Below the pieces are notes generated by a model. It saw nothing but the letters and a program-made list of their open reading frames with translations, had not been told where the DNA came from and did not search any database. From contig JAVZLQ010000003.1 in assembly GCA_038883655.1 (NCBI GenBank), positions 160,001 through 224,000 on the forward strand: DNA of 64,000 nucleotides, in the 5' to 3' direction. The position numbers and the translations under genes are program-made. How positions within the stretch are numbered: position 1 is the first letter of the stretch; every line of letters starts with the position of its first letter. The stretch comes from Candidatus Bathyarchaeia archaeon (lineage in GTDB: Archaea > Thermoproteota > Bathyarchaeia > Bathyarchaeales > Bathycorpusculaceae). Shown here piece after piece: positions 1-64,000 of this stretch.

Positions 1-679
1 CGCCCTAGCCAAAAAATACAACACCGCTGTGCTCGGCACGGGCATAAACCCGGGCTTCTTGATGGACACGTTGGTTATAACGTTAACGGCGGTTTGCCAG
101 AAAATTGAAAAAATAGAGGTGACGCGGGTTATGGACGCGGCAAAAAGGCGGTTACCATTCCAAAAAAAGATAGGCGCCGGACTAACTGTAGAGGAATTTA
201 ATCAAAGAATAGAAAGCAAACAAATCACTGGGCATGTGGGGCTTGAACAGTCGATAGCCATGATTGCCGATGCCCTTGCATGGAAACTGGACAAAATTAT
301 AGCCGAACAGGTCGAGCCTGTCATTGCCAAGAAACTGGTAAAAAGCCAATTTATAGAAGTTAAGGCTGGAGAAGTGGCGGGCTTAAAGCAAAAGGCTAAA
401 GGGATTATGAAGAACAAAGAAGTTATAGTGCTCGAGTTTCAAGCCTATCTAGGCGCTGAAGAGGAGTACGACGCCATAACAATCAAAGGACTTCCAGAAG
501 TAAGGCAAAAGATACAGCCTTGCGTTCACGGTGACATAGGAACCGTCGCTATGGTTGTAAACGCGATTCCAAAAGTGATTAAGGCGCGTTCAGGATTGTT
601 GACAATGAAGGATTTGCCAATTCCCTCAGCTGCAACCGAGGATATACGCAATTACATAGGGGATTTGCATAAGAGCTAA
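1..679 (+). CDS. 2,4-diaminopentanoate dehydrogenase / dihydrodipicolinate reductase-like oxidoreductase (5'-truncated by window edge)
   Basis: Frame open from window start (ALAKKYNTAVLGTGINPGF...); GTGINPGF, GHVG and C-terminal HGDIGTVAMVVNAIP...GLLTMKDLP are typical of this family. Confidence 0.75.
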   Translation, partial: ALAKKYNTAVLGTGINPGFLMDTLVITLTAVCQKIEKIEVTRVMDAAKRRLPFQKKIGAGLTVEEFNQRIESKQITGHVGLEQSIAMIADALAWKLDKIIAEQVEPVIAKKLVKSQFIEVKAGEVAGLKQKAKGIMKNKEVIVLEFQAYLGAEEEYDAITIKGLPEVRQKIQPCVHGDIGTVAMVVNAIPKVIKARSGLLTMKDLPIPSAATEDIRNYIGDLHKS

Positions 680-720
680 TTATTAATGTAGTGCTACTTT
701 TGCATATGAAAGGTGATGCT

Positions 721-1179
721 GTGAAGAGCCAGGTGGGTGTTCATCGGAAGGGAGAACTTTCGTTGTTAGACATTTTAAAAGGCGTGAAAAATGAGCCAAG
801 TTTTAACAAGGCAGGAGCAGTTGCGATGTTTATTGGAGTTGTACGCGGAGAGGGGGCAGAAAACAAAAAAGTTTACAAGCTGGAGCTTGAAGCTTACGAG
901 GAAAAAGCAAATGAGGTTTTGTTGACAATCTGTAATGATTTAAAGAAAAAACCAGGAATAGTGGATGTGCAAATTCACCACCTACTCGGCGAATTTAATG
1001 TTGGCGAAGATATAGTCTACGTTCTCGTCGCTGGCTCACACCGCGATAACGTATTTCCGGTGCTGAAAGAGGCTGTTGAAAGGTACAAAAGGGAAGCGCC
1101 CATATTCAAAAAAGAGTATCTGATAGATGAAGAGGGAGAAATAACTGCTTGTTGGGTATCCGAGGAAGAGGGAAATTGA
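721..1179 (+). CDS. moaE: Molybdopterin synthase catalytic subunit MoaE
   Basis: GAVAMFIGVVR, LELEAY, HHLLG, AGSHR, KREAPIFKKE motifs; GTG at 721 follows AGGTGA RBS (alternative starts 691/706). Confidence 0.88.
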   Translation: MKSQVGVHRKGELSLLDILKGVKNEPSFNKAGAVAMFIGVVRGEGAENKKVYKLELEAYEEKANEVLLTICNDLKKKPGIVDVQIHHLLGEFNVGEDIVYVLVAGSHRDNVFPVLKEAVERYKREAPIFKKEYLIDEEGEITACWVSEEEGN

Positions 1180-1212
1180 GAAATATTATAAGATAAGGTA
1201 CACTTTAAAACT

Positions 1213-1902
1213 ATGATGAAGGAGAGGCAAAACTTGGAAAAGAAAAGTTACGCGTGGTTTGAGAGACGTCGAAGGACAAAGGCGCTGGATTTGGCGCAAG
1301 AACAAATAACAAAGGCTCTTGGCACCGTAACCTTGCTTCATCAAGCAGTAAAGAATATTTCAGAAGCAAAAAGGAAAGAGGCGCTTCAAAGCATCGAAAA
1401 TCTTTTCAAGATGGAGAAGGAGGTAGACGGCTTAAGAACAGAAGTTTTTAAGGAACTGTCTAAGGGCGCCGCGCTCTTTGCGGAATATCGTGAAGATTTG
1501 ATGCACCTCGTAAAGCGCCTTGACACCTTGGCGGATCACGTTAAGGATGTGGCGAGATGTGTGAGGATGCTTTCTGATTCTGACATACCGAAAGAACTAT
1601 GGGATAACACCGTTCGCATGACTTCCACGCTGGTGGAATGCGCTGACGCTTTACGCGGAAGCATTGAAAAGATCACAGCGAACCCTGCTGAAGCCATCCA
1701 CGGGGCAAAGAAAGTGGAGGAAATCGAACACAAAATTGATGAGGAATACTTGAAAACGAAAGCGCTATTCATTAAATATTCGGAGAAAATGAACTGCGGC
1801 GCCATGGTAATTTTCGATGACCTCGTTGAGTTTATCGAGTACGCTGCAGACATGTGTGCAGACACTGCAGATTACATAGTGATACTTGCAAGTCGGGAAT
1901 AA
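1213..1902 (+). CDS. DUF47 / PhoU-like phosphate transport regulator
   Basis: Duplicated helical E(K/H)xxD motifs (MEKEVD, IEHKID), REDL..L...LD..AD and final AD.C.D.AD. Confidence 0.8.
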   Translation: MMKERQNLEKKSYAWFERRRRTKALDLAQEQITKALGTVTLLHQAVKNISEAKRKEALQSIENLFKMEKEVDGLRTEVFKELSKGAALFAEYREDLMHLVKRLDTLADHVKDVARCVRMLSDSDIPKELWDNTVRMTSTLVECADALRGSIEKITANPAEAIHGAKKVEEIEHKIDEEYLKTKALFIKYSEKMNCGAMVIFDDLVEFIEYAADMCADTADYIVILASRE

Positions 1903-1914
1903 GGCGTATCGTGA

Positions 1915-2691
1915 ATGCTGCTCGTTCAAATTTCGGATGTTCACTGTGGACCAATGCTGCGAAGAGAAACCTTACGAAAAGCCATTAAAGAAATTAATGA
2001 GTTATCGCCAAACGTTGTTCTTGTGACAGGCGACTTAACTGAAAATGGCTTAATATCCGAGTTCACTGAAGCCTCAAAAGAATTGAAAAAGCTAAAGGCT
2101 GAAAAGATAATATATTTAAGCGGAAACCATGACTACCGTTCAACTGGCTATTTGCTCTTTCGAGAGTTCTTCCCATTCTCGCAAGTAACTGAAGTCGAAG
2201 ACGCTGTTATCGTGGTTCTTAGCTCTGCAAGACCAGACAGAGACGATGGCGAGGTTGGACATAGACAGAATTTGTGGCTTGAGAAAACCCTTGAAGAATA
2301 TAAGGACAATGTAAAAATAGTTACAATACACCATCACATAATTCCAGTCCCAGATACGGGAGCAGATCAAATAACAATTGTGGATGCTGGCGACGTCCTA
2401 AGAAGCCTAGTAAAATCCAAAGTGGACTTGGTTCTCTGCGGACACCGCCATAGACCATGGCGATGGAAAATTGAGGATATGCTTGTGGTTCATGCGGGAA
2501 GTGTCTCATGCGAAAAGCTTAGGGGTTTCTTTTGCAATTCATACAACGTCGTAGAAATTAAAGGCAAGAAGGTTGATGCCAAACTGAAGATAGTTGATGG
2601 AGGCTACGTAGATTTTAAGGAAATTGTAAAAAGAAGAGAAATCTTACAAGCATCTGACATTTCGCAGTATGGTGATTCCCTTGCCCACTAA
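1915..2691 (+). CDS. Metallophosphoesterase (calcineurin-like, CpdA/Icc type)
   Basis: SDVH, TGDLT, GNHD, HHH, GHRH motifs. Confidence 0.85.
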   Translation: MLLVQISDVHCGPMLRRETLRKAIKEINELSPNVVLVTGDLTENGLISEFTEASKELKKLKAEKIIYLSGNHDYRSTGYLLFREFFPFSQVTEVEDAVIVVLSSARPDRDDGEVGHRQNLWLEKTLEEYKDNVKIVTIHHHIIPVPDTGADQITIVDAGDVLRSLVKSKVDLVLCGHRHRPWRWKIEDMLVVHAGSVSCEKLRGFFCNSYNVVEIKGKKVDAKLKIVDGGYVDFKEIVKRREILQASDISQYGDSLAH

Positions 2692-2746
2692 CATAAAATT
2701 AAAGAAAGTGAGGACGATCACTGTTTCGCTTGTCTAATTCAAAAGC

Positions 2747-3031
2747 CTATTTTGTAAGCGTTATTTCCATCGTTGAAACCATTCGCGACCTATTTTGTCC
2801 TTGTTTCGGCGGCATCTCCTCAGTGCCAATAGATATCTTGCTTATCTTCAAGTCTTTCAGAAATCTGTTCCTTACGATTTCCGCAACGTCAACCGCCGTC
2901 GTGATGGCTCGCCCTCGCGCCTTGATGGTTATCTCTTTGGTGTCGGAAGCCGAGAGGCTAGTGATAATGGCCAAAACATAGTTCATTGCAGGCTTTCTTC
3001 CAATTAATATTGTTTCAGATTTTCCAGACAT
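2747..3031 (-). CDS. albA: DNA/RNA-binding protein Alba
   Basis: IGRKPAMNYV, IKARGRAITTAVDVAE, VSTMEI motifs; 94 aa. Confidence 0.95.
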   Translation of the reverse strand: MSGKSETILIGRKPAMNYVLAIITSLSASDTKEITIKARGRAITTAVDVAEIVRNRFLKDLKISKISIGTEEMPPKQGQNRSRMVSTMEITLTK

Positions 3032-3064
3032 TAATACATCACCCCGATTTTATCGTTGAACTTT

Positions 3065-3115
3065 TGTGTAACGTTGCTTCTGTTCAGCCCTCTAACAGCA
3101 CAACGTTACCGCACA
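3065..3115 (-). promoter_or_regulatory. Stem-loop in predicted alba 5' UTR
   Basis: GTAACGTTG (3068-3076) pairs with CAACGTTAC (3101-3109), inner stem CTGTT/AACAG; TATA-like ATTTATAA on minus strand at 3135-3142. Confidence 0.55.
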
Positions 3116-3292
3116 TCAAGATACGCAAACTTCCTTATAAATACAACGAACACCCGCAATCTTTCAAGATAAAAACACTAAATTGGATATCTCCTCAAGG
3201 TTTTTGAAAATAATGTTTTGCTAGACTTTATTTTCTCTACCCCCTCCCTCTCTGATGCGCTATACGAAGATGTCTCCATGGTTCTGGCAAAG

Positions 3293-3377
3293 TGCGGGGG
3301 GTGGGATTTGAACCCACGAACCCCTATGGGATAGCCGCCTCAGGGCTACGCCTTTGGCCAGGCTTGGCAACCCCCGC
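3293..3377 (-). tRNA. tRNA-Leu (anticodon GAG), no intron, CCA not encoded
   Basis: Reverse complement GCGGGGGTTGCCAAGCCTGGCCAAAGGCGTAGCCCTGAGGCGGCTATCCCATAGGGGTTCGTGGGTTCAAATCCCACCCCCCGCA folds as a cloverleaf with long variable arm, anticodon loop CTGAGGC, T-loop TTCAAAT. Confidence 0.95.
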
Positions 3378-3454
3378 TTGGTGGTTTACCTTTTTATTTT
3401 CTATTTTTGTTGGAATTAAATGTTGCTTTGGCTGGAAATTGTGTGTTTAGGCTT

Positions 3455-3898
3455 TTAGATTATGCGGAAGTCTTCTTTGATTGTTGTTAGTACTACATGC
3501 GTGTTTGTTCTTTCAACATATGGCAGCGATAGTAAGCGTTTTGTGAACTTGCTTAGTTCTTGGCGATTTTTGAATTTTGCTATTATTATTGCGTCTATTA
3601 ATCCTGTTACGTCGTAGACGCAGCAAACGTTTGGAAGTCTTGCAATTTCATTTTCAACTTCTAACAGTCTTCCCTTTGATACTGTTATTTCGCTGACAAC
3701 TGTTAGTTCATATCCCAGCTTTTCATGGTCAAGTAGGGCTGAGTATCCTTGGATTATTCCTTCGTTTTCCATTCTTTTTATGCGTGATAGAACTGTACCA
3801 ACGGAAACGCCGCACTGGTCGGCTATTTGCCTTGACGAGAGTCTGGCATCAGAAGTTAACGCCTTTAATATTTTAACGTCTGTTTCATCCAGCATCAT
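3455..3898 (-). CDS. Lrp/AsnC family transcriptional regulator
   Basis: LDETDVKIL..L..DARLS..QIA...GVS..TV..RIKRME..GIIQGY HTH plus C-terminal RAM domain (YDVTG.ID); divergent from glnA. Confidence 0.92.
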   Translation of the reverse strand: MMLDETDVKILKALTSDARLSSRQIADQCGVSVGTVLSRIKRMENEGIIQGYSALLDHEKLGYELTVVSEITVSKGRLLEVENEIARLPNVCCVYDVTGLIDAIIIAKFKNRQELSKFTKRLLSLPYVERTNTHVVLTTIKEDFRII

Positions 3899-3988
3899 AA
3901 ATTCACCACGCAAACTGCACATTCATTTAGTATATAAACATTTTTATTTAACATTTGCGCTTAATTTCAGAATAAACTTTTTATATTT

Positions 3989-4004
3989 ATAGAAAATATT
4001 CTAT
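3989..4004. promoter_or_regulatory. Palindromic operator candidate (ATAGAA-AATA-TTCTAT) in the lrp/glnA divergent promoter
   Basis: 6-bp inverted repeat with AT spacer directly after a TATA-like TTTATATT; resembles Lrp-family sites. Confidence 0.4.
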
Positions 4005-4031
4005 TTATTAAAAATTTGTCCATAGACTCAG

Positions 4032-5432
4032 GTGAACAGCGTGCTACATGTAATGGGGAATTGCGCAAAAAAGTTTGATTTGTGCATTAGGCTTATGAAG
4101 AATGCTGATTACATACTCCTACATTTCACTGACATTTTAGGATATCTTAAGGGTAGAACAATCCCAGCGGAAGAAGGCGAGAACGCCCTAAAAGAAGGCG
4201 TGGGTTTCGACGGTTCCTCGATAGTCGGCGGCGTCGGCATAGAAGAAAGCGACATGATCATGAAGCCTGACCCAGCAACCTTTACGGTTTGTCCACACTA
4301 TTTTTACGACAAAAGCGTTGCAAGCTTCATATGTGACATCTACAGACCGGATGGCAGGCGCTTTGAAGGAGATCCGCGATATATATGCCAGAAAACTGTA
4401 GAAAAAACTTTGAATGAAGGTTACAGACCTACGGCAGCTGCGGAAATAGAGTTCTACCTCGTACAGAAAAATGAGAAAGGCGAAATATATCCTGTTGAAA
4501 ATCATTTGATAGATAAACATAGATATTTTGACATAGCTCCAGATCGGGATTTTACGGAACAATACCGCATGGAACTGTCCAACGCCCTAAGCATAATGGG
4601 AATAACAGTTGAACGACAACACCATGAAGTCGGCTCAGCACAAAACGAAATTACATTTAGATATGCAGATCCATTGACCACCTCTGATAACATAGTTCGC
4701 TATAAGCTTGCGGCAAAAGCCGTAGCTGAAAAGAAATATGGGTGGACAGCAACATTCATGCCAAAGCCGTGGTTTGGAAAGGCAGGAAGCGGCATGCACA
4801 TTCACGTTGGCATTTTTAACGCTAAAACTGGAGCAAACATTTTCTATGACAGAAACGGCTATGCGAATATTTCACAAAAATGCCGATATTTTATAGGCGG
4901 CTTACTTGAACATGCAAGGGCTTTATGCGCCATTGTAGCCCCAACAGTAAACAGCTACAAGAGGCTCGTGCCAGGCTATGAAGCACCAGTTTATGTCACA
5001 TGGAGCAAAAGAAACCGCTCATCACTAATAAGGGTGCCAGAGTATTATCCAGGAAAAGAAAAAGAGGCAAGAATAGAGTTTAGATGTCCAGACCCCCTTT
5101 GCAACCCATATCTCACTTATGCAGCGGTTTTGGAGGCTGGAATGGATGGCATCAAAAGGAAAATTGATCCTGGCGAACCAGTGGAAATGAATGTCTACCG
5201 CTTAAGTGAAGCACAGCGGAAAGCGTTGGGCATAAAGGTTTTGCCAGCTTCCCTCAAAGAGGCGCTGGAGGAATGGAAAAGCGATGAAATTTGTATACGT
5301 GTTTTAGGAAGAGGAAACGCAGAGAAATACTTTGACTTGAAAATGCAAGAGTGGAGGGAATACGAAAAGCACGCTTCTGGGAACGAAGATCGTGTAACGT
5401 CTTGGGAATTGCAGAAGTATCTTTATGCTTAA
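4032..5432 (+). CDS. glnA: Glutamine synthetase type I
   Basis: [60 protein letters not shown] motifs; exact start uncertain. Confidence 0.92.
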
Positions 5433-5469
5433 GTATAAGGGTAAGCATGTAATGCAGAAGCGATGCACA

Positions 5470-7014
5470 ATGAAGTATGATACGATACTTGTTCTCGATT
5501 TTGGTGGGCAATACTGTCACCTCATAGGAAGAAGGATAAGGGAAAACGGCGTATACTCGGAAATTGTTACACACGACATAAAACCGAAAGAAATTGAACT
5601 GCTAAAAGAAAAGTTTAACGTAAGAGGATTAATCTTATCGGGTGGGCCAGCAAGCGTTTACGAGGCAAACGCACCAAAAATGGATGAAGGCATCTTGGAT
5701 TTAGGACTGCCAATTTTAGGCTTGTGCTATGGACACCAGCTTATCGCCCAGATTGTGAGTGGAAAGGTTGAAAAGGCAGAAAATAGGGAATACGGAGTAT
5801 CCTATGTGACTGTGGATAAGCCAGCCGGCGTTTTGAAAGGATTAAAGCGAAGAGAAAAAGTTTGGATGAGCCACGGCGACACAGTTTTTGCCCTGCCAAC
5901 GGAATTTGAGGTTTTAGCGCATACGGAAAATTGTCCAGTTGCAGCTTTTAGACATAAGGAAAAGCCCATTTATGGTTTACAATGGCATCCAGAAGTCGTC
6001 CACACAGAAAAAGGCATGCAGATGCTCAGAAACTTCATATTCGAAGTCTGCAAATGCAAAGCAAACTGGAAAATGGAAGACCAAATTGAAAAAATGGTTG
6101 ATGAAATAAAAACGGAAGTCGGCGAGGGAAAAGCAATAATCGCATTAAGCGGTGGCATAGACTCAAGTGTAGCAACAGCGCTTGCAGCAAAGGCAATTGG
6201 TGATAGGCTTACAGCGGTTTTTGTTGATCACGGTTTCATGCGAGAAGGCGAACCAGAATTCGTTAAAGAAGTGTTTGGAAAATTCAAAATAAAACTGATA
6301 ATTGTAAACGCACAAGAAAGGTTTTTAGCAAGGCTTAAAGGCGTTACAGAGCCTGAACAGAAAAGGAAGATCATAGGCGAGGAGTTCATAAGAGTTTTTG
6401 AGGAAGTAGCCGAAAAAACAGGCGCCGATTATCTTATTCAAGGAACAATTTACCCAGACAGAATTGAATCTGGGTTTAGAAAGTTCTCCGACAAGATAAA
6501 GACGCACCATAACGTTGCTGGCTTGCCAACAAAGATGAGGTTCAAAAAGATTGTGGAGCCACTGCGCGACTTGTATAAGGACGAAGTCAGGAGAGTAGCA
6601 AACATACTTGGACTGCCAAAAGAAATCGTTTTCAGACAGCCATTTCCAGGTCCAGGCTTAGCTGTTAGGATAATCGGAGAGTTAACCAAGGAGAAGGTTA
6701 AGATTGCAAAGAAGGCGGACAAAATTGTTGTGGAGGAAATTGAGAAGAGTGGCTTAGCGGAGAACTTGTGGCAGTACTTTGCCGTTTTGACAAATACAAG
6801 GGCTACTGGCGTTAAAGGAGATGCAAGAGCATACGGTTATGTTGTGGCTGTTAGGATCGTGGAAAGCCGCGAGGCAATGACCGCGAACTTTGCGAGAATC
6901 CCTTACGAAGTTTTAGAGAAAATTTCAACACGGATAACCAATGAAATTCCAGAAGTTACGCGTGTTGTTTATGATGTAACGCATAAGCCTCCAGCAACAA
7001 TAGAATGGGAATAA
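5470..7014 (+). CDS. guaA: GMP synthase (glutamine-hydrolysing), fused GATase + ATPPase
   Basis: [44 protein letters not shown]. Confidence 0.96.
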
Positions 7015-7018
7015 TTCC

Positions 7019-7588
7019 TTAATGCTTGAGGAAGGGTTTGTTTTCGGCCCTTAAAATTAAAATGCCAGTTGTTGCTTGGCAGCCAGAACACATCAAAAAA
7101 AGCGGTTCGAAACCGAACTTGCTAACTATGATTACGGAGAACACGGCGGCAAACGCCTCAGTAAAATCGTAAATAGATTCAAATAATCCCAGAAAAAGTC
7201 CTCTGTTGCATGTGTTGCTCACATCGAACATTAGAGCCAACAGCGCTGGACGTTGTAAGGCGTAGGAAAGCCCGTAGAAAAATTCGATTAGGTAAAGCTG
7301 TATTATGTTTAGGGCGAAAATATAGGAAAGCGAACATATGGCGCCAATTGCAACTCCAACAAAGAAAACTTTGCTTTTGCCAAAACTGTCAACAAGTTTT
7401 CCAGCAACCACCTTAAAAACGGCGGTAGTTACACAAAAAATCGCATAAAGCACGCCTAAATCAACAGCAGATGCAGAAAAACGGTTTATTATGAAAATGG
7501 GATATACGGGACCTAGCAAGCCGACTCCCAAAGTGCTTAGAGTACTTAGCGTTGTAACGAAGAGCACTGAAGATTTCCGCATATGCAC
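7019..7588 (-). CDS. MFS-type transporter, half-size (~6 TM)
   Basis: MFS motif A-like GKLVDSFGK, ~6 hydrophobic segments, NRG..LG motif; only 189 aa. Confidence 0.7.
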   Translation of the reverse strand: MHMRKSSVLFVTTLSTLSTLGVGLLGPVYPIFIINRFSASAVDLGVLYAIFCVTTAVFKVVAGKLVDSFGKSKVFFVGVAIGAICSLSYIFALNIIQLYLIEFFYGLSYALQRPALLALMFDVSNTCNRGLFLGLFESIYDFTEAFAAVFSVIIVSKFGFEPLFLMCSGCQATTGILILRAENKPFLKH

Positions 7589-7720
7589 CCACTCTTATGA
7601 AGGATGGAATGCACGCGTTACACGATTGTATTTCAAACATTATAGGGTCGGCTTGCCTCCGTAGAGCAAAATCAAACTTTAAATGGATAAAAATAAGTTT
7701 TTCGCCACCAGATTTGTTGC

Positions 7721-8479
7721 CTAAATCTTTGATTTTTGTAGCAACTCCTCAACTTTAGCCTTCTTTAGTGCATTAACATGCCTCGACAGTTCCTTGACGA
7801 CAGCCTTAAAAACAAGCTTTCCCTTCTCGGCTGATGCAGTTGTGGACTTGCCAAAAACACCCCATGAAGTGTAATCTATTGTGTCAAGCGGAAGCGTAAC
7901 GCCCTCTGCTTTTAACGTACTTTCGCATGGCACATCATCTATGGCTTTGCTCATGTTCACAAGCTTTGGGTTCAAAAACAAATTAATTGATGTTTCCTCG
8001 GCACAGGCATGTTGCCTTTCCTCTTGTTTGAACAGTTCTGGTAGAAGCTTGCTTGCCGCTGTCCACCATTGGAAAATTGATACGAATATTCCGTTTTCCC
8101 TTAATTTTCTGGCTAGATCTATGAGGGCGTTAAGGTTGCCGCCATGCCCATTAACAATGACTATCTTCTTTACGCCATAATAGTTGAGTGACAGGCAAAC
8201 GTCTCTCAAATACTCTTGAAGTGTTTCTGGTTTTATGGAGATTGTTCCCCAAAACTGTTTATGATGCGAGCTGACTCCAAAAGGAATAACTTGGACGCAT
8301 AGGACACCCGTGCGCTTGGCAACTTCCTCCGCCAAAGCCTTTGCTATAAGATGGTCCGTTCCTAAAGGGTTATGTGGTCCATGCTGCTCGTTTGAACCCA
8401 CGGGGATTATAGCGATGTCGCTTTTTTCAAAGTATTCTTTAGCTTCGGTCCAGCTCATCTCATGAAGTAAAACTTTCAT
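7721..8479 (-). CDS. Creatininase / creatinine amidohydrolase family protein
   Basis: PVGSNEQHGPHNPLGTD, NGHGGN, HACAEETS motifs. Confidence 0.9.
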   Translation of the reverse strand: MKVLLHEMSWTEAKEYFEKSDIAIIPVGSNEQHGPHNPLGTDHLIAKALAEEVAKRTGVLCVQVIPFGVSSHHKQFWGTISIKPETLQEYLRDVCLSLNYYGVKKIVIVNGHGGNLNALIDLARKLRENGIFVSIFQWWTAASKLLPELFKQEERQHACAEETSINLFLNPKLVNMSKAIDDVPCESTLKAEGVTLPLDTIDYTSWGVFGKSTTASAEKGKLVFKAVVKELSRHVNALKKAKVEELLQKSKI

Positions 8480-8552
8480 TATTCTGAGCCTCCATTTTGG
8501 GAATTCTTATATCACATGCATGAGAATATAAGTCTGCAGTTTCAAAATACAG

Positions 8553-9650
8553 GTGAAAACATTGAAGGCGCTTATTCTCGCTGGAGGCTTCGGCACGAGG
8601 CTTAGGCCACTAAGTTGCACAAGACCGAAAAGCCTTTTCCCAATAATAAACAAGCCACTACTGCAATGGACTTTTGAAAGGCTCGCACAGAACGGCATAA
8701 AAGAAGCGATACTTGCAGTTAATAAGCAAACCGAGATCTTGATAAAACAGCATAGAATTCGAAAATGCGGATTACATGTAATTTATTCACTGGACCCGCC
8801 TAAAACGCCGCTTGGAACTGGCGGACCAGTAAAGAAGGCTGAAAAACTTATTGGACATGATTCGCCGTTCCTAGTATTAAATGGGGACATATTCGCAGAT
8901 GTGAGCTACACTGAAATTTTGAAGGAACATGCCGAGAACAAGGCTGTTGCAACAATAGCCATTCACAAGGTCGAAGACCCGAGCAGATTTGGCGTTGCGG
9001 AGCTGGTGGATGGCAAGCGCATTAAAAGGTTTATTGAAAAGCCGCGGAAGGAGGAAGCTCCAACCAATTTAATAAATGCTGGAGTCTACGCTTTAAGCCC
9101 AGAAATATTTAATTATATACCAAGCGGGCGCATGGTTTCTCTTGAACGCGAGATATTCCCAAAACTTGCAGAAGAAGGAAAACTTTGCGGATACATCTTT
9201 AACGGATTGTGGTCCGACGTGGGCAAACCCGAAGATTACATGGAAATAAACAAGCTTTTACTAAACTCGGATGCAAACAAATGTAGGCGGAAAATTATGT
9301 GCAAAGGAAAAATCGTAGAACCCGTAGCGCTTGACAAAGGGGTTTCAATAGACGAAAAATCAATTGTAGGCCCATACACCGTTCTCGGTAGAAACGTTGA
9401 AGTTGGACGAGAAGCGCGTATACGGAATGCCATAATTTTTCCAGAAACCACGGTGTCAGATTACGCATCAATTGACAATGCAATAATTGGTGAACATGTA
9501 GTAATTGGAATGAAAGCAAAAATAGGGGGAGGATGTATTCTCGCTGACGGTGTTAAAGTTAGGGATGGCGTTTCCCTTGTAAGAAATATTTTAGTTTGCC
9601 CAGCAAAAGAGGTTACCGACAACACCACAATATGCAAATGTATAATTTAA
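8553..9650 (+). CDS. NDP-sugar pyrophosphorylase (mannose-1-phosphate guanylyltransferase-like) with C-terminal hexapeptide repeats
   Basis: LAGGFGTRLRPL...PK, LGTGG, LNGD, EKP, INAGVY, W.DVG. Confidence 0.88.
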   Translation: MKTLKALILAGGFGTRLRPLSCTRPKSLFPIINKPLLQWTFERLAQNGIKEAILAVNKQTEILIKQHRIRKCGLHVIYSLDPPKTPLGTGGPVKKAEKLIGHDSPFLVLNGDIFADVSYTEILKEHAENKAVATIAIHKVEDPSRFGVAELVDGKRIKRFIEKPRKEEAPTNLINAGVYALSPEIFNYIPSGRMVSLEREIFPKLAEEGKLCGYIFNGLWSDVGKPEDYMEINKLLLNSDANKCRRKIMCKGKIVEPVALDKGVSIDEKSIVGPYTVLGRNVEVGREARIRNAIIFPETTVSDYASIDNAIIGEHVVIGMKAKIGGGCILADGVKVRDGVSLVRNILVCPAKEVTDNTTICKCII

Positions 9651-9656
9651 GGAGGA

Positions 9657-11039
9657 ATGCAAATGTTGGGCGCGAGAAGACTTTTTGGAACAAACGGAAT
9701 CCGCGGAATAGTCAACAAAGAATTAACTCCCGAAATAGCAGCAAAAATCGGAGCGGCGATAGGAACATTCTTTAAACAGGGAAAATTGGTTGTGGGACAT
9801 GACGCGAGAACAAGTGGTCCCATGCTCACAAACGCGGTTATTGCTGGTTTAAATGCAGCTGGATGCGACGTGATTTTTGGTGGGATGGCGCCGACTCCAG
9901 CGCTGCAGTATGCAACAAAAAGCCGCGGAATGGATGGTGGCGTAATAGTAACCGCCTCGCATAACCCGCCAGAGTATAATGGAATAAAGGTTTTGTGGAG
10001 TGATGGAATAGAGCTTTCACGCGACCAAGAAATTAAAATTGAAGACATATTTTTTGATGGAAAGACAAGTTATATTGAATGGATGAATATTGGAAGAGTA
10101 AACGCAGCCAACGGCATAATCGACGAATATGTAGAGGCTGTAAAAAGGCATGTAAACGTTGATAAAATCGCTAAAAGGCGATATCACGTTGTTGTTGATG
10201 CTGCAAACAGCGTTGGCAACTTGGCAATACCGCGTTTAATCCGCGAATTGGGATGCAAAGTCACAACAATAAACGGAGACATCGATGGAACATTCCCTGG
10301 AAGATCGCCTGAACCGCGACCCGAAAATTTGGGCGAGTTAGCCTCGGCGGTGAGAGCTGTTAAAGCGGATTTTGGCGTTGCCTTTGATGGAGATGCTGAC
10401 CGCGCAATATTTGTTGACGAGCGAGGTGAAATTCACTGGGGAGACAAAACGTTTGCTTTGGTTGAAAAACATTTTTTAAAGCAAAACCCAGGCGAAAAGG
10501 TTGTGACACCAGTAAGTTCCTCAACTTTAATTAGCGACATAACTGACGCTTACGGCGGAAAACTTATCCTAACAAAGGTTGGCAGCATAACCGTTTCCCA
10601 AACAATGAAGAAACTGAAGGCTAAGCTTGGCGGGGAAGAAAACGGCGGAATATTTTATGGACCACATCAGCCGGTCAGGGATGGCGCAATGGCGACAGCC
10701 TTAATTTTGAATATTATGGCTGAGACCGGAAGGAAACTTTCAAATTTACTTGAGGAACTGCCAAAATACTTTATAGAAAAGGGGAAAGTTGCATGCCCAG
10801 AAAGTCTAAAGCAGAAAACGCTTGAGAAGCTTATAGAACAGGTTAAAGGTCAAAACATGAACACCATAGACGGAGTAAAATTATGGTTTGAAGACAAAAG
10901 CGCCATTCTTGTGAGACCAAGCGGCACAGAACCAATTTACAGATTGTACGCTGAAGCCAAAAGTAGGAAGAGAGCGAAGCAGCTTTTGGACGAGTATTCG
11001 TTGAAACTTAAAAAGATAATAAAAGGTTTAAAGGGTTAG
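9657..11039 (+). CDS. Phosphohexomutase (phosphoglucosamine mutase / PMM-PGM)
   Basis: FGTNGIRG, TASHNP, DGDADR, GGEENG, RPSGTEP. Confidence 0.92.
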   Translation: MQMLGARRLFGTNGIRGIVNKELTPEIAAKIGAAIGTFFKQGKLVVGHDARTSGPMLTNAVIAGLNAAGCDVIFGGMAPTPALQYATKSRGMDGGVIVTASHNPPEYNGIKVLWSDGIELSRDQEIKIEDIFFDGKTSYIEWMNIGRVNAANGIIDEYVEAVKRHVNVDKIAKRRYHVVVDAANSVGNLAIPRLIRELGCKVTTINGDIDGTFPGRSPEPRPENLGELASAVRAVKADFGVAFDGDADRAIFVDERGEIHWGDKTFALVEKHFLKQNPGEKVVTPVSSSTLISDITDAYGGKLILTKVGSITVSQTMKKLKAKLGGEENGGIFYGPHQPVRDGAMATALILNIMAETGRKLSNLLEELPKYFIEKGKVACPESLKQKTLEKLIEQVKGQNMNTIDGVKLWFEDKSAILVRPSGTEPIYRLYAEAKSRKRAKQLLDEYSLKLKKIIKGLKG

Positions 11040-11043
11040 GAAA

Positions 11044-12417
11044 ATGTCCTTAAACGTTTTACATTTAAAGCAAGAAGACTTGGATACATTAGAAAAACGT
11101 GCAAACTATACGGTGAGTGTTGTTGGTTGCAAACATGCTGGTGTTTTTCACGCATGGCTGGCAATTGAAAAGGGATTCAAAGTTTACTGTGCAGATGCAG
11201 ATAGAACGGTGCTAAATGGCATTGCAAAAGGAAAGATGCCCTTTATACAGAATGAAATAGCATTGAAAATGAAAAACTGCGTAAAAAGTGGGATACTAAA
11301 CTTAACGACAGACATCAAAATGGCTGCAGCGCAAAGTAACATAATCATCATAACGATTCCCGTAGAAGTAGATGATAAGGGAAAAGCTAATTATTCAAAA
11401 ATTGAAAATGTGTGCAAACAAGTGGGGCTGGGTTTTCGCCGCGGTTCCCTAGTAATTCTTACAAGCACCGTTGGTGTTGGCATAGTACAATCCTTAATAA
11501 GGGAAAGTTTGGAAAACGCTTCTGGGCTTAAATGTGGAGTGGATTTTGGACTAGCCTACAGTCCAATTAAATCTTTGGACGGACAAATGCCGGAGGCAAT
11601 AAGGAAAGGCGAAAGAGTCGTTGCGGCATTCGACATGAACAGCTTAAACGCAGCATCAACCTTTTTAGAAGCTATTACCGAGTGCGCTTTAAAGAAGACA
11701 TTGAACGTGAAGGCTGCCGAAGTCGCAGCGATTTTTGAAGCAATACAGAATAACGTAAATGTTGCCCTTGCTAGGGAGTTTGCAGTATTCTGTGAAAAAG
11801 CTGGAATAGACCACATGGAAGTCGCTAAGCTTTCACGGAGTGAGACAGTCCTTCGGTTTTCTGCGGCGTATTTTGATGATACGTATTGCGTTGAACCACG
11901 CTTCTTCTTTGAGGATTCTGAAACATTTAACATTAAAGCGCGTATTCTGAAAGCTGCTAATGATGTAAATGCGGCAATGGCAAAGCATGCTGCAAACTTG
12001 GTTAGGGATGCCTTAAAAGGCTGTTCTAAAACCATGCGAAGGGCAAGAATCGCCGTTTTAGGGATTACACGTTTAAGAAACACGAAAGCTCCATGGAAAG
12101 GTGCAGCATTAGAACTAATTAGGATGTTGAACGCGGTAGGTGCAAGGCTCAGCGTTTATGATCCATATGTTACGGTTGAGGAGGCACATGAAATTTCAAA
12201 TTTAAAGAGAAGTTTGGTGGACGCCCTAGAGGGAGCGGACTGCGCCGTAATATTGACTGGCCATGAAGTGTTCAGGAGCTTAAACTTGAAAGAACTGAAG
12301 GTTATAATGAAGATGCCAGCCGCTATTGTGGATTTGGAGGGAATAGTTGAGCCATTTACGGTTGAAAAGGAAGGGTTCATATACCGTGGTTTGGGAAGGG
12401 GTGTGTGGACAAAATGA
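11044..12417 (+). CDS. Nucleotide-sugar dehydrogenase homolog (UDP-ManNAc/UDP-Glc DH family) with degenerate catalytic motifs
   Basis: Overall layout (STV, LE..SGL..G.DF.LAYSP, VNVALA.E, YDPYV, ILTGH..F) matches the family; GxGxxG, catalytic Lys and GGxC altered. Confidence 0.75.
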   Translation: MSLNVLHLKQEDLDTLEKRANYTVSVVGCKHAGVFHAWLAIEKGFKVYCADADRTVLNGIAKGKMPFIQNEIALKMKNCVKSGILNLTTDIKMAAAQSNIIIITIPVEVDDKGKANYSKIENVCKQVGLGFRRGSLVILTSTVGVGIVQSLIRESLENASGLKCGVDFGLAYSPIKSLDGQMPEAIRKGERVVAAFDMNSLNAASTFLEAITECALKKTLNVKAAEVAAIFEAIQNNVNVALAREFAVFCEKAGIDHMEVAKLSRSETVLRFSAAYFDDTYCVEPRFFFEDSETFNIKARILKAANDVNAAMAKHAANLVRDALKGCSKTMRRARIAVLGITRLRNTKAPWKGAALELIRMLNAVGARLSVYDPYVTVEEAHEISNLKRSLVDALEGADCAVILTGHEVFRSLNLKELKVIMKMPAAIVDLEGIVEPFTVEKEGFIYRGLGRGVWTK

Positions 12418-13370
12418 GAAAAGTTGGAGTGGCAGTTATAGGCACAGGTTTTTGGGGTAGAAATCACGCGAGAATTTACAAGGAACTGGCTGAAACAGAG
12501 TTGCTGGCTGTCTGCGACATTGATTCTGAAAGAGCAAAAGCCGTGGCAAAACAGTTTGGAGTAAAGCCATACACGCGAACCGAAAGAATGGTGAAAATAA
12601 AGGAAATAGAAGCTGTCAGTATCTGCACGTGGTCAACAAGCCTAGCAAAGGAAGCCATGAAAGCCATAAAAGCTGGAAAACATGTCCTAATCGAGAAGCC
12701 AATGGCAACAAATATCAAACAAGCAAAACAACTGCTGGAGGCAGCGGAAAAGGAAAATGTGCACATAACTGTTGGCTTTTTGATGCGCTTCATTCCAGGG
12801 ATACAACATATTAAAAAGGCAATAGAAGACAAAACGATCGGAGAGCTTGTGTGCGCCACAGCGAAGAGGGTTTCTGAGTGGCCAGAAAGGATTGGGGATG
12901 TTGGTGTTGTTAAGGACACAGCAATCCACGACATAGATGTAATGCGGTATCTTTTTGGAGATGAGCCGATAGCCGTTTTTGCAAAAACTGGGAGTATGAA
13001 GCATAGGAAGTTTGAGGACTATGCACAAATAATGTTGACTTTTGAGGCTGGAAAGAGCGCCTTCATAGAGTCGAACTGGCTTACACCTTACAAAACGCGG
13101 ATATTGACCGTTACTGGAAGCGCCGCTATAATGAAGCTTGACTATATAACGCAGGAACTGACTGTGGAAAGCGCGAAAGAAACTGTGCAGCCTCGGATTG
13201 CATGGCGAGAACCGCTGAAGCTTGAATTGCAACATTTTGCAAGATGCGTTTTAGGTAAAGAAAAACCGCTTATAACTGGTGTTGACGGTTTGAAAGCCTT
13301 GGAAATAGCTGAAGCAGCTTTAAGGTCTTCGGCTAAAGGCAGAGTAGAAAAGTTAAAGAAGAACTTATAA
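12414..13370 (+). CDS. Gfo/Idh/MocA family oxidoreductase (probable nucleotide-sugar 3-dehydrogenase)
   Basis: IGTGFWG..H, HVLIEKPM, VGFLMRF.P, D.AIHDID. Confidence 0.88.
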   Translation: MRKVGVAVIGTGFWGRNHARIYKELAETELLAVCDIDSERAKAVAKQFGVKPYTRTERMVKIKEIEAVSICTWSTSLAKEAMKAIKAGKHVLIEKPMATNIKQAKQLLEAAEKENVHITVGFLMRFIPGIQHIKKAIEDKTIGELVCATAKRVSEWPERIGDVGVVKDTAIHDIDVMRYLFGDEPIAVFAKTGSMKHRKFEDYAQIMLTFEAGKSAFIESNWLTPYKTRILTVTGSAAIMKLDYITQELTVESAKETVQPRIAWREPLKLELQHFARCVLGKEKPLITGVDGLKALEIAEAALRSSAKGRVEKLKKNL

Positions 13371-13385
13371 CGCGTTATACGCCCT

Positions 13386-13417
13386 GTCAATTTGAATTGC
13401 GAAAATTCTGAATTGAC
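13386..13417. terminator. Hairpin between convergent genes (possible terminator)
   Basis: GTCAATT (13386-92) / AATTGAC (13411-17) with inner GAATT/AATTC stem. Confidence 0.35.
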
Positions 13418-13449
13418 GGCCCTCAATTTTTCACGATTAAACATCCCGT

Positions 13450-13731
13450 TTATTGATGTTTGCTTTTAATGTTGAATGGTTTACCTTCGGATAAAATTTT
13501 TTCCGGAATTTTCTCTTTCCATTTTTTCAGGAAAGGTAAATCCTCGCTTTCTTTTCGAAGCTCGTCGGGTAGCATTTCTGGAATCTCATCGCGTATGGGA
13601 TACCACCTCAAACATTTTGGGCAAACGATTAAGCCCTCAACGATTTCGTCCTTTTCCTCGAACACGTAGAGCTCCAACGGATAATGTTTATCAATTGGAC
13701 ACGCAAGGATTTCCATAAGCTTTCGCTTCAT
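13450..13731 (-). CDS. Trm112 family methyltransferase activator
   Basis: LMEILACPIDK..PL, GLIVCPKCLRWYPI.DEIPEML. Confidence 0.88.
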   Translation of the reverse strand: MKRKLMEILACPIDKHYPLELYVFEEKDEIVEGLIVCPKCLRWYPIRDEIPEMLPDELRKESEDLPFLKKWKEKIPEKILSEGKPFNIKSKHQ

Positions 13732-13793
13732 ATTACATCAATTCCAAGTATTTTGCTTTAAACTATAAAACATTTTATGTCCGCCCAAAATCT

Positions 13794-14687
13794 TTAGGGT
13801 TTAACTTTAATGTCTAAAACAACTTGATACCAGTTTGGACCTGTATTCCTAACAACTCGTCCAAATGGTATTTCAAAATTAACGCCTAAGTCGGTTAGTC
13901 TATTAGCAACTTTTATCTTGACTTTCGCAGCGGCATCCTCGTTTTTGCTCGCGTGTTCAAAATCGTAATAGTGTATCCATCCGCCATTTTCCTTAAGCGC
14001 TAATAGAGCGCAGGACAGATATTCAAAGGCTCTTTCCGGGAGCGGCATTAAAACGCGATCGGCAACGTGGCAAAGTTTTTCTTTAATTATTTCTTTTGCG
14101 TCGCCAAGCATAGGCACAACTTTACCGTAAACTCTGTTCAGCCTTATATTTTCCTTCATGTAATCAACTGCCACAGGGTTGATGTCGATTGAATACGCTT
14201 TTGAAACATCGGAGTGCTTTGCTATGATTATTGAGAAGCAGCCAACACCAGCAAACATGTTTACGACTGTTTCTCCACCTTTCACTTGTCTTGCAATGCG
14301 CATTCTTTCATAAAATAGCCTTGGAGAAAAGTAACACCTTTGAACGTCAACGTGGAAGACGCATCCAGACTCTTTATGAAAAGTGCTTGTCTTATGCTCA
14401 CCAGCAATATGTTCTAAGGCGCGAAGCCTAAATTCTCCGGTAACTGGTCCCGTTTGCGCCAGAACTGTTCGCACATTTTTATGTATGCCCATCAGCGTTT
14501 CCGCGATAACTTCGCCGTGCTTTTTTGATTGTGATGTTAGGCGTATTATTGCTATGTCTCCGACAATGTCGTAGGAGCTATACAAATGTGCAAGTTCGCT
14601 TGGAGAAAGCACAGTTGCCAACGCGTTTTTCAAGCTTTTCCTCAAGGCTATTTCATCCTTCACTAAATTAGTTGCGTTTGGAAACAT
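13794..14687 (-). CDS. Trm5/Taw2 (Met-10+) family tRNA methyltransferase
   Basis: YDIVGDIAI, HKESGCVF.VD, YFSPRL..ER, NMFAGVG.F, DINP.A, RVLMPLP; true start may be downstream. Confidence 0.85.
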   Translation of the reverse strand: MFPNATNLVKDEIALRKSLKNALATVLSPSELAHLYSSYDIVGDIAIIRLTSQSKKHGEVIAETLMGIHKNVRTVLAQTGPVTGEFRLRALEHIAGEHKTSTFHKESGCVFHVDVQRCYFSPRLFYERMRIARQVKGGETVVNMFAGVGCFSIIIAKHSDVSKAYSIDINPVAVDYMKENIRLNRVYGKVVPMLGDAKEIIKEKLCHVADRVLMPLPERAFEYLSCALLALKENGGWIHYYDFEHASKNEDAAAKVKIKVANRLTDLGVNFEIPFGRVVRNTGPNWYQVVLDIKVKP

Positions 14688-14725
14688 TTAAAAGCAAAAC
14701 GCCTTCTTTTGATAAGGGGATAATC

Positions 14726-14887
14726 ATGGCTAAAACTGGAATTGTATACGAGTGTGTAAGGTGCGGAGCAAAAGTTTCACCAGAAGATTTGGAGCTCCGC
14801 GGTGGGGAAATAAAGTGCACGACTTGCGGCTACAGAATTTTAAGGAAGATAAAGCCTCCTGTTGTCAAGCGGATCAAAGCAAAATAA
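14726..14887 (+). CDS. rpoP: DNA-directed RNA polymerase subunit P (Rpo12)
   Basis: YECVRCG...IKCTTCGYRIL.K.KPPVVKRIKA; ATG at 14726 after GGGGA RBS. Confidence 0.93.
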   Translation: MAKTGIVYECVRCGAKVSPEDLELRGGEIKCTTCGYRILRKIKPPVVKRIKAK

Positions 14888-14917
14888 AAAGAGAGAGTGA
14901 ACCGTTAGTAGGATGTT

Positions 14918-15232
14918 CTAAAAGATTTCTTTTTCGCCTATTTTGCGAAGCGCCCTGCCGCGAAGCTTTATTGCGGGTCCAACAACTTCCTCTGGCGGTT
15001 TTTCAACAGTTTTCCTTTTCACAGTTTCACCGCATATTCCCCTAGGAAGTAGGCGCCTCTTAACGCAAATGGCGTATCTGCAGTTTGCAACGTCGCATAC
15101 CTCTTCAGTCCATCTACACCAAACACCATCACGCCTGTAGACTGCAGCATTCTGGGTGCACTTGAAGGCTTGACATGTTGGAGAACAAGCTTTTCCTTGC
15201 GCCAACACACGCACAACCCTTGTTATTTTCAA
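14918..15232 (-). CDS. Small Cys-rich hypothetical protein (probable metal binding)
   Basis: 8 Cys within ~55 aa (CSPTC..FKC...WCRW....C....C.YA.C......G.C) and a basic C-terminus; start may be a TTG near 15205. Confidence 0.6.
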   Translation of the reverse strand: MKITRVVRVLAQGKACSPTCQAFKCTQNAAVYRRDGVWCRWTEEVCDVANCRYAICVKRRLLPRGICGETVKRKTVEKPPEEVVGPAIKLRGRALRKIGEKEIF

Positions 15233-15304
15233 AACTTTCGCATCAACAGCTCTCTAAAATATTCTTACAAAGAGAGAATATTAAACCTTTTTCTATACAA
15301 CTCC

Positions 15305-17476
15305 TTATTTCCGCTCCTCTTTAGGCCCTTGACTCTTGAAACTCTTTCTCCTATAAACTTCCAAGGCTATTATGAATAGGGCTGTTATGGCAACTATTAT
15401 TGCAGTAGCCAAGTTACCCGTATCAACAATAAAGCCTGCTAGAACAACATATCTATCAATTTTGATGGTGAGCACTGTGGGAGCCACTACATTAGCTATT
15501 TTGGTAATACACGGCTCCAATTGGCCGGGCATGTATACGGCTATATGGATTTCTCCTCCAATAGCATTTTGGAATGTAACTGTGCCGCCTGAGTCCGTTT
15601 GTTTAGAATCTTGTAGTGAATCATGGCGTAATATTACGTTGGCGCCAGATATTGGTTGACCAAAGTAATCAACAACTTTAACTGTTATGTTTAAGCCGTA
15701 AAGCTGACATTTCACTGTTACATTAAATTCAACATCGCCAGAAGTTAAATCAAATACCGTTTCATTTAAGAGTATATTGCTAAAGAAAATTTTGACAGAG
15801 TATCTTCCGAAAGTGCAGTTTAAGGTGGCATTTCCGTTAACAGCCTCTCCTTCAGTAAACAATCCAACGGTTAGCTCTTGGGCTCTCAATGTTGCCGATG
15901 GAATTGGCTGGTTATTTGCATCTAAAACTTGAATGTTAAGCCTTCTGGTTGGATAAAGAACTGTCACGTTAACGTATTCGGCAACTGGTAAATCTGGAAT
16001 AGTGTTGTTGCCAATGTTAAAAACCAGCCCATAAAGTGAGGCATTAACCACGCAAGTCACGTTGGTAAGCACAGTTGGAAAAACAATCAGGCCATTAAGG
16101 TCTGTTCGATTGGATTCGGTGGCAGTTTTGTTTTCTGGCATGCCGTAGTTTGTAGTGTAATTATAAGTGAGTGTTATGTTCACGTTTGGAATGCGCACGC
16201 CACGCTCATTTTCAACAATTATGTTTAGACTTGTTATGTTACAAGTGAAGGAAAAGTTTAAGGTGGCTTCTCTCGTAACGCTGAACAGAAAACCATCACC
16301 AACCTTCACATCCTTAAAGTAAGTTTCAGCTGTATAATCACCTATCTCAAGCATGAAGTTGGTGTATCCGCCTGCCCCACTGCGGTTTGTATGGTAAATA
16401 TTTGCAGAGACATCGTGCAACTTCACTAAGACATCTGGAACACTTTTTCCTGCAAGGTTAAGCGTATAAACAGTTGTGCTAAAGCCTGGAACATTAAATA
16501 TCTGGGTGTCTGTGAAGTTCTTGGCTGTTGGCACTGGCGTTATGGTCACATTGTAGGTGTGGGTTGCGTTGCTTACAAGCATATTATTTGGAACAAGCCA
16601 ATCATAGTTTACTGTTCCATCTGTAACATTGTAGGGTATGGTGTCTATAGCGGTATTTCCAAACTTTATTTCAATTGTAACGTTCTCGTTAACTGGATAG
16701 TTAACTGCTTTGATGTTGACAATGTCACCTCGATGATAGACACTTGCGTTTGTAATGCCAACGAAAAACTGGTCTCCTGTAAAGGTTTCATTGAAAAAAA
16801 TCTTATAGTATCCGGTGAAGTTTGTGTTTGCGCCTTCCACGAAATCATCTGGGTATGCGACGTTAAAGAAGCAAGTTCCAGAAACATCAGTTGTAATGTT
16901 GATGTCATTTCGCAAGGTGTAGTTCAAGTCTTCGCGTGGCGTTTGAACCTTAATTTTCGGATATGTGTAATTAGCCAAGCCTCCAGTGATATTAACTGTG
17001 ATTATTAAGCTTGCGCCTTCTTGCAGTTGTGCGGGAGGCTCTGGAACTTGAGGCTTAAACGACTGGAACGTTAAAATGGTAAAGCTTCCGGTGTCGTTTT
17101 CTCCCATCGCATCAATTAGCGTAATGTTGTGGGCGCCTTGCGGCGCATGTGGTATTATAAAGCTTACAGTTACGTTGTTTTCTGTGGCTTCTCCGCTTAA
17201 AATTTCATTTTCATCAAATAATATTCTATAAGTGCCAGTAGTGCTCACATTAGCCGTTAACGTGACATTTGTTCCAACATACCCGGAAGTGGGATTTATA
17301 GAGACTATTTTTGTTTCAGCCTTTGCCGAAGGTAGAAGTGAAAATGTAAACATTATTGATGACAGTAGAAGTAACAAGAATAAGATTGATTTAATTTTGT
17401 TTGGCGCAGTTGTTTTCAAAGCATGTTCCCTCTGAAACGCATGTGAGATGTGAACACTTCTAATACTAGGGAGCAT
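15305..17476 (-). CDS. Secreted/membrane-anchored surface glycoprotein with Ig-like and carboxypeptidase-regulatory-like repeats
   Basis: Signal peptide (LFLLLLLSSIMFTFSLLPSAKA), repeated V.V.D..G.PI..A.V / TD.NG units, many NxS/T sequons, C-terminal TM + RRK. Confidence 0.75.
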   Translation of the reverse strand: MLPSIRSVHISHAFQREHALKTTAPNKIKSILFLLLLLSSIMFTFSLLPSAKAETKIVSINPTSGYVGTNVTLTANVSTTGTYRILFDENEILSGEATENNVTVSFIIPHAPQGAHNITLIDAMGENDTGSFTILTFQSFKPQVPEPPAQLQEGASLIITVNITGGLANYTYPKIKVQTPREDLNYTLRNDINITTDVSGTCFFNVAYPDDFVEGANTNFTGYYKIFFNETFTGDQFFVGITNASVYHRGDIVNIKAVNYPVNENVTIEIKFGNTAIDTIPYNVTDGTVNYDWLVPNNMLVSNATHTYNVTITPVPTAKNFTDTQIFNVPGFSTTVYTLNLAGKSVPDVLVKLHDVSANIYHTNRSGAGGYTNFMLEIGDYTAETYFKDVKVGDGFLFSVTREATLNFSFTCNITSLNIIVENERGVRIPNVNITLTYNYTTNYGMPENKTATESNRTDLNGLIVFPTVLTNVTCVVNASLYGLVFNIGNNTIPDLPVAEYVNVTVLYPTRRLNIQVLDANNQPIPSATLRAQELTVGLFTEGEAVNGNATLNCTFGRYSVKIFFSNILLNETVFDLTSGDVEFNVTVKCQLYGLNITVKVVDYFGQPISGANVILRHDSLQDSKQTDSGGTVTFQNAIGGEIHIAVYMPGQLEPCITKIANVVAPTVLTIKIDRYVVLAGFIVDTGNLATAIIVAITALFIIALEVYRRKSFKSQGPKEERK

Positions 17477-17606
17477 TTTAACTTTACTTTCAATAACATA
17501 GCTTAGAGCTATCTTATACATAACTAGAGCCGTGAAAAATGTCAAGAAATTTGGGCGTAAAATAGAAAAGTAAATTTGTACGCGCGGTAAATTTTGCACA
17601 TTTGCG

Positions 17607-18797
17607 GTGATTGGAGTGATTGAGGAAATTCTCTCCTTGGCTGAGCAGCATGAAGAATGGCGCGGAAAGCAGTGCCTAAATCTTATTCCTTCAGAAAACG
17701 TGATGAGTCCATCCGTCCGAAAACTTCTCTCTTCAGAATTCGGAAACCGCTACACAGCAAGAGACCGCTTTTACATGGGAACACGCTTTCTAGATGAAGT
17801 TGAAGCGTGCGGAGAAAAACTTGCAAAAGATGTTTTTAAGTCCGAAGTAGCTGATTTGCGCCCACTTTCTGGACACATTGCAGACCTAATATTCATAGCT
17901 AACTTCACAAAGCCAAAAGACACGCTCATGTGCGTATCTCCAGACGACGGCGGATATCCTGGAATGTGGAAAGAAGGATTAGCTGAACTATTAAAATTAA
18001 ACGCGATACCCTTCCCCTTTTCCAAACGTGACATGAGCATTAAAGTAGAAGAAGCAAAGGAAACAATTAAACGTGTCAAGCCAAAACTTGTTGTTTTCGG
18101 CGCAAGCATAATCGTTTTCCCACAGCCAGTTAAAGAGCTGGCAGAAACTGCCAAGGAAAACGGAGCAGTTGTCGGATTTGATGGTTCGCATGTCTTGGGA
18201 TTGATTGCTGGAGGACAATTCCAAGACCCATTAAGGGAGGGGGCACATGCACTTTTCGGGTCAACTCACAAAACATTCTTTGGACCACAAGGTGGAATTA
18301 TCTTGGCGGATAGGAAGCATGGAGAAATTCTCAAGGAGAAAATTTATCCAGCTTTTGTGGATAATGCGCATTGGAACCGTATTGCAGCGTTAACCCTAGC
18401 TTTGGCTGAAATGAAAAAGTTCGGCAAAGCCTACGCAAGACAAGTTATACGAAATGCGCAAGAGTTGGCAAGGGCGCTGCATGATTTTGGGCTTCCGGTT
18501 GCATGTGAACATTTAGGCTTTACGAAGTCGCATCAGGTTCTGCTGAATTATGGCGATTATGAAGGGGGTCGAGCAAAGGCAGAGAAGCTTCAGCATGCAA
18601 ACATAATTGTTGACTGCGTCATCAGGATTGGCACATGCGAAGTTACGAGACGCGGGATGAAAGAGGCTGAAATGCATAGAATAGCCGAACTAATTAAGAG
18701 AGTGCTTATTGATGAAGAAAAACCTGAAAATGTTAAGAGGGATGTCGCCAAACTCTGCGCTGAATTCCAAAGACTGGAATATTGCTTTGACGAGTGA
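17607..18797 (+). CDS. glyA: Serine hydroxymethyltransferase
   Basis: LNLIPSEN, DLRPLSG, DGSHVLGLIAGGQF, STHKTFFGPQGG, RIGTCEVTRRG. Confidence 0.92.
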   Translation: MIGVIEEILSLAEQHEEWRGKQCLNLIPSENVMSPSVRKLLSSEFGNRYTARDRFYMGTRFLDEVEACGEKLAKDVFKSEVADLRPLSGHIADLIFIANFTKPKDTLMCVSPDDGGYPGMWKEGLAELLKLNAIPFPFSKRDMSIKVEEAKETIKRVKPKLVVFGASIIVFPQPVKELAETAKENGAVVGFDGSHVLGLIAGGQFQDPLREGAHALFGSTHKTFFGPQGGIILADRKHGEILKEKIYPAFVDNAHWNRIAALTLALAEMKKFGKAYARQVIRNAQELARALHDFGLPVACEHLGFTKSHQVLLNYGDYEGGRAKAEKLQHANIIVDCVIRIGTCEVTRRGMKEAEMHRIAELIKRVLIDEEKPENVKRDVAKLCAEFQRLEYCFDE

Positions 18798-18848
18798 AAC
18801 TGTTTTATTAGGTGCGTTTTTATGCTATTATCATATGAGTGAGAAACT

Positions 18849-19805
18849 TTGGAAAACGCTGCTCCACAGGCACTCATACAGGCGCTGAAAAGGCAAAAGT
18901 ACCACATAATAGGCAAGCATTCAGCCGTGAAAAGATGCAGATGGTTTTACGAAACCCTGATCAATGATAGACCATGCTATAAACAGAAGTTTTACGGCAT
19001 AAAAACACACCAGTGTATACAAATGACCCCAGCGCTCTTCTATTGCACACAACAATGCCTATTCTGCTGGAGGGCACAAACTGGCGACTTAAAGATTAAC
19101 TGGGACGAAACGCGACTGCCATATTGGGACTCACCCGAATTTATAGTGGAAGAAAGCATCAAAGCTCAGCTTAAAATTCTAAGCGGATACAAAGGCAACC
19201 CAAAAGCGGACAAACAAAAGTTTATGGAGGCTTCCACACCCAGACACGCCGCTATAAGTTTAACTGGTGAACCCACGCTGTATGGGCATATAAGCGACTT
19301 GATTAAGGCATTTCACAAAAGAGGATTTACAACATTTCTTGTATCTAATGGAACATTGCCCCAAGTTTTAGCAAATCTTGAAGAGGAACCCACACAGCTT
19401 TACATATCTGTCTGTGCCCCAGATGAAAAAACATTCAAGAAGGTTTGCCGTCCACAAATTCCAAATGCTTGGGAAAAGCTTAACGAGACTTTGGAACGCT
19501 TGCCCAGCTTTAAGTGTCCAACTGTTATCAGAATAACTTCAGTGAAGGATTTGAACATGAAAAACATTGAAGGTTACGCAAGGCTGATTGAAAAGGCAAG
19601 TCCAACTTATGTTGAGCCAAAAGCTTACATGCACGTTGGATTCTCACGGCTGCGTTTAGGTTTTGAAAACATGCCAAGCCACAGGGAAATACGCGATTTT
19701 GCATACAAGATTGCAGAGAAAACAGGTTATAATGTTCTGGATGAGGCGCCGGAAAGCAGAGTTGTACTGTTAGGTAAAGTACAGCGCACCATTAGATTCG
19801 GATAG
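18849..19805 (+). CDS. taw1: 4-demethylwyosine synthase TYW1/Taw1 (radical SAM)
   Basis: HSAVK.C.W, CYKQKFYGI.TH.C.QMTP, CTQQCLFCWR, AISLTGEPT, EPKAYMHVG.SR. Confidence 0.93.
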   Translation: MENAAPQALIQALKRQKYHIIGKHSAVKRCRWFYETLINDRPCYKQKFYGIKTHQCIQMTPALFYCTQQCLFCWRAQTGDLKINWDETRLPYWDSPEFIVEESIKAQLKILSGYKGNPKADKQKFMEASTPRHAAISLTGEPTLYGHISDLIKAFHKRGFTTFLVSNGTLPQVLANLEEEPTQLYISVCAPDEKTFKKVCRPQIPNAWEKLNETLERLPSFKCPTVIRITSVKDLNMKNIEGYARLIEKASPTYVEPKAYMHVGFSRLRLGFENMPSHREIRDFAYKIAEKTGYNVLDEAPESRVVLLGKVQRTIRFG

Positions 19806-19943
19806 TTGTTGATGCTACTCGCAACTAATCCATTTTTAAGTTAACTTTCATATAAACAGCTTTTTCATCAATTGGTGAGAATAAAACTTATATAACACGC
19901 TTTTTATTACGCTTTAAACTTAAAATTAAATCGAGGTGGAACG

Positions 19944-20144
19944 ATGGTTAGTGAAGGAAAGGGCAGACTGTTCAGAAGAAAGGATGGAAAATACTTAATT
20001 TACATACCGAAAGACTTGGCGGAGGACAGCATGTTTCCATTTAAAGGCGCAGACTCTGTGTTCGTGAAAGTCAGCTTCAAGGTTGGCGGAGAAGAAAAAC
20101 TCATCATAGAACGATGGAAAGAACCACCACCACAAAAGCAATAG
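19944..20144 (+). CDS. Small AbrB/MazE-like (swapped-hairpin) protein
   Basis: 66 aa, KYLIYIPKDLAED..FPFK...V.V pattern; GAGGTGG RBS. Confidence 0.6.
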   Translation: MVSEGKGRLFRRKDGKYLIYIPKDLAEDSMFPFKGADSVFVKVSFKVGGEEKLIIERWKEPPPQKQ

Positions 20145-20249
20145 CCTATTTTCCATCCTTTGAAGTTTCGCTATTCCAATAACCCTATTTTTAATCACGA
20201 AAATTATAAGCACGGAAATGATTCTAGATATAGAAAAGGCGAAGAGCAG

Positions 20250-20885
20250 ATGAGCTCGTTAAAAGTTATCTTAGAAGAAATACGCAAAGAACTGAAGGAG
20301 AAGGAGAAAATTCGAGAAAACATCCAAAACGACATGCGGAAGGCAACAAGCCTTTCAAAACAGGCAATACTCTTGATACATCAAAAAAGGCTAAAGGACG
20401 CGGAGAAACTCATTAAAAAAGCAAAAGAAATCATTCTGGAGCTTAACAACGCTTCCGCCGCCCACCCAGAAATCATTTATAGTGGACTGTATGACGCGGC
20501 GCTTCAAGAGTATTCTGAAGCAAACATATTCCTAAAACTAATAGAGGAAGAGCGCTTTGTAACGCCAAAGGAGATTAGCGTGCCATCCGTGGATTATGTT
20601 CTTGGATTAGCGGACGTTATAGGAGAGTATAGGCGTTTGGCACTCGATGCATTGCGAGAAGGTGATGTGCGAAAAAGTGAAAAATACCTAAAGATAATGG
20701 ACGAAATTTACATCGAACTTATGGGCATGAACGAAGCGTACATGCTTGTTCCAGGGTTACGAAGAAAATGCGACACTGCAAGAAAAATTATTGAGACTAC
20801 GCGAGGCGACGTAACCCAAGAGATTAGGAGAAGCACGCTTGAAAAGTATCTTAAGGGTTTAGAGCACCATTTGAGGAAAAATTAA
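20250..20885 (+). CDS. Translin/TRAX family protein (C3PO-like RNA endonuclease)
   Basis: LQEYSEA, YVLGLADVIGEYRR, LRRKCD motifs with acidic catalytic residues retained. Confidence 0.85.
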   Translation: MSSLKVILEEIRKELKEKEKIRENIQNDMRKATSLSKQAILLIHQKRLKDAEKLIKKAKEIILELNNASAAHPEIIYSGLYDAALQEYSEANIFLKLIEEERFVTPKEISVPSVDYVLGLADVIGEYRRLALDALREGDVRKSEKYLKIMDEIYIELMGMNEAYMLVPGLRRKCDTARKIIETTRGDVTQEIRRSTLEKYLKGLEHHLRKN

Positions 20886-20889
20886 AATT

Positions 20890-21564
20890 ATGAAAGGGAT
20901 TCCTAGAAATTTTTCTGTTGAAAAGGCTCATGAAACGCAGGTTTGTCTATCAGGAAGGATAATTTTTGAGGATAAATTGCCGAGGAAAATATGTTATGTC
21001 GCTGGAGTTGACGTGGCGTATGCGAAGAATTTATCGGTAGGCGCCGTGGCAGTGTTGGATTACGACACGCTTAGGCTTTTAGAGTGTAAAACCGCCGTTT
21101 GCGAGACGCGCTTTCCATACGTTCCAACACTCTTGTCTTTTAGAGAAGTTCCGCCAGCAATATTAAGCATAAAAAAGTTGCGAACAAAGCCAGACGTGTT
21201 CCTTGTTGATGGGCACGGTTTTGCCCATCCCTACTACTGTGGTTTCGCAAGTCACTTGGGGCTAGTTTTGGGAAAGCCAACGATAGGCGTGGCAAAAAAT
21301 CGGCTATTCGGAGAGGAAAAACGTGTTTATGGCGAACCATTCGCCTTTCTGAAACATAATGGTAAAGTTATTGGCGCCGCGGTTGTAACAAAGAGTGGGT
21401 GTAAACCCATTTATGTTAGCGTAGGACACATGGTTTCTTTGGAAACCGCGATTAAAATTGTTCAACACTGCGCTGTGAGTGATAGGATTCCAGAGCCAAT
21501 CTTGAAGGCGCACGAAGCGGCAACCACGGAAAAACGAAAAATCAATATACGTAGCGGTTCTTAA
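20890..21564 (+). CDS. nfi: Endonuclease V
   Basis: AGVDVAY, FPYVPTLLSFRE, VDGHG.AHP, PTIGVAK, YVSVGH, RIPEP. Confidence 0.93.
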   Translation: MKGIPRNFSVEKAHETQVCLSGRIIFEDKLPRKICYVAGVDVAYAKNLSVGAVAVLDYDTLRLLECKTAVCETRFPYVPTLLSFREVPPAILSIKKLRTKPDVFLVDGHGFAHPYYCGFASHLGLVLGKPTIGVAKNRLFGEEKRVYGEPFAFLKHNGKVIGAAVVTKSGCKPIYVSVGHMVSLETAIKIVQHCAVSDRIPEPILKAHEAATTEKRKINIRSGS

Positions 21565-21573
21565 AAGTGATAA

Positions 21574-22305
21574 GTGAGAAAGTTGCTTGATCCGAAAATT
21601 AAGGCGGTAGCCAATAAAATTCGCGACGAAAAACTGCGAAAAAAGATTATGGAGTTCTTGGAAAATCCAACATTCGAAGTTGGCGGGAAAACCTATACGG
21701 GCATACCTCTCGATGTTTCGCCTGCTGGTTTGTCGCATCACCACTGTTATGCTGGGGGCTACGTCGAGCATGTTGTTTCAACAGCAAAAATAGCGCTCAC
21801 AATATGCGACTGTGTGAAAAAAGTATATCATGGAAAAGTAAACCGCGACTTTGTTTTGGCTGGAGTTCTGCTTCATGACATTTTCAAACCATTAACATAT
21901 GCGGTAAAGGAGAATGGAAGCTACGCTACAACAAGCTTAGCAGATTATATGGATCACTTGTCAATGGTGATAGCCGAACTTGTCAGAAGAAAGTTTCCAA
22001 TAGAGGTAATCCACACAGTTTCGGCTCACCACGGCGAGTATGGACCAATCAGACCGCACACAATAGAAGCGTTAATCTGCCATCTAGCAGATTTAATTGA
22101 CTCACGTTTAAACGGAGAAGTGTTAAACGCTGCAGCTTACTTAGCGAGAAAAGCCGTCGGCGAAGAACTAGCGGGACTGACAGCTAAAGAGGCTTTTGAA
22201 ATAGTTCATTCAAAGGCGACCGAAGGTTGGGATGGCGTAGCAAAAACCGTAGAAAAAATAAAGCGTAAGAGAAAAGTCGCAAAACTTAATAGCACACAGC
22301 ATTGA
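21574..22305 (+). CDS. HD-domain protein (YhaM/Cbf1-like 3'-5' exonuclease HD domain)
   Basis: SPAG..HHHCY.GGY.EH, LLHDIFK, SAHHGEYG, EA.I.HLAD.IDS. Confidence 0.82.
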   Translation: MRKLLDPKIKAVANKIRDEKLRKKIMEFLENPTFEVGGKTYTGIPLDVSPAGLSHHHCYAGGYVEHVVSTAKIALTICDCVKKVYHGKVNRDFVLAGVLLHDIFKPLTYAVKENGSYATTSLADYMDHLSMVIAELVRRKFPIEVIHTVSAHHGEYGPIRPHTIEALICHLADLIDSRLNGEVLNAAAYLARKAVGEELAGLTAKEAFEIVHSKATEGWDGVAKTVEKIKRKRKVAKLNSTQH

Positions 22306-22324
22306 AAAGTGTGGAAAAGGAAGG

Positions 22325-22660
22325 GTGAATGAAATGGAAATATCGTTCGAGGAATTCCAAAAGTTGGATATGCGTGTTGGAAAAATTTTGGAGGCAAACC
22401 AAATTCCAGGCTCACGAAACTTGATTAGGATGACTGTTGACTTTGGAACAGAAAAGCGCCAAGCAGTTGCGGGTTTACTGCAATGGTACAAGCCCCAAGA
22501 CCTTGTCGGCAAAAAATGTGCTTTCATACTGAACCTTCAAAGAAGGAAGTTTATGGGCGTGGAGTCGCAGTGCATGATTTTGGCTGCAGAAGACGAGAAG
22601 GGCAATGTTGTGGTGCTTCAACCAGAGAAGGATATTGTGGAAGGAAGCAAAATCCATTAG
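22325..22660 (+). CDS. tRNA-binding OB-fold protein (Trbp111/CsaA, MetRS C-terminal-like)
   Basis: ISFEEFQKLDMRVG.I, VDFG.EKRQ.VAGL, NL..RKFMGVESQ.MILAA. Confidence 0.88.
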   Translation: MNEMEISFEEFQKLDMRVGKILEANQIPGSRNLIRMTVDFGTEKRQAVAGLLQWYKPQDLVGKKCAFILNLQRRKFMGVESQCMILAAEDEKGNVVVLQPEKDIVEGSKIH

Positions 22661-22751
22661 AATTAGACTTCGAATAAACTTCTAACTCAATAATTGTTAA
22701 ATACAACAGTACAGCAAAATAATGAGTCGTTTGCAAAAAGGATGGATGAAT

Positions 22752-25130
22752 ATGAAAGAGAAACTAAGCAAAAAGATTGTAGGCCTTTTGATTGCTGCAA
22801 CACTTTTAGTGACTTTTATGCCAAACATAGTATATGCATCAAGCGGGCTCACTCTAGAAAAGAATCAAGAATGGCTTACAGGAGACGATAGTTATTCATT
22901 GGCAAATGCTGCAGGAGACATCGACGAAGACGGAGTAACGGAAATCGTTACAGCGGGATACTTCTATAACTCCACAACTGGCATTTATTTGGGTGAAGTA
23001 AATGTGTGGAATTGGAATGGCACACATATAATAGAAGAGTGGAAGGAAATTGTCGACCCATCCTACACTTGGTCCACCGACACCCGCTTTTATGCTGTAG
23101 CGTTAGGAAACGTTGACAACGAAACAGGTGTAGAAATCGTAGCAGCCGGGTACGGAAAATTCCTAAACTTCATTGAACAAGGATTACTAGTTGTTTTAAT
23201 CTGGAATGGAACATCGATGGAAAGGAAGACTGGTTGGTACTGGCCTTTTGAGGCTAATGAAACAAAGTTTTTTGATGTGACAATAGGCGACGTGGACAGA
23301 GACAACACGACAGAGATAATTGCCGTGGGCTACAGGAACACCACGTCACTTTATGGAACAGGATTTCATGGAGCAATAACAATATGGAATATTACCGACG
23401 CAAAATTGACGCTTGAAACAAGCCAAGAGTGGCTCATTGGTGGAGGCACAGAAGGGCATTCGGTGGCGGTTGACGATGTAGACGAGGACGGAGATATTGA
23501 AATAATTGTTACAGGATACTTCTATGATGACATACTTGGGCATGATTGCGCGATGCTCAGAATATGTACTTGGAATGGTTCAATTTTTATTTGGGAGGCA
23601 AGCACCAAATGGTACACGTATTTAGAGACTTACTCGGTTGACGTCGCAATAGGAGATCTAGATTCTGATGGAAGGAAGGAAATTGTTACAATTGGAAGAC
23701 AATTTAACGGAGAAAACTACTATGCGCAACTAAGAATATGGTCGTGGGATGGAACTCTCCTAACATTGAAGTTGAGCGTGGAGGGCGGTCTGGTAGGACC
23801 TTTTACGAGTACATCAGGCAAAGCAGTAGCAATACATGATGTAGATAAGGATGGCAAAAAAGAGATAATTGCCGGCTTGGATGTGGCAATACTTTTCGGC
23901 TCCACGCCTATTATCACAATTTTCTCGTGGAACGGAAACACTTTGACCACAAAAGACGCAGCAAATTGGAGAGAAGCGTCAAACATCGAAGATGTCACTT
24001 GCGCCGATGTGGACGCTGATGGAAACATCGAAGTACTAACCGCTGGTTACAAATGGCAATTTATGGTTGTTACAGAAAAATCCGAATTAGCAATATGGAG
24101 TGTAAGTAAAGTTGCGAGTGCCCTAACCGTGAATGTAAGCCCGTCAAGCATTGTTATAGGCAGTCAAGTGACAATAAGTGGCAGATTAACAAACGAGGCG
24201 GGTGACACGCCAATACCAAACGCTGAAGTAACAATAGAATTTTCACGTGAACCCCTACCAGTTCTAGTAACGATAGGCAAAGTTATAACAAATGAAAATG
24301 GAGAATACACGTTCACTTGGATTCCACAAGCAGCTGGAAACTACATGATCCGCGTAAGCTGGAAAGGCGACTACGAACATGAGGCTGCAGCCGCAACAAC
24401 CCCATTGACCGTTGAAAAGGCTTCAAGTATGATAACCCTAACACTTTCAAGTTACACAGCAACAGTCGGGGACAGCATAAGCGTAAGTGGCACATTATAT
24501 CCAGCCAAACCAGCGGCAATAACCCTCAAATACACAAAGCCAGACAGCTCAATAAGCACAAAAACTGTTTACTCAAACCAGGCGGGAGTTTTCACAGACA
24601 CGTTCACAGCAGATCAAGCTGGACAATGGCAAATAACAGCAAGCTGGAGCGGAGACGACACCTACAAGGCGGCAGAAAGCGCACCAGCACCATTAACAGT
24701 GATAAAAATACAAAGCACACTGTCTATAACAGCCTCACAGTTAACGGTTAACTTAGGCGAAAACATAACAATAAACGGAGCATTAACGCCGGGACAAGCT
24801 GCAAACATAACCTTAACATACACCATGCCAAATGGCACAATCACCACAAAAACTGTACCATCAAACACTACTGGAGCCTTCATAGATACGATTAGGCTTG
24901 ATAAAGCGGGAACATGGCAAGTGAAGGCAAAATGGACAGGTGACGCCCAACATACTGCGGCTGAAAGCACACTAATAACGCTAACAGCCCAAGCCGTTGA
25001 TACTACAACGCCCATGTTCGCTTTAGGCGGTTTAGGACTTGGAATAATAGCACTAATTTTGGCGGCGATAGCGCTCCTCATGTCTTCCAGAAAACCAAAA
25101 GCGGCGCCACCAACGCAGCCCTCGCAATAA
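22752..25130 (+). CDS. Cell-surface protein: seven FG-GAP/VCBS-like repeats + three Ig-like domains + C-terminal TM
   Basis: Signal peptide; 7x (G)DxDxDG..EI motifs; 3x ~95-aa repeats ending W.GD....AA; TM GGLGLGIIALILAAIALLM then SSRKPK. Confidence 0.82.
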   Translation: MKEKLSKKIVGLLIAATLLVTFMPNIVYASSGLTLEKNQEWLTGDDSYSLANAAGDIDEDGVTEIVTAGYFYNSTTGIYLGEVNVWNWNGTHIIEEWKEIVDPSYTWSTDTRFYAVALGNVDNETGVEIVAAGYGKFLNFIEQGLLVVLIWNGTSMERKTGWYWPFEANETKFFDVTIGDVDRDNTTEIIAVGYRNTTSLYGTGFHGAITIWNITDAKLTLETSQEWLIGGGTEGHSVAVDDVDEDGDIEIIVTGYFYDDILGHDCAMLRICTWNGSIFIWEASTKWYTYLETYSVDVAIGDLDSDGRKEIVTIGRQFNGENYYAQLRIWSWDGTLLTLKLSVEGGLVGPFTSTSGKAVAIHDVDKDGKKEIIAGLDVAILFGSTPIITIFSWNGNTLTTKDAANWREASNIEDVTCADVDADGNIEVLTAGYKWQFMVVTEKSELAIWSVSKVASALTVNVSPSSIVIGSQVTISGRLTNEAGDTPIPNAEVTIEFSREPLPVLVTIGKVITNENGEYTFTWIPQAAGNYMIRVSWKGDYEHEAAAATTPLTVEKASSMITLTLSSYTATVGDSISVSGTLYPAKPAAITLKYTKPDSSISTKTVYSNQAGVFTDTFTADQAGQWQITASWSGDDTYKAAESAPAPLTVIKIQSTLSITASQLTVNLGENITINGALTPGQAANITLTYTMPNGTITTKTVPSNTTGAFIDTIRLDKAGTWQVKAKWTGDAQHTAAESTLITLTAQAVDTTTPMFALGGLGLGIIALILAAIALLMSSRKPKAAPPTQPSQ

Positions 25131-25168
25131 TAACAAAAGCTGAAAATTCAACTTTTCCCTTTTTCTGT

Positions 25169-26428
25169 TTAACCTACAAGTTTAGTAATGGCATCCGCCT
25201 TTTTCCTATCTTCTGCCAGATACTCAATCATTTCAGCATCCAAATCAAGCCATTTTGTAAGCCCAGCAGCCATGTTAACATTATTCTTGAATATTATCTT
25301 GAGGTAGGGAATTATCTCCTTTGATGCCCTATTTGCGGATATGTGGCATTTCCGCTTAATCTTTTGCCCAATGCTTAGTTGCATCGCACGCTCAGCTTTG
25401 GACCTAGACAACATCTGTATGCGCGTTGGGAATTTGAATGGAATGAATCCACGAGTCTTCGTGTTTTGTCTAGCCATCGCGACACCAGCGGTCATGAAAT
25501 CGATAACATAACGTGTGAAACTCCAATCTTGTGTGGAGCGTATTCTCCCCCTATAAACGTCCGCCATGGAAAGCGCGTCCATAGCCCTTGCCAAATCATG
25601 AGGGTCGGTTAAGTGTGCTGGAACATTCTCATAAATCCATTCAAAAAGCATATCGATGTCAGCATCAGCCATGTCAACCGCTTGCTTTGCACCACTACAA
25701 GTGCGCGCATAAATTATCATCCTTAAAACGTTAAAAATAGTGTCTTGCCTATCCCTATAACCAAGCCAAGAAACATCATTATATGTCAGTCTCTTCTTAC
25801 CTTGAGCCAATGCTTGAAGGTCATTAACCGCCGAGCGAACATCACCTTCTGAACGCTGCGCAATAAACTTTAAAGCATCATCGTCAGCTTGTATTCCCTC
25901 GCGGATGCATATACGCTTCAAATGCTTCATGACTTCGCTTGCTGGAGGCTTCTTAAACTCTATTAGTAGGCAGTAGTTGCGGAGATTGGCAAACCTCGGG
26001 TCATAAGCGTTGTTTGCAATCAAAACTATTGGACATTGGGCAGTTTTAACAATGTCTGTTATGGCTTTAACTCCGCCCTTGTCGGCTGTTCCCGTGATCC
26101 CGTCAAGCTCATCTAAAAGTATAATTCTTTTGCCGCCGAAAAGCGAACCGTACTGCGAAGCTAAACCAGCAAAACGATTAATCGCCTCTTCAGTCCTATA
26201 GTCGCTTGCGTTTTTCTCAACAAGCTCCATCTTAAAATCAGCGGCAAGAGCCTCAACAGTAACGGTTTTTCCAACACCAGGAGGACCAAAAATGAAGACT
26301 GCACGCTTTTTGGGTGCACCTTTCTCCCATGATTTTATCCATTCAACAAACGCTTGAATAGCTTCTTTATTTCCAACGATTTCATCTAGGGATTTTGGCT
26401 TGTGCTTAACGGTCCAAGCAGCGTACAA
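25169..26428 (-). CDS. rfcL: Replication factor C large subunit
   Basis: WTVKHKPK, GPPGVGKT, E.NASD.R, LLDELDG, GDVRSAVNDLQ. Confidence 0.94.
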   Translation of the reverse strand: MYAAWTVKHKPKSLDEIVGNKEAIQAFVEWIKSWEKGAPKKRAVFIFGPPGVGKTVTVEALAADFKMELVEKNASDYRTEEAINRFAGLASQYGSLFGGKRIILLDELDGITGTADKGGVKAITDIVKTAQCPIVLIANNAYDPRFANLRNYCLLIEFKKPPASEVMKHLKRICIREGIQADDDALKFIAQRSEGDVRSAVNDLQALAQGKKRLTYNDVSWLGYRDRQDTIFNVLRMIIYARTCSGAKQAVDMADADIDMLFEWIYENVPAHLTDPHDLARAMDALSMADVYRGRIRSTQDWSFTRYVIDFMTAGVAMARQNTKTRGFIPFKFPTRIQMLSRSKAERAMQLSIGQKIKRKCHISANRASKEIIPYLKIIFKNNVNMAAGLTKWLDLDAEMIEYLAEDRKKADAITKLVG

Positions 26429-26439
26429 GCGCTTTGCAC

Positions 26440-27420
26440 CTAACTTGCTTTTTTAATTTCGTAACCTGCTTCCACAAGCCTCGCCAACAAAGCACTTAGC
26501 TGGACCTCTTCATCTGCGCCCTCAACAAGCCTATAATCTATATCACCAACGATGTCAGCCAACTTTATTTTCCAAGGTTCTGGAATATCTGCTCTAAAAA
26601 TTTCAGTGTGAATTTGCCTAATTATGTCGCTTCCAGCCACACCATACTTTTGAATCATGTCGCGCAGTTGTTTCCTAGCTTCTAAAAAGTCGCCATTAAT
26701 CGCTGTTTCTATCATTTTTTGCACGTCTGCTGGGTGAGCCCTACCAGCAATGGAATAAACAACCTTCGCGTCTACGGGCTTATTAAGCGAGGCGGCCGCT
26801 TGAAGCGTGTTGATAGCCTTTCGCAAATCTCCACCACAAACCTCAAAAATCGCGTCCAACCCATCCTTCAAGAGTTTGACGCCCTCATTTTCCGCTATAT
26901 GTTTAAGGTATTTGTCATGCTCTTCCCTTGGCAGAAATGTGAAACGGAATGGGGCGCAACGTGACTGTATTGGTTCGATTATTTTTCCGCTGTAGTTGGC
27001 GCATAAAATGAAACGGCATGTTTCAGTGTACCGCTCCATAGTTCGCCTCAAGGCTTGTTGTGCATCAGCAGTCATGTTGTCCGCTTCATCCAAAATCATA
27101 AGTTTAAATGGTATCTCGCCGATAGATCGCACACGAGCAAACGTTTTAACTGTTTCCCTAACAACGTCTATGCCCCTCTCGTCACTCGCGTTTAATTCCA
27201 TGATGTGTTCACGATAGGCTTCGCCATACAAGTCCCTAGCCAAACAAAGCGCAGCAGTCGTCTTTCCAGTACCAGGCGGTCCAGCGAAGATGCAGTGCGG
27301 CACATTTTTGGATTTAACGAAGCTTTTTAACCGCTCAACTATCTCCTTTTGATTAACCATCTCATCCAACGTTTTTGGTCTGTACTTCTCAGCCCACATT
27401 TCAAAACTCAAAGTTTCCAC
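26440..27420 (-). CDS. rfcS: Replication factor C small subunit
   Basis: WAEKYRP, GPPGTGKT, ELNASDERGI, LDEAD, IQSRC, GDLRKAIN; no intein. Confidence 0.96.
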   Translation of the reverse strand: METLSFEMWAEKYRPKTLDEMVNQKEIVERLKSFVKSKNVPHCIFAGPPGTGKTTAALCLARDLYGEAYREHIMELNASDERGIDVVRETVKTFARVRSIGEIPFKLMILDEADNMTADAQQALRRTMERYTETCRFILCANYSGKIIEPIQSRCAPFRFTFLPREEHDKYLKHIAENEGVKLLKDGLDAIFEVCGGDLRKAINTLQAAASLNKPVDAKVVYSIAGRAHPADVQKMIETAINGDFLEARKQLRDMIQKYGVAGSDIIRQIHTEIFRADIPEPWKIKLADIVGDIDYRLVEGADEEVQLSALLARLVEAGYEIKKAS

Positions 27421-27474
27421 TCCTCTCCAAACATATTTGACGGAATTGTTAATAAATTTATCAAAAAGGCGCGG

Positions 27475-27836
27475 TTACGTGGATACCACGATTTTGTCGA
27501 CGATTAGCGAAGGACACACTATATTACCAAATGTTTTCGGGTCGCCTCCAACAGTAATAACATTATTCAAAGCTTCATATAAGTTTCCAGCAACAGTGCA
27601 TGGCTTAATCGGATAGGCAACTTTCCATTTTCTATTTTGAACGCATTGTCAGCGGTTACTGAAAAATCACCAGTTACAGCATTTGAGTGAAAAGCGCCAA
27701 TAAGTGAACCTTTTACCAACACGCCATCTTTCAGTTCGCCTATCAAGTCTTCTCCTTTTGCCTCGGCAAAATATGCACCCATTTTTAAAGCATATTGCAT
27801 CGCTTTATCCATTAAGTCTTCTATCTGCGAACCCAT
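27475..27836 (-). pseudogene. TldD/PmbA remnant: N-terminal ~30 aa fused to a PmbA-type C-terminus, plus a frameshift
   Basis: MGSQIEDLMDKAMQYALKMGAYFAEAKGEDL joins directly to IGELKDGVLV...HSNAVTGDFS...FKIENGK; a second frame continues VAYPIKPCTVAGNLYEALNNV...CPSLIVDKIVVST-stop at 27475. Confidence 0.8.
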
Positions 27837-27913
27837 GGCGGTCAACTTAAGCACTAAATATTTTGTACATGGATTTAAAGCTTAATAAAAGTAAGGGTTT
27901 TCACTTTTTGAAT

Positions 27914-29854
27914 TTATTTTTCTTCCTTTTCAAGAAAGCCCGTCAAGAATATGGCGTATTCGCATGGATGCTCATTTTGAAGCAGAGATTTTATTATTTT
28001 TATTTTCCCTTTTTTGCCGTGACTAACCCTGGAAATAATGTATTCTAGTGTTTTCTTTCGAAGCCCGCATAGCCATGTTTTCTGGCTGGTTTTGACCAGT
28101 TTGTAGTAGGGACAGCTTTTATATTTTAGGGTAAAGCCGCCTTCAAAATATTCTATTTCAACCTCTATACCAAGTTCGCGGTACATATCAATGATTCTTT
28201 CACCAACATCTTTGATGGTCCACGGGTAGTCTTCTGGAAAAAGTGCATCCAACTGCTCTTTTTCAATGGCGAAAGCTTCTTCGATTGAGTTGCATGACAT
28301 GCCTTCAATGAGTACTTGCATGAGCTTCTTACGAGGTAATGGCTCCAGAACTGGTTTTTCTAAAAGCTTCAGTTTAAAGCTTAGTAGGTTCTGGAATGTT
28401 GCTGTTGAAACTTCGTAGCCTAATTCCTTAAACATGGATTCTATTAGGATGCGTTGGCTGTTCATTACGAGGGGGTCTATCCGCTTAAAAATGATGGTGA
28501 AATGCTCGTCGTCAACAAACCTTACTTCAGCGTCGGACTGCGTCACACTAATGCTTTTGATGATAAAGTTTTTGGAAAGTCTACCAATTTTTTCCTGATC
28601 TCCCCTGGCAAGCATGCGGATGGCGTTAGAGATGCGAATTCCTGTTGCGCGATATATTTCTTCAAATTTCTGTCTATCGCTTTCGTATACTTTTGCTGCG
28701 AAGGAGTTGAAGAGATCGCGGGGGATTGGAACAACGTCTAGGAATTGTTTTCCTATTATTTGAAAGAGGTTGAGTTCGGCTAGCTGGTCTAAAACACTTT
28801 GGTCTTCCGCACCCACATATTTTATTGTCATGTTCACGTTTGCATGTTCAATTGAATATTGTAAAAGTTTCCACCCACGTGTTGCCAAAATTATTGAAAA
28901 TACGGTTACGGCTAGGCGGGCTATCTGGACGGTTGTGACTTGAAAAACTAGTTCTAGCATGTTTTCTTCTTTTTCTGTTAAAACTTTGACTTGCCTAAAC
29001 CAGTTCATTTTTATAAAGGCTGAAAGGATAGCTTTCACGAAGTCTTTTGGCTCTCTTGGAAATTCGCTGATGCCAAGAACAGTTCTAGCATCCTCTATGA
29101 AGTTACCCAAGTCTGTTACTGGTTCTTCCAAATGTTTCTCAGCCCAGCTCATAAAGGCTGGTCCAACAAGCATCAGCGTGTTTTTAAATAACCCAGGAGT
29201 AACGTTTGCCAGTTCTTTTTCAATCTGCTGTTCTAGAAAATCGCCGAATTCTTTTCTCCTTAATGTGTAAATTTCGGGGCGAATCATCTTTATGACTATG
29301 TCCTCGCCCATGATTCGTAAGTCAAAATTTACGCCTATGCCCTCCAATATCGTAGCAACTTGAAAGGCAACCATTACGGGTAAACGTTTGAAGACCTTAG
29401 GTCTTAGCACTGCTATGCTGTCGATTTCACTGTATGATGGAATGTCAAAAAGGTTTGTAAGCCCTTTTATCTCTTCTATGACCAGTAGAAACTCTTTAAA
29501 GGTCGATGGCACTTTCCATGCAACGGAACTTTTAAGTATCTCAATTATGTTCTTTGCCTCTGCTTTTTGTTCCCTAATTAGGTCTTCAATTGTTTTGTTT
29601 CCTAGGGCAACTTCTAGGAGGCTGTCAAGGCTCTTCCTACTAATTGATGTTAAGTCAAGCGCCTCTCTCAGTTTAGTTTGCTCATTAATTTTTGCTTTTA
29701 TTGTGCAGTCTTCGCAAGAGCCAACTTTATCCACCCTAAGCAGAGTCTCTACAGCTTTCTCGAGAACGCGGCTTTTCGTGCCGTATGTTTTTGCTAGTTC
29801 TTCAAGCATCTCGTTTGTTTTTCTGGTTATTGTTGTGTGAAGATGCACGGACAT
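27914..29854 (-). CDS. Putative transcriptional regulator: N-terminal ribbon-helix-helix + CxxC + several V4R/MetOD-like domains
   Basis: HLHTTITRKTNEMLEELAKTYGTKSRVLEKAV (beta-strand + two helices), CEDC, C-terminal FTLKYKSCPY...LC...KSLL....PCEY V4R-like Cys pattern. Confidence 0.6.
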   Translation of the reverse strand: MSVHLHTTITRKTNEMLEELAKTYGTKSRVLEKAVETLLRVDKVGSCEDCTIKAKINEQTKLREALDLTSISRKSLDSLLEVALGNKTIEDLIREQKAEAKNIIEILKSSVAWKVPSTFKEFLLVIEEIKGLTNLFDIPSYSEIDSIAVLRPKVFKRLPVMVAFQVATILEGIGVNFDLRIMGEDIVIKMIRPEIYTLRRKEFGDFLEQQIEKELANVTPGLFKNTLMLVGPAFMSWAEKHLEEPVTDLGNFIEDARTVLGISEFPREPKDFVKAILSAFIKMNWFRQVKVLTEKEENMLELVFQVTTVQIARLAVTVFSIILATRGWKLLQYSIEHANVNMTIKYVGAEDQSVLDQLAELNLFQIIGKQFLDVVPIPRDLFNSFAAKVYESDRQKFEEIYRATGIRISNAIRMLARGDQEKIGRLSKNFIIKSISVTQSDAEVRFVDDEHFTIIFKRIDPLVMNSQRILIESMFKELGYEVSTATFQNLLSFKLKLLEKPVLEPLPRKKLMQVLIEGMSCNSIEEAFAIEKEQLDALFPEDYPWTIKDVGERIIDMYRELGIEVEIEYFEGGFTLKYKSCPYYKLVKTSQKTWLCGLRKKTLEYIISRVSHGKKGKIKIIKSLLQNEHPCEYAIFLTGFLEKEEK

Positions 29855-29895
29855 GACGCTTCACAGGTTATCTTTTGGGTTGGTTGCTTTTAAAC

Positions 29896-29923
29896 ATGTT
29901 CATAAAATGTATTAAATGTACAT
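29896..29923. promoter_or_regulatory. Tandem ATGTNCAT operator-like boxes upstream of the RHH regulator
   Basis: ATGTTCAT 29896-903, degenerate ATGTATTA 29907-14, ATGTACAT 29916-23; adjacent to minus-strand TATA-like TTTAAAA near 29888-94. Confidence 0.55.
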
Positions 29924-29946
29924 AAAGAAAGGGGGATGTTGACTTG

Positions 29947-31725
29947 TCAACGTGGCTTTAATGGTGGTACAATAGGGCTGAACGTTGCGCCCTTTCTGGC
30001 TACAAGCGCGTCTGCCACTCTTTTTACGGCCAACATGTAGGCTGCTGTGCGCATGTTCACATTGTACTGTTTTGAGATGTTGAGCACGTCGTAGAAAGCT
30101 TTGGTTATTGTTTCCTTCAGCTTATTCCTAACCTCTTCTTCAGTCCAGTAATAGTTCATTTGGTTTTGCACTTGTTCAAAGTAGCTAACGATTACTCCAC
30201 CGGAGTTGGCGAGAATATCTGGGATTACGAAAACGCCCTTTTTGAACAAAATTTCATCCGCCTCTGGAGTTGTCGGTCCATTAGCTCCTTCTGCAACGAT
30301 TTTAGCTTTTATGTTCGCCGCGTTTTCCTTTGTTATTTGGTTTTCTAATGCCGCTGGAACTAGGATGTCGCATTCCAATTCTAGCAATTGCTCATTTGTT
30401 ATAAATGTACTGCCAGGATAGTCAACTACAGAACCAGTTTTCTCCTTGTGAATCAAAACTTTTTCTGGGTCTAAGCCTTCTGGGTTATAAGCGCCACCTT
30501 TTGAGTCTGAAACTGCAATGATTTTGCATCCGATTTCATGTAGTAGGCGCGCCGCATGATAGCCTACATTCCCATAGCCTTGAACCGCAACTGTTGCACC
30601 TTTGAGGTTTACTCCAAGATGTTTGGCCGCCTCGATGACAGTGTACATCAGCCCCCTTGATGTAGCCTCGCTTCTTCCACGAGAACCGCCCACGTGAATG
30701 GGTTTTCCCGTTACCACACCGAAGACGGGATAGCCAACTATTTCGCTGTACTCGTCCATTATCCACGCCATCATTTCCGTAGTTGTGTACACGTCTGGCG
30801 CTGGCACATCTGTGAAAGGTCCTATGAACTTCGCTATAGCGCGCACATAGCCTCTTGTCAGGCGCTCAAGCTCAGCCTTTGACATCTCTTTTGGATTGCA
30901 CCTAATCCCGCCCTTACCTCCTCCGAGAGGTAAACCCGTTACTGCTGTTTTCCATGTCATCCAAGCGGCTAGGGCTGTAACTTCGTCTAGAGTTAGGTCT
31001 GGATGATATCTTATGCCGCCCTTTGTTGGACCCAAAGCGTCATTGTATTGCACGCGGTATCCGGTGAAAACTTGGATGCTGCCGTCATCCATGACAACTG
31101 GAATGTTAACGATAAGTGTTCGCATTGGACGCTTCAATATTTCGTGTATGCCTGGGTCTAGGTTCAGTTTTTCGGCAGCCACGTCTAGCTGTTTAAGGGC
31201 GGCTTCGTAAGGGTTTGGCGCGACTGCAATGGGCGCTAACGTATCTACTTTGACAAAAACAGCTGTTTGGAGTTTCTCAATTAGGTTCTTGAGGGTTTCC
31301 TTCGCTACTTCGCCGTTGCCTTCACTGTTTCCATAAAACCATAAGTACGTCTCAATAAGCGCATCCTCCTTCTTAGTAAGGAACGCGCCAGCAGGAGCCA
31401 TTTTTGGACTCTCAGAGAAATAGTCAGTGAGAACACGTAACATGTTAAGTTCGTCGCGTGTTAGGGGCAAAAGCTTCTTTATAGGCTCTGGCGCCTTCAC
31501 GTGGACATACTCAGCGTCCATCAGCTTCTTTTGCAATTCTTCAAAGGTTTTTAGAGAATCTTCTATTGGTATGCCGAAGTTTTCAGAGTATGTTGTCAAC
31601 AAGGCATAGTGGGCTGTTGTGTAGCTTTCTATTTTCGCCGTTAACTCCGGTTTCTCGGCGAAGAAGTCCACCATTAGCTTAAGCATTCCTAATTCACGAG
31701 CCGAAAGTTCTACCGAGTTCAACAT
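29947..31725 (-). CDS. gdhA: Glutamate dehydrogenase (Glu/Leu/Phe/Val DH) with a ~170-aa tandem-repeat N-terminal extension
   Basis: GPTKGGIRYHP, MTWK, GGGKGG, DVPAPDV, ATSRG, QGYGNVG, EGANGP, PDILANSGGV; ATG 31725 after GAGGTG RBS. Confidence 0.92.
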   Translation of the reverse strand: MLNSVELSARELGMLKLMVDFFAEKPELTAKIESYTTAHYALLTTYSENFGIPIEDSLKTFEELQKKLMDAEYVHVKAPEPIKKLLPLTRDELNMLRVLTDYFSESPKMAPAGAFLTKKEDALIETYLWFYGNSEGNGEVAKETLKNLIEKLQTAVFVKVDTLAPIAVAPNPYEAALKQLDVAAEKLNLDPGIHEILKRPMRTLIVNIPVVMDDGSIQVFTGYRVQYNDALGPTKGGIRYHPDLTLDEVTALAAWMTWKTAVTGLPLGGGKGGIRCNPKEMSKAELERLTRGYVRAIAKFIGPFTDVPAPDVYTTTEMMAWIMDEYSEIVGYPVFGVVTGKPIHVGGSRGRSEATSRGLMYTVIEAAKHLGVNLKGATVAVQGYGNVGYHAARLLHEIGCKIIAVSDSKGGAYNPEGLDPEKVLIHKEKTGSVVDYPGSTFITNEQLLELECDILVPAALENQITKENAANIKAKIVAEGANGPTTPEADEILFKKGVFVIPDILANSGGVIVSYFEQVQNQMNYYWTEEEVRNKLKETITKAFYDVLNISKQYNVNMRTAAYMLAVKRVADALVARKGATFSPIVPPLKPR

Positions 31726-31757
31726 CTTTTTCACACCTCTGAAGACTAACAAAAGTG

Positions 31758-31805
31758 ATGTTCAACTATAGAAATATTATGTCCATCATGTACATATGTG
31801 TACAA
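31758..31805. promoter_or_regulatory. Tandem ATGTNCAT operator-like boxes in the divergent gdh/kaiC-like promoter
   Basis: ATGTTCAA 31758-65, ATGTCCAT 31779-86, ATGTACAT 31788-95, GTGTACAA 31798-805. Confidence 0.6.
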
Positions 31806-31881
31806 CACGATAAAAAACAAACCAAACCGCAACATAACGTTTTAATAATGCACACAAACTCTTACACACGGTGCACAACCA

Positions 31882-32625
31882 TTGGCAATTAAAAATCAAG
31901 CACTCTATTCAACTGGGATAAAAAGCTTAGATAGACTCCTCGAAGGTGGCTTATTTCTAGGAGAAAATGTTTTATGGGAAGTTGAATCAGGAACCTTCGC
32001 AAGAGAATTTCTTTATTCGTTTATGCGCCAAGGACTATTAGAAGGAAAGCAAGTAATTTACCTAGATTTCATATATCCTCCACAAGCACTTATGATACAA
32101 CTTGAGCCATTAACAAAATCACTTCCAGATGGATGGGAAAAGAAACTTTTAGTATTAGACTGCTTTTCAGAAGCAGCCGGACAAGGCGAACTCATATTCA
32201 GCGACTTTTACGACAAAGCACCACCATGGATTAGAAAAGTTCCAAGCTCCAAAGACCCGGAACGCTTTCACCACTTTTTCGGAAGAATTGAAAGAGAATT
32301 TGTAACTCCGGGAACAAGACTTGTTTTCAATAGTTTGTCGATTATGGAACACAATTGGGGGAGAGACGCCGTCAAGGCATTTTTCGGACATGTTTGCCCC
32401 GCACTATATGCTTATCAAACTCTCGCTTACTGGACAATGGCGAAGAACGCACATCCCAAAGAGTTTTGCGCAATAATCGAGCACATGACGCAAGTAGTTA
32501 TTGACCTTTCAAGACAAGGTGAAAAAAACTTTTTTCAGATAAAAAAAGCTGGCGGAAGATATAATCCGCAAACATATCAGCGGCGAGAGTACACTGTCAA
32601 GGGCTTGCAGATAGACATTTTTTGA
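31882..32625 (+). CDS. KaiC/RAD55-like RecA-fold protein with degenerate Walker A/B
   Basis: STGIKSLDRLLEGGL..GENVL start typical of KaiC-like proteins; Walker A reads EVESGTFAR and Walker B reads RLVFNSLS; C-terminal VIDL...F.IKK.GG. Confidence 0.8.
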   Translation: MAIKNQALYSTGIKSLDRLLEGGLFLGENVLWEVESGTFAREFLYSFMRQGLLEGKQVIYLDFIYPPQALMIQLEPLTKSLPDGWEKKLLVLDCFSEAAGQGELIFSDFYDKAPPWIRKVPSSKDPERFHHFFGRIEREFVTPGTRLVFNSLSIMEHNWGRDAVKAFFGHVCPALYAYQTLAYWTMAKNAHPKEFCAIIEHMTQVVIDLSRQGEKNFFQIKKAGGRYNPQTYQRREYTVKGLQIDIF

Positions 32626-32647
32626 CAGCGTGTGAAAACACGTCTCT

Positions 32648-32665
32648 ATGTACATTCATGTTCAT
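32648..32665. promoter_or_regulatory. Tandem ATGTNCAT operator-like boxes upstream of the glutamate-synthase-like gene
   Basis: ATGTACAT 32648-55 and ATGTTCAT 32658-65 (10-bp period), upstream of TATA-like TTTAAAT near 32690. Confidence 0.6.
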
Positions 32666-32743
32666 TTTTCACTGTTTCTTAGGGTAATGTTTAAATGTTG
32701 ACTAAAATTAACCCCTTCATGCCGAAATTTACAAATGTAAAAG

Positions 32744-34360
32744 GTGAAAGAGATGACTGAACGTGTATTTAGAAACAGTTCTTATCTGAACGGAAAATCA
32801 ACAACCGGAACAACCACACGAGTCAAAGACACAAGCCCAACAAGCGGGATGTGCCCAATATGCATCCGCGACTGTCCAATAATGTGTGAAATTGGACTTT
32901 CAGCCTTCAGAGGAAGAGAAGCCCTATATCCAGAGCCAGTACAATTCGGATACAGCACAGCAGGTGCCCTCAAAGACTTTGGACTGGACTGGTCGCACTT
33001 CAACATACAAGCTGGACTTTTTGAAGCGTTAGGGATAGAGGAAAATCCTGACGTTGCACTGTTTCCAAACGCAAGCACAGAAACCGTTGTTGCTGGCATA
33101 CCCCTAAAAATACCAGTACTATGTGGCGCTTTCGGCTCAACAGACGTTGCAAGACTGAATTGGGAAGGATTAGCCATAGGCACAGCATTATCAGGCGCCA
33201 TAATAATAATCGGAGAAAACGTCTGCGGCATGGACCCAGAAGCACAATTTATAAATGGCAAAGTAACTTACTCGAAAGAATTAAAACGCAGAGTAGACTT
33301 GTTCAGGAAATTCTGGGACGGAAAATACGGAGACATAGCCGTCCAAACAAACGTTGAAGACCAACGTTTGGGAGTTGACGTCTACGCCATCTCAAAACTG
33401 GAAGTCAACATCATAGAGAGAAAGTGGGGACAAGGAGCAAAAGCAATCGGAGGCGAAGTCCGCGTAAGAGACTTGCAAAGGGCGATAATGCTAAAGAAAA
33501 GAGGATACATAGTAATTCCAGACCCAGAGGACCCAACAGTACAACAAGCATTCAAAGAAGGAGTCTTCAAATCCTTTGAAAGGCACAGCCGCGTTGGAAT
33601 ACCGAAAGAAAAGAACGTGATAGAGGATATAGAATGGCTGCGCGAGCAAGGCGCGAAACACGTGACGCTCAAAACTGGCGCTTACAGACCATCAGCCGTG
33701 GCATACACCCTAAAAATAGCCTCAGAAGCAAAAATTGATGCAGTATACTTTGACGGTGCTGGTGGCGGAACTGGAATGAGCCCTGTTCCAATGATGGACG
33801 AGATGAGCATACCAACCGTTTACCTAGAAGCGATAGTTCTAAAGTGTGCACAACTGCTGAAAAAGAAGGGCAGATACGTTCCAGACTTGATTATGGCTGG
33901 AGGTTTCATAAACGAAACGCAAATTTTCAAGGCAATAGCCATGAGTAACTTCGGAGACGGGCCATTCGTTAAGGCTGTTCTAATGGGACGCTCACCGTTA
34001 ACTGCCGTGATGAAGGCAAACTACTTCAAACAGTTGGCTGAAGAGGGCAAATTGCCGAAAGCTTTCGCAGACAGATTTGGCAACACTCCGGACAAATTCT
34101 TCATCGCAGCGCCAGAGCTGAAAGAAAAGTATGGTGAGCGCTTCAAGGAAATTCCATGGGAAGCAGTTGCGCTTTACACTTACTTGACGGATCGCATAGG
34201 CGTAGGCCTAAAACAACTCTTAGCTGGAAACAGAAAATGGAGGCTGGAGTTAATAAACAGAAATGACCTTATGAGTCTATCAGAAATTGCCGCAAAGGTA
34301 ACAGGCATACCGCTACCGCACGAGATTGAAGCAGACGCCATTGAAAGGATATTAGACTAA
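32744..34360 (+). CDS. FMN-binding glutamate synthase family protein (stand-alone FMN domain with N-terminal Cys cluster)
   Basis: CPICIRDCPIMC, AFGST, IGEN, E.KWGQGAK..GG, LKTG, DGAGGGTG.SP, AGG, V.MGR. Confidence 0.85.
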   Translation: MKEMTERVFRNSSYLNGKSTTGTTTRVKDTSPTSGMCPICIRDCPIMCEIGLSAFRGREALYPEPVQFGYSTAGALKDFGLDWSHFNIQAGLFEALGIEENPDVALFPNASTETVVAGIPLKIPVLCGAFGSTDVARLNWEGLAIGTALSGAIIIIGENVCGMDPEAQFINGKVTYSKELKRRVDLFRKFWDGKYGDIAVQTNVEDQRLGVDVYAISKLEVNIIERKWGQGAKAIGGEVRVRDLQRAIMLKKRGYIVIPDPEDPTVQQAFKEGVFKSFERHSRVGIPKEKNVIEDIEWLREQGAKHVTLKTGAYRPSAVAYTLKIASEAKIDAVYFDGAGGGTGMSPVPMMDEMSIPTVYLEAIVLKCAQLLKKKGRYVPDLIMAGGFINETQIFKAIAMSNFGDGPFVKAVLMGRSPLTAVMKANYFKQLAEEGKLPKAFADRFGNTPDKFFIAAPELKEKYGERFKEIPWEAVALYTYLTDRIGVGLKQLLAGNRKWRLELINRNDLMSLSEIAAKVTGIPLPHEIEADAIERILD

Positions 34361-34430
34361 AACTAACAACCCCCATCCTTTTTTGAAACTCCGAACAGAA
34401 CCAAAGTTTTAAAGCCATCAGCAAAGAAAA

Positions 34431-35699
34431 ATGGATGAAGTGGAGAATATGAAAGAACAGCAAACAGCACTTGACGTGGCTCTGGAACAGTTAGAAATAG
34501 CCGCTGAAAAACTGAACCTAGACCCTGGACTACACGAGATGCTGAAACATCCTAAAAGATCGCTAATTGTTTCCATCACAATAAAAATGGATGATGGAAA
34601 CATACGAACATTCAAGGGATGCCGCGTTCAACACTGGGACGCACGCGGACCATTTAAAGGCGGCATACGCTACCACCCGAACGTAACGCTGGAGGAAGTA
34701 ACAGCACTTGCCATGTGGATGACCTGGAAATGCGCAGTCGTAGACATTCCATATGGAGGCGCGAAGGGCGGGATATGTTGTAACCCGAAGGAAATGTCAA
34801 AAACTGAGCTTGAAAGACTTACAAGAAGATACACGAGCTTAATTCTTGACTATATCGGACCCTATCGTGATGTACCAGCGCCAGACGTGTATACAGACGC
34901 ACAAACAATGGCGTGGATAATGGACACATACAGCCAATTTAAAGGTTACAGCGTACCAGAATGCGTCACTGGAAAACCAATAAGCGTAGGTGGTTCTGAG
35001 GGAAGAGAAGAAGCCACTTCAAGGGGGGTCGTAATCTGCGCAAGGGAAGCGGCAAAACGTTTAGGCTTAAGATTCAAGGGCGCAACAGTTGCGGTTCAAG
35101 GCTACGGAAACGTCGGGTGGAACGCAGCGAAAATCGCACATGACATGGGATGCAAAATCATTGCGGTTAGCGATTCCGCTGGAGGAATCTATTGTCCAGA
35201 CGGTTTAAACCCACGCAAAGTTTACGAACATAAGGCAAAAACTGGCTCAGTAATTAACTATCCAAAATGTAAGAACATATCAAACGAGGAACTGCTTGAA
35301 ACAAAATGTGATATCTTAATTCCAGCAGCGCTTGAAAATCAAATAACAAAAGCCAACGCAAACAAGGTAAAAGCAAAAATAATAGTTGAAGGCGCAAATG
35401 GACCCACAACCCCAGACGCAGACAAAATACTTCAAGAAAAAGGAGTCTTCCTAATCCCAGACATATTGGCAAACGCTGGCGGCGTAACAGCAAGCTATTT
35501 CGAGTGGGTTCAAAATCTAACAAGAGAACACTGGACACTAGAAGAAGTGAACAGAAAACTCGAAAACATCATGGTGAAGGCATTCAATGACGTTTACAAC
35601 CTAGTGGAAAAAGAAAAAGAGAGCATGCGCACAGCAGCGTTAATGCTCGGCGTCGGAAGAGTAAGCGATGCGATAAAAACGTTAGGGCTATGGCCATAA
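34431..35699 (+). CDS. gdhA: Glutamate dehydrogenase (canonical length)
   Basis: GPFKGGIRYHP, MTWKC, GGAKGG, DVPAPDV, ATSRG, QGYGNVG, EGANGPTT, NAGGV..SYFEW. Confidence 0.94.
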   Translation: MDEVENMKEQQTALDVALEQLEIAAEKLNLDPGLHEMLKHPKRSLIVSITIKMDDGNIRTFKGCRVQHWDARGPFKGGIRYHPNVTLEEVTALAMWMTWKCAVVDIPYGGAKGGICCNPKEMSKTELERLTRRYTSLILDYIGPYRDVPAPDVYTDAQTMAWIMDTYSQFKGYSVPECVTGKPISVGGSEGREEATSRGVVICAREAAKRLGLRFKGATVAVQGYGNVGWNAAKIAHDMGCKIIAVSDSAGGIYCPDGLNPRKVYEHKAKTGSVINYPKCKNISNEELLETKCDILIPAALENQITKANANKVKAKIIVEGANGPTTPDADKILQEKGVFLIPDILANAGGVTASYFEWVQNLTREHWTLEEVNRKLENIMVKAFNDVYNLVEKEKESMRTAALMLGVGRVSDAIKTLGLWP

Positions 35700-35837
35700 A
35701 AGAAAACTGCTGAACTCGCCTAAACTCAATTATTTCTCCATATAACCTCCACATTTTTAACCTCACAATCTAAATTTTTAAACTACTGCTCTTATATCCT
35801 CTATGCGAATACAGTTCTAGGAAAAGGGAAGGGATAA

Positions 35838-36413
35838 ATGCAAGAAAAATCTTTGCCGAACATTAAAACCTTAGATTTCGAATTTGAAAATCTACCAGTA
35901 AAGGTCATTGCAAACAGGAATTGCCCCGAAATCAAGCTTGTTGGGCTGAATGTTGGACCTTTCGAAGAAGGAAACGTGTATGAAGCCCCGTTTTGGGTTG
36001 CAAAGGAACTGGAAAAGGCGGGAATTGTCCGCTTTCGTGAAGAAGAACTTTTGGATTCAAGAAGGATTTACAAGATTCAGTGGATGGAACGTGTCCAAAC
36101 GCCAAGCCAAATATCGAAGCTTCCAGAGAATTTTTACCCAAAACTGCGCAGGTATTTAGTGGAGCTAAAGAAGGTCTCAGCAAAATCTCCAGAAAAGATG
36201 AGGGAGTACGAAAAAAGTATGCAAGTGGTACGCGACATGATTAATGCGCGTCTAAAAAAGATTGTTGCGCTGGCAACTGCAAATTTTGGACAAACTGAGC
36301 AGATTTTGAAGAACCTCACATTCGAGGAAAGGCTAATTTATGAACGTTTGCGCAAACTTATTCACGGTTGGAAAGCCAAAATACTGGAGCATGAAGAGGG
36401 GCTGGAAGAATGA
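35838..36413 (+). CDS. GINS complex subunit (Gins23/Psf2-type)
   Basis: N-terminal B domain (VGPFEEG...P.WVA..L...G), LP.NFY, RLKKIV.LA, NLT.EE; directly upstream of and overlapping mcm. Confidence 0.85.
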   Translation: MQEKSLPNIKTLDFEFENLPVKVIANRNCPEIKLVGLNVGPFEEGNVYEAPFWVAKELEKAGIVRFREEELLDSRRIYKIQWMERVQTPSQISKLPENFYPKLRRYLVELKKVSAKSPEKMREYEKSMQVVRDMINARLKKIVALATANFGQTEQILKNLTFEERLIYERLRKLIHGWKAKILEHEEGLEE

Positions 36414-38458
36414 CTGGAGAGTTAGAAGTTATAAATCCTCAAGAGCAGTTCCAAGAATTCTTTAAAACAGAAAAGTACAGACAAAAAATTGCGCAGTTGG
36501 CTGTTGCAGGCAAAACATCACTAATAGTAGATTTTGAAGACCTCCTAATCTTCGACAACAAACTTGCAGAAAAACTACTTGAAAAACCAGACGAGTACTT
36601 ACAATATGCTAATAACGCGGCTTATTCGCAACTTGAAAGTGAAGATCCAGAATACGCCGAAAGGCTCGTAAGCAAACGGGAAACATTAACGGTCAGAATC
36701 GCTAAGCTGTTAGAAGCAACGCCGCTAAGAAAACTTGGTTCAGACCACATTGGAAAACTTGTGATGATAGAGGGCATCGTAGTACGCTCAACACCAGTAC
36801 GCCCAATGGTTATACGGGCAGCATTCAAATGCAGAAGATGTGGAGAACTATCATTCGAGGATCAAACAGGACAATTCCTAAAAGCACCATTCAAATGCAG
36901 AAACTCAGAATGCGGAGCAAAGGGTCCATTCGACTTCATTCAAGAAGAATCTGCATTCATAGACTCACAAGAACTACGCGTCCAAGAAAGACCAGAAGAC
37001 CTTCCACCAGGTCAGCTTCCAAGAACCTTGCACATTAAGCTTGTCGGGGCAGAAATAGTTGATGTTGCAAGACCTGGAGACCACGTTTCCATCGTTGGCA
37101 TAGTTCGTGTTGTTGCTCCCTCACTCCCAAGAGTTGGAAAGCTTCGCACTTTCAGACTTCATTTGGATGCAAATTCTATAGAAGTTTTAGGTAAAGAGCC
37201 TGAAACGGCGCTTCCATCACCAGAAGAAGAGGAAAAAATCTTGGAGCTGGCAAAGGATCCATGGATACATAGGAAGATAATAAATTCAATTGCACCTTCA
37301 ATCTATGGTTACGACCACATAAAAGAAGCGATAATGTACCTTCTCTTCGGCGGAGTCCCAAAAAATCTTCCAGACATAACGATAAGGGGCGAAATAAACG
37401 CCCTTCTAATAGGCGACCCAGGAACAGCCAAATCGCAACTGCTACAGTACGTGGCAAGAGTTGCACCTAGAGGATTATATACTTCTGGACGCGGAACAAC
37501 AGCAGCTGGCTTAACAGCAGCAGTAATACGCGAAAAAGGCGGAGGAATGAGTCTTGAGGCTGGTGCTTTGGTTTTGGCTGATAAGGGAATTGCGTGTATT
37601 GACGAGATGGATAAGATGCGTCCAGAAGATAGAGTTGCAATTCACGAGGCAATGGAACAGCACACGGTTTCAGTTGCGAAAGGGGGTATTGTGGCAACGC
37701 TAAACGCTAGAACAGCCATTCTTGCGGCTGCAAACCCCACTTTAGGAAGGTATGTGCCACATCGCACAGTTGCTGAAAACATCTCCTTGCCAGTTACGAT
37801 ACTCTCCAGATTTGATTTAATCTTCATTTTGAGGGATGTGCCAAACAAAGAAATGGACAGCAAAATGTCAGAGCACATCCTAGAAATGCACAGAAAAGGT
37901 TCAAGTCCCACCGAACCACCAATACCATTAGATTTGCTACGCAAATACATAAGCTACGCTAGAGGCATAAAGCCAGTTTTAACTAAAGAAGCATTACAGC
38001 GCCTCAGAGACTTCTATTTAGCAATGCGCTCAACAACAGAATCAGAAAGCTCGCCAGTCGCAATTACAGCCCGCCAACTTGAATCACTTGTGCGTATAGC
38101 AGAGGCAAGAGCCCGAGCAGCATTAAGAAAGGAAGTTCTGGCTGAAGACGCAGAAGCTGCAATTGCGATAATGAAACGTTCGCTTGAAGAGGTTGGCATA
38201 GACGTTTCTTCATTCAAGCTTGACATAGACATAATAATGACTGGAAAACCAAAAAGTGCGAGGGACAAGCTGCAAGTGATAATTTCGAAGCTTATGGAGA
38301 TGGAGAAAGAAACAGGAATCGTTGAAAGGGAAGCGCTTATAGATGAATTGGAAAGTAAATACAAGATTCCGCGAGCTGAAGCAGAACGCCTCATAGGGCA
38401 GTTGTTGCGAGAAGGAACAATATACGAGCCTAGAGAAGGTTATCTAAAGAAAACGTAG
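36410..38458 (+). CDS. mcm: MCM replicative helicase
   Basis: Zn finger CRRC...CRNSEC, GDPGTAKSQ, IDEMDKM, AAANP, SRFD, ITARQLE; 682 aa, no intein. Confidence 0.97.
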   Translation: MTGELEVINPQEQFQEFFKTEKYRQKIAQLAVAGKTSLIVDFEDLLIFDNKLAEKLLEKPDEYLQYANNAAYSQLESEDPEYAERLVSKRETLTVRIAKLLEATPLRKLGSDHIGKLVMIEGIVVRSTPVRPMVIRAAFKCRRCGELSFEDQTGQFLKAPFKCRNSECGAKGPFDFIQEESAFIDSQELRVQERPEDLPPGQLPRTLHIKLVGAEIVDVARPGDHVSIVGIVRVVAPSLPRVGKLRTFRLHLDANSIEVLGKEPETALPSPEEEEKILELAKDPWIHRKIINSIAPSIYGYDHIKEAIMYLLFGGVPKNLPDITIRGEINALLIGDPGTAKSQLLQYVARVAPRGLYTSGRGTTAAGLTAAVIREKGGGMSLEAGALVLADKGIACIDEMDKMRPEDRVAIHEAMEQHTVSVAKGGIVATLNARTAILAAANPTLGRYVPHRTVAENISLPVTILSRFDLIFILRDVPNKEMDSKMSEHILEMHRKGSSPTEPPIPLDLLRKYISYARGIKPVLTKEALQRLRDFYLAMRSTTESESSPVAITARQLESLVRIAEARARAALRKEVLAEDAEAAIAIMKRSLEEVGIDVSSFKLDIDIIMTGKPKSARDKLQVIISKLMEMEKETGIVEREALIDELESKYKIPRAEAERLIGQLLREGTIYEPREGYLKKT

Positions 38459-38480
38459 CTTATAATTGAAAAAGAAGGTG

Positions 38481-39041
38481 CTAGTGCGCTGCTTCAACGT
38501 TAGATTCCTTATAATACTGAGCGTTCGCGGTAAACACCGTTATGCCAATTGTGACGCCGATGTCGCTAACTGAAACATGATCTGGGTTAGTTATGTAAAC
38601 TATCATGCTCCAACCAGACCGCAAAATTAAATCATCACTGGCTTGCTGCAAAGCATAGTCTCCAGAAAGCAAGTCCACCACCTTGCCGACGAGTGTGCCG
38701 TTTTCGTGTGGCAAGATGTAGGGCAAGTCCTCGCTGATTGTCTCCAGGGTTTTGTTATAATAAACGTTACTCCATTGGCATTCTTGACCCCTAACGGATA
38801 TCTTATCAATCACAAGGTCACGCCCACCAGTGTTGATTATTAGAAACGCTGCTTCGGAAAATGTTGTTCCATTATGCCATATGTGCAATTTGAATATTTG
38901 AAGACTTTCCTCTTGAACCCGCGTTGTTGTTACGTTGATTGCGTAAAAGGTCACGACTGTTGCTAACAACACCGAGACAACCAGTATTATCAGTGTTGTA
39001 ACTACTACGCTTAATCCTCTTTTACTCTTAAACACATGCAT
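38481..39041 (-). CDS. Archaeal type IV pilin-like protein (class III signal peptide)
   Basis: KSKRG|LSVVVTTLIILVVSVLLA prepilin cleavage pattern; INTGGRDLVIDKI.V.G. Confidence 0.75.
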   Translation of the reverse strand: MHVFKSKRGLSVVVTTLIILVVSVLLATVVTFYAINVTTTRVQEESLQIFKLHIWHNGTTFSEAAFLIINTGGRDLVIDKISVRGQECQWSNVYYNKTLETISEDLPYILPHENGTLVGKVVDLLSGDYALQQASDDLILRSGWSMIVYITNPDHVSVSDIGVTIGITVFTANAQYYKESNVEAAH

Positions 39042-39227
39042 ACGCTATCCCAACTGAAATTTTTCTGGAAAATTAATGGAAAAGAAAAGTAAGTTTCTTT
39101 GTACGTAACAAAAGCCAACGCAACCTAAAGATTATTATCCGAATATTTGATTAAAACTTAAAACTTCACAGAAATATCTAAAATTAAACTTTGCATAAAC
39201 TGCACAAACGCTTCGGAAAGGACGAAA

Positions 39228-40316
39228 ATGGTAATAATGGTTGTCGTTGGTACACGTCCAGAAATAATAAAGATGGCCCCGCTAATCAGAGAGCTGCAAA
39301 AACAGCGTATGCCTTTGACTTTTGTCCACTGCGGTCAACACTACGACTATAACATGTCGCAGCAATTCATTGAAGAGCTTAAGCTCCCAACGCCAGACTA
39401 TTGTTATAAGGTGAAGGCGTACTCTCAAGGAGTGCAAACCGCAAGAATAATGACTCACATGGAAAAACTAATGAAACAAACCTTGCCATCGCTGGTTCTC
39501 ATTGAAGGCGACACAAACGGAGTTCTCGCAACGGCACTGGCATCGGTTAAACTCGGCATACCCGTAGGACACGTAGAAGCTGGACTGCGAAGCTTTGATT
39601 TGAGAATGCCAGAAGAACATAATAGACGACTAACGGACCACATATCAACATATCTTTTCGCGCCAACAAAAGTTGCAGAATCCAACTTAAAGAGCGAGAA
39701 CGTTTGGGGCAAGATCTATGTCACAGGCAACACCGTCATAGACGCTGCAATTCAGCACTTACCAATAGCCGAAAGCAAATCAAAAATTCTAGGGAAAATA
39801 CGCTTCAAGGAATTCGCCTTAGTAACAGCCCACAGGGCAGAAAACGTGGACAACATTGAAGTTCTAAAGAATTTTGTAGACGCCTTCTCAGAAGCGCCGA
39901 TACCAATCGTTTATCCCATGCACCCTCGCACACGAAAGAGACTGCGAAAAAACGGGATTTACTCAAAGATTAAAAAGTCCGAAAACGTTCAGGTGTTACC
40001 GCCGCTTGGATATCTAGACTTTCTTGTTTTAATGAAAAATTGCAAACTAACAATAACAGATTCTGGAGGAATTCAAGAAGAGGCAACAGCGCCTTGCATA
40101 AGAAAACATGTCCTCGTCATACGCCTTTCAACTGAGCGTCCGGAAGCCGTGAAAGCAGGCTTTGCAGAGGTTATCGGCATAAAAAAGAAAGAAATAGTCG
40201 ATGGAATAACGAGAACACTTGAACAGCCAAAACCACTACCGAAACACTCGCCGTACGGAGATGGCAAAGCAGCTGAAAGAATTGCCGAGATAATTAGGGA
40301 GGAAATCGCCCTTTAA
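39228..40316 (+). CDS. wecB: UDP-N-acetylglucosamine 2-epimerase (non-hydrolysing)
   Basis: GTRPEIIKMAP, GQHYD, GDT, HVEAGLRS, PEEHNR, TDSGGIQEEA, TERPE, PYGDG. Confidence 0.94.
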   Translation: MVIMVVVGTRPEIIKMAPLIRELQKQRMPLTFVHCGQHYDYNMSQQFIEELKLPTPDYCYKVKAYSQGVQTARIMTHMEKLMKQTLPSLVLIEGDTNGVLATALASVKLGIPVGHVEAGLRSFDLRMPEEHNRRLTDHISTYLFAPTKVAESNLKSENVWGKIYVTGNTVIDAAIQHLPIAESKSKILGKIRFKEFALVTAHRAENVDNIEVLKNFVDAFSEAPIPIVYPMHPRTRKRLRKNGIYSKIKKSENVQVLPPLGYLDFLVLMKNCKLTITDSGGIQEEATAPCIRKHVLVIRLSTERPEAVKAGFAEVIGIKKKEIVDGITRTLEQPKPLPKHSPYGDGKAAERIAEIIREEIAL

Positions 40317-40320
40317 GGCA

Positions 40321-41094
40321 TTAGGAAATGTAGGTTATTTTCTTGTCTTCTTCCTTCCGCGTTTCCTCAGCTTGCAAAATCCTCTTTTCTTCAATCTTTT
40401 GTAAGCGAGTAATCATCTTCTCCGCCTTCGCAATTTCCTCGTCCAAACCGCTCAAATCTAAATCAACCTTAATCACGGAAAGCAAAACCTCTAGTATGCT
40501 CTTCGCAGCCTTCGGGTCAGGCAAATAACCACGCGTTTCACCTAAAAGGCAGAGAGCAGCAATCTTCTTAAAGCGCGCCAACCCCAATATCAAACCAGCA
40601 GTGCCAACAATAGGGTTTCCAGCTGGGCTCATAATGGCACCAGCTTGCAAAGCCTTGTTCAGTAACTCCGCGTCTGTTGCAGATGCAATAACCTTTGGCT
40701 TGTCCTTTACTTCCATGCGATAGCCGCCAACAGTAATAATAGTTTTCACGTTATACGTTTTCGCAAAATTCAAAATTGTATCAGAAATTTCGTATTGCCC
40801 CTCAATCGTCTGCGCTTGGCTGTCACCTGTGAAAAAGATTAGGTCGCTGCCGCCTTTGCTGTTTTTCCAGAAATAAAATGTTCCACGTAAAAGTCTGACG
40901 CTTCCCCTCTTATTGACGAGCACAAAGTATGGGAAATGTGGAGAATAGAGATACGCGAACCTTTCAGCCTTTAACTGCCTTATCAAGTAGCGTGTGGCTA
41001 TTTTACCAACAAGCCCAAGACCAGGCAAACCCTCTATTAAAATGGGACTGTTTAATTCAACCTTTACAAGTTCCTTAACAAAAGTTTCCTTCAC
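40321..41094 (-). CDS. PAC2 family proteasome assembly chaperone
   Basis: IEGLPGLGLVGKIA, YSPHFP, GDSQ, I.GTAGL.LG, LLGET.GYLPDP. Confidence 0.9.
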   Translation of the reverse strand: MKETFVKELVKVELNSPILIEGLPGLGLVGKIATRYLIRQLKAERFAYLYSPHFPYFVLVNKRGSVRLLRGTFYFWKNSKGGSDLIFFTGDSQAQTIEGQYEISDTILNFAKTYNVKTIITVGGYRMEVKDKPKVIASATDAELLNKALQAGAIMSPAGNPIVGTAGLILGLARFKKIAALCLLGETRGYLPDPKAAKSILEVLLSVIKVDLDLSGLDEEIAKAEKMITRLQKIEEKRILQAEETRKEEDKKITYIS

Positions 41095-41258
41095 TTTCCG
41101 CTACCCTCTTTCAAAAGCATCCTATACTTGAGGTATTTATCATCTGGAGAGAACTTTGGCGGATGTGGCACACGAACCTTTCCACCACAATATGGACAAG
41201 TCTTCTTTTTCAATGTGTAGGCGCCACACCTTTCACACTTTCTTAAAAGCCAGACCAT
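41091..41258 (-). CDS. nop10: H/ACA RNP protein Nop10 (55 aa; below ORF-track cutoff)
   Basis: Manual translation MVWLLRKCERCGAYTLKKKTCPYCGGKVRVPHPPKFSPDDKYLKYRMLLKEGSGK; canonical position between aIF2a and PAC2. Confidence 0.93.
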   Translation of the reverse strand: MVWLLRKCERCGAYTLKKKTCPYCGGKVRVPHPPKFSPDDKYLKYRMLLKEGSGK

Positions 41259-42061
41259 CACTTCTCCCTCTTAAAAACTCCTTGCCCACCAGCCTTAACA
41301 ACGTTCGAAATAACATTCTCGGCAACTCTCTGAAGCGTGCTTTCCGCATGCCTATAATTTTCCGCCATAACCTCAATGCAGTATCTTGGCGCAGCAACAA
41401 CATAAAACCGCATTTTCGCATCACGCACTTTTTCAGCCTTCTTAGCCTCCAAAAAAGCCTCTTTAATAACCTTAACACCATTCGGCTTCATACATCGAAG
41501 CTCAACTATCCCCTTCACCTTAACCATCGGCACGGGCATCCTTTCCCTCGCAATCTCAACAACAGCCTCAGCGATTTTTTCGGGCACTCCAAGCTTAAGC
41601 AAAAAGCCAGCACCGTCCCTTGCAGCCTTCTCAAAACTTTCGTATAAGCCGTACTCCTTCTCCATCAGCGCCCCCGCTTTCTCATAAACCTCTTCAATCG
41701 ACAAGCCAACCTTTTCCGCCACATTTCTAAGCAAGCCCTCAGCTTTCCGTTCACGCTTCCAAGACAAAATCTTCTCGATTTTCTCTCTTTTCGTAACCCT
41801 CCTCAAGGAAAGGTCTATATGCCCTTTTTCAGCATCAACCCGCAAAACCTTCAAAACAACCTTCTGGTTTTCACGAACAAAATCCCGAATGTTCCGAATC
41901 CAAGCAGAAGAAATTTCAGAAATATGCAGCAGCCCCTTCTTATTATATTCATCAAGCCTCACATAAGCACCATAATCAGTAACAGACTCAACAGTAGCTA
42001 TAACCAAATCCCCAACTTCAGGCCACTCTGGCTTCTTAAAGGACATAATGGCCGCCATCAC
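41258..42061 (-). CDS. eif2a: Translation initiation factor 2 subunit alpha
   Basis: PEVGDLV, YGAYV.LDEY, HISEI, VLRVD..KGHIDLSLRRV, AAPRY. Confidence 0.95.
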   Translation of the reverse strand: MMAAIMSFKKPEWPEVGDLVIATVESVTDYGAYVRLDEYNKKGLLHISEISSAWIRNIRDFVRENQKVVLKVLRVDAEKGHIDLSLRRVTKREKIEKILSWKRERKAEGLLRNVAEKVGLSIEEVYEKAGALMEKEYGLYESFEKAARDGAGFLLKLGVPEKIAEAVVEIARERMPVPMVKVKGIVELRCMKPNGVKVIKEAFLEAKKAEKVRDAKMRFYVVAAPRYCIEVMAENYRHAESTLQRVAENVISNVVKAGGQGVFKREK

Positions 42062-42066
42062 CTACT

Positions 42067-42288
42067 TTACTCGAATACCAGCACTATTTCGCCTTTTATC
42101 ACCGCTTTTCCGCCAGAAGGTTCTGCAAGTTCTGTCCCGCAAACGTTACAATTGATCCTGTTCGTGGCATAGCTGAAGATTATTTGTTCATTGCCGCATT
42201 TAAGGCATTTCACCCTAACGAAGCTGCTCCGCGGCTTTGGAATAAGCTTCTCCCACTCGCTCACACCATAAACCTCCATATTAGGCAA
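42067..42288 (-). CDS. rps27e: 30S ribosomal protein S27e
   Basis: PRSSFVRVKCLKCGNEQIIFS...CNVCG..L..P.GGKA. Confidence 0.95.
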   Translation of the reverse strand: MPNMEVYGVSEWEKLIPKPRSSFVRVKCLKCGNEQIIFSYATNRINCNVCGTELAEPSGGKAVIKGEIVLVFE

Positions 42289-42556
42289 TTGTCAACTTTC
42301 TGAGGCGCATGCCTTCCCTATGCCTCGTATAACCGCAAACCTTACACTTCAACTTTAAAGTCTGCTTCTTAGTGGTTTTTGAAAATTCTCGCTGAAGAGG
42401 ATATTTCTGTCCACCATAACCCTTCTTTTCTCGCTCGTGATGGCGCTCACCCTTAGCAAGGGCCCTTCGCTTCCCAGCCTTATACAACGACACTGCATGC
42501 AACTGGTGACTCTTACACCTTGGACAGTAAGTTCTAATTTCCTTTGGAACATTCAC
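42281..42556 (-). CDS. rpl44e: 50S ribosomal protein L44e
   Basis: PKEIRTYCPRC..H, G.R......GYGGQ, KTTKK..L.L.C..C. Confidence 0.95.
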   Translation of the reverse strand: MNVPKEIRTYCPRCKSHQLHAVSLYKAGKRRALAKGERHHEREKKGYGGQKYPLQREFSKTTKKQTLKLKCKVCGYTRHREGMRLRKLTIA

Positions 42557-42598
42557 TTAGACCACACCCAGCTTTGCATAAAGAAAACACACTCACAC

Positions 42599-43165
42599 TT
42601 ATACTTTTTTAGCTACAAACCCAAGCTCAACCTTCTCAGCCAAACCCTGCTTAACAAGGATATTAGCGTTTTCAACAGGCAAAGACGCGACATCCTCAGC
42701 CTTAAAAGGCCCGTAAGCCTTCATGTCCGCACCAATTATCGCTGGAACATCAACTAAAAAACGCAAAACAACCCTTTTACGCGTGATTTCAACCTCTGCC
42801 TTCGGCAGAAATCCTCGAAGAACACTTTTGATGAAATTTTGGATAGCATCCGCAAAAGGCATAGCTCCACAATAAATTTTCGCCTCCTCAGCCGTTAACA
42901 TATCTTGCGGGATTTTTTCACCTTTTGCCAAAAGCTTAATCGCTTTTCTGTAACGTGTCAAAATTATTTCATTAACCATCTGCTTTACATTAACTAGTTC
43001 ACGTTTCAGCAGACTCGCTTTAACGGTTTTCCTATCAAGCATCCGCCCCTCCTCTCTTAGCTTTCGCAGATAATCCGCAACCATAACATAAAAGTCTGGG
43101 GGAAGCCTTTGAAGCTCCTGATTTTTGACCTCGCGCTCCCAAGTTTCATATAAACTCTTGTACAA
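42599..43165 (-). CDS. GINS complex subunit (Gins15/Gins51-type)
   Basis: ELQRLPPDFY, R..K, LT.EE, C-terminal VPAIIGADMK.YGPF..EDVA.LP..NA..L. Confidence 0.88.
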   Translation of the reverse strand: MYKSLYETWEREVKNQELQRLPPDFYVMVADYLRKLREEGRMLDRKTVKASLLKRELVNVKQMVNEIILTRYRKAIKLLAKGEKIPQDMLTAEEAKIYCGAMPFADAIQNFIKSVLRGFLPKAEVEITRKRVVLRFLVDVPAIIGADMKAYGPFKAEDVASLPVENANILVKQGLAEKVELGFVAKKV

Positions 43166-44374
43166 TTATGTTACGACCTCCGCCCTATTTTTGCAGATAA
43201 GCAAAACAGCTGCTGCCGTCGGTAACTCAACAATCTGATTTTTATATGGTCCAAAAGTTTCCTCGCCAATTCTAAACTTTGGCGCATCATAAACCTTTAC
43301 GCCGACAGAGCCGCCCTTGAAGGCTACAGCCATTTTAAACGGGTCAAAATCGTCGATTGCTGAAACTGGAAACTCCACCTTCTTTAAGCCCGTCTTACCA
43401 TTCAAGGTGTCAGCCAACCTAATAAGCCGATGCGTATCCGTCGTCACAACAGTGTCGATACTTACGGATGTCAACTTCACAATATGCCTAATAACCTTCG
43501 CCCAGGTTTGAGGGCCAACACCCCTAACATAGCCCAACGTTCCTGTTCTTTGAAAGTTTTTCAGAATTAAACTTTTATTGCGCATTATCGCGCTTACGAA
43601 GCGTCTTTCAAGCTCCACTTTCAAAAGGTCTTCTTCATTAGCACTTGCAATAAAGTCTTCTATGCCCGTTGCCAGTCGCTTAGGCCAACCAAAGCTACGT
43701 ATAAATTTACGCGAAGACCTCTCCGCCAGTATACTTTCAATGTTTAGGCCCAAGGCTGTAACATAATCAACAATCTCCTTTCGCTCCATTGCATCAAGCG
43801 TTTTAACAGCGTCACTTTCAACGTGAACGTGGTAACCTCTATGTCCAGAAAAGAACGTGTAAATCTCACTTTCTGAAAAGCCAAAATCTTGCTCCAACAT
43901 CTCCAAAAGCTTAATCGTCTCCTTTTTCGCAGAATCCAAACATTCCTCGCAAGGCCAAGTGTTTACATCAAATTTTTCACTTCCACATATGGGACATCTT
44001 TCTGGAGTAACCCCCTTACCCACGAAACCGCAGTTGCCACATTTCCACTCATCATGAACCTTGTCACACGGCGTTGGTACGTGATCAGCATCTATATCAA
44101 AAATCAAATCCGCGCCAAGCCAACCCTTCATCGCCATATCTGCTTCGGGGTTCCTATAGTAAGCGCATGAAAAGTACGCGTCTTTTGGGGCGAATTCCCT
44201 AAAAAAACGTGTTAGCTCCTCCACGTTTTGGAAGCTTTTGTGGCGGAGCATCTGTCCCTCAAATGATAAGAAGCCGAATTCGCGCTGTTCGATTTTGGGA
44301 ACAGAATAGTTTTGGAAAGTATTCTTGCTGTAATATTCTTGGAATATGTACTGCACAAAGTTAATTGACTTCAA
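43166..44374 (-). CDS. priS: DNA primase small (catalytic) subunit
   Basis: REFGF, YFS.AYY, GADLIFDIDAD, FSGHRGYHVH, ID..VT.D..RLIR...TLNGKTG. Confidence 0.94.
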   Translation of the reverse strand: MKSINFVQYIFQEYYSKNTFQNYSVPKIEQREFGFLSFEGQMLRHKSFQNVEELTRFFREFAPKDAYFSCAYYRNPEADMAMKGWLGADLIFDIDADHVPTPCDKVHDEWKCGNCGFVGKGVTPERCPICGSEKFDVNTWPCEECLDSAKKETIKLLEMLEQDFGFSESEIYTFFSGHRGYHVHVESDAVKTLDAMERKEIVDYVTALGLNIESILAERSSRKFIRSFGWPKRLATGIEDFIASANEEDLLKVELERRFVSAIMRNKSLILKNFQRTGTLGYVRGVGPQTWAKVIRHIVKLTSVSIDTVVTTDTHRLIRLADTLNGKTGLKKVEFPVSAIDDFDPFKMAVAFKGGSVGVKVYDAPKFRIGEETFGPYKNQIVELPTAAAVLLICKNRAEVVT

Positions 44375-44407
44375 GCTTGCTCAGTTTTAAAGAAACAGAA
44401 TTCGGCT

Positions 44408-45625
44408 TTAAACCTTCTTTTTCAGTGTTGTGAAACATATGTTATTCTTGATTTTGCTGCCGATGGCAAAAAGCGCAGAGTGTAGTTTGGTAAGACCTTT
44501 TTTGAACTTTTCCACAAGCATAAATCTTTCAATGCAAATGATTAACAATATATAGAAAAGCATCCACGTTAAGAAGTATAACTCGCCATACGTATCATGA
44601 AAAGTTAGTGCCGCTTGGCTTCCACTATTAAGTCCTATTATTAGGATGGATGCCACCCGCAAAACATTTACGAAGTATGTTCCAAAAAATCCACAAATGA
44701 AATATACAGCCTTTCTAAAACTCGAAAATTCTGAACGCTTGAAAAACACGAAAATTATTAGCACATAAAGAATTAAACTGTGAACACCAGAACAAGGCCA
44801 GTCCACAGTCGCACTATAACTAGCACCACCATAACGCACAGTCAAAAGAGGAAGCTTATAACCGGGTCTTGCTGGGTATGGGAAACTCAACACAACAGTG
44901 TAGCCTAGTATGTGGAGTAAAGCGGCTGATAAGGCTGTTGTTGGAAAAGTAATAAGCAGATGCACGGATAACTCCGATGGATAAAGTGTATTAATCATAT
45001 ATGCAGCAGTGATAACACCTAGCAGTGAAATTGAAATGGAAAACGTTTTCAATCCCAGCAGTCCATACGCAAAAATCACAGCTAACGTAAAGGATAACCA
45101 TAAAACAAGGTATTCGATGGACAATGGCCAGTGAAACGTTAAAAGGCTTTCTCGATCTACAGGCTCATTGACTCCCAAGTATTGACCAAGATCAAGAATC
45201 ACTTTAGTGGCACCCGGAATGGCGTTTACAAAAATGATGTACATCGTCGGTATCAGCAAACAAAAAATTCCTATTGCTAAGCGTTTAGTTGGTTTTTTAC
45301 AGAGAATTTGATCTCGGCTAGTTATGAATTCTATAAAGAACAGCCATACAAAAAACAAATAAAACATACGTCCTTTCCACGTTTCTTCAAAGACGAACCT
45401 TGATGGAACAAAATTTGGCCAAGTTTTCACGTTAAAATATTGGAAACTTTCAATATCAAGGTAATCTATGACAAGCAACAGGGCTACTGGAAGCACTAGT
45501 AACAACAAAAAAACTGTATGAAATGAATATTTCCTCAAATTACTGAAAATTGTATTTTTGAATACTGCTTTCAAATTCGCTAGCCTCAGCGAGTTTAATA
45601 TTTTTAAGGGTATAAAAGCATTCAT
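44408..45625 (-). CDS. Exosortase/archaeosortase family membrane transpeptidase
   Basis: Multi-TM protein with catalytic-triad pattern V.WPCSG (Cys), NVLRV (Arg), FHD (His). Confidence 0.82.
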   Translation of the reverse strand: MNAFIPLKILNSLRLANLKAVFKNTIFSNLRKYSFHTVFLLLLVLPVALLLVIDYLDIESFQYFNVKTWPNFVPSRFVFEETWKGRMFYLFFVWLFFIEFITSRDQILCKKPTKRLAIGIFCLLIPTMYIIFVNAIPGATKVILDLGQYLGVNEPVDRESLLTFHWPLSIEYLVLWLSFTLAVIFAYGLLGLKTFSISISLLGVITAAYMINTLYPSELSVHLLITFPTTALSAALLHILGYTVVLSFPYPARPGYKLPLLTVRYGGASYSATVDWPCSGVHSLILYVLIIFVFFKRSEFSSFRKAVYFICGFFGTYFVNVLRVASILIIGLNSGSQAALTFHDTYGELYFLTWMLFYILLIICIERFMLVEKFKKGLTKLHSALFAIGSKIKNNICFTTLKKKV

Positions 45626-47379
45626 GACGTGTTAACCGCTTTTTTAAAAATGAGTAAGATGACTTTGATCAAACATAGGTTTCTAAGAGTTACCGATAGG
45701 AATTTGAATGCTGCCATTAAGATTGGGCGATAAAAAGAATCATAGCGAAATCTCATTTTGTCTAAAACGCTTGGTGGAAAAGGCAGGAAAAATTTTTCAG
45801 TCTTTATCAATGTGAACTTTTCCTTTTGCGCTGCTTTTTTAAATTCTGTAACATTCGGTTCAGAGATGTGTTCTGGATACCTAAAACCAAGCGCGTTTTT
45901 TATACGCTCATCAGGAAAACTTACAAAAAGCCATTTTTTAGTTATTCGTAACAATTCGTTAAAACCTATGTTTGGATTTATGGTGTGCTCAAGAACTTCG
46001 CTACAAATCGTGACCTCTGCGATATCTTGTTTAAAGGGCAGATAATTGACGTCGCACACGATTCGCTCAATGCTTGATGCTTTTTTTAAGGACTCCTTAT
46101 CTATGTCGCAACCAACATAATACTCTACATCAAAACCTTTTTCATACAAGTACTGGTTAAATGCGCCCAAACCACATCCAACGTCTGTTAAAACTGAAAT
46201 TTTTTTCCCAACAAACTTTGCCAGCAAGGACTGCAGTTTTTCATACCGTGCTCTATAACACAACTTTGCATCATACGTTTCTGGTCTATAATCTGGAACT
46301 GTTTCCGTTTTTATCAAAGGTGCAAAAAATTTCCTCAGTTTGAGTTTAGGACCATTTAGAAGCGCTAGCACGAAGGCCCCAACAAATATTAGAAATGTAA
46401 AACCTAAAACCAAAACCATGTATGTTTGTGTTGGTTGGAATTTTTTGAAGATATACAGTTTACAGTTAACCGTATATTCATCGAAGAAATCCGGCTCTAT
46501 CACAGTTTTCTCGCTTCCATTTTGTATCGTGATTTTTCCAATGCCAACATTTGCATATGCTTCTTCTTCATATTTCCATTGCATATCATCCAAACCAATT
46601 GTTATAGCAATAAATGTGATTTGTTTGCTAAAATCCCTAAACAATGTGGTGCCGAACAACGTTTGGTTATACAAATCTATGTTAAAATTTATCGTTTTGC
46701 CTAAAATGATTTCCTCTTTTGGCGCTATCAGATATGGAAGCCAGTTTCTGTCTCTTGTGATCAGAAGTAGGATCACATGGTTAATCTTACCGCTTAAAAG
46801 CTTGACAGATCCCTCAATTCTAAAGTTTTGTTCAGCAATTTGTTGAAAAGGGCATGCCAGCATAACTTGTTGAAATCTTGAACTTTGACCTTTTGAAGCT
46901 TGAACATGCACGCCAATATACTTGCTTCCGTAAAGATCTACATAATTGAAAAGCGTATAGTTTGCTTCTCCCTCAAACACCTTGACCGCATATGAAGACG
47001 CTGGATCAATGAACCGCGTTTGGAGGGTAATGTTTGATGAACCCTCATTTGCGACAAGGCAGCATTGCTGTTGGAAAAGAATCCAATTTTCAAAGTCAAA
47101 TGGTCGTCCTTCAATTTCATATGGAATTTGTTTAAGAGTTGGACATCCCTCCAATTCCACACGCGATGTTGTGTTAAATATTAGATAGACCTTGTCGGAT
47201 GCTGCGAATGGTGGAACTTCGATATTAACTGGAGAATTTCTAATAACGTTGAACGTGTAATTTTTGGTATTTACGTCTGTTTTTATAAAATCTAATAAAG
47301 TATAAACGATAAGAAAACCGAAAACTGCCGTTAACACAAGAATTGTGTAAAATATTAACTTTAGTTTTGTGCTTGTCAT
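45622..47379 (-). CDS. Membrane protein: TM - large soluble domain - TM - class I SAM methyltransferase
   Basis: Two hydrophobic helices flank ~300 aa; C-terminal DVGCGLG, GCDID, CDVNYLPF, CSEVLEH; ATGA overlaps with both neighbours. Confidence 0.75.
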   Translation of the reverse strand: MTSTKLKLIFYTILVLTAVFGFLIVYTLLDFIKTDVNTKNYTFNVIRNSPVNIEVPPFAASDKVYLIFNTTSRVELEGCPTLKQIPYEIEGRPFDFENWILFQQQCCLVANEGSSNITLQTRFIDPASSYAVKVFEGEANYTLFNYVDLYGSKYIGVHVQASKGQSSRFQQVMLACPFQQIAEQNFRIEGSVKLLSGKINHVILLLITRDRNWLPYLIAPKEEIILGKTINFNIDLYNQTLFGTTLFRDFSKQITFIAITIGLDDMQWKYEEEAYANVGIGKITIQNGSEKTVIEPDFFDEYTVNCKLYIFKKFQPTQTYMVLVLGFTFLIFVGAFVLALLNGPKLKLRKFFAPLIKTETVPDYRPETYDAKLCYRARYEKLQSLLAKFVGKKISVLTDVGCGLGAFNQYLYEKGFDVEYYVGCDIDKESLKKASSIERIVCDVNYLPFKQDIAEVTICSEVLEHTINPNIGFNELLRITKKWLFVSFPDERIKNALGFRYPEHISEPNVTEFKKAAQKEKFTLIKTEKFFLPFPPSVLDKMRFRYDSFYRPILMAAFKFLSVTLRNLCLIKVILLIFKKAVNTS

Positions 47380-48569
47380 GTTTTTACTCTCCTTGTGAGA
47401 GATGCTGTTAGGACAAAGATGTAGAGAATAAATCTTAACATAATGGTTATAGAAAGCGGGAGCATAACACCGATCTGCAGAAAAAGTGGACAGTACCATA
47501 CTAGTGAATGAATTGTATTAACGATTTCAAAGGCTATTAAAGTCATTATTTGTTTATGCTTATTCCAGTTCATTGTGGCAATTGCCAACAGACAAATTTG
47601 AGGAATGTGCACTAGGGGATTGTAAAATGTGGAGAACGCAAGATATGAGAAGATTGCTAATGAGATCAAAGCTAAGGATTCTTTCTTGTCCTTGGCTTTT
47701 CTAGCAAGAAAGCTGATGCCAATAAGAGATGCGAATTGTAAGCTAAGGGATATGTAGGATAGTATGGGAAATTTCCATTCATATCTAAAGTGGTCATAGT
47801 ACGTTGGGGCGTACAACGTTGCAAACTGCCAAGAATAGAGTGTGCCATCAAAAGTAGGGTGCATAAAACCTGTATGCCCAAAATATCCATCGATCAGAGC
47901 AAAAATCGATTCGGATGGCCCTCTTAAAAGGTGACTTGTTGCAACAGAAATGTACATTAAAGGGTCTGCTATGAGGTATGGTAATGATATCAACAGCATT
48001 GTCAAAGCAAAAGAATACATAAGCACCACTTTTCTCTTTAAACCCTTGTAATAAATGATTAGTGGCGGTAAAAGTGCCACTGGATAAAATTTTGAAAGTG
48101 TACCGCATCCGCAAAAAAATCCAGCAAGCCAAGGATTCTCAAAAAAGTACAACGCCAGAAGTGCGAACGTTATTGCAATGGTATCTCCATGAGCAAGGAT
48201 AAGGGTGAAGTATATGACGGAGGGCATCAGAGTGATGATTAACGGTATGCTTAAGGTTCGCTCACGACTTAATTTAGCCACGTTCACGTACATTGTAAAT
48301 ATCATAAGAAAGAATGTAAGTGCATTAAAGAATAATAAAATGAAGTTGTAAGCGTAAGAATTAGAAAAAGTGATGTATAGAAAGTAATATGGTAGTCTAG
48401 CTATTGGGGGATAACCCGAACGAAAATCAATAAAAGGTAAGAGGTTGTTTCTCTGTAGAAAGACATCTTCAAAATTAGTTTGAGGGAAAAAACCTAAAAA
48501 AAGCAGTATAACAATTATAGCTGCAAAGGCTGATAATTCCAAGCCGATAAACCGCCGTAATAGAGACAA
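47376..48569 (-). CDS. GT-C superfamily membrane glycosyltransferase (GT87/PIG-M-like)
   Basis: ~10 TM; LPF.DF..GYPP, ...D, G...K.YP..LLP motifs typical of lipid-phosphate-sugar-dependent transferases. Confidence 0.7.
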   Translation of the reverse strand: MSLLRRFIGLELSAFAAIIVILLFLGFFPQTNFEDVFLQRNNLLPFIDFRSGYPPIARLPYYFLYITFSNSYAYNFILLFFNALTFFLMIFTMYVNVAKLSRERTLSIPLIITLMPSVIYFTLILAHGDTIAITFALLALYFFENPWLAGFFCGCGTLSKFYPVALLPPLIIYYKGLKRKVVLMYSFALTMLLISLPYLIADPLMYISVATSHLLRGPSESIFALIDGYFGHTGFMHPTFDGTLYSWQFATLYAPTYYDHFRYEWKFPILSYISLSLQFASLIGISFLARKAKDKKESLALISLAIFSYLAFSTFYNPLVHIPQICLLAIATMNWNKHKQIMTLIAFEIVNTIHSLVWYCPLFLQIGVMLPLSITIMLRFILYIFVLTASLTRRVKT

Positions 48570-48704
48570 CCGCGATCACCATGCTTAGATTTTAACTAAA
48601 TTTCTTCGGCGTGCTTTTAAAACTATCTTACTGGAAACGCTTGAAAAATTTAATTTTAACAAATTATTATCTCTATAATTCCGATAAATCTTTGAGCGAG
48701 ATGG

Positions 48705-49802
48705 GTGATGAAGAAAAGGAGCGCGGATTATTCGTTTCTGATGCTATCTTTTATATTAGCATGTTTTCCTATGCTTTTTCTTGAAACTGTTTTCTTGGCA
48801 TACATCGCCGTAAATAAACGCTATGTTGAGGTTGGAATGGGTTATAATGTTTGGTTTACTATGGATTGGGAAAATGACACTAATTGCATTGACAAACCTG
48901 TATTAGGCTATTATAAGTCTAATAACGTCGTCGTTTTACTTCAACACATAAAATGGTTTGATGAATTAGGCATAGATTTCGTAATTGTGAATTGGCAAGG
49001 AATATATTATAATCCTCCTTGCAACGAAAACGCACAATTATTTTTCCAAGTTCTAGCGAATTATACTGGAAAAAATAAAATTAAAGCGTGTATTTGCGTC
49101 CAAATAACTGGCAACTGGACCGATGAAACAGAAATCTACGATTATGTTTGGGACAATTTCGTAACAAAGTATTATCCAGTTTACCATCACTACCAAGGCA
49201 AACCACTAATACTGTTTTTCTCGGAATGCAGCACAATCTACAACAGCACAGATACACTCAAAAAGGACTCAAGGTTTACGGTCATATCAATGGGAGTTAA
49301 GAGTTACGATGACTGGTTATACAATGCCATTTACTACCCAGAAAGAGCAGATGAAAATCGCTGGTGCGCTGTGAAAAACTGGGAAGGAGACAGCCCGAGA
49401 TGTCGCCATATCCCCGTAACGCCAAGATTCGATGAGCGTCACATTGGATATATTTCAGATAGACCTCCATCTATTGGTTATTATGTTGATCCAGAATTAA
49501 CATGGTTATATGATGCAGAATGGGAAAAAGCGCTAAAGGCTGTCAAAGAAAACCAAGTTGATGTTATAACAATTTCTTGGTGGAACGAATTTGCAGAGCG
49601 AAGCCAAATAGAACCATGTTATGACGCCACAGCAAAAAGTGCAGACCCATATTTTATTTTTAATAAAACAAAATATTACATAAGCAGGTTGAGAGAAGAA
49701 ACTTTGATGCTGGATTATTGGCATTTCAAAGTTTGCGTGGCGATCCTTACACCAACTATCTTTTGGGCGGTACTCATGAGGAAGCGTGTACAGATTACTT
49801 AG
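48705..49802 (+). CDS. Glycoside hydrolase, GH99/GH71-like, membrane-anchored
   Basis: YNVWF, PVLGYY.S, GIDFVIVNW.G, GKPL, ISWWNEFAERSQIEP (ExxE catalytic pair of GH99); N- and C-terminal hydrophobic segments. Confidence 0.75.
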   Translation: MMKKRSADYSFLMLSFILACFPMLFLETVFLAYIAVNKRYVEVGMGYNVWFTMDWENDTNCIDKPVLGYYKSNNVVVLLQHIKWFDELGIDFVIVNWQGIYYNPPCNENAQLFFQVLANYTGKNKIKACICVQITGNWTDETEIYDYVWDNFVTKYYPVYHHYQGKPLILFFSECSTIYNSTDTLKKDSRFTVISMGVKSYDDWLYNAIYYPERADENRWCAVKNWEGDSPRCRHIPVTPRFDERHIGYISDRPPSIGYYVDPELTWLYDAEWEKALKAVKENQVDVITISWWNEFAERSQIEPCYDATAKSADPYFIFNKTKYYISRLREETLMLDYWHFKVCVAILTPTIFWAVLMRKRVQIT

Positions 49803-49821
49803 AAGCAGAAAACTCTAGAGA

Positions 49822-50853
49822 TTAGTCGAATGTTTTGGCAATAGAATTGAACAAATCTATGTGCGCTTGAACGTAGTGATCCACATTATACTTCCTAGCA
49901 TATTCATTTGCTCGCTCATATGTTTGCTTAGAAAAATGCTGCCACAGATTGATATCGTTCTTTAGCGAACGTATTATTTCGACTAGTTGCTCGCTTGATC
50001 CTTTGGCAAAAGAGAACCCGCCGAGAAGATTAGTGTTCTCTCTAACACCAATGAGGCTAGAGGCTATTGGCACACATCCGTACAATGCGCCTTCAACCAA
50101 AACGAGACCATACGCCTCCGTTGTGTTCAACGATGGAAGGCACACAACATGCGCTTGTTCATATAATCTCTGTAATCTATAATCATCCACATTCTCTTCA
50201 AACATCACATTTCTCAAATGTAAGCGTTCAACCATGTGCTTAAATTTAGCCTTGAGTGGGCCTTCCCCAACCAGAACAAAATTGACATCCCTTAACTCAT
50301 AAGCAGCCTTAATAAGTATGTTTATTCCTTTGAATGCACGAAACTGACCAACAAAAATAACAGTAAATTGCTTTTCATGTCGATCATGCAAATCATATTC
50401 TTTAGGCAAACTTAACGTAACAGGAGGACGGACAACTTTAACATTTGCCGCCGAAAACAAGTTGGCATATTCTATAGAATGGACAACAATTGCTCGCGCC
50501 CTTTTACAAGCTAAAAATCTATGAAAGCGCGTATACAACTGCGATATACGCTCAGACATCCAGCAGATTTCAGCGTGATGCGTGTATACTATGGCATTGC
50601 CCTTAGTAAGCAAACACACATCTGAAAGGAAAGGAGTTGGACCATGTATATGAACAACATCATAACCCTCATGTTTCTTGAAAGGAATAAAGTTGGGCTT
50701 GAACTCTCCGACCCTGCGTTTCGGAGATTCAACGTCAACATGCCAACCACGCTTACGTAAACCATCAATAAGCACGTCTACAAGCCGGGCAATTCCACCC
50801 TTATATGGGGGAACATCCGTTGCTATTTCTAGAACATTAAGTGTCATTTTCAA
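49822..50853 (-). CDS. Glycosyltransferase family 4 (GT-B)
   Basis: PPYKGGI, VHIH, FVGQFR.FKG, VGEGP, LPS...EAYGLVLVEG...G. Confidence 0.88.
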   Translation of the reverse strand: MKMTLNVLEIATDVPPYKGGIARLVDVLIDGLRKRGWHVDVESPKRRVGEFKPNFIPFKKHEGYDVVHIHGPTPFLSDVCLLTKGNAIVYTHHAEICWMSERISQLYTRFHRFLACKRARAIVVHSIEYANLFSAANVKVVRPPVTLSLPKEYDLHDRHEKQFTVIFVGQFRAFKGINILIKAAYELRDVNFVLVGEGPLKAKFKHMVERLHLRNVMFEENVDDYRLQRLYEQAHVVCLPSLNTTEAYGLVLVEGALYGCVPIASSLIGVRENTNLLGGFSFAKGSSEQLVEIIRSLKNDINLWQHFSKQTYERANEYARKYNVDHYVQAHIDLFNSIAKTFD

Positions 50854-51923
50854 GGCCTAATCAAACTTGTCGGGTGAACCAAGATTGAAGGATATGCCTC
50901 ACAGGGAGTCCAACAAAGCCTACATCCCTTAATCTCATTCCTTAATTTCACAGCAGCCGCAGACCTCAACAAAGCATGTATATCGTAGTTAAAATCACGG
51001 AGGTTACCGATTTTTTTGTCCAAAATGATACACGGATACACATCTCCATAAGGATTCAAAAACAACGAATTATATAACGCCACACAACTCAGTGGCACAT
51101 GTTCCTCTAACATGTACTTCTGCGCGAGTTTTAGATAAGTTTTTGAAACCAACGCTAACGGAGACTTACTACGCACAGAACGCAATCCGGCGGAAAGATC
51201 CTCTAAAGCTTTGTCTTTAAATGTGTTACCACTCACTTGTTGATTTGAATCTAAATTATCATATAGATTTCCAGTGTGGTAGATGGTCACCGTTACATTT
51301 TCCAGAAGCCAACGCAAATCTTTTCTTGCTAATTCGTCAAATAACAATGTTAGAGAACCAGCATTAAATGGAGTAGCAGTATATTCGAACCCTACAGATA
51401 AATTGTTAAATTCCTTACTGAGCGCATGCAACATTTCAATTGTTTTAACAGCTTTACTAAAGGCTCCATTAATTCCACGCATGTTATCATGCACTTCTGG
51501 AGGCCCATCTAAGCTTACGTTTATAAAGGTAAGCGGCACATCAGCATCAAGCACTTTATAGACGTTTTTTTCTATTAAACACGTATCAAGACCGTTGGTT
51601 GTCAAATTAAGCATTTTGGGATTACAGTTTTCTTTAATTAAATTTGCTATGTCTCCGAGATCATTTCTGAGAAATGGTTCTCCTCCCGTGATGCTGATCC
51701 ACGCTAGTTTTTGAAATTTCTGGAATATAAGGGCTATTTCCTCTACCTTTAGTTCCTTGCTTACTAGCCATGGTTTATCAACATAACGTCTCCACGCGTT
51801 GCACATTTTGCAATGAGAGTTACATTTATAGGTAACAGCGAAATTTAATTTAAAAATCTCGCCCCTTAAATATGAAACAAGTATTTCTGTAAATGAACGA
51901 AATGCTTCAGTCAGTCTAATCAT
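50850..51923 (-). CDS. Radical SAM protein with SPASM/twitch domain
   Basis: CNSHCKMC, TGGEPFLR, TTNG, SLDG...HD..RG, C.A......PYGDVYPC...IGNL...CRLCWTPC. Confidence 0.88.
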   Translation of the reverse strand: MIRLTEAFRSFTEILVSYLRGEIFKLNFAVTYKCNSHCKMCNAWRRYVDKPWLVSKELKVEEIALIFQKFQKLAWISITGGEPFLRNDLGDIANLIKENCNPKMLNLTTNGLDTCLIEKNVYKVLDADVPLTFINVSLDGPPEVHDNMRGINGAFSKAVKTIEMLHALSKEFNNLSVGFEYTATPFNAGSLTLLFDELARKDLRWLLENVTVTIYHTGNLYDNLDSNQQVSGNTFKDKALEDLSAGLRSVRSKSPLALVSKTYLKLAQKYMLEEHVPLSCVALYNSLFLNPYGDVYPCIILDKKIGNLRDFNYDIHALLRSAAAVKLRNEIKGCRLCWTPCEAYPSILVHPTSLIRP

Positions 51924-52013
51924 ATGGTCACTGCTTTAGATTATACTACTTGCTTATTAAAATTTAGCACGAACATTCCTTTACAAGACTCTTCAGTAAA
52001 CATCAACCTAGAG

Positions 52014-52832
52014 CTAAAGCATAGTCCTATGAAGAACAACTTTTGCAAGTATGTAAGAGATGAATTGTTTAATTTCGTTGAACGCCAGTTTTGATTTGCC
52101 TCTCTTACGGTTTACAAATATTATTGGAACCTCACCTAATCTAAATCCCCTAATGTTCGCCTGTCTTACCGTTTCTATCTGTATCTCGTAGGTCTGGCTG
52201 TGCAGATCATCGATTATGCCCTTGACAAGCTTTGTAGAGTAGCACCGAAAACCACTTGTGTAGTCGTAGATCCCAGCCTTTACAACAATTGCCGCAACGA
52301 AATTAGCAACCTTACTTATCACTCGGCGGATCATACTCCAGTCTACAGTCCCACCGCCGCTACGATACCGGCTGCCAATAACCAGATCATAACCCCTATG
52401 AAAAGCTGCAACCAAACGCGGGATATCATTTGGATTATGAGAATAATCCGCATCCATAGTTATAATGCACTTGGGAGCGTTAGGCAGAGACAGAAATATC
52501 CGAAAACCATCGGTTATAGCCGTTCCAAGCCCCAGCTTCTGCGGTCTCACATATAACAAAACGTTTTCATACTTCTCTTGTAAATCTCTAACAATGTTGG
52601 CTGTTCCATCTGGGCTTGAGTCGTCTATGACTAAAATGGAGACATTAAGGTTTAAACTTTCAATTTCTTCGATTAGGTTTTTAATATTAGGGGCTTCACA
52701 GTACGTCGGAAGGACAACACCCACATCAGAGGCTACACTCAAATCTCCTTCAACATTCTCTATTGAATTCACGTTAACTGAGTAACACTCCTTAACGTTC
52801 ATTTTATGTCTCATCGCCAGAATGGTCTTCAT
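52014..52832 (-). CDS. Polyprenol/dolichol-phosphate sugar synthase (GT2, DPM1-like)
   Basis: VLPTY.E..NI, IDDSSPDGT, GLG.A...GF, MDADYSH.P, IGSRY..GG, D.TSGFR.Y, EVPI.F..R..G.SK. Confidence 0.88.
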   Translation of the reverse strand: MKTILAMRHKMNVKECYSVNVNSIENVEGDLSVASDVGVVLPTYCEAPNIKNLIEEIESLNLNVSILVIDDSSPDGTANIVRDLQEKYENVLLYVRPQKLGLGTAITDGFRIFLSLPNAPKCIITMDADYSHNPNDIPRLVAAFHRGYDLVIGSRYRSGGGTVDWSMIRRVISKVANFVAAIVVKAGIYDYTSGFRCYSTKLVKGIIDDLHSQTYEIQIETVRQANIRGFRLGEVPIIFVNRKRGKSKLAFNEIKQFISYILAKVVLHRTML

Positions 52833-52888
52833 TTAAGACGGCGTTCTGTATATAAATCTATCACCAAAAACGGCATTCACGCGCTTGT

Positions 52889-53935
52889 TTAGCACAGCCG
52901 CAGTTTCCTTTTGTAATAACCCAGTGGGTGGCGTATTGTTTTGCAAATCTCGTCAGGGTTTACGCATACTCCATGTGTTTGTAGCGTTTCACATTTTGGC
53001 GGGGTGTAGCGTGTTCTCGAGCCTCTTTCGCCGGCAATATGTTCAACTTGGTATTGAGTCATTCTTTCGTTGAAGTCGGAGAAGTTTCTGAATAAGTCGA
53101 TTACGTTTTCGGTTGGCATGCCGACGTTTATCAGGAAGGATGTTAGAGTGAACCTTCCTACATGCGATAAGTGGCGCCCAACAGTGACGGATTCGTAGAG
53201 GGATTTAATGCATGGAGGAAAAGCTTCATTAACAATTGTTTTTGGTAGACCTTCGATTTCTGCTTCGCCTATTTTTTCGATGGATAATTTTCTTATTTTC
53301 TCGGCTATTTCAACAATTTCTATTGGAAACTTTAGTTTATCCTTAACCTCTAGTCGTTTCTCAACATATCTGCGAACCTCTTCGCTTAACAGCCTCGCGG
53401 TTTCGCCCCGCGTAATAAAGACACTTCCCTTAGATAACAAGCGGTTTACGAGTTTCCATTTTTTGTCCCGCAAGTGAATGGTGTTTCTTAAGTAATCGGC
53501 GAAGTTTAAACTAAATTCATATGGTGCAAAGGCAATGTTGTCGATTGGAGATATTTTCCACCCGAAATTTTGAGCAACAGCAAGAAGCTTTTCTCTTGAT
53601 TCGACTTTGAGGTCATTAAAAACCTTTTTTGCTTCTGCAAGGGCGTATCTTTTTTTAATGAAGGAGTTTTCTGTTGCTATTGCCAGAATTATTGCCGTTG
53701 GGAAGGATAAGATTTCTATATCTTCGTTTCGCGAGTCTCCACTAACAATAGCATATAAAACCGCTTCTTCGAGTCTCCCTTGCGCACGTTTGAGAACTGC
53801 ATTGAACTGGGGGTCAACTAGTTCTTCAACTTTAAAATCTAGTTCTTTCACGTATTTGCCTGCTTCTTTTAAGAAGGGGTATTTTGCCAAATCATTTTTT
53901 GTGAATTTTGTTGTGGATTGCATTTGTTTGTTCAC
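52889..53935 (-). CDS. priL: DNA primase large subunit
   Basis: AKYPF, FPPCI, H..RF.L..FL, DF.E..T.YQV.HI.G, YTPPKC.TL...G.C...C..I.HPL.YY. Confidence 0.94.
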   Translation of the reverse strand: MNKQMQSTTKFTKNDLAKYPFLKEAGKYVKELDFKVEELVDPQFNAVLKRAQGRLEEAVLYAIVSGDSRNEDIEILSFPTAIILAIATENSFIKKRYALAEAKKVFNDLKVESREKLLAVAQNFGWKISPIDNIAFAPYEFSLNFADYLRNTIHLRDKKWKLVNRLLSKGSVFITRGETARLLSEEVRRYVEKRLEVKDKLKFPIEIVEIAEKIRKLSIEKIGEAEIEGLPKTIVNEAFPPCIKSLYESVTVGRHLSHVGRFTLTSFLINVGMPTENVIDLFRNFSDFNERMTQYQVEHIAGERGSRTRYTPPKCETLQTHGVCVNPDEICKTIRHPLGYYKRKLRLC

Positions 53936-53936
53936 G

Positions 53937-54692
53937 TTATTCTGTTTCGATTCTTGGCGCCAGATAAAATACTAGTTTGCCTTCTTTTGCTTGTTGAAAG
54001 TCGAGTTTGATGGGCATGTCTTTTGAAAATTCTAATGTCACAACTTCTGATGTCGCGGATGCGGCCTTTATAATTTCGGAAAGGTAGCTTAGGCTGAAGG
54101 TTGCCTTTGATGGTTCTTTAACTTCTAAATCTAGAAGTGCGTCGCTTCCCTTTTGCAGTGTTATTGTGGCGCCCATTAGGTCTCCAGAAGCATTAAAAAC
54201 TAGTTTTTCGCTGTCCGCTTCTATGCGCACATGGTCGCTCACGAGCTGAGCGTCTTCTATTGCTTGGCTTAAGCCGTCGGTTGTCGTTTTGGCTTTTACG
54301 TTGAAGGTTAGTTTTGGCGTTGGAACTTCCTCTTCAGAAGCCTCCAGTGTCGGCATTGTAAAGTTTCTTGCATACTTGCCAGTTATCTTCACTTGTAAGC
54401 GCCCAGTTTTCTCGTCCGGAGAAAGCTCAACAACCTCGTCTTTGCTTGTTCTCTTTAGCAGTTTTAGCAGTTCGCCTATGTTTATGCACATTTTTGTTGG
54501 TTCCGTGCATTCGTACTCTTCGAAAACCGTTTTTGGCCATTCAAAGTCAACCATTGCAACGCGGGACGGGTCCATAGCCCTCAGCTTTAGGCCTTCTGGT
54601 TCGACTTTGAATGTTGCTTCGTCTACGAGTATGGATATGGCTGTTGCCATGTCCCGTAATAGTTTAGCATCTGAAACTTTGATTCTAAACAT
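53937..54692 (-). CDS. pcn: Proliferating cell nuclear antigen (sliding clamp)
   Basis: L.AMDPSRVAMVD, FSLSYL..I.K, D.P..L.F, YLAPRIE. Confidence 0.96.
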   Translation of the reverse strand: MFRIKVSDAKLLRDMATAISILVDEATFKVEPEGLKLRAMDPSRVAMVDFEWPKTVFEEYECTEPTKMCINIGELLKLLKRTSKDEVVELSPDEKTGRLQVKITGKYARNFTMPTLEASEEEVPTPKLTFNVKAKTTTDGLSQAIEDAQLVSDHVRIEADSEKLVFNASGDLMGATITLQKGSDALLDLEVKEPSKATFSLSYLSEIIKAASATSEVVTLEFSKDMPIKLDFQQAKEGKLVFYLAPRIETE

Positions 54693-54787
54693 GTTAATCC
54701 CTTTTCTAATGGTATGTAGTTAGCAATAAAAGGCTTTACCATGCTCTTAAAACTTTGTTTGGAAACGGTGCAGCTTTTTCTTAGTAT

Positions 54788-55138
54788 TTAGCTATATTCT
54801 CTAAACGTGTAGCCGCATTTTGTGCAACGTAAAAATTGTGTTGAGGATTCGTCGGCGCCTCGTGTTTGTACTTGCCAAACGTAGGCTGTGTTATTTCCAC
54901 ATTTTGGACATTCAATGCGTACTGTTGGCAACGTCCGCAGTTTCTGCTCTTCTTTTCCTATGACTGCTACAAGTTGCTGAGGTTTGTGTTCTATTACTTT
55001 TGCTACTTTCGGTTCAACCTTTTTTGGTGGAGCCTTCTTGTAACCGCACTTTGGGCAAGCCATTACAATTGACGATTCTTTTCCGCTTTTACTTTTCTTT
55101 GGTACCAGACGAGAACCACACTTGGGACAAAATTCCAT
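54788..55138 (-). CDS. tfs: Transcription factor S (TFS/RpoM)
   Basis: MEFCPKCG, CPKCGY, CPKCGN..AY.WQVQTRGADES.T.F.RC..C. Confidence 0.94.
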   Translation of the reverse strand: MEFCPKCGSRLVPKKSKSGKESSIVMACPKCGYKKAPPKKVEPKVAKVIEHKPQQLVAVIGKEEQKLRTLPTVRIECPKCGNNTAYVWQVQTRGADESSTQFLRCTKCGYTFREYS

Positions 55139-55219
55139 AGCCTTATTACTCCGCTTTCCGTCTGTTTTTCCTTAACGTGGCTCCTTTTAAACCTTTTCTT
55201 GCTTGAATAAGTATTAGGG

Positions 55220-55825
55220 TTAAACATTACTTATTCCAGATGCTATAAGGTGCGCCACACGTAAAGCCTCGGGAATATTGCTCTGCGTTGAAGTTAGCTG
55301 CAAAATTTTTTCAGCGTCTTCTTTTAATATGCCAGAAACTTGCATGTAGATTTTCTCGCTTTTGTTCCTTGTAGAAACTTCGTGTATTTCGCCAGCGTTT
55401 TGGATTGCTTTCCACCTTTTTTCACTTTTGGGCAGTTTTTTAAGCGCTTCACGGATTTCTTTGAAGCTTGGTTTTTCTTTGGTGACTGCTATTATTGGGA
55501 GGTTTGTTTTTTCAAAAAGCTCTTTTATGTCTATTACGTTAAAGCCTGCAAAGGTTATTCCGTTCAGCATTATGACTCTTAACTGTTTGTAGTGTGGCGA
55601 GTTAAGCACCATGCTTGATATTTTCTCGGTAGCGTCGAAACCGTCCACTTTAACCGTCGTATGCATGACTCCGTCAAGCCAGTATCCACCGCGAAAGACA
55701 ACACCCACAACTGGTACAAGTACCTTTTTATGGGGGATGAACACGCCGTCGTCCACGCCGAGCACACGAATTTCGGGTTTAATTACTCGGAACCGTTTGC
55801 AAAACAAGCTTCTCGCCAGTAACAC
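55220..55825 (-). CDS. DUF99 family protein (endonuclease V-like fold)
   Basis: VLGVDDG.F, VDG.DAT, L.GIT.AGFN.ID, PEALRVAHLIASG. Confidence 0.88.
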   Translation of the reverse strand: MLLARSLFCKRFRVIKPEIRVLGVDDGVFIPHKKVLVPVVGVVFRGGYWLDGVMHTTVKVDGFDATEKISSMVLNSPHYKQLRVIMLNGITFAGFNVIDIKELFEKTNLPIIAVTKEKPSFKEIREALKKLPKSEKRWKAIQNAGEIHEVSTRNKSEKIYMQVSGILKEDAEKILQLTSTQSNIPEALRVAHLIASGISNV

Positions 55826-55867
55826 AGTATTGGATAAGGCATTATAAAGTTTAACTAGTAATATTGT

Positions 55868-56281
55868 ATGGAAGTGGGGAGTCTCGTGGAGAAAAAAAGC
55901 AGGATATTTCCGTTTGTCAGAACTTATAAGAGCCTAACAGAAGTTTTAACGGATCATAAGCTTGCATCGTTGGGTGACGTGTACGTGAACTTTGTTTATG
56001 CGCTGGCGTTGTCAAATAAGAGGCGAGTGCCTTCTGGCGCGAAGGTTAAGGGAAGCATTCTTGCTGAAGCTATTAAGAAGGCAGCTCTGAGGGAGTTCTT
56101 GCCATCGAGAATGGAGCGACATCTACTTGCAGATGCAGCTGAAGCGTTGATAGTTTATGCTTGGCTTCATAATTTTGTAGTGTTAGAAGAAAGCGTCTCC
56201 ATCCTAGAGAAGTTCGATGATCCGGTGGAAGGATTTAGCCATTTGCTGATGGAAATAAAGAACAGAATTAGGTTTTCTTAA
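55868..56281 (+). CDS. Stand-alone RNase III-like domain protein
   Basis: KLASLGD.YVNF..ALA, LAEA...A.LR, AD..EALI..AW pattern. Confidence 0.7.
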   Translation: MEVGSLVEKKSRIFPFVRTYKSLTEVLTDHKLASLGDVYVNFVYALALSNKRRVPSGAKVKGSILAEAIKKAALREFLPSRMERHLLADAAEALIVYAWLHNFVVLEESVSILEKFDDPVEGFSHLLMEIKNRIRFS

Positions 56282-56552
56282 GGGCTTTCTCCAGTTCAAC
56301 TTTAAACTCTTTATTTATGTTGCGTGCCCTTTCTATAGCTTTTAACAGAGCTTCTTCTGGCTTTACCTTTCCTTTTGTGCGAATATATATTACTGGGTTT
56401 GATGCTAGTGGATGTGGTATGTCATAGCCAGCCAAATCTACATTTTCATCTTCTGATAGTATTTTCTGTAGCATGTTGCACAGCGTATGTCCGATGCCTT
56501 CAACCTCGATTTTAAGCTCGTTTGAAGTGCCCTTTAAGACTTTGATTTTCAA
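56268..56552 (-). CDS. rpoL: DNA-directed RNA polymerase subunit L (Rpo11)
   Basis: EGIGHTLCN.L, AGYDIPHPL. Confidence 0.94.
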   Translation of the reverse strand: MKIKVLKGTSNELKIEVEGIGHTLCNMLQKILSEDENVDLAGYDIPHPLASNPVIYIRTKGKVKPEEALLKAIERARNINKEFKVELEKALKKT

Positions 56553-57134
56553 TTAGACAACCCCTTTTCCATAATCTAAGGCTGTTTTGCGCTTTTCAAT
56601 TTTTCCACATTTAGGACAGCGCATTGCATTCCGCCATAATCCTAGCATAAAACCACACTGCGAACAGAAGGCGTAAATGACGCCTAAATTTCTGTCTTTG
56701 ACGGATAAATGGTAAATCCTATTTTTGTCGCTTATGACTTTTGCTCTCATTATGTCGCCTGGCTTGCAAGCATCATACATCGATTCAACATAGCGCATTT
56801 GAACATCAGACACGTGAAGAACGCCTGTGAAGAAACCAGAAAGCATTTTGCCTCCGACTTTAAAAATTCGTACAGCTGCATTTTCGTTTTGGACGCTTGC
56901 CACCTGCCCTAAAACTATGCTTCCAACGTTTGGCACTCTCGCGCCGTGTGCCAGCGGGTAAACTGAAACGCGCTTATTGAAAAAATCGAGTAGAGCTCTT
57001 CCAACAACTTTGGCGTATATAACTCCATCTTTAACGTATGTTCCAGCATCTGGAATGAACTCTTCAATAACACCCAGCCGTTCTCCGGGTAATACAAATT
57101 TGCCGCTTTCTCGATTCTTATCATCAAAGCTCAT
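56553..57134 (-). CDS. csl4: Exosome complex RNA-binding protein Csl4
   Basis: VLPGE.LG..EEF, S1 domain GDI.RAKV, LGVIYA.CS.CG...C..CG..E.RK. Confidence 0.93.
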   Translation of the reverse strand: MSFDDKNRESGKFVLPGERLGVIEEFIPDAGTYVKDGVIYAKVVGRALLDFFNKRVSVYPLAHGARVPNVGSIVLGQVASVQNENAAVRIFKVGGKMLSGFFTGVLHVSDVQMRYVESMYDACKPGDIMRAKVISDKNRIYHLSVKDRNLGVIYAFCSQCGFMLGLWRNAMRCPKCGKIEKRKTALDYGKGVV

Positions 57135-57243
57135 TTAAATTCCCTTTTTATTACTCCAAATTAAAGTTGCTTTGAAATATTGCGGACGTTAAACGTGAAC
57201 AGCACCAATGTAGTTTATCACACAAGTCAATAAACCTTTTGAT

Positions 57244-57930
57244 TCAGCGTTTCTCGATAACATATAAGTCCACCAAGAAACTATGCTTCTTTCTTGTGTG
57301 GAACGGAAACATGTACGGAATAGTCATCACCATAGAGTATACTGCAATTATCCTTCCGCCTGCGTTTTCAATGAAATCCTTAATAAATAAAGAAGGAGCT
57401 GCTGCAACAAAACCAGATGCCGATGTCTTCACTTTCTTCATGAAATTTTTATCCTTGCAAAGGCTTTTATGAAGCGAATATACCCTTCTGCCTATCGCTA
57501 AAGCTTTTTCCAGAAATTTTGTGTCAGCCTTGCGTTTCTGCACACCAAAAGGCGGATTTTGCAATACCGTGTCGAACTTTCCGCGAACAGCGTTTATGTC
57601 AGCATTAATCCATTGTACCCTATTTTTTAGTTTTAGCTTGACGGAGTTTTCGAAAGCCAACCTTATGGCTGTTTTGTCGATGTCTACGCCCACCACGTTT
57701 TTTGCTCCTAAAAATGCTGCTCCCAGAGCTAGTCGTCCAGTACCGCAACCTACATCCACAACCGTTTTGTTGACAATATCGTCGTAATTGTAGGCTGCCA
57801 TGTAAAGCATTGTTGCTGCAACATCTACTGGAATTGTGTATTGTTCAAGGTTTGCTTTTGGGGATGGATGCTGCTGAATCTGGGATAGCAATAGTTCCAA
57901 GTCTAGTTTTCGAACCAGCCTCTTTTGCAT
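57244..57930 (-). CDS. METTL5-family RNA methyltransferase
   Basis: LEQY..P...A, DVGCGTG.L, NPPFG, D..FL..A, YSLHK, FH. Confidence 0.88.
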   Translation of the reverse strand: MQKRLVRKLDLELLLSQIQQHPSPKANLEQYTIPVDVAATMLYMAAYNYDDIVNKTVVDVGCGTGRLALGAAFLGAKNVVGVDIDKTAIRLAFENSVKLKLKNRVQWINADINAVRGKFDTVLQNPPFGVQKRKADTKFLEKALAIGRRVYSLHKSLCKDKNFMKKVKTSASGFVAAAPSLFIKDFIENAGGRIIAVYSMVMTIPYMFPFHTRKKHSFLVDLYVIEKR

Positions 57931-58904
57931 AACTCTTCCCAAGATAATTTGCCAACCACAACCAGCGCTTCGTTCACTGTTAACATTGGCTTTTTAAATC
58001 CGGAAGCATCGTCAAGTGATATCCTTGGACATGCCGTGTTGACGTAGACGTCTATCGTTGGAAACTCCATTAACACTTCTGGAGTGACCTCCCTGACAGC
58101 AAAAAGGCATACGCTTTTGCCCTTCTCCTCAAGCTTCTGCTTTAGATCCACTGCTTTTTCAAACTGTTTTTGTCCCGGCTTCAAACCCACCAAAACAGCA
58201 ATGTTTTTCGCTTGTTTGGCTTCTTCTATACTAGCCCACCGCTGCTTTACTACTTTCTCCGCATCCTTGTTGATGGAAAAAGCTGTTTTTTCGTATGGGT
58301 CTGCAGTTATCGTGGGTTTAGATGTTGAAAGGGCAACGCCTATTGCGTGGAAACGTCCGCCGCCCACAAAAAGGAAGGCTTCAACGTCTTTCGCTATTGA
58401 CGTTGCATTGCTGTAGTTGCATCCAATCACTTGTCCAGGATAGTTTAGTTGTCCGGCATCGCCTACGATAACGGCTTTTCCAGCATGCAACAGCACATCT
58501 TTAATGCTGTCAATTGCTTGTACATGCTGCACCGTTGTCGTTAACCCTACCTTGCACCACTTCTCAAGCAACGGCAAAGCTTTTTCTACGGTCTCTTCGA
58601 CGCTCACAGTTGCCCTAGCCTCAACGTAAATTGTCGGAACCCGCTCATGTTTTAACATTCTAGAATGTCCATAATGAATTAGGAGGTCAGCGCCTAGACT
58701 TTCCGCGTCAACCGTTGCCAAGTCGCATGCTCCATAACATGGGTCTGCGGAAATGATTGGCAATGCTCCAGCCTTTTCAATTACTTTTGCAAGTCGTGGA
58801 GCTTCTGGTTTTAGGCCTTCTGGAAGCTGAACCAAAACACGTTTCGCCCCGAGCCTTTGTATTTCCCGCTTTATTCTTTCCTCTTCAAGGTCAAAGAGTC
58901 TCAT
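57903..58904 (-). CDS. dph2: Diphthamide biosynthesis enzyme Dph2
   Basis: QLPEGLK, PCYGACD, HYGH, GQVIGC, GGGRFH, TACPRI. Confidence 0.93.
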   Translation of the reverse strand: MRLFDLEEERIKREIQRLGAKRVLVQLPEGLKPEAPRLAKVIEKAGALPIISADPCYGACDLATVDAESLGADLLIHYGHSRMLKHERVPTIYVEARATVSVEETVEKALPLLEKWCKVGLTTTVQHVQAIDSIKDVLLHAGKAVIVGDAGQLNYPGQVIGCNYSNATSIAKDVEAFLFVGGGRFHAIGVALSTSKPTITADPYEKTAFSINKDAEKVVKQRWASIEEAKQAKNIAVLVGLKPGQKQFEKAVDLKQKLEEKGKSVCLFAVREVTPEVLMEFPTIDVYVNTACPRISLDDASGFKKPMLTVNEALVVVGKLSWEELCKRGWFEN

Positions 58905-58954
58905 TTAATCAGACCCTTAAACTTGAAAAACAAGGTTGAAGAGATCACCATCTC

Positions 58955-61417
58955 TTATTCTGTTTCTTCATCCCACCGGGGCGTCCATTCCCATTCACGT
59001 TTGGGTTTTCGCTGTGGGCGCCCGAGGTTTCTCTCCTTTTGTTCCGCAAGCTGCTCAAGGATTATCTTTTGCTCTATGCTTGCAACAAGCTTTTTGGTGG
59101 CAACAACAGCGTCCGCGTTTACTGAGATGCTATCGATTCCAGCCCTTACTAGGAATTCTGTGAAGTCTGGAAGGTTTGATGGCCCTTCTCCACATATCGA
59201 CACTGTGCAGCCATTAGCGTGTGCCACTTTGATTAGGTGGGCGATTATTCTTTTTACTGCCGGGTCTCTTTCGTCAAAATATCCCATCTGTCCTAAGCGT
59301 TCAGAGTCCCTGTCAATCATCAGTATGCCCTGCGTCATGTCATTTGAACCTATTGAAAAGCCATCGCAAAGTTTTGAAAACTCGTCTGCAAGTATCGCGA
59401 TAGAAGGTGTCTCAGCCATGAACCAAACTTGGAAGTCTCTTGACCTTTCTAAGCCTTCTTCGCGCATAATTTCGAGGCATTTCTTGGCTTCCCATAACGT
59501 GCGAACAACTGGAAGCATAACCCAGACGTTCTTGAGTCCCCATTCCTTTCTGCACTTGTTTATTGCTTGACATTCAAGCCTAAACGCCTTTTCGTACCAT
59601 GGGCTTATGTAGCGGCTGCAGCCTCTCCATCCAAGCATCGGATTCGCTTCGACAATTTCATATTTTTCGCCGCCCTTCAACTCCCTATACTCGTTGGTTT
59701 TGAAGTCGCTGAAGCGGACAACCACTGGACGTGGCTGTATGGCTCTCGCGACTGTGGCGATTCCTTCTGCAAGTTTGTCAACAAACTTTTGTGATTGCCC
59801 AGTTTCAACTAGGTACAGTGGATGTTCGCCTATGTAGCTGGCTAATATGAACTCTATGCGCATTAGTCCAATGCCTTCGAAGGGCAAGTCTTTGTATTCC
59901 TCGATTTTTTCTGGGACGCCCAAATTCATGTATATTTTTGTTGCAGTTACCGGCACTGAATAGACGATTCCTCCACCAGTAGAAGTAGTTGGTGAGGCAG
60001 TCGCAGTAGATGATGAAAGCTGCTCTGTCAGTGTTGGCAGGACACCTTCATAAACGACGCCGCTTCTGGCGTCCACGGTGTACTCTTTACCAGTAACCAT
60101 AAGTTTTGTGGCTTTCTCTGTTCCAACAACGCATGGTATGCCAAGCTCTCGGCTGACTATAGCTGCGTGGCATGTTACTCCGCCCTTGTCTGTTACTATT
60201 GCGCCTGCAAGCTTCATGAATGGCACATAATCTGGATTAGTCATATCCGTTACAAGAATGTCTCCCTTTTGCATTATCTTTGCCGCTTCTTGCGGGTTCA
60301 AAACCACTTTTGCCACACCCACACCAAAACCTCTCTTTCCCGCAGCTATACCCCTAACAACGACCTTAAGCATCTCAGCAGGCTTTTCCACAACCTCTTT
60401 TTCTGGAAGCTGCGCCGCCTTCACGCTCCAAACCGTTTCAGGTCTCGACTGTACAATGAAGACGTTGTTTGGGAATGGCAGGTCGCTGTCAATTGCCCAT
60501 TCTATATCTTGGGCTTTTCCATAGTGCTGCTCTATCCGTTTTGCAAGTTCTGCCAACTTAAGTATTTCCTCGTCGTTCAGGCATGGTTGCTCCTGTTTTT
60601 CTGGAGGAACTTCAACGTGAACTGTTTTGCCAGTTTTTGGGTCACGTACGTATTGGACGATTTTCTTTGCGATGTGCTTCTCAATAACTTTTAATGTCCT
60701 TTTATCAACAATAAAGTCGTCTGGGGTCACAGCGCCAGAGACAACAGCTTCGCCTAACCCGTAGTTGCCCTCGATAACTATCTGATTTGGGTCGCCAGTA
60801 ACGGGGTTTATGGTGAACATGACGCCGGCTACTTTAGAGTTAACCATTTTCTGGATGCCAACGCTTATGAAGACTTTTTCATGGGCGAAGCCTTTCTCTG
60901 AACGGTAAAAGATTGCACGTGGCGTGAAGAGACTTGACCAGCATTTCAGGGTTTTTTCCACAACCTCATCGGCGCCCCTAACATTAAGGTATGTCTCTTG
61001 TTGACCAGCGAAGGACGCATCAGGAAGATCTTCGGCTGTGGCGCTTGACCTGACGGCAACAAAAACGTCTTTCATGTTAAGCCGTCTGCACAATTCTTCG
61101 TAGGCTATTCTGATGGCGCTTTCAATTTCCTTCGGTACAGGTGTTGCCTCTATTAATTCACGAATCTTTTTTGAAGCTATCTCGTATTGTTTCGGATCAC
61201 TTGGGTTTGTAACGGTCTCTTGTATTATCTCATATATTTTTGCGGCTATTCCCGTCTCTTCGATGAAGCGCTTGTAGGCATAGGCGGTAACGGCGAAGCC
61301 TGGCGGAACTGGTATGCCTGCGCTGATCATTTCGCCTAAATTGGCGTTTTTGCCGCCTACGGATGGTACGTCTGTTTTCCTAAGGTTTTCGAACCATATC
61401 ACTAAATCTTTCTTCAT
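58955..61417 (-). CDS. ppsA: Phosphoenolpyruvate synthase
   Basis: VGGKNANLGE, AVRSSATAEDLP.ASFAGQQET, DIEWA, GG.TCHAAIVSRE, E.NPMLGWRG, SIGSND; likely start MKKDLV at 61417. Confidence 0.96.
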   Translation of the reverse strand: MKKDLVIWFENLRKTDVPSVGGKNANLGEMISAGIPVPPGFAVTAYAYKRFIEETGIAAKIYEIIQETVTNPSDPKQYEIASKKIRELIEATPVPKEIESAIRIAYEELCRRLNMKDVFVAVRSSATAEDLPDASFAGQQETYLNVRGADEVVEKTLKCWSSLFTPRAIFYRSEKGFAHEKVFISVGIQKMVNSKVAGVMFTINPVTGDPNQIVIEGNYGLGEAVVSGAVTPDDFIVDKRTLKVIEKHIAKKIVQYVRDPKTGKTVHVEVPPEKQEQPCLNDEEILKLAELAKRIEQHYGKAQDIEWAIDSDLPFPNNVFIVQSRPETVWSVKAAQLPEKEVVEKPAEMLKVVVRGIAAGKRGFGVGVAKVVLNPQEAAKIMQKGDILVTDMTNPDYVPFMKLAGAIVTDKGGVTCHAAIVSRELGIPCVVGTEKATKLMVTGKEYTVDARSGVVYEGVLPTLTEQLSSSTATASPTTSTGGGIVYSVPVTATKIYMNLGVPEKIEEYKDLPFEGIGLMRIEFILASYIGEHPLYLVETGQSQKFVDKLAEGIATVARAIQPRPVVVRFSDFKTNEYRELKGGEKYEIVEANPMLGWRGCSRYISPWYEKAFRLECQAINKCRKEWGLKNVWVMLPVVRTLWEAKKCLEIMREEGLERSRDFQVWFMAETPSIAILADEFSKLCDGFSIGSNDMTQGILMIDRDSERLGQMGYFDERDPAVKRIIAHLIKVAHANGCTVSICGEGPSNLPDFTEFLVRAGIDSISVNADAVVATKKLVASIEQKIILEQLAEQKERNLGRPQRKPKREWEWTPRWDEETE

Positions 61418-61418
61418 T

Positions 61419-61937
61419 TCAGTCAATGTTTTTCGCCTCTTCTTTCTGGGCTTTTTCAATTACTATTCTACATGGTATTGGAAGCTTTGCGCTTCCTCGC
61501 CTTAAGGCTTCTTTTGCAACTTCAAGTCCATCTGCGTTAACACAAACGGTGATTATTGTTTGTTTAGGTTCAACGCGAGCTGCAGTTCCTATGGGTTTTC
61601 CAAAGGCTCTGCGCATGCCGTCCTGAAGGCGGTCTGCATGAGCACCAAAAATCATTTTATTTTCTCTAAGTATTACGTGTGGATACGGATGAACTTGTAA
61701 TCGATAATTGTCTGAAAGCTTCTCCATGAGAAGACGATTTGTAGCCACACGTGCCGCTTCAAGGGCGTTGTGGCGGATTTGGGCTTTTTCAAGTGCTATA
61801 AGTTTGGCTTCATATTCGAATTGAGCTTTTGTATTTCCCATGGTGAATTTTGTTATTTTCGGCTGAGGGAAACCCTTTACAAACTCTCTCCTAGTGTAGG
61901 GTTGCCCCTTTACTTCTCTGTAGTTTTTTGCGCGCAT
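61419..61937 (-). CDS. rpl10e: 50S ribosomal protein L16/L10e
   Basis: QIRHNALEAAR, YPH.ILRENK, ADRLQDGMR.AFGKP.G.AARV, KLP. Confidence 0.95.
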   Translation of the reverse strand: MRAKNYREVKGQPYTRREFVKGFPQPKITKFTMGNTKAQFEYEAKLIALEKAQIRHNALEAARVATNRLLMEKLSDNYRLQVHPYPHVILRENKMIFGAHADRLQDGMRRAFGKPIGTAARVEPKQTIITVCVNADGLEVAKEALRRGSAKLPIPCRIVIEKAQKEEAKNID

Positions 61938-62041
61938 ACGGTTTCCCCTTCAGCATACCAGAACCGTTGTATTTAAACGATTTGTTGATGAAATGTTTTG
62001 ATTAAGGTTATGAATTTAAAATATTGTTTCTAAATTAACGA

Positions 62042-62557
62042 CTACAATTTTTTGCCTTTCAGCCATATTTTTGCAAGCTCATCATAGTTTGGAAAAACCT
62101 TTTTCAAAATGGGGATATACATTCGTATTTCGTCATCTGTTAAATACTGAAACTGATACTCGCCCATGTACGGTGCAGGTTCACCATCCCTCGTTTCAAA
62201 TTCAATGTGCATGAATGGATCTCCACGCTTAATGGTGATTGGACAACGGTCGTTGCTTAGATTTACAAGTTCTAAGGCAAGTCGCCCAACAAAACCGCTA
62301 TGAACCTTTGCAGCGTTAAGGAAGGATAACCCCATTCGTCCATACTTGCTTTTCGCTGTTAAATGAGCAACGTAGTTTGGCGGGGTGAAAACTATTTCGT
62401 ATGATATCAGGTTTTTGTGCTCTAGATAGTGAAGCGTTGTCTCCTCCTTCACTGTTAGTATGTAGCTGTCCCCGTCTAACAAATTGTAATCGTATGGATA
62501 GATACACTTGTAGTTCTCAATGAGTTCCTTTAACTTGTCCTTGCCCAGTATGCACAT
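62042..62557 (-). CDS. dCTP deaminase / trimeric dUTPase-fold protein
   Basis: AKSKYGRMG, VHSGFVGRLALELVN, Y.G.YQ.Q motifs (divergent from canonical). Confidence 0.7.
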   Translation of the reverse strand: MCILGKDKLKELIENYKCIYPYDYNLLDGDSYILTVKEETTLHYLEHKNLISYEIVFTPPNYVAHLTAKSKYGRMGLSFLNAAKVHSGFVGRLALELVNLSNDRCPITIKRGDPFMHIEFETRDGEPAPYMGEYQFQYLTDDEIRMYIPILKKVFPNYDELAKIWLKGKKL

Positions 62558-62610
62558 TTTGAAGCCTCAAATTTTCTAGCAATAGTAAAGGTTACACGTT
62601 ATAAGTTTTT

Positions 62611-63231
62611 TCATACCTGCCACTCTGCGTCGAAAAGCACCACCTTTTCAAAGAACGGCAAATTAAGCTCTGCAATAATCTTTGCCTTCATCCCAACGCC
62701 CTTAAACTTTTGCATTGTCTCATCGATCCCCGAAAGGTTTGACTGCATCAAGAGCACACGACCAGAAACTTTCAAGTATCTTGGTGCATCGCAGATGAAG
62801 CGGTCAATCACTCGTCTACCATTTAACCCGCCACACCACGCATACTCAATCCAAGAGAGTTTTCCTGTGTTTCTTGTGGGCAAGTAAGGTGCATTAAAAA
62901 TGATTAGATCGAAAAGCCTTTTCATCTTTAATGGCGCGAACAAGTTTCCTTGAACAAGCATTATTTTATCCGCAACCTTGTTTCGTATCGCGTTTTCTTT
63001 TGCACAACGAATAGCGTGTGGATTTATGTCAACAGCGATCACCTTGGAAGCCCTTATCGCGGCTATTATTCCTAAAATGCCGCATCCCGTGCCCATGTCA
63101 AGAACAACATCGCCATTTTTGACCTCTAAATTTTCTGCAAAAAGAAACGAATCTTCCGCGGGTTCGTAAACATTTTCATAAACATAAAAGATTTTGTTCG
63201 CGAAAAACACGGTTTTATGTTGCAAGTGCAT
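62611..63231 (-). CDS. HemK2/PrmC-family (release factor Gln) methyltransferase
   Basis: VYEPAEDSFL, DMGTGCG, DINPHA, FNAPYLP, W.GG..GR. Confidence 0.88.
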   Translation of the reverse strand: MHLQHKTVFFANKIFYVYENVYEPAEDSFLFAENLEVKNGDVVLDMGTGCGILGIIAAIRASKVIAVDINPHAIRCAKENAIRNKVADKIMLVQGNLFAPLKMKRLFDLIIFNAPYLPTRNTGKLSWIEYAWCGGLNGRRVIDRFICDAPRYLKVSGRVLLMQSNLSGIDETMQKFKGVGMKAKIIAELNLPFFEKVVLFDAEWQV

Positions 63232-64000
63232 TGGCTAATTCTCCGAAATCTTCTGGTGCAAGTTCTCTAACCCGTTTGTCAAAAAGTGCAGAGGATTCCA
63301 GAACATTTTCGAACTTGTTGGTTATTGCAAAACTTGTGCTTCTAATGAACGATGATATCACATTTCTAACTTTTCTGTTGCGGCGATTGAAAAGATATTG
63401 CGTGAGTTTTTGGAGGAGTTTTTCATTCTTCACCGTAAAGGGATGCTGTTTTTTAGGCTTTAGCCGCACAATGACGGAGTCTACCTCTGGTTGTGGATAA
63501 AACATCCAGCTAGGAATTTCGTCTAAAAGCTCCACTTCGGCGTTGTAATATGTTATAACTGTTAACCACCCGTATTCCTCGCTTCCGATCTTGGCGACGA
63601 GGTGGTGAGCAAACTCTTTCTGAAGAACCAGAACTGCACATTCGAAGTTTTTGTTAAAAAGCCATGGAAGCAGTTGTGAGGAAATGTTGTATGGTGGAAC
63701 GGAAGCAACTTTATTAAATTGGGGAACTGGAACTTTGAGAATGTCGCCTTCAATAATCTCCACGTTTGTGTGCGCTTTAAGTTGTCCACGGAGAACTTTC
63801 AAAAGTTTCGAGTCGAACTCAACAGCCAACACCTTTTCGCATCTTTCAGCCAGAAATTTTGTGAGAAAACCTAGGCCAGCGCCAATGTCTAATACTGCGT
63901 CGTTTTTCGTTAAGCAGGCGTGTTCTGCAATTAATTGGAAAGTTGATTGGTTAACCATAAAATTTTGTCCAAGACGCTTTTTCGGAGTAATTCGATACTT
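63215..64000 (-). CDS. rsmA: 16S rRNA dimethyladenosine transferase RsmA/KsgA/Dim1 (5'-truncated by window edge)
   Basis: Frame open to window end (..PKKRLGQNFM), DIGAGLG.LT, E.D, GD.L, QKEFA, YG.L, F.P.P.VDS. Confidence 0.93.
   Translation of the reverse strand, partial: KYRITPKKRLGQNFMVNQSTFQLIAEHACLTKNDAVLDIGAGLGFLTKFLAERCEKVLAVEFDSKLLKVLRGQLKAHTNVEIIEGDILKVPVPQFNKVASVPPYNISSQLLPWLFNKNFECAVLVLQKEFAHHLVAKIGSEEYGWLTVITYYNAEVELLDEIPSWMFYPQPEVDSVIVRLKPKKQHPFTVKNEKLLQKLTQYLFNRRNRKVRNVISSFIRSTSFAITNKFENVLESSALFDKRVRELAPEDFGELANALAT

Follow-up and report, generated by a model that had tools for sequence, protein, structure and literature searches.

The 64,000-nt stretch of DNA analysed here (the window) probably carries a cassette for cell-surface glycosylation that varies between strains and fills a conserved slot flanked by the primase genes priL and priS. 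The core of this cassette would be a translationally coupled trio consisting of a GT-C glycosyltransferase, a methyltransferase fusion and a T-clade archaeosortase. The host is an uncultured Bathyarchaeia archaeon from a hot spring, represented by a 1.42-Mb MAG (93% complete, 6.5% contamination). A preliminary description had presented seven genes as one archaeosortase-linked island, possibly a GPI-like anchoring pathway. All seven ORFs and their coordinates were confirmed and all domain calls held (GT2, radical SAM/SPASM, GT4, GH99-like, GT-C, methyltransferase fusion, sortase). The region is not one conserved unit, however, but is composed of a resident GT2 gene, accessory genes and the recurring trio. 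The features are as follows.

43166..44374, minus strand: priS (primase small subunit), bounding the variable slot on the right
44408..45625, minus strand: archaeosortase, T clade (TIGR04178, 52.9 bits, cut-off 23; invariant residues; clade placement)
45622..47379, minus strand: bitopic membrane methyltransferase fusion (Pfam methyltransferase domains, predicted topology, structure model)
47376..48569, minus strand: compact GT-C glycosyltransferase, divergent GT87 by sequence, ALG3/PIG-M/ALG6/PimE/PIGU group by fold
48570..48704, no strand: AT-rich intergenic region from which the GH99-like gene and the GT-C trio diverge (read in the sequence; promoters presumed)
48705..49802, plus strand: GH99-like (endo-alpha-mannosidase-like) extracytoplasmic protein (Pfam score 29.3, under the cut-off of 33)
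49822..50853, minus strand: GT4 glycosyltransferase (PF00534, 1.9e-24; start at TTG 50853 or ATG 50847)
50850..51923, minus strand: radical SAM/SPASM protein (PF04055, 57.8 bits, cut-off 29.5; PF13186, 28.2 bits, cut-off 21.5)
52014..52832, minus strand: GT2 polyprenyl-phosphate sugar synthase (PF00535, 1.1e-28)
52889..53935, minus strand: priL (primase large subunit), bounding the variable slot on the left

The slot between priL and priS

The glycan island occupies the slot between the two primase genes, and the content of this slot varies among relatives. A sortase is kept near priS/priL in 16 of 20 relatives' loci, 14 of which also have one large polytopic membrane protein (DUF2079, n=4; DUF6541 or DUF6541-like, n=6; PMT_2, n=1; weak YfhO, n=1; unassigned, n=2). 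GT4s, GT2s, methyltransferases and NDP-sugar enzymes are additionally found in the slots of these sortase-keeping relatives. The locus L050 reads priL-sortase-priS without any island. Six island genes of the window have a GC content of 0.36-0.41 (GC3 0.34-0.37), compared with 0.41-0.45 (GC3 0.40-0.47) in the flanks. No flippase gene was found within the island.

The GT2 had been taken for a Dol-P-sugar synthase, in agreement with its best solved relative, the Dol-P-mannose synthase 5mlz (E 6.6e-29; ArnC, ~1e-15). Copies in relatives are 59-82% identical; a copy of 59-70% identity lies beside priL in 12 of the 20 loci, and that of L046 reaches 81%. Resident throughout the family, the GT2 gene sits at the end of the slot that faces priL.

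The expected synteny between sortase and glycan genes stood for the GT-C and the fusion, which are repeated together with the archaeosortase, in that order, in three further loci (L046, L066 and L056). It failed for the radical SAM, GT4 and GH99-like genes, which are absent from two of these three loci and are accessory. The radical SAM/SPASM protein has a CNSHCKMC motif; among NCBIfam models it comes closest to the PTO1314 family (76 bits vs a cut-off of 306), with MoaA (2e-8) and SkfB (1.5e-6) as PDB matches, and among the loci compared its gene recurs only in L056. It abuts the GT4 gene (TTGAAAATG). GT4 copies with 51-54% identity are held by the slots of L057 and L032, and the GT4 of L046 is a different one. 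The GH99-like protein matched endo-alpha-mannosidase 4acy with E 3.3e-4 (WWNEFAERSQIEP aligned to SFNEWHEGTQIEP) and the Atlas GH99/WbsX cluster at 0.96. It is hydrophobic at both ends (segments 7-37 and 340-359).

The coupled trio and its sortase

Both ATGA start/stop overlaps proposed for the last three genes were read from the sequence (GTCATGAAT and AACATGACA). In L046 the trio proteins are 77/71/75% identical to those of the window and are encoded between GT2-GT4 and priS. The trio of L066 (52/46/46% identity) lies near priL-PCNA, PriL being 63% identical between the window and L066. The L056 trio is nearly identical to that of the window and is probably not independent, the contig having likely been misbinned or recently acquired by transfer; the PriS of its host shares only 55% identity with that of the window. 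By indirect matching, six of 13 non-self fusion homologs are apparently encoded alongside top sortase matches and five alongside GT-C matches.

The long ORF of the fusion spans 45622-47499; the start is most likely ATG 47379, giving 585 aa, and all 13 non-self homologs have 580-594 aa. The predicted layout is a TM segment, an orphan all-beta ectodomain of beta-sandwich type (about 35-316), a second TM segment and a cytoplasmic class I SAM methyltransferase, and the model's fold matches are class I methyltransferases (Z 13-16). Among 1.84 billion proteins, only 12 represent the ectodomain family. The membrane methyltransferase of the trio is new.

HMM typing, which the preliminary description had proposed, places the sortase in TIGR04178 and leaves it under the subfamily cut-offs of ArtC (33.1 vs 100) and thaumarchaeosortase (58.8 vs 250). 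According to a profile search it is the sole exo/archaeosortase of the genome. C278, R323 and H343 are invariant across 34 aligned sequences. Trio-linked sortases share 50-78% identity with one another and only 34-43% with any other sortase, even at PriS/PriL identities of 76-86%. In a quick tree of 47 rows they form a separate deep clade, T (SH-aLRT 100). Judged from sequence, the T-clade sortase of the window stands where relatives of the same genus carry a resident sortase of another clade, R. Sortases of two other families were found among housekeeping genes (L020, L033).

These comparisons bear on whether sortase and glycan genes are merely neighbours: a long-resident sortase near priS/priL, glycan cassettes coming and going in a recombination hot spot, and overlaps that reflect compact packing after insertion. 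R-clade sortases would fit this picture. Throughout the family they remain beside priS/Gins51 irrespective of the GT-C family present in the slot, do not co-vary with its GT-C type and are still 55-73% identical in pairs with different GT-C families. In L050 and L028 the sortase is present with an absent or minimal island. Conversely, the GT-C/ectodomain pair lacks a neighbouring sortase in G026 (L057; sortases on other contigs) and G103 (L058), which, together with the family-wide GT2, also speaks against the seven genes as one unit. The window, however, carries a sortase of the other deep clade in place of the resident one; this clade accompanies GT-C and fusion in three or more loci with differing hosts, and the ATGA overlaps are retained or exchanged for other overlaps in L046 and L066. 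Moreover, the sister subclade of T sortases (L014, L015) likewise lies beside GT-C genes, there away from the primase genes (990-aa PMT_2 GT-Cs, with a GT2 and an epimerase). We therefore regard mere co-location as unlikely; synteny supports a putative link between the sortase and glycan building.

GT-C fold and candidate substrates

The GT-C scores 18.2 against GT87, under the cut-off of 25, while 23 of 26 aligned members of its family match GT87 (best 1.1e-11). In the family alignment D34 and D35 after TM1 are nearly invariant, and D129, K160 and H232 are invariant. Fold comparison of the GT-C model gave ALG3 (Z 26.8), PIGU (22.3), GPI-MT-I (21.6), ALG6 (21.3) and PimE (19.7) in a group ranging from 26.8 to 18.9; the protein-glycosylating GT-Cs AglB/STT3, Pmt and ArnT scored 14.9 or less. 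ALG3, PIG-M, ALG6, PimE and PIGU act on, or bind, lipid-linked glycans. By sequence the GT-C is a divergent GT87, and its model falls within the fold group of lipid-linked-glycan proteins; a fold common to the GT-C and such a protein does not show the function of the GT-C. Clustering with protein O-mannosyltransferases, which the preliminary description had named as a refuting outcome, was not seen: the model groups with ALG3, PIG-M and the like and not with Pmt.

The proposed search for a common C-terminal sorting signal found (I/V)PEF-TM-basic tails in 12 ORFs; the reversed genome gave none, and 13 control dipeptides gave 0-2 each. Signal-peptide-like N-termini occur in 12 of 14 listed substrate candidates; 11 of these 12 have 6-32 N-x-S/T sequons and the twelfth has two. 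Seven of 13 scanned candidates contain beta-propeller or beta-helix domains. AglB is encoded elsewhere in the genome.

Could the island build a GPI- or PIM-like anchor? GT4, GT2 and a PIG-M/PimE-like GT-C would make a mannosylated, methylated glycolipid, onto which the T sortase would transfer PEF-tailed proteins; the acyl-enzyme intermediate would be resolved on the glycolipid, with the GT-C in a PIGU-like lipid-presenting role. In favour, lipid-linked glycans are acted on or bound by every protein in the best structural group of the GT-C model, and the translationally coupled trio recurs as one block. PIGU, which PimE resembles, is described in the available text of PMC12041525 as a GT-C-fold subunit of GPI transamidase. 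For Haloferax ArtA an archaetidylethanolamine route has been proposed (available text of PMC7157517); it has no visible source here, because no PS decarboxylase (PssD) was found in the 93%-complete genome. The genome has matches to inositol-1-P synthase (two) and to CDP-alcohol transferases (two) and might therefore make inositol lipids. On the other hand, neither a PIG-L-type de-N-acetylase nor a sulfatase-fold phosphoethanolamine transferase was found in this genome, absences to be read at its 93% completeness, and therefore no amine nucleophile on the glycan is in sight. The GT-C is GT87-like in sequence and not GT50, its pair also occurs without an adjacent sortase, and its fold group would suit equally well an enzyme that simply lengthens a dolichol-linked N-glycan precursor outside the cytoplasm. 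We consider a GPI-like pathway improbable, and protein transfer onto a glycan or glycolipid product of the island, as the preliminary description had it, was not supported.

Known systems and proposed function

Protein-polysaccharide attachment has been hypothesised for PEP-CTERM/exosortase systems, and Haft, in 2012, reportedly paired exosortase subfamilies with different glycan cohorts. Bacterial exosortase (EpsH/XrtA) with PEP-CTERM proteins is located in exopolysaccharide loci (Haft 2006, available text of PMC1569441). The system of the window shares with it the superfamily (TIGR04178), a tripartite C-terminal signal on many secreted proteins and a sortase gene amid glycosyltransferase genes. 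It differs in its archaeal host without outer membrane, in the signal, (I/V)PEF instead of PEP, and in the partners, a GT-C and an ecto-methyltransferase fusion instead of exopolysaccharide polymerisation and export genes. By analogy with these exopolysaccharide loci, the island might make a mannan-like surface polymer to which the sortase joins PEF-tailed proteins, and its enzyme set is mannose-centred (DPMS-like GT2, GT87-like GT-C, GH99-like protein). We find this very improbable: Pfam/NCBIfam profile annotation revealed no polymerase, chain-length regulator or export genes in the island, its transferases number only two or three, and such a protein-polymer linkage is not known from archaea.

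Among archaeosortases, ArtA pairs with PGF-CTERM (Haloferax volcanii), ArtC with PEF-CTERM and thaumarchaeosortase with PEFG-CTERM. The window sortase resembles all three as a predicted Cys/Arg-based membrane transpeptidase with putative surface-glycoprotein substrates and a PEF-type motif; unlike ArtC and thaumarchaeosortase, it stays under both of their family cut-offs. Unlike in Haloferax, the PssD needed for the proposed ArtA lipid route was not found in this genome. Translational coupling to a GT-C is not described for ArtA in the available text of PMC7157517, where the Haloferax genes are unclustered.

In the Haloferax Agl pathway, AglD is a Dol-P-Man synthase, AglS a Dol-P-Man mannosyltransferase and AglP a methyltransferase (available text of PMC3871713). 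There, as proposed here, a GT2 loads dolichol phosphate, a polytopic transferase uses the load outside and a SAM methyltransferase tailors the sugar, in strain-variable clusters. Unlike in Agl, the GT-C of the window resembles GT87 and has a modelled fold like that of ALG3/PIG-M. It is paired with a dedicated ectodomain to which the methyltransferase, itself tethered to the membrane, is fused, and the sortase lies inside the operon.

The mycobacterial PIM/lipomannan pathway uses Ppm1, the GT4s PimA/B and the GT87 PimE, and eukaryotic GPI synthesis uses DPM1, PIG-A, PIG-M and PIGU/PIGK. The island similarly combines a DPMS-like GT2, a GT4 and a compact, putatively Dol-P/PP-Man-dependent GT-C whose modelled fold is near those of PimE, GPI-MT-I and PIGU, and, as in GPI systems, a Cys transpeptidase gene stands beside a gene for a GT-C-fold protein. 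Unlike in GPI systems, PIG-L and the phosphoethanolamine transferase were not found in the genome and archaeosortase is not homologous to PIGK. The resemblance is an analogy of fold and pathway logic only.

For the glycosylation cassette that we favour, we propose that the resident GT2 transfers mannose or another hexose to dolichol phosphate at the cytoplasmic face, where GT4 and the membrane-tethered methyltransferase would modify the lipid-linked intermediate. After flipping, the GT-C, presumably Dol-P-sugar-dependent, and its ectodomain partner would lengthen the lipid-linked glycan outside the membrane, and the GH99-like protein may trim alpha-mannosidic links. With Cys278/Arg323/His343, the sortase would cleave the (I/V)PEF-TM-basic tails of some 12 secreted proteins rich in sequons and re-anchor these proteins. 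Sortase and glycan module would be coupled because both work at one membrane site and on a shared set of surface glycoproteins, as a possible archaeal counterpart of bacterial exosortases in exopolysaccharide loci. While the arrangement of sortase, GT-C and methyltransferase does not show a GPI-like anchor, it makes the link between anchoring and glycan testable.

Gene layout and the coupled trio

The preliminary description had read a seven-gene archaeosortase-linked glycosylation island in the window, and all seven of its open reading frames were found:

52014–52832, GT2 (Pfam/NCBIfam)
50850–51923, radical SAM/SPASM protein (Pfam/NCBIfam)
49822–50853, GT4 (Pfam/NCBIfam)
48705–49802, (+) strand, GH99-like protein (weak GH99 match)
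47376–48569, (−) strand, GT-C (weak GT87 match)
45622–47499, (−) strand, methyltransferase fusion, likely start ATG 47379 (585 aa); class I methyltransferase domain in the C-terminal third
44408–45625, (−) strand, exosortase/archaeosortase (TIGR04178)

The island is flanked by priS-Gins51-eIF2alpha on one side and by priL-PCNA on the other (Pfam, NCBIfam). Six island genes have a GC content of 0.36–0.41 and a GC3 of 0.34–0.37; the flanks have 0.41–0.45 and 0.40–0.47, respectively. The adjoining priS (43166–44374) carries a rubredoxin-like zinc-ribbon insert at residues ~108–140 (PF21349, E 4.7e-6, just under cut-off).

We rejected a single operon of seven genes on account of the opposite-strand GH99-like gene and the differing gene content between loci. 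The recurring unit is the trio of GT-C, methyltransferase fusion and sortase. Reading of the sequence showed that the GT-C stop is overlapped by the ATG at 47379 (AACATGACA) and that the stop of the methyltransferase fusion overlaps the sortase start at GTCATGAAT. ATG 47379 is the most likely start of the fusion, and all 13 non-self homologs are 580–594 aa long.

The host genome comprises 1.42 Mb in 19 contigs (93% complete, 6.5% contamination). Its relatives bear the name Bathyarchaeia in their sources. Hot-spring metagenomes of three studies supplied the runs in which the stretch is present; no RNA run was among those listed, and two labelled metatranscriptomic were flagged as probably DNA. 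Contigs from four runs of one other study covered the trio and both flanks at 90–100% likeness. The 48.9–51.7 kb part (GH99-like, GT4 and radical SAM genes) had little or no cover by contigs of runs X2–X5, which carries no proof. One 1,606-nt run contig fits 48078–48568 only and is unlike the window past the GT-C start, in keeping with a gene content that varies upstream of the trio.

Predicted functions of the island proteins

The GT-C itself scored 18.2 for GT87 (PF09594; cut-off 25), and 23 of its 26 aligned relatives matched this family (best E 1.1e-11). Searching PDB sequences with a profile built from the GT-C alignment gave no match, nor did a Foldseek search of the structural model (pLDDT 79.4, pTM 0.82) at E ≤0.001. 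We took a second look at 768 chains by VIA-align, the sole search that separated tiers of fold similarity. The best match was ALG3 (Z 26.8, rmsd 3.2, 323 residues aligned), followed by PIGU (Z 22.3, 21.7, 21.1 and 20.5), GPI mannosyltransferase I 9wno_A (Z 21.6, rmsd 4.2, 337 residues aligned; Foldseek TM 0.62), ALG6 (Z 21.3) and PimE (Z 19.7, with rmsd 4.4 over 322 residues, and 18.9). After a clear step down came AglB/STT3 (Z ≤14.9), Pmt1/2 (14.5) and ArnT (14.3). All proteins of the upper tier either transfer onto a lipid-linked glycan or bind one. The predicted match to this tier is one of shared fold, which shows no function, and the compact size of these proteins favours long alignments. 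A grouping of the GT-C with protein O-mannosyltransferases, which the preliminary description had named as refuting its reading, was not seen, Pmt1/2 lying in the lower tier. No PIG-M (GT50) family was among the Pfam matches of the GT-C and its relatives at E ≤0.01, and in fold ALG3 outscored GPI mannosyltransferase I.

In the GT-C, D34 and D35 of the first extracytoplasmic loop, just after TM1, are at least 90% conserved. Further along the protein, D129, K160 and H232 are invariant. This pattern is consistent with an active enzyme. A report on PimE gives D58 as catalytic (PMC12041525). Compared by type of position and not residue to residue, D58 fits the place of D34/D35.

The best solved relative of the GT2 is dolichol-phosphate mannose synthase (DPMS) 5mlz (E 6.6e-29 over residues 36–261), with ArnC at ~1e-15; the NCBIfam DPMS equivalog cut-offs were not reached. 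By sequence, DPMS is thus its closest characterised relative, and we call the GT2 DPMS-like with the sugar left unspecified. The GH99-like protein, with a hydrophobic segment at each end, scored 29.3 bits for PF16317 (cut-off 33) and matched 4acy at E 3.3e-4. In the 4acy alignment (NEFAER versus NEWHEG) it keeps both Glu of the N-E-W-H-E-G region, which we take to be the GH99 catalytic residues. The radical SAM protein passed the cut-offs of PF04055 and PF13186 and contains CNSHCKMC (CxxxCxxC); NCBIfam and PDB searches gave no informative relative.

The model of the methyltransferase fusion shows a TM helix (2–34), an all-beta part (36–311, pLDDT mostly 75–90), a second TM helix (318–342) and, at lower confidence, a class I methyltransferase domain. 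By this predicted topology the methyltransferase domain would be cytoplasmic and membrane-held. Its fold matched sugar, lipid-headgroup and small-molecule methyltransferases alike (Z 13–16), so that the fold does not tell the substrate class. The ectodomain had no Pfam match, and its Atlas matches (≤0.80) were at noise level. When the whole model was used for fold searches, matches to the methyltransferase domain took up the results, the ectodomain giving only weak birnavirus VP2 jelly-roll rows.

The sortase clades and the variable slot of the primase gene cluster

The preliminary description had named an exo/archaeosortase with Cys, Arg and His. This assignment was borne out by the scores for TIGR04178 (52.9 bits, cut-off 23) and PF09721 (35.1, cut-off 25.7), and C278, R323 and H343 of the membrane-embedded core were invariant in 34 aligned sequences. 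A role of the Cys and of conserved residues is described for ArtA (PMC7157517, PMC6098224). The own genome contains a single TIGR04178 match (57.1 bits). Two named subfamilies were rejected: thaumarchaeosortase (TIGR04297, 58.8 versus 250, C-terminal 110 residues only) and ArtC (TIGR03762, 33.1 versus 100).

The sortases linked to the trio, those of the window, of the metagenome contig L046 and of L066 from another Bathyarchaeia genome, are 50–78% identical to each other and 34–43% identical to every other sortase compared. The latter range includes three same-genus loci (L017, L021 and L029), though their PriS and PriL are 76–86% identical to those of the window. A quick IQ-TREE of 47 sortases with SH-aLRT supports gave two deep clades (support 100 each). 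The R clade consists of resident sortases adjoining priS/Gins51. In the T clade, the window sortase falls into a 10-row group (support 96) together with L046 and six proteins whose contig sizes coincide with those of methyltransferase-fusion homologs. The L066 sortase adjoins this group; the resulting 14-row group (support 80) is drawn open. L014 and L015 belong to a sister group (support 99); the neighbours of their sortases, which are outside the primase context, are PMT_2 proteins of 990 aa, a GT2 and an epimerase. Two sortases of other families were located among housekeeping genes. The metagenome contigs L049 and L050 have the order priL-sortase-priS with no glycan genes between; their sortase is 39% identical to that of the window and stands in the T half of the tree.

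We fetched 20 loci around sortase homologs from relatives; a sortase match was present in 32 of 41 genomes searched, the own genome counted. The sortase shared a stretch with priS and/or priL in 16 of the 20 loci, and a GT2 copy (59–70% identical) adjoined priL in 12, the content between GT2 and priS differing from locus to locus. Among 90 ORFs of these 16 loci, Pfam identified GT4s, extra GT2s, class I methyltransferases and NDP-sugar epimerases/dehydratases. One large polytopic membrane protein occurred in 14 of the 16: DUF2079 in four, DUF6541 in two, PMT_2 in one, a weak YfhO match in one and no family given in two. The proteins of four further loci (824–854 aa, 12–15 hydrophobic segments) could be aligned from end to end with the DUF6541 proteins at 32–51% identity. 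We take DUF2079, DUF6541, PMT_2 and YfhO to be families of the GT-C clan. From the shared position and the varying content and polytopic proteins we conclude that the family keeps a conserved slot in the primase gene cluster, which is filled by different glycan cassettes, every one having a GT-C-type enzyme of its own. The DPMS-like GT2 belongs to the slot as a resident gene and lies outside the variable cassette.

R-clade sortases do not track the GT-C type of the slot, pairs with different types still being 55–73% identical. The window sortase, the only one there, occupies the place where same-genus relatives carry the R type, in opposite orientation. It therefore seems that a sortase arrived with the cassette and took the place of the resident gene.

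The trio recurred in L046, a 405-kb contig with a 98% identical PCNA and the order priL-GT2-(different GT4)-GT-C-methyltransferase fusion-sortase-priS. The three trio proteins are 77, 71 and 75% identical to those of the window, and neither a radical SAM nor a GH99 gene is present. L066 has the same three in order (52, 46 and 46%); behind them lie genes for a PMT_2 protein of 905 aa, an LPG_synthase_TM protein, a GT2 and an epimerase, and then priL and PCNA. The LPG_synthase_TM protein (MprF-type, flippase-like; L066:6454–7443) adjoins the GT2 in this trio-bearing slot; the window island is without such a gene. A third locus, L056 (G282:C47:1–6967), is a 6,967-bp contig with radical SAM, GT4, GH99, GT-C, methyltransferase fusion and sortase genes at 90–97% protein identity. 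The genome to which it is assigned belongs to another genus, with a PriS 55% identical to that of the window and its own sortase beside priS. Therefore, the contig is probably misbinned or the whole cassette recently transferred, and it gives no independent evidence.

Both partner families are rare. The GT-C family numbers 30 proteins at E ≤0.001 among candidates scored from 5.8 billion, and 10 of 401 class-level genomes (own genome counted) had a match at E ≤1e-10. The methyltransferase-fusion family numbers 14 proteins. Of 80 loci kept from a scan of genome contigs for the fusion, one held a full-length relative and the others generic methyltransferase domains; a metagenome scan gave one trio locus. 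For six of the 13 non-self fusion homologs the longest contig has the same size as that of top sortase matches (5830, 6513, 4742, 29369, 36991 and 7727), and for five the same size as that of GT-C matches, which suggests that the partners are co-located on the same contigs.

The trio is not obligate. Genome G026 (L057) carries the GT-C (52%) and the methyltransferase fusion (44%) in the same slot without a sortase, its two sortase-family matches both lying on other contigs. In genome G103 (L058), a GT87 protein (49.2 bits) overlaps a 336-aa ectodomain-only protein by 4 nt, with no sortase near. The same glycan cluster encodes a 1,218-aa protein (L058:2885–6541) that has an F5/8 type C domain and whose N-terminal part weakly matches PTPS_related (GT-C-like). 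Among 1.84 billion proteins, the ectodomain family counts 12 representatives. Of these, ten are 274–352 aa long and thus too short for a methyltransferase domain, most matching from about residue 27–47, as in the fusion; one other (586 aa) is a fusion by Pfam scan. We therefore take the GT-C and the ectodomain protein to be the older pair, to which the methyltransferase fusion and the sortase were added in the clade of the window.

In 12 relatives we also observed ORFs of 590–752 aa whose C-terminal part matches sortase residues ~160–400 (G022:C21:538–1230, G031:C44:4472–4981, G024:C3:282215–282841, G026:C11:77149–77703 and eight others). They look like a fused, longer archaeosortase form; one in G026, in a 687-aa frame, passes TIGR04178, and the genome of the window has none.

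We found no literature on thaumarchaeosortase and, by title and abstract of the papers listed, none on archaeosortase in Bathyarchaeota. The parts of the system are of known kinds. What is new is their combination: an archaeosortase of a distinct clade is translationally coupled both to a GT-C of the ALG3/PIG-M/PIGU fold and to a very rare fusion of ectodomain and methyltransferase, and this trio fills the glycan slot of the primase gene cluster where the resident sortase would otherwise stand.

Candidate substrates and readings of the mechanism

The preliminary description had proposed a proteome search for a shared motif-TM-basic sorting signal. We scanned all ORFs of at least 100 aa for [IVLFM]PE[FILVMYW] followed by a hydrophobic stretch and a basic tail. 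The own genome gave 12 ORFs with (I/V)PEF-TM-basic tails, the reversed genome none and 13 control dipeptides in place of PE 0–2. In the tail alignment (consensus V-I-P-E-F-P-S) P and E are invariant and F nearly so. Signal-peptide-like N-termini were present in 12 of 14 listed candidates, 11 of these having 6–32 N-x-S/T sequons and the twelfth two. By Pfam, 13 candidates comprised four NosD/beta-helix proteins, two PQQ-type beta-propellers, one M28 peptidase (with an IPEL variant), two with a below-cut-off Ig-like or CarboxypepD_reg match only and four without a match. Six matches to TIGR04296 (PEFG-CTERM) were listed at E ≤10, of which one, a PEF-tailed candidate, reached the cut-off (25.7 versus 25). 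None of the PEF-tailed candidates passed TIGR03024 (PEF-CTERM; best 18.5, cut-off 23), though their motif is PEF. A profile of the 12 tails gave 4, 4, 12 and 3 matches in four genomes with an R-clade locus sortase; this kind of signal is therefore found beyond the T clade as well. Elsewhere on the contig of the window AglB is encoded; this AglB/STT3 (816-aa frame, G000:C3:87830–88951) lies ~6 kb from a 188-aa PEF-tailed ORF (C3:81413–81979).

For the mechanism and ALTERNATIVES, the most economical reading would be the logic of the Haloferax Agl pathway, in which a GT2, a polytopic transferase and a methyltransferase are described (PMC3871713). The GT2 would make Dol-P-mannose, the GT-C would use it outside the membrane, and the methyltransferase may tailor a sugar. 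The sortase would then process the same surface glycoproteins, as is reported for ArtA and the S-layer glycoprotein (PMC6098224, PMC7157517). Such a coupling of sortase and glycan genes mirrors the bacterial exosortases, for which a place in exopolysaccharide loci is described (PMC1569441).

In a bolder reading, the lipid-linked product of the island is itself the acceptor of the sortase. The GT-C fold tier, the PIGU parallel and the translational coupling of the trio speak for it, as does the lack of any match to archaetidylserine decarboxylase PssD (PF02666) in the own genome, which encodes the sortase together with 12 PEF-tailed proteins: no source is visible here for the nucleophile, an ethanolamine lipid, that has been proposed for ArtA. 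Against it, the GT-C pair occurs elsewhere without a sortase, and the 93%-complete own genome has no match to PIG-L (PF02585; controls matched) or to a phosphoethanolamine transferase of the sulfatase fold (PF00884). These two absences also weigh against the GPI-like pathway suggested in the preliminary description. The genome also encodes two inositol-1-phosphate synthases and two CDP-alcohol phosphatidyltransferases, which are permissive only.

In its furthest form, this reading would make the trio a prokaryotic system that corresponds in function to the final steps of GPI anchoring: the GT-C, like PIG-M and PIGU, would with its ectodomain partner make and present a mannosylated, methylated membrane glycolipid, onto which the T-clade sortase transfers (I/V)PEF proteins. 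We consider this improbable, with perhaps one chance in seven or eight. The eukaryotic GPI transamidase likewise joins a Cys transpeptidase to a GT-C-fold protein; the likeness is by analogy only, and the archaeosortase fold differs from that of the PIGK-type (caspase-like) transamidase. To our knowledge, how archaeosortases resolve their acyl-enzyme has been described for a single haloarchaeon, and there only as a model. If true, the proposal would place a glycolipid protein anchor in a TACK-related archaeon, with a Cys transpeptidase paired with a GT-C-fold protein.

Taken together, our data indicate that the primase operon of Bathyarchaeia contains an exchangeable slot for surface-glycan genes, where variation of the surface driven by viruses or by the niche is likely to take place. 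If glycan building and C-terminal anchoring are mechanistically linked, this would bear on the origin of GPI-type anchoring, and a compact three-gene system, with the sortase tied by start/stop overlaps to both partners, makes that link askable.
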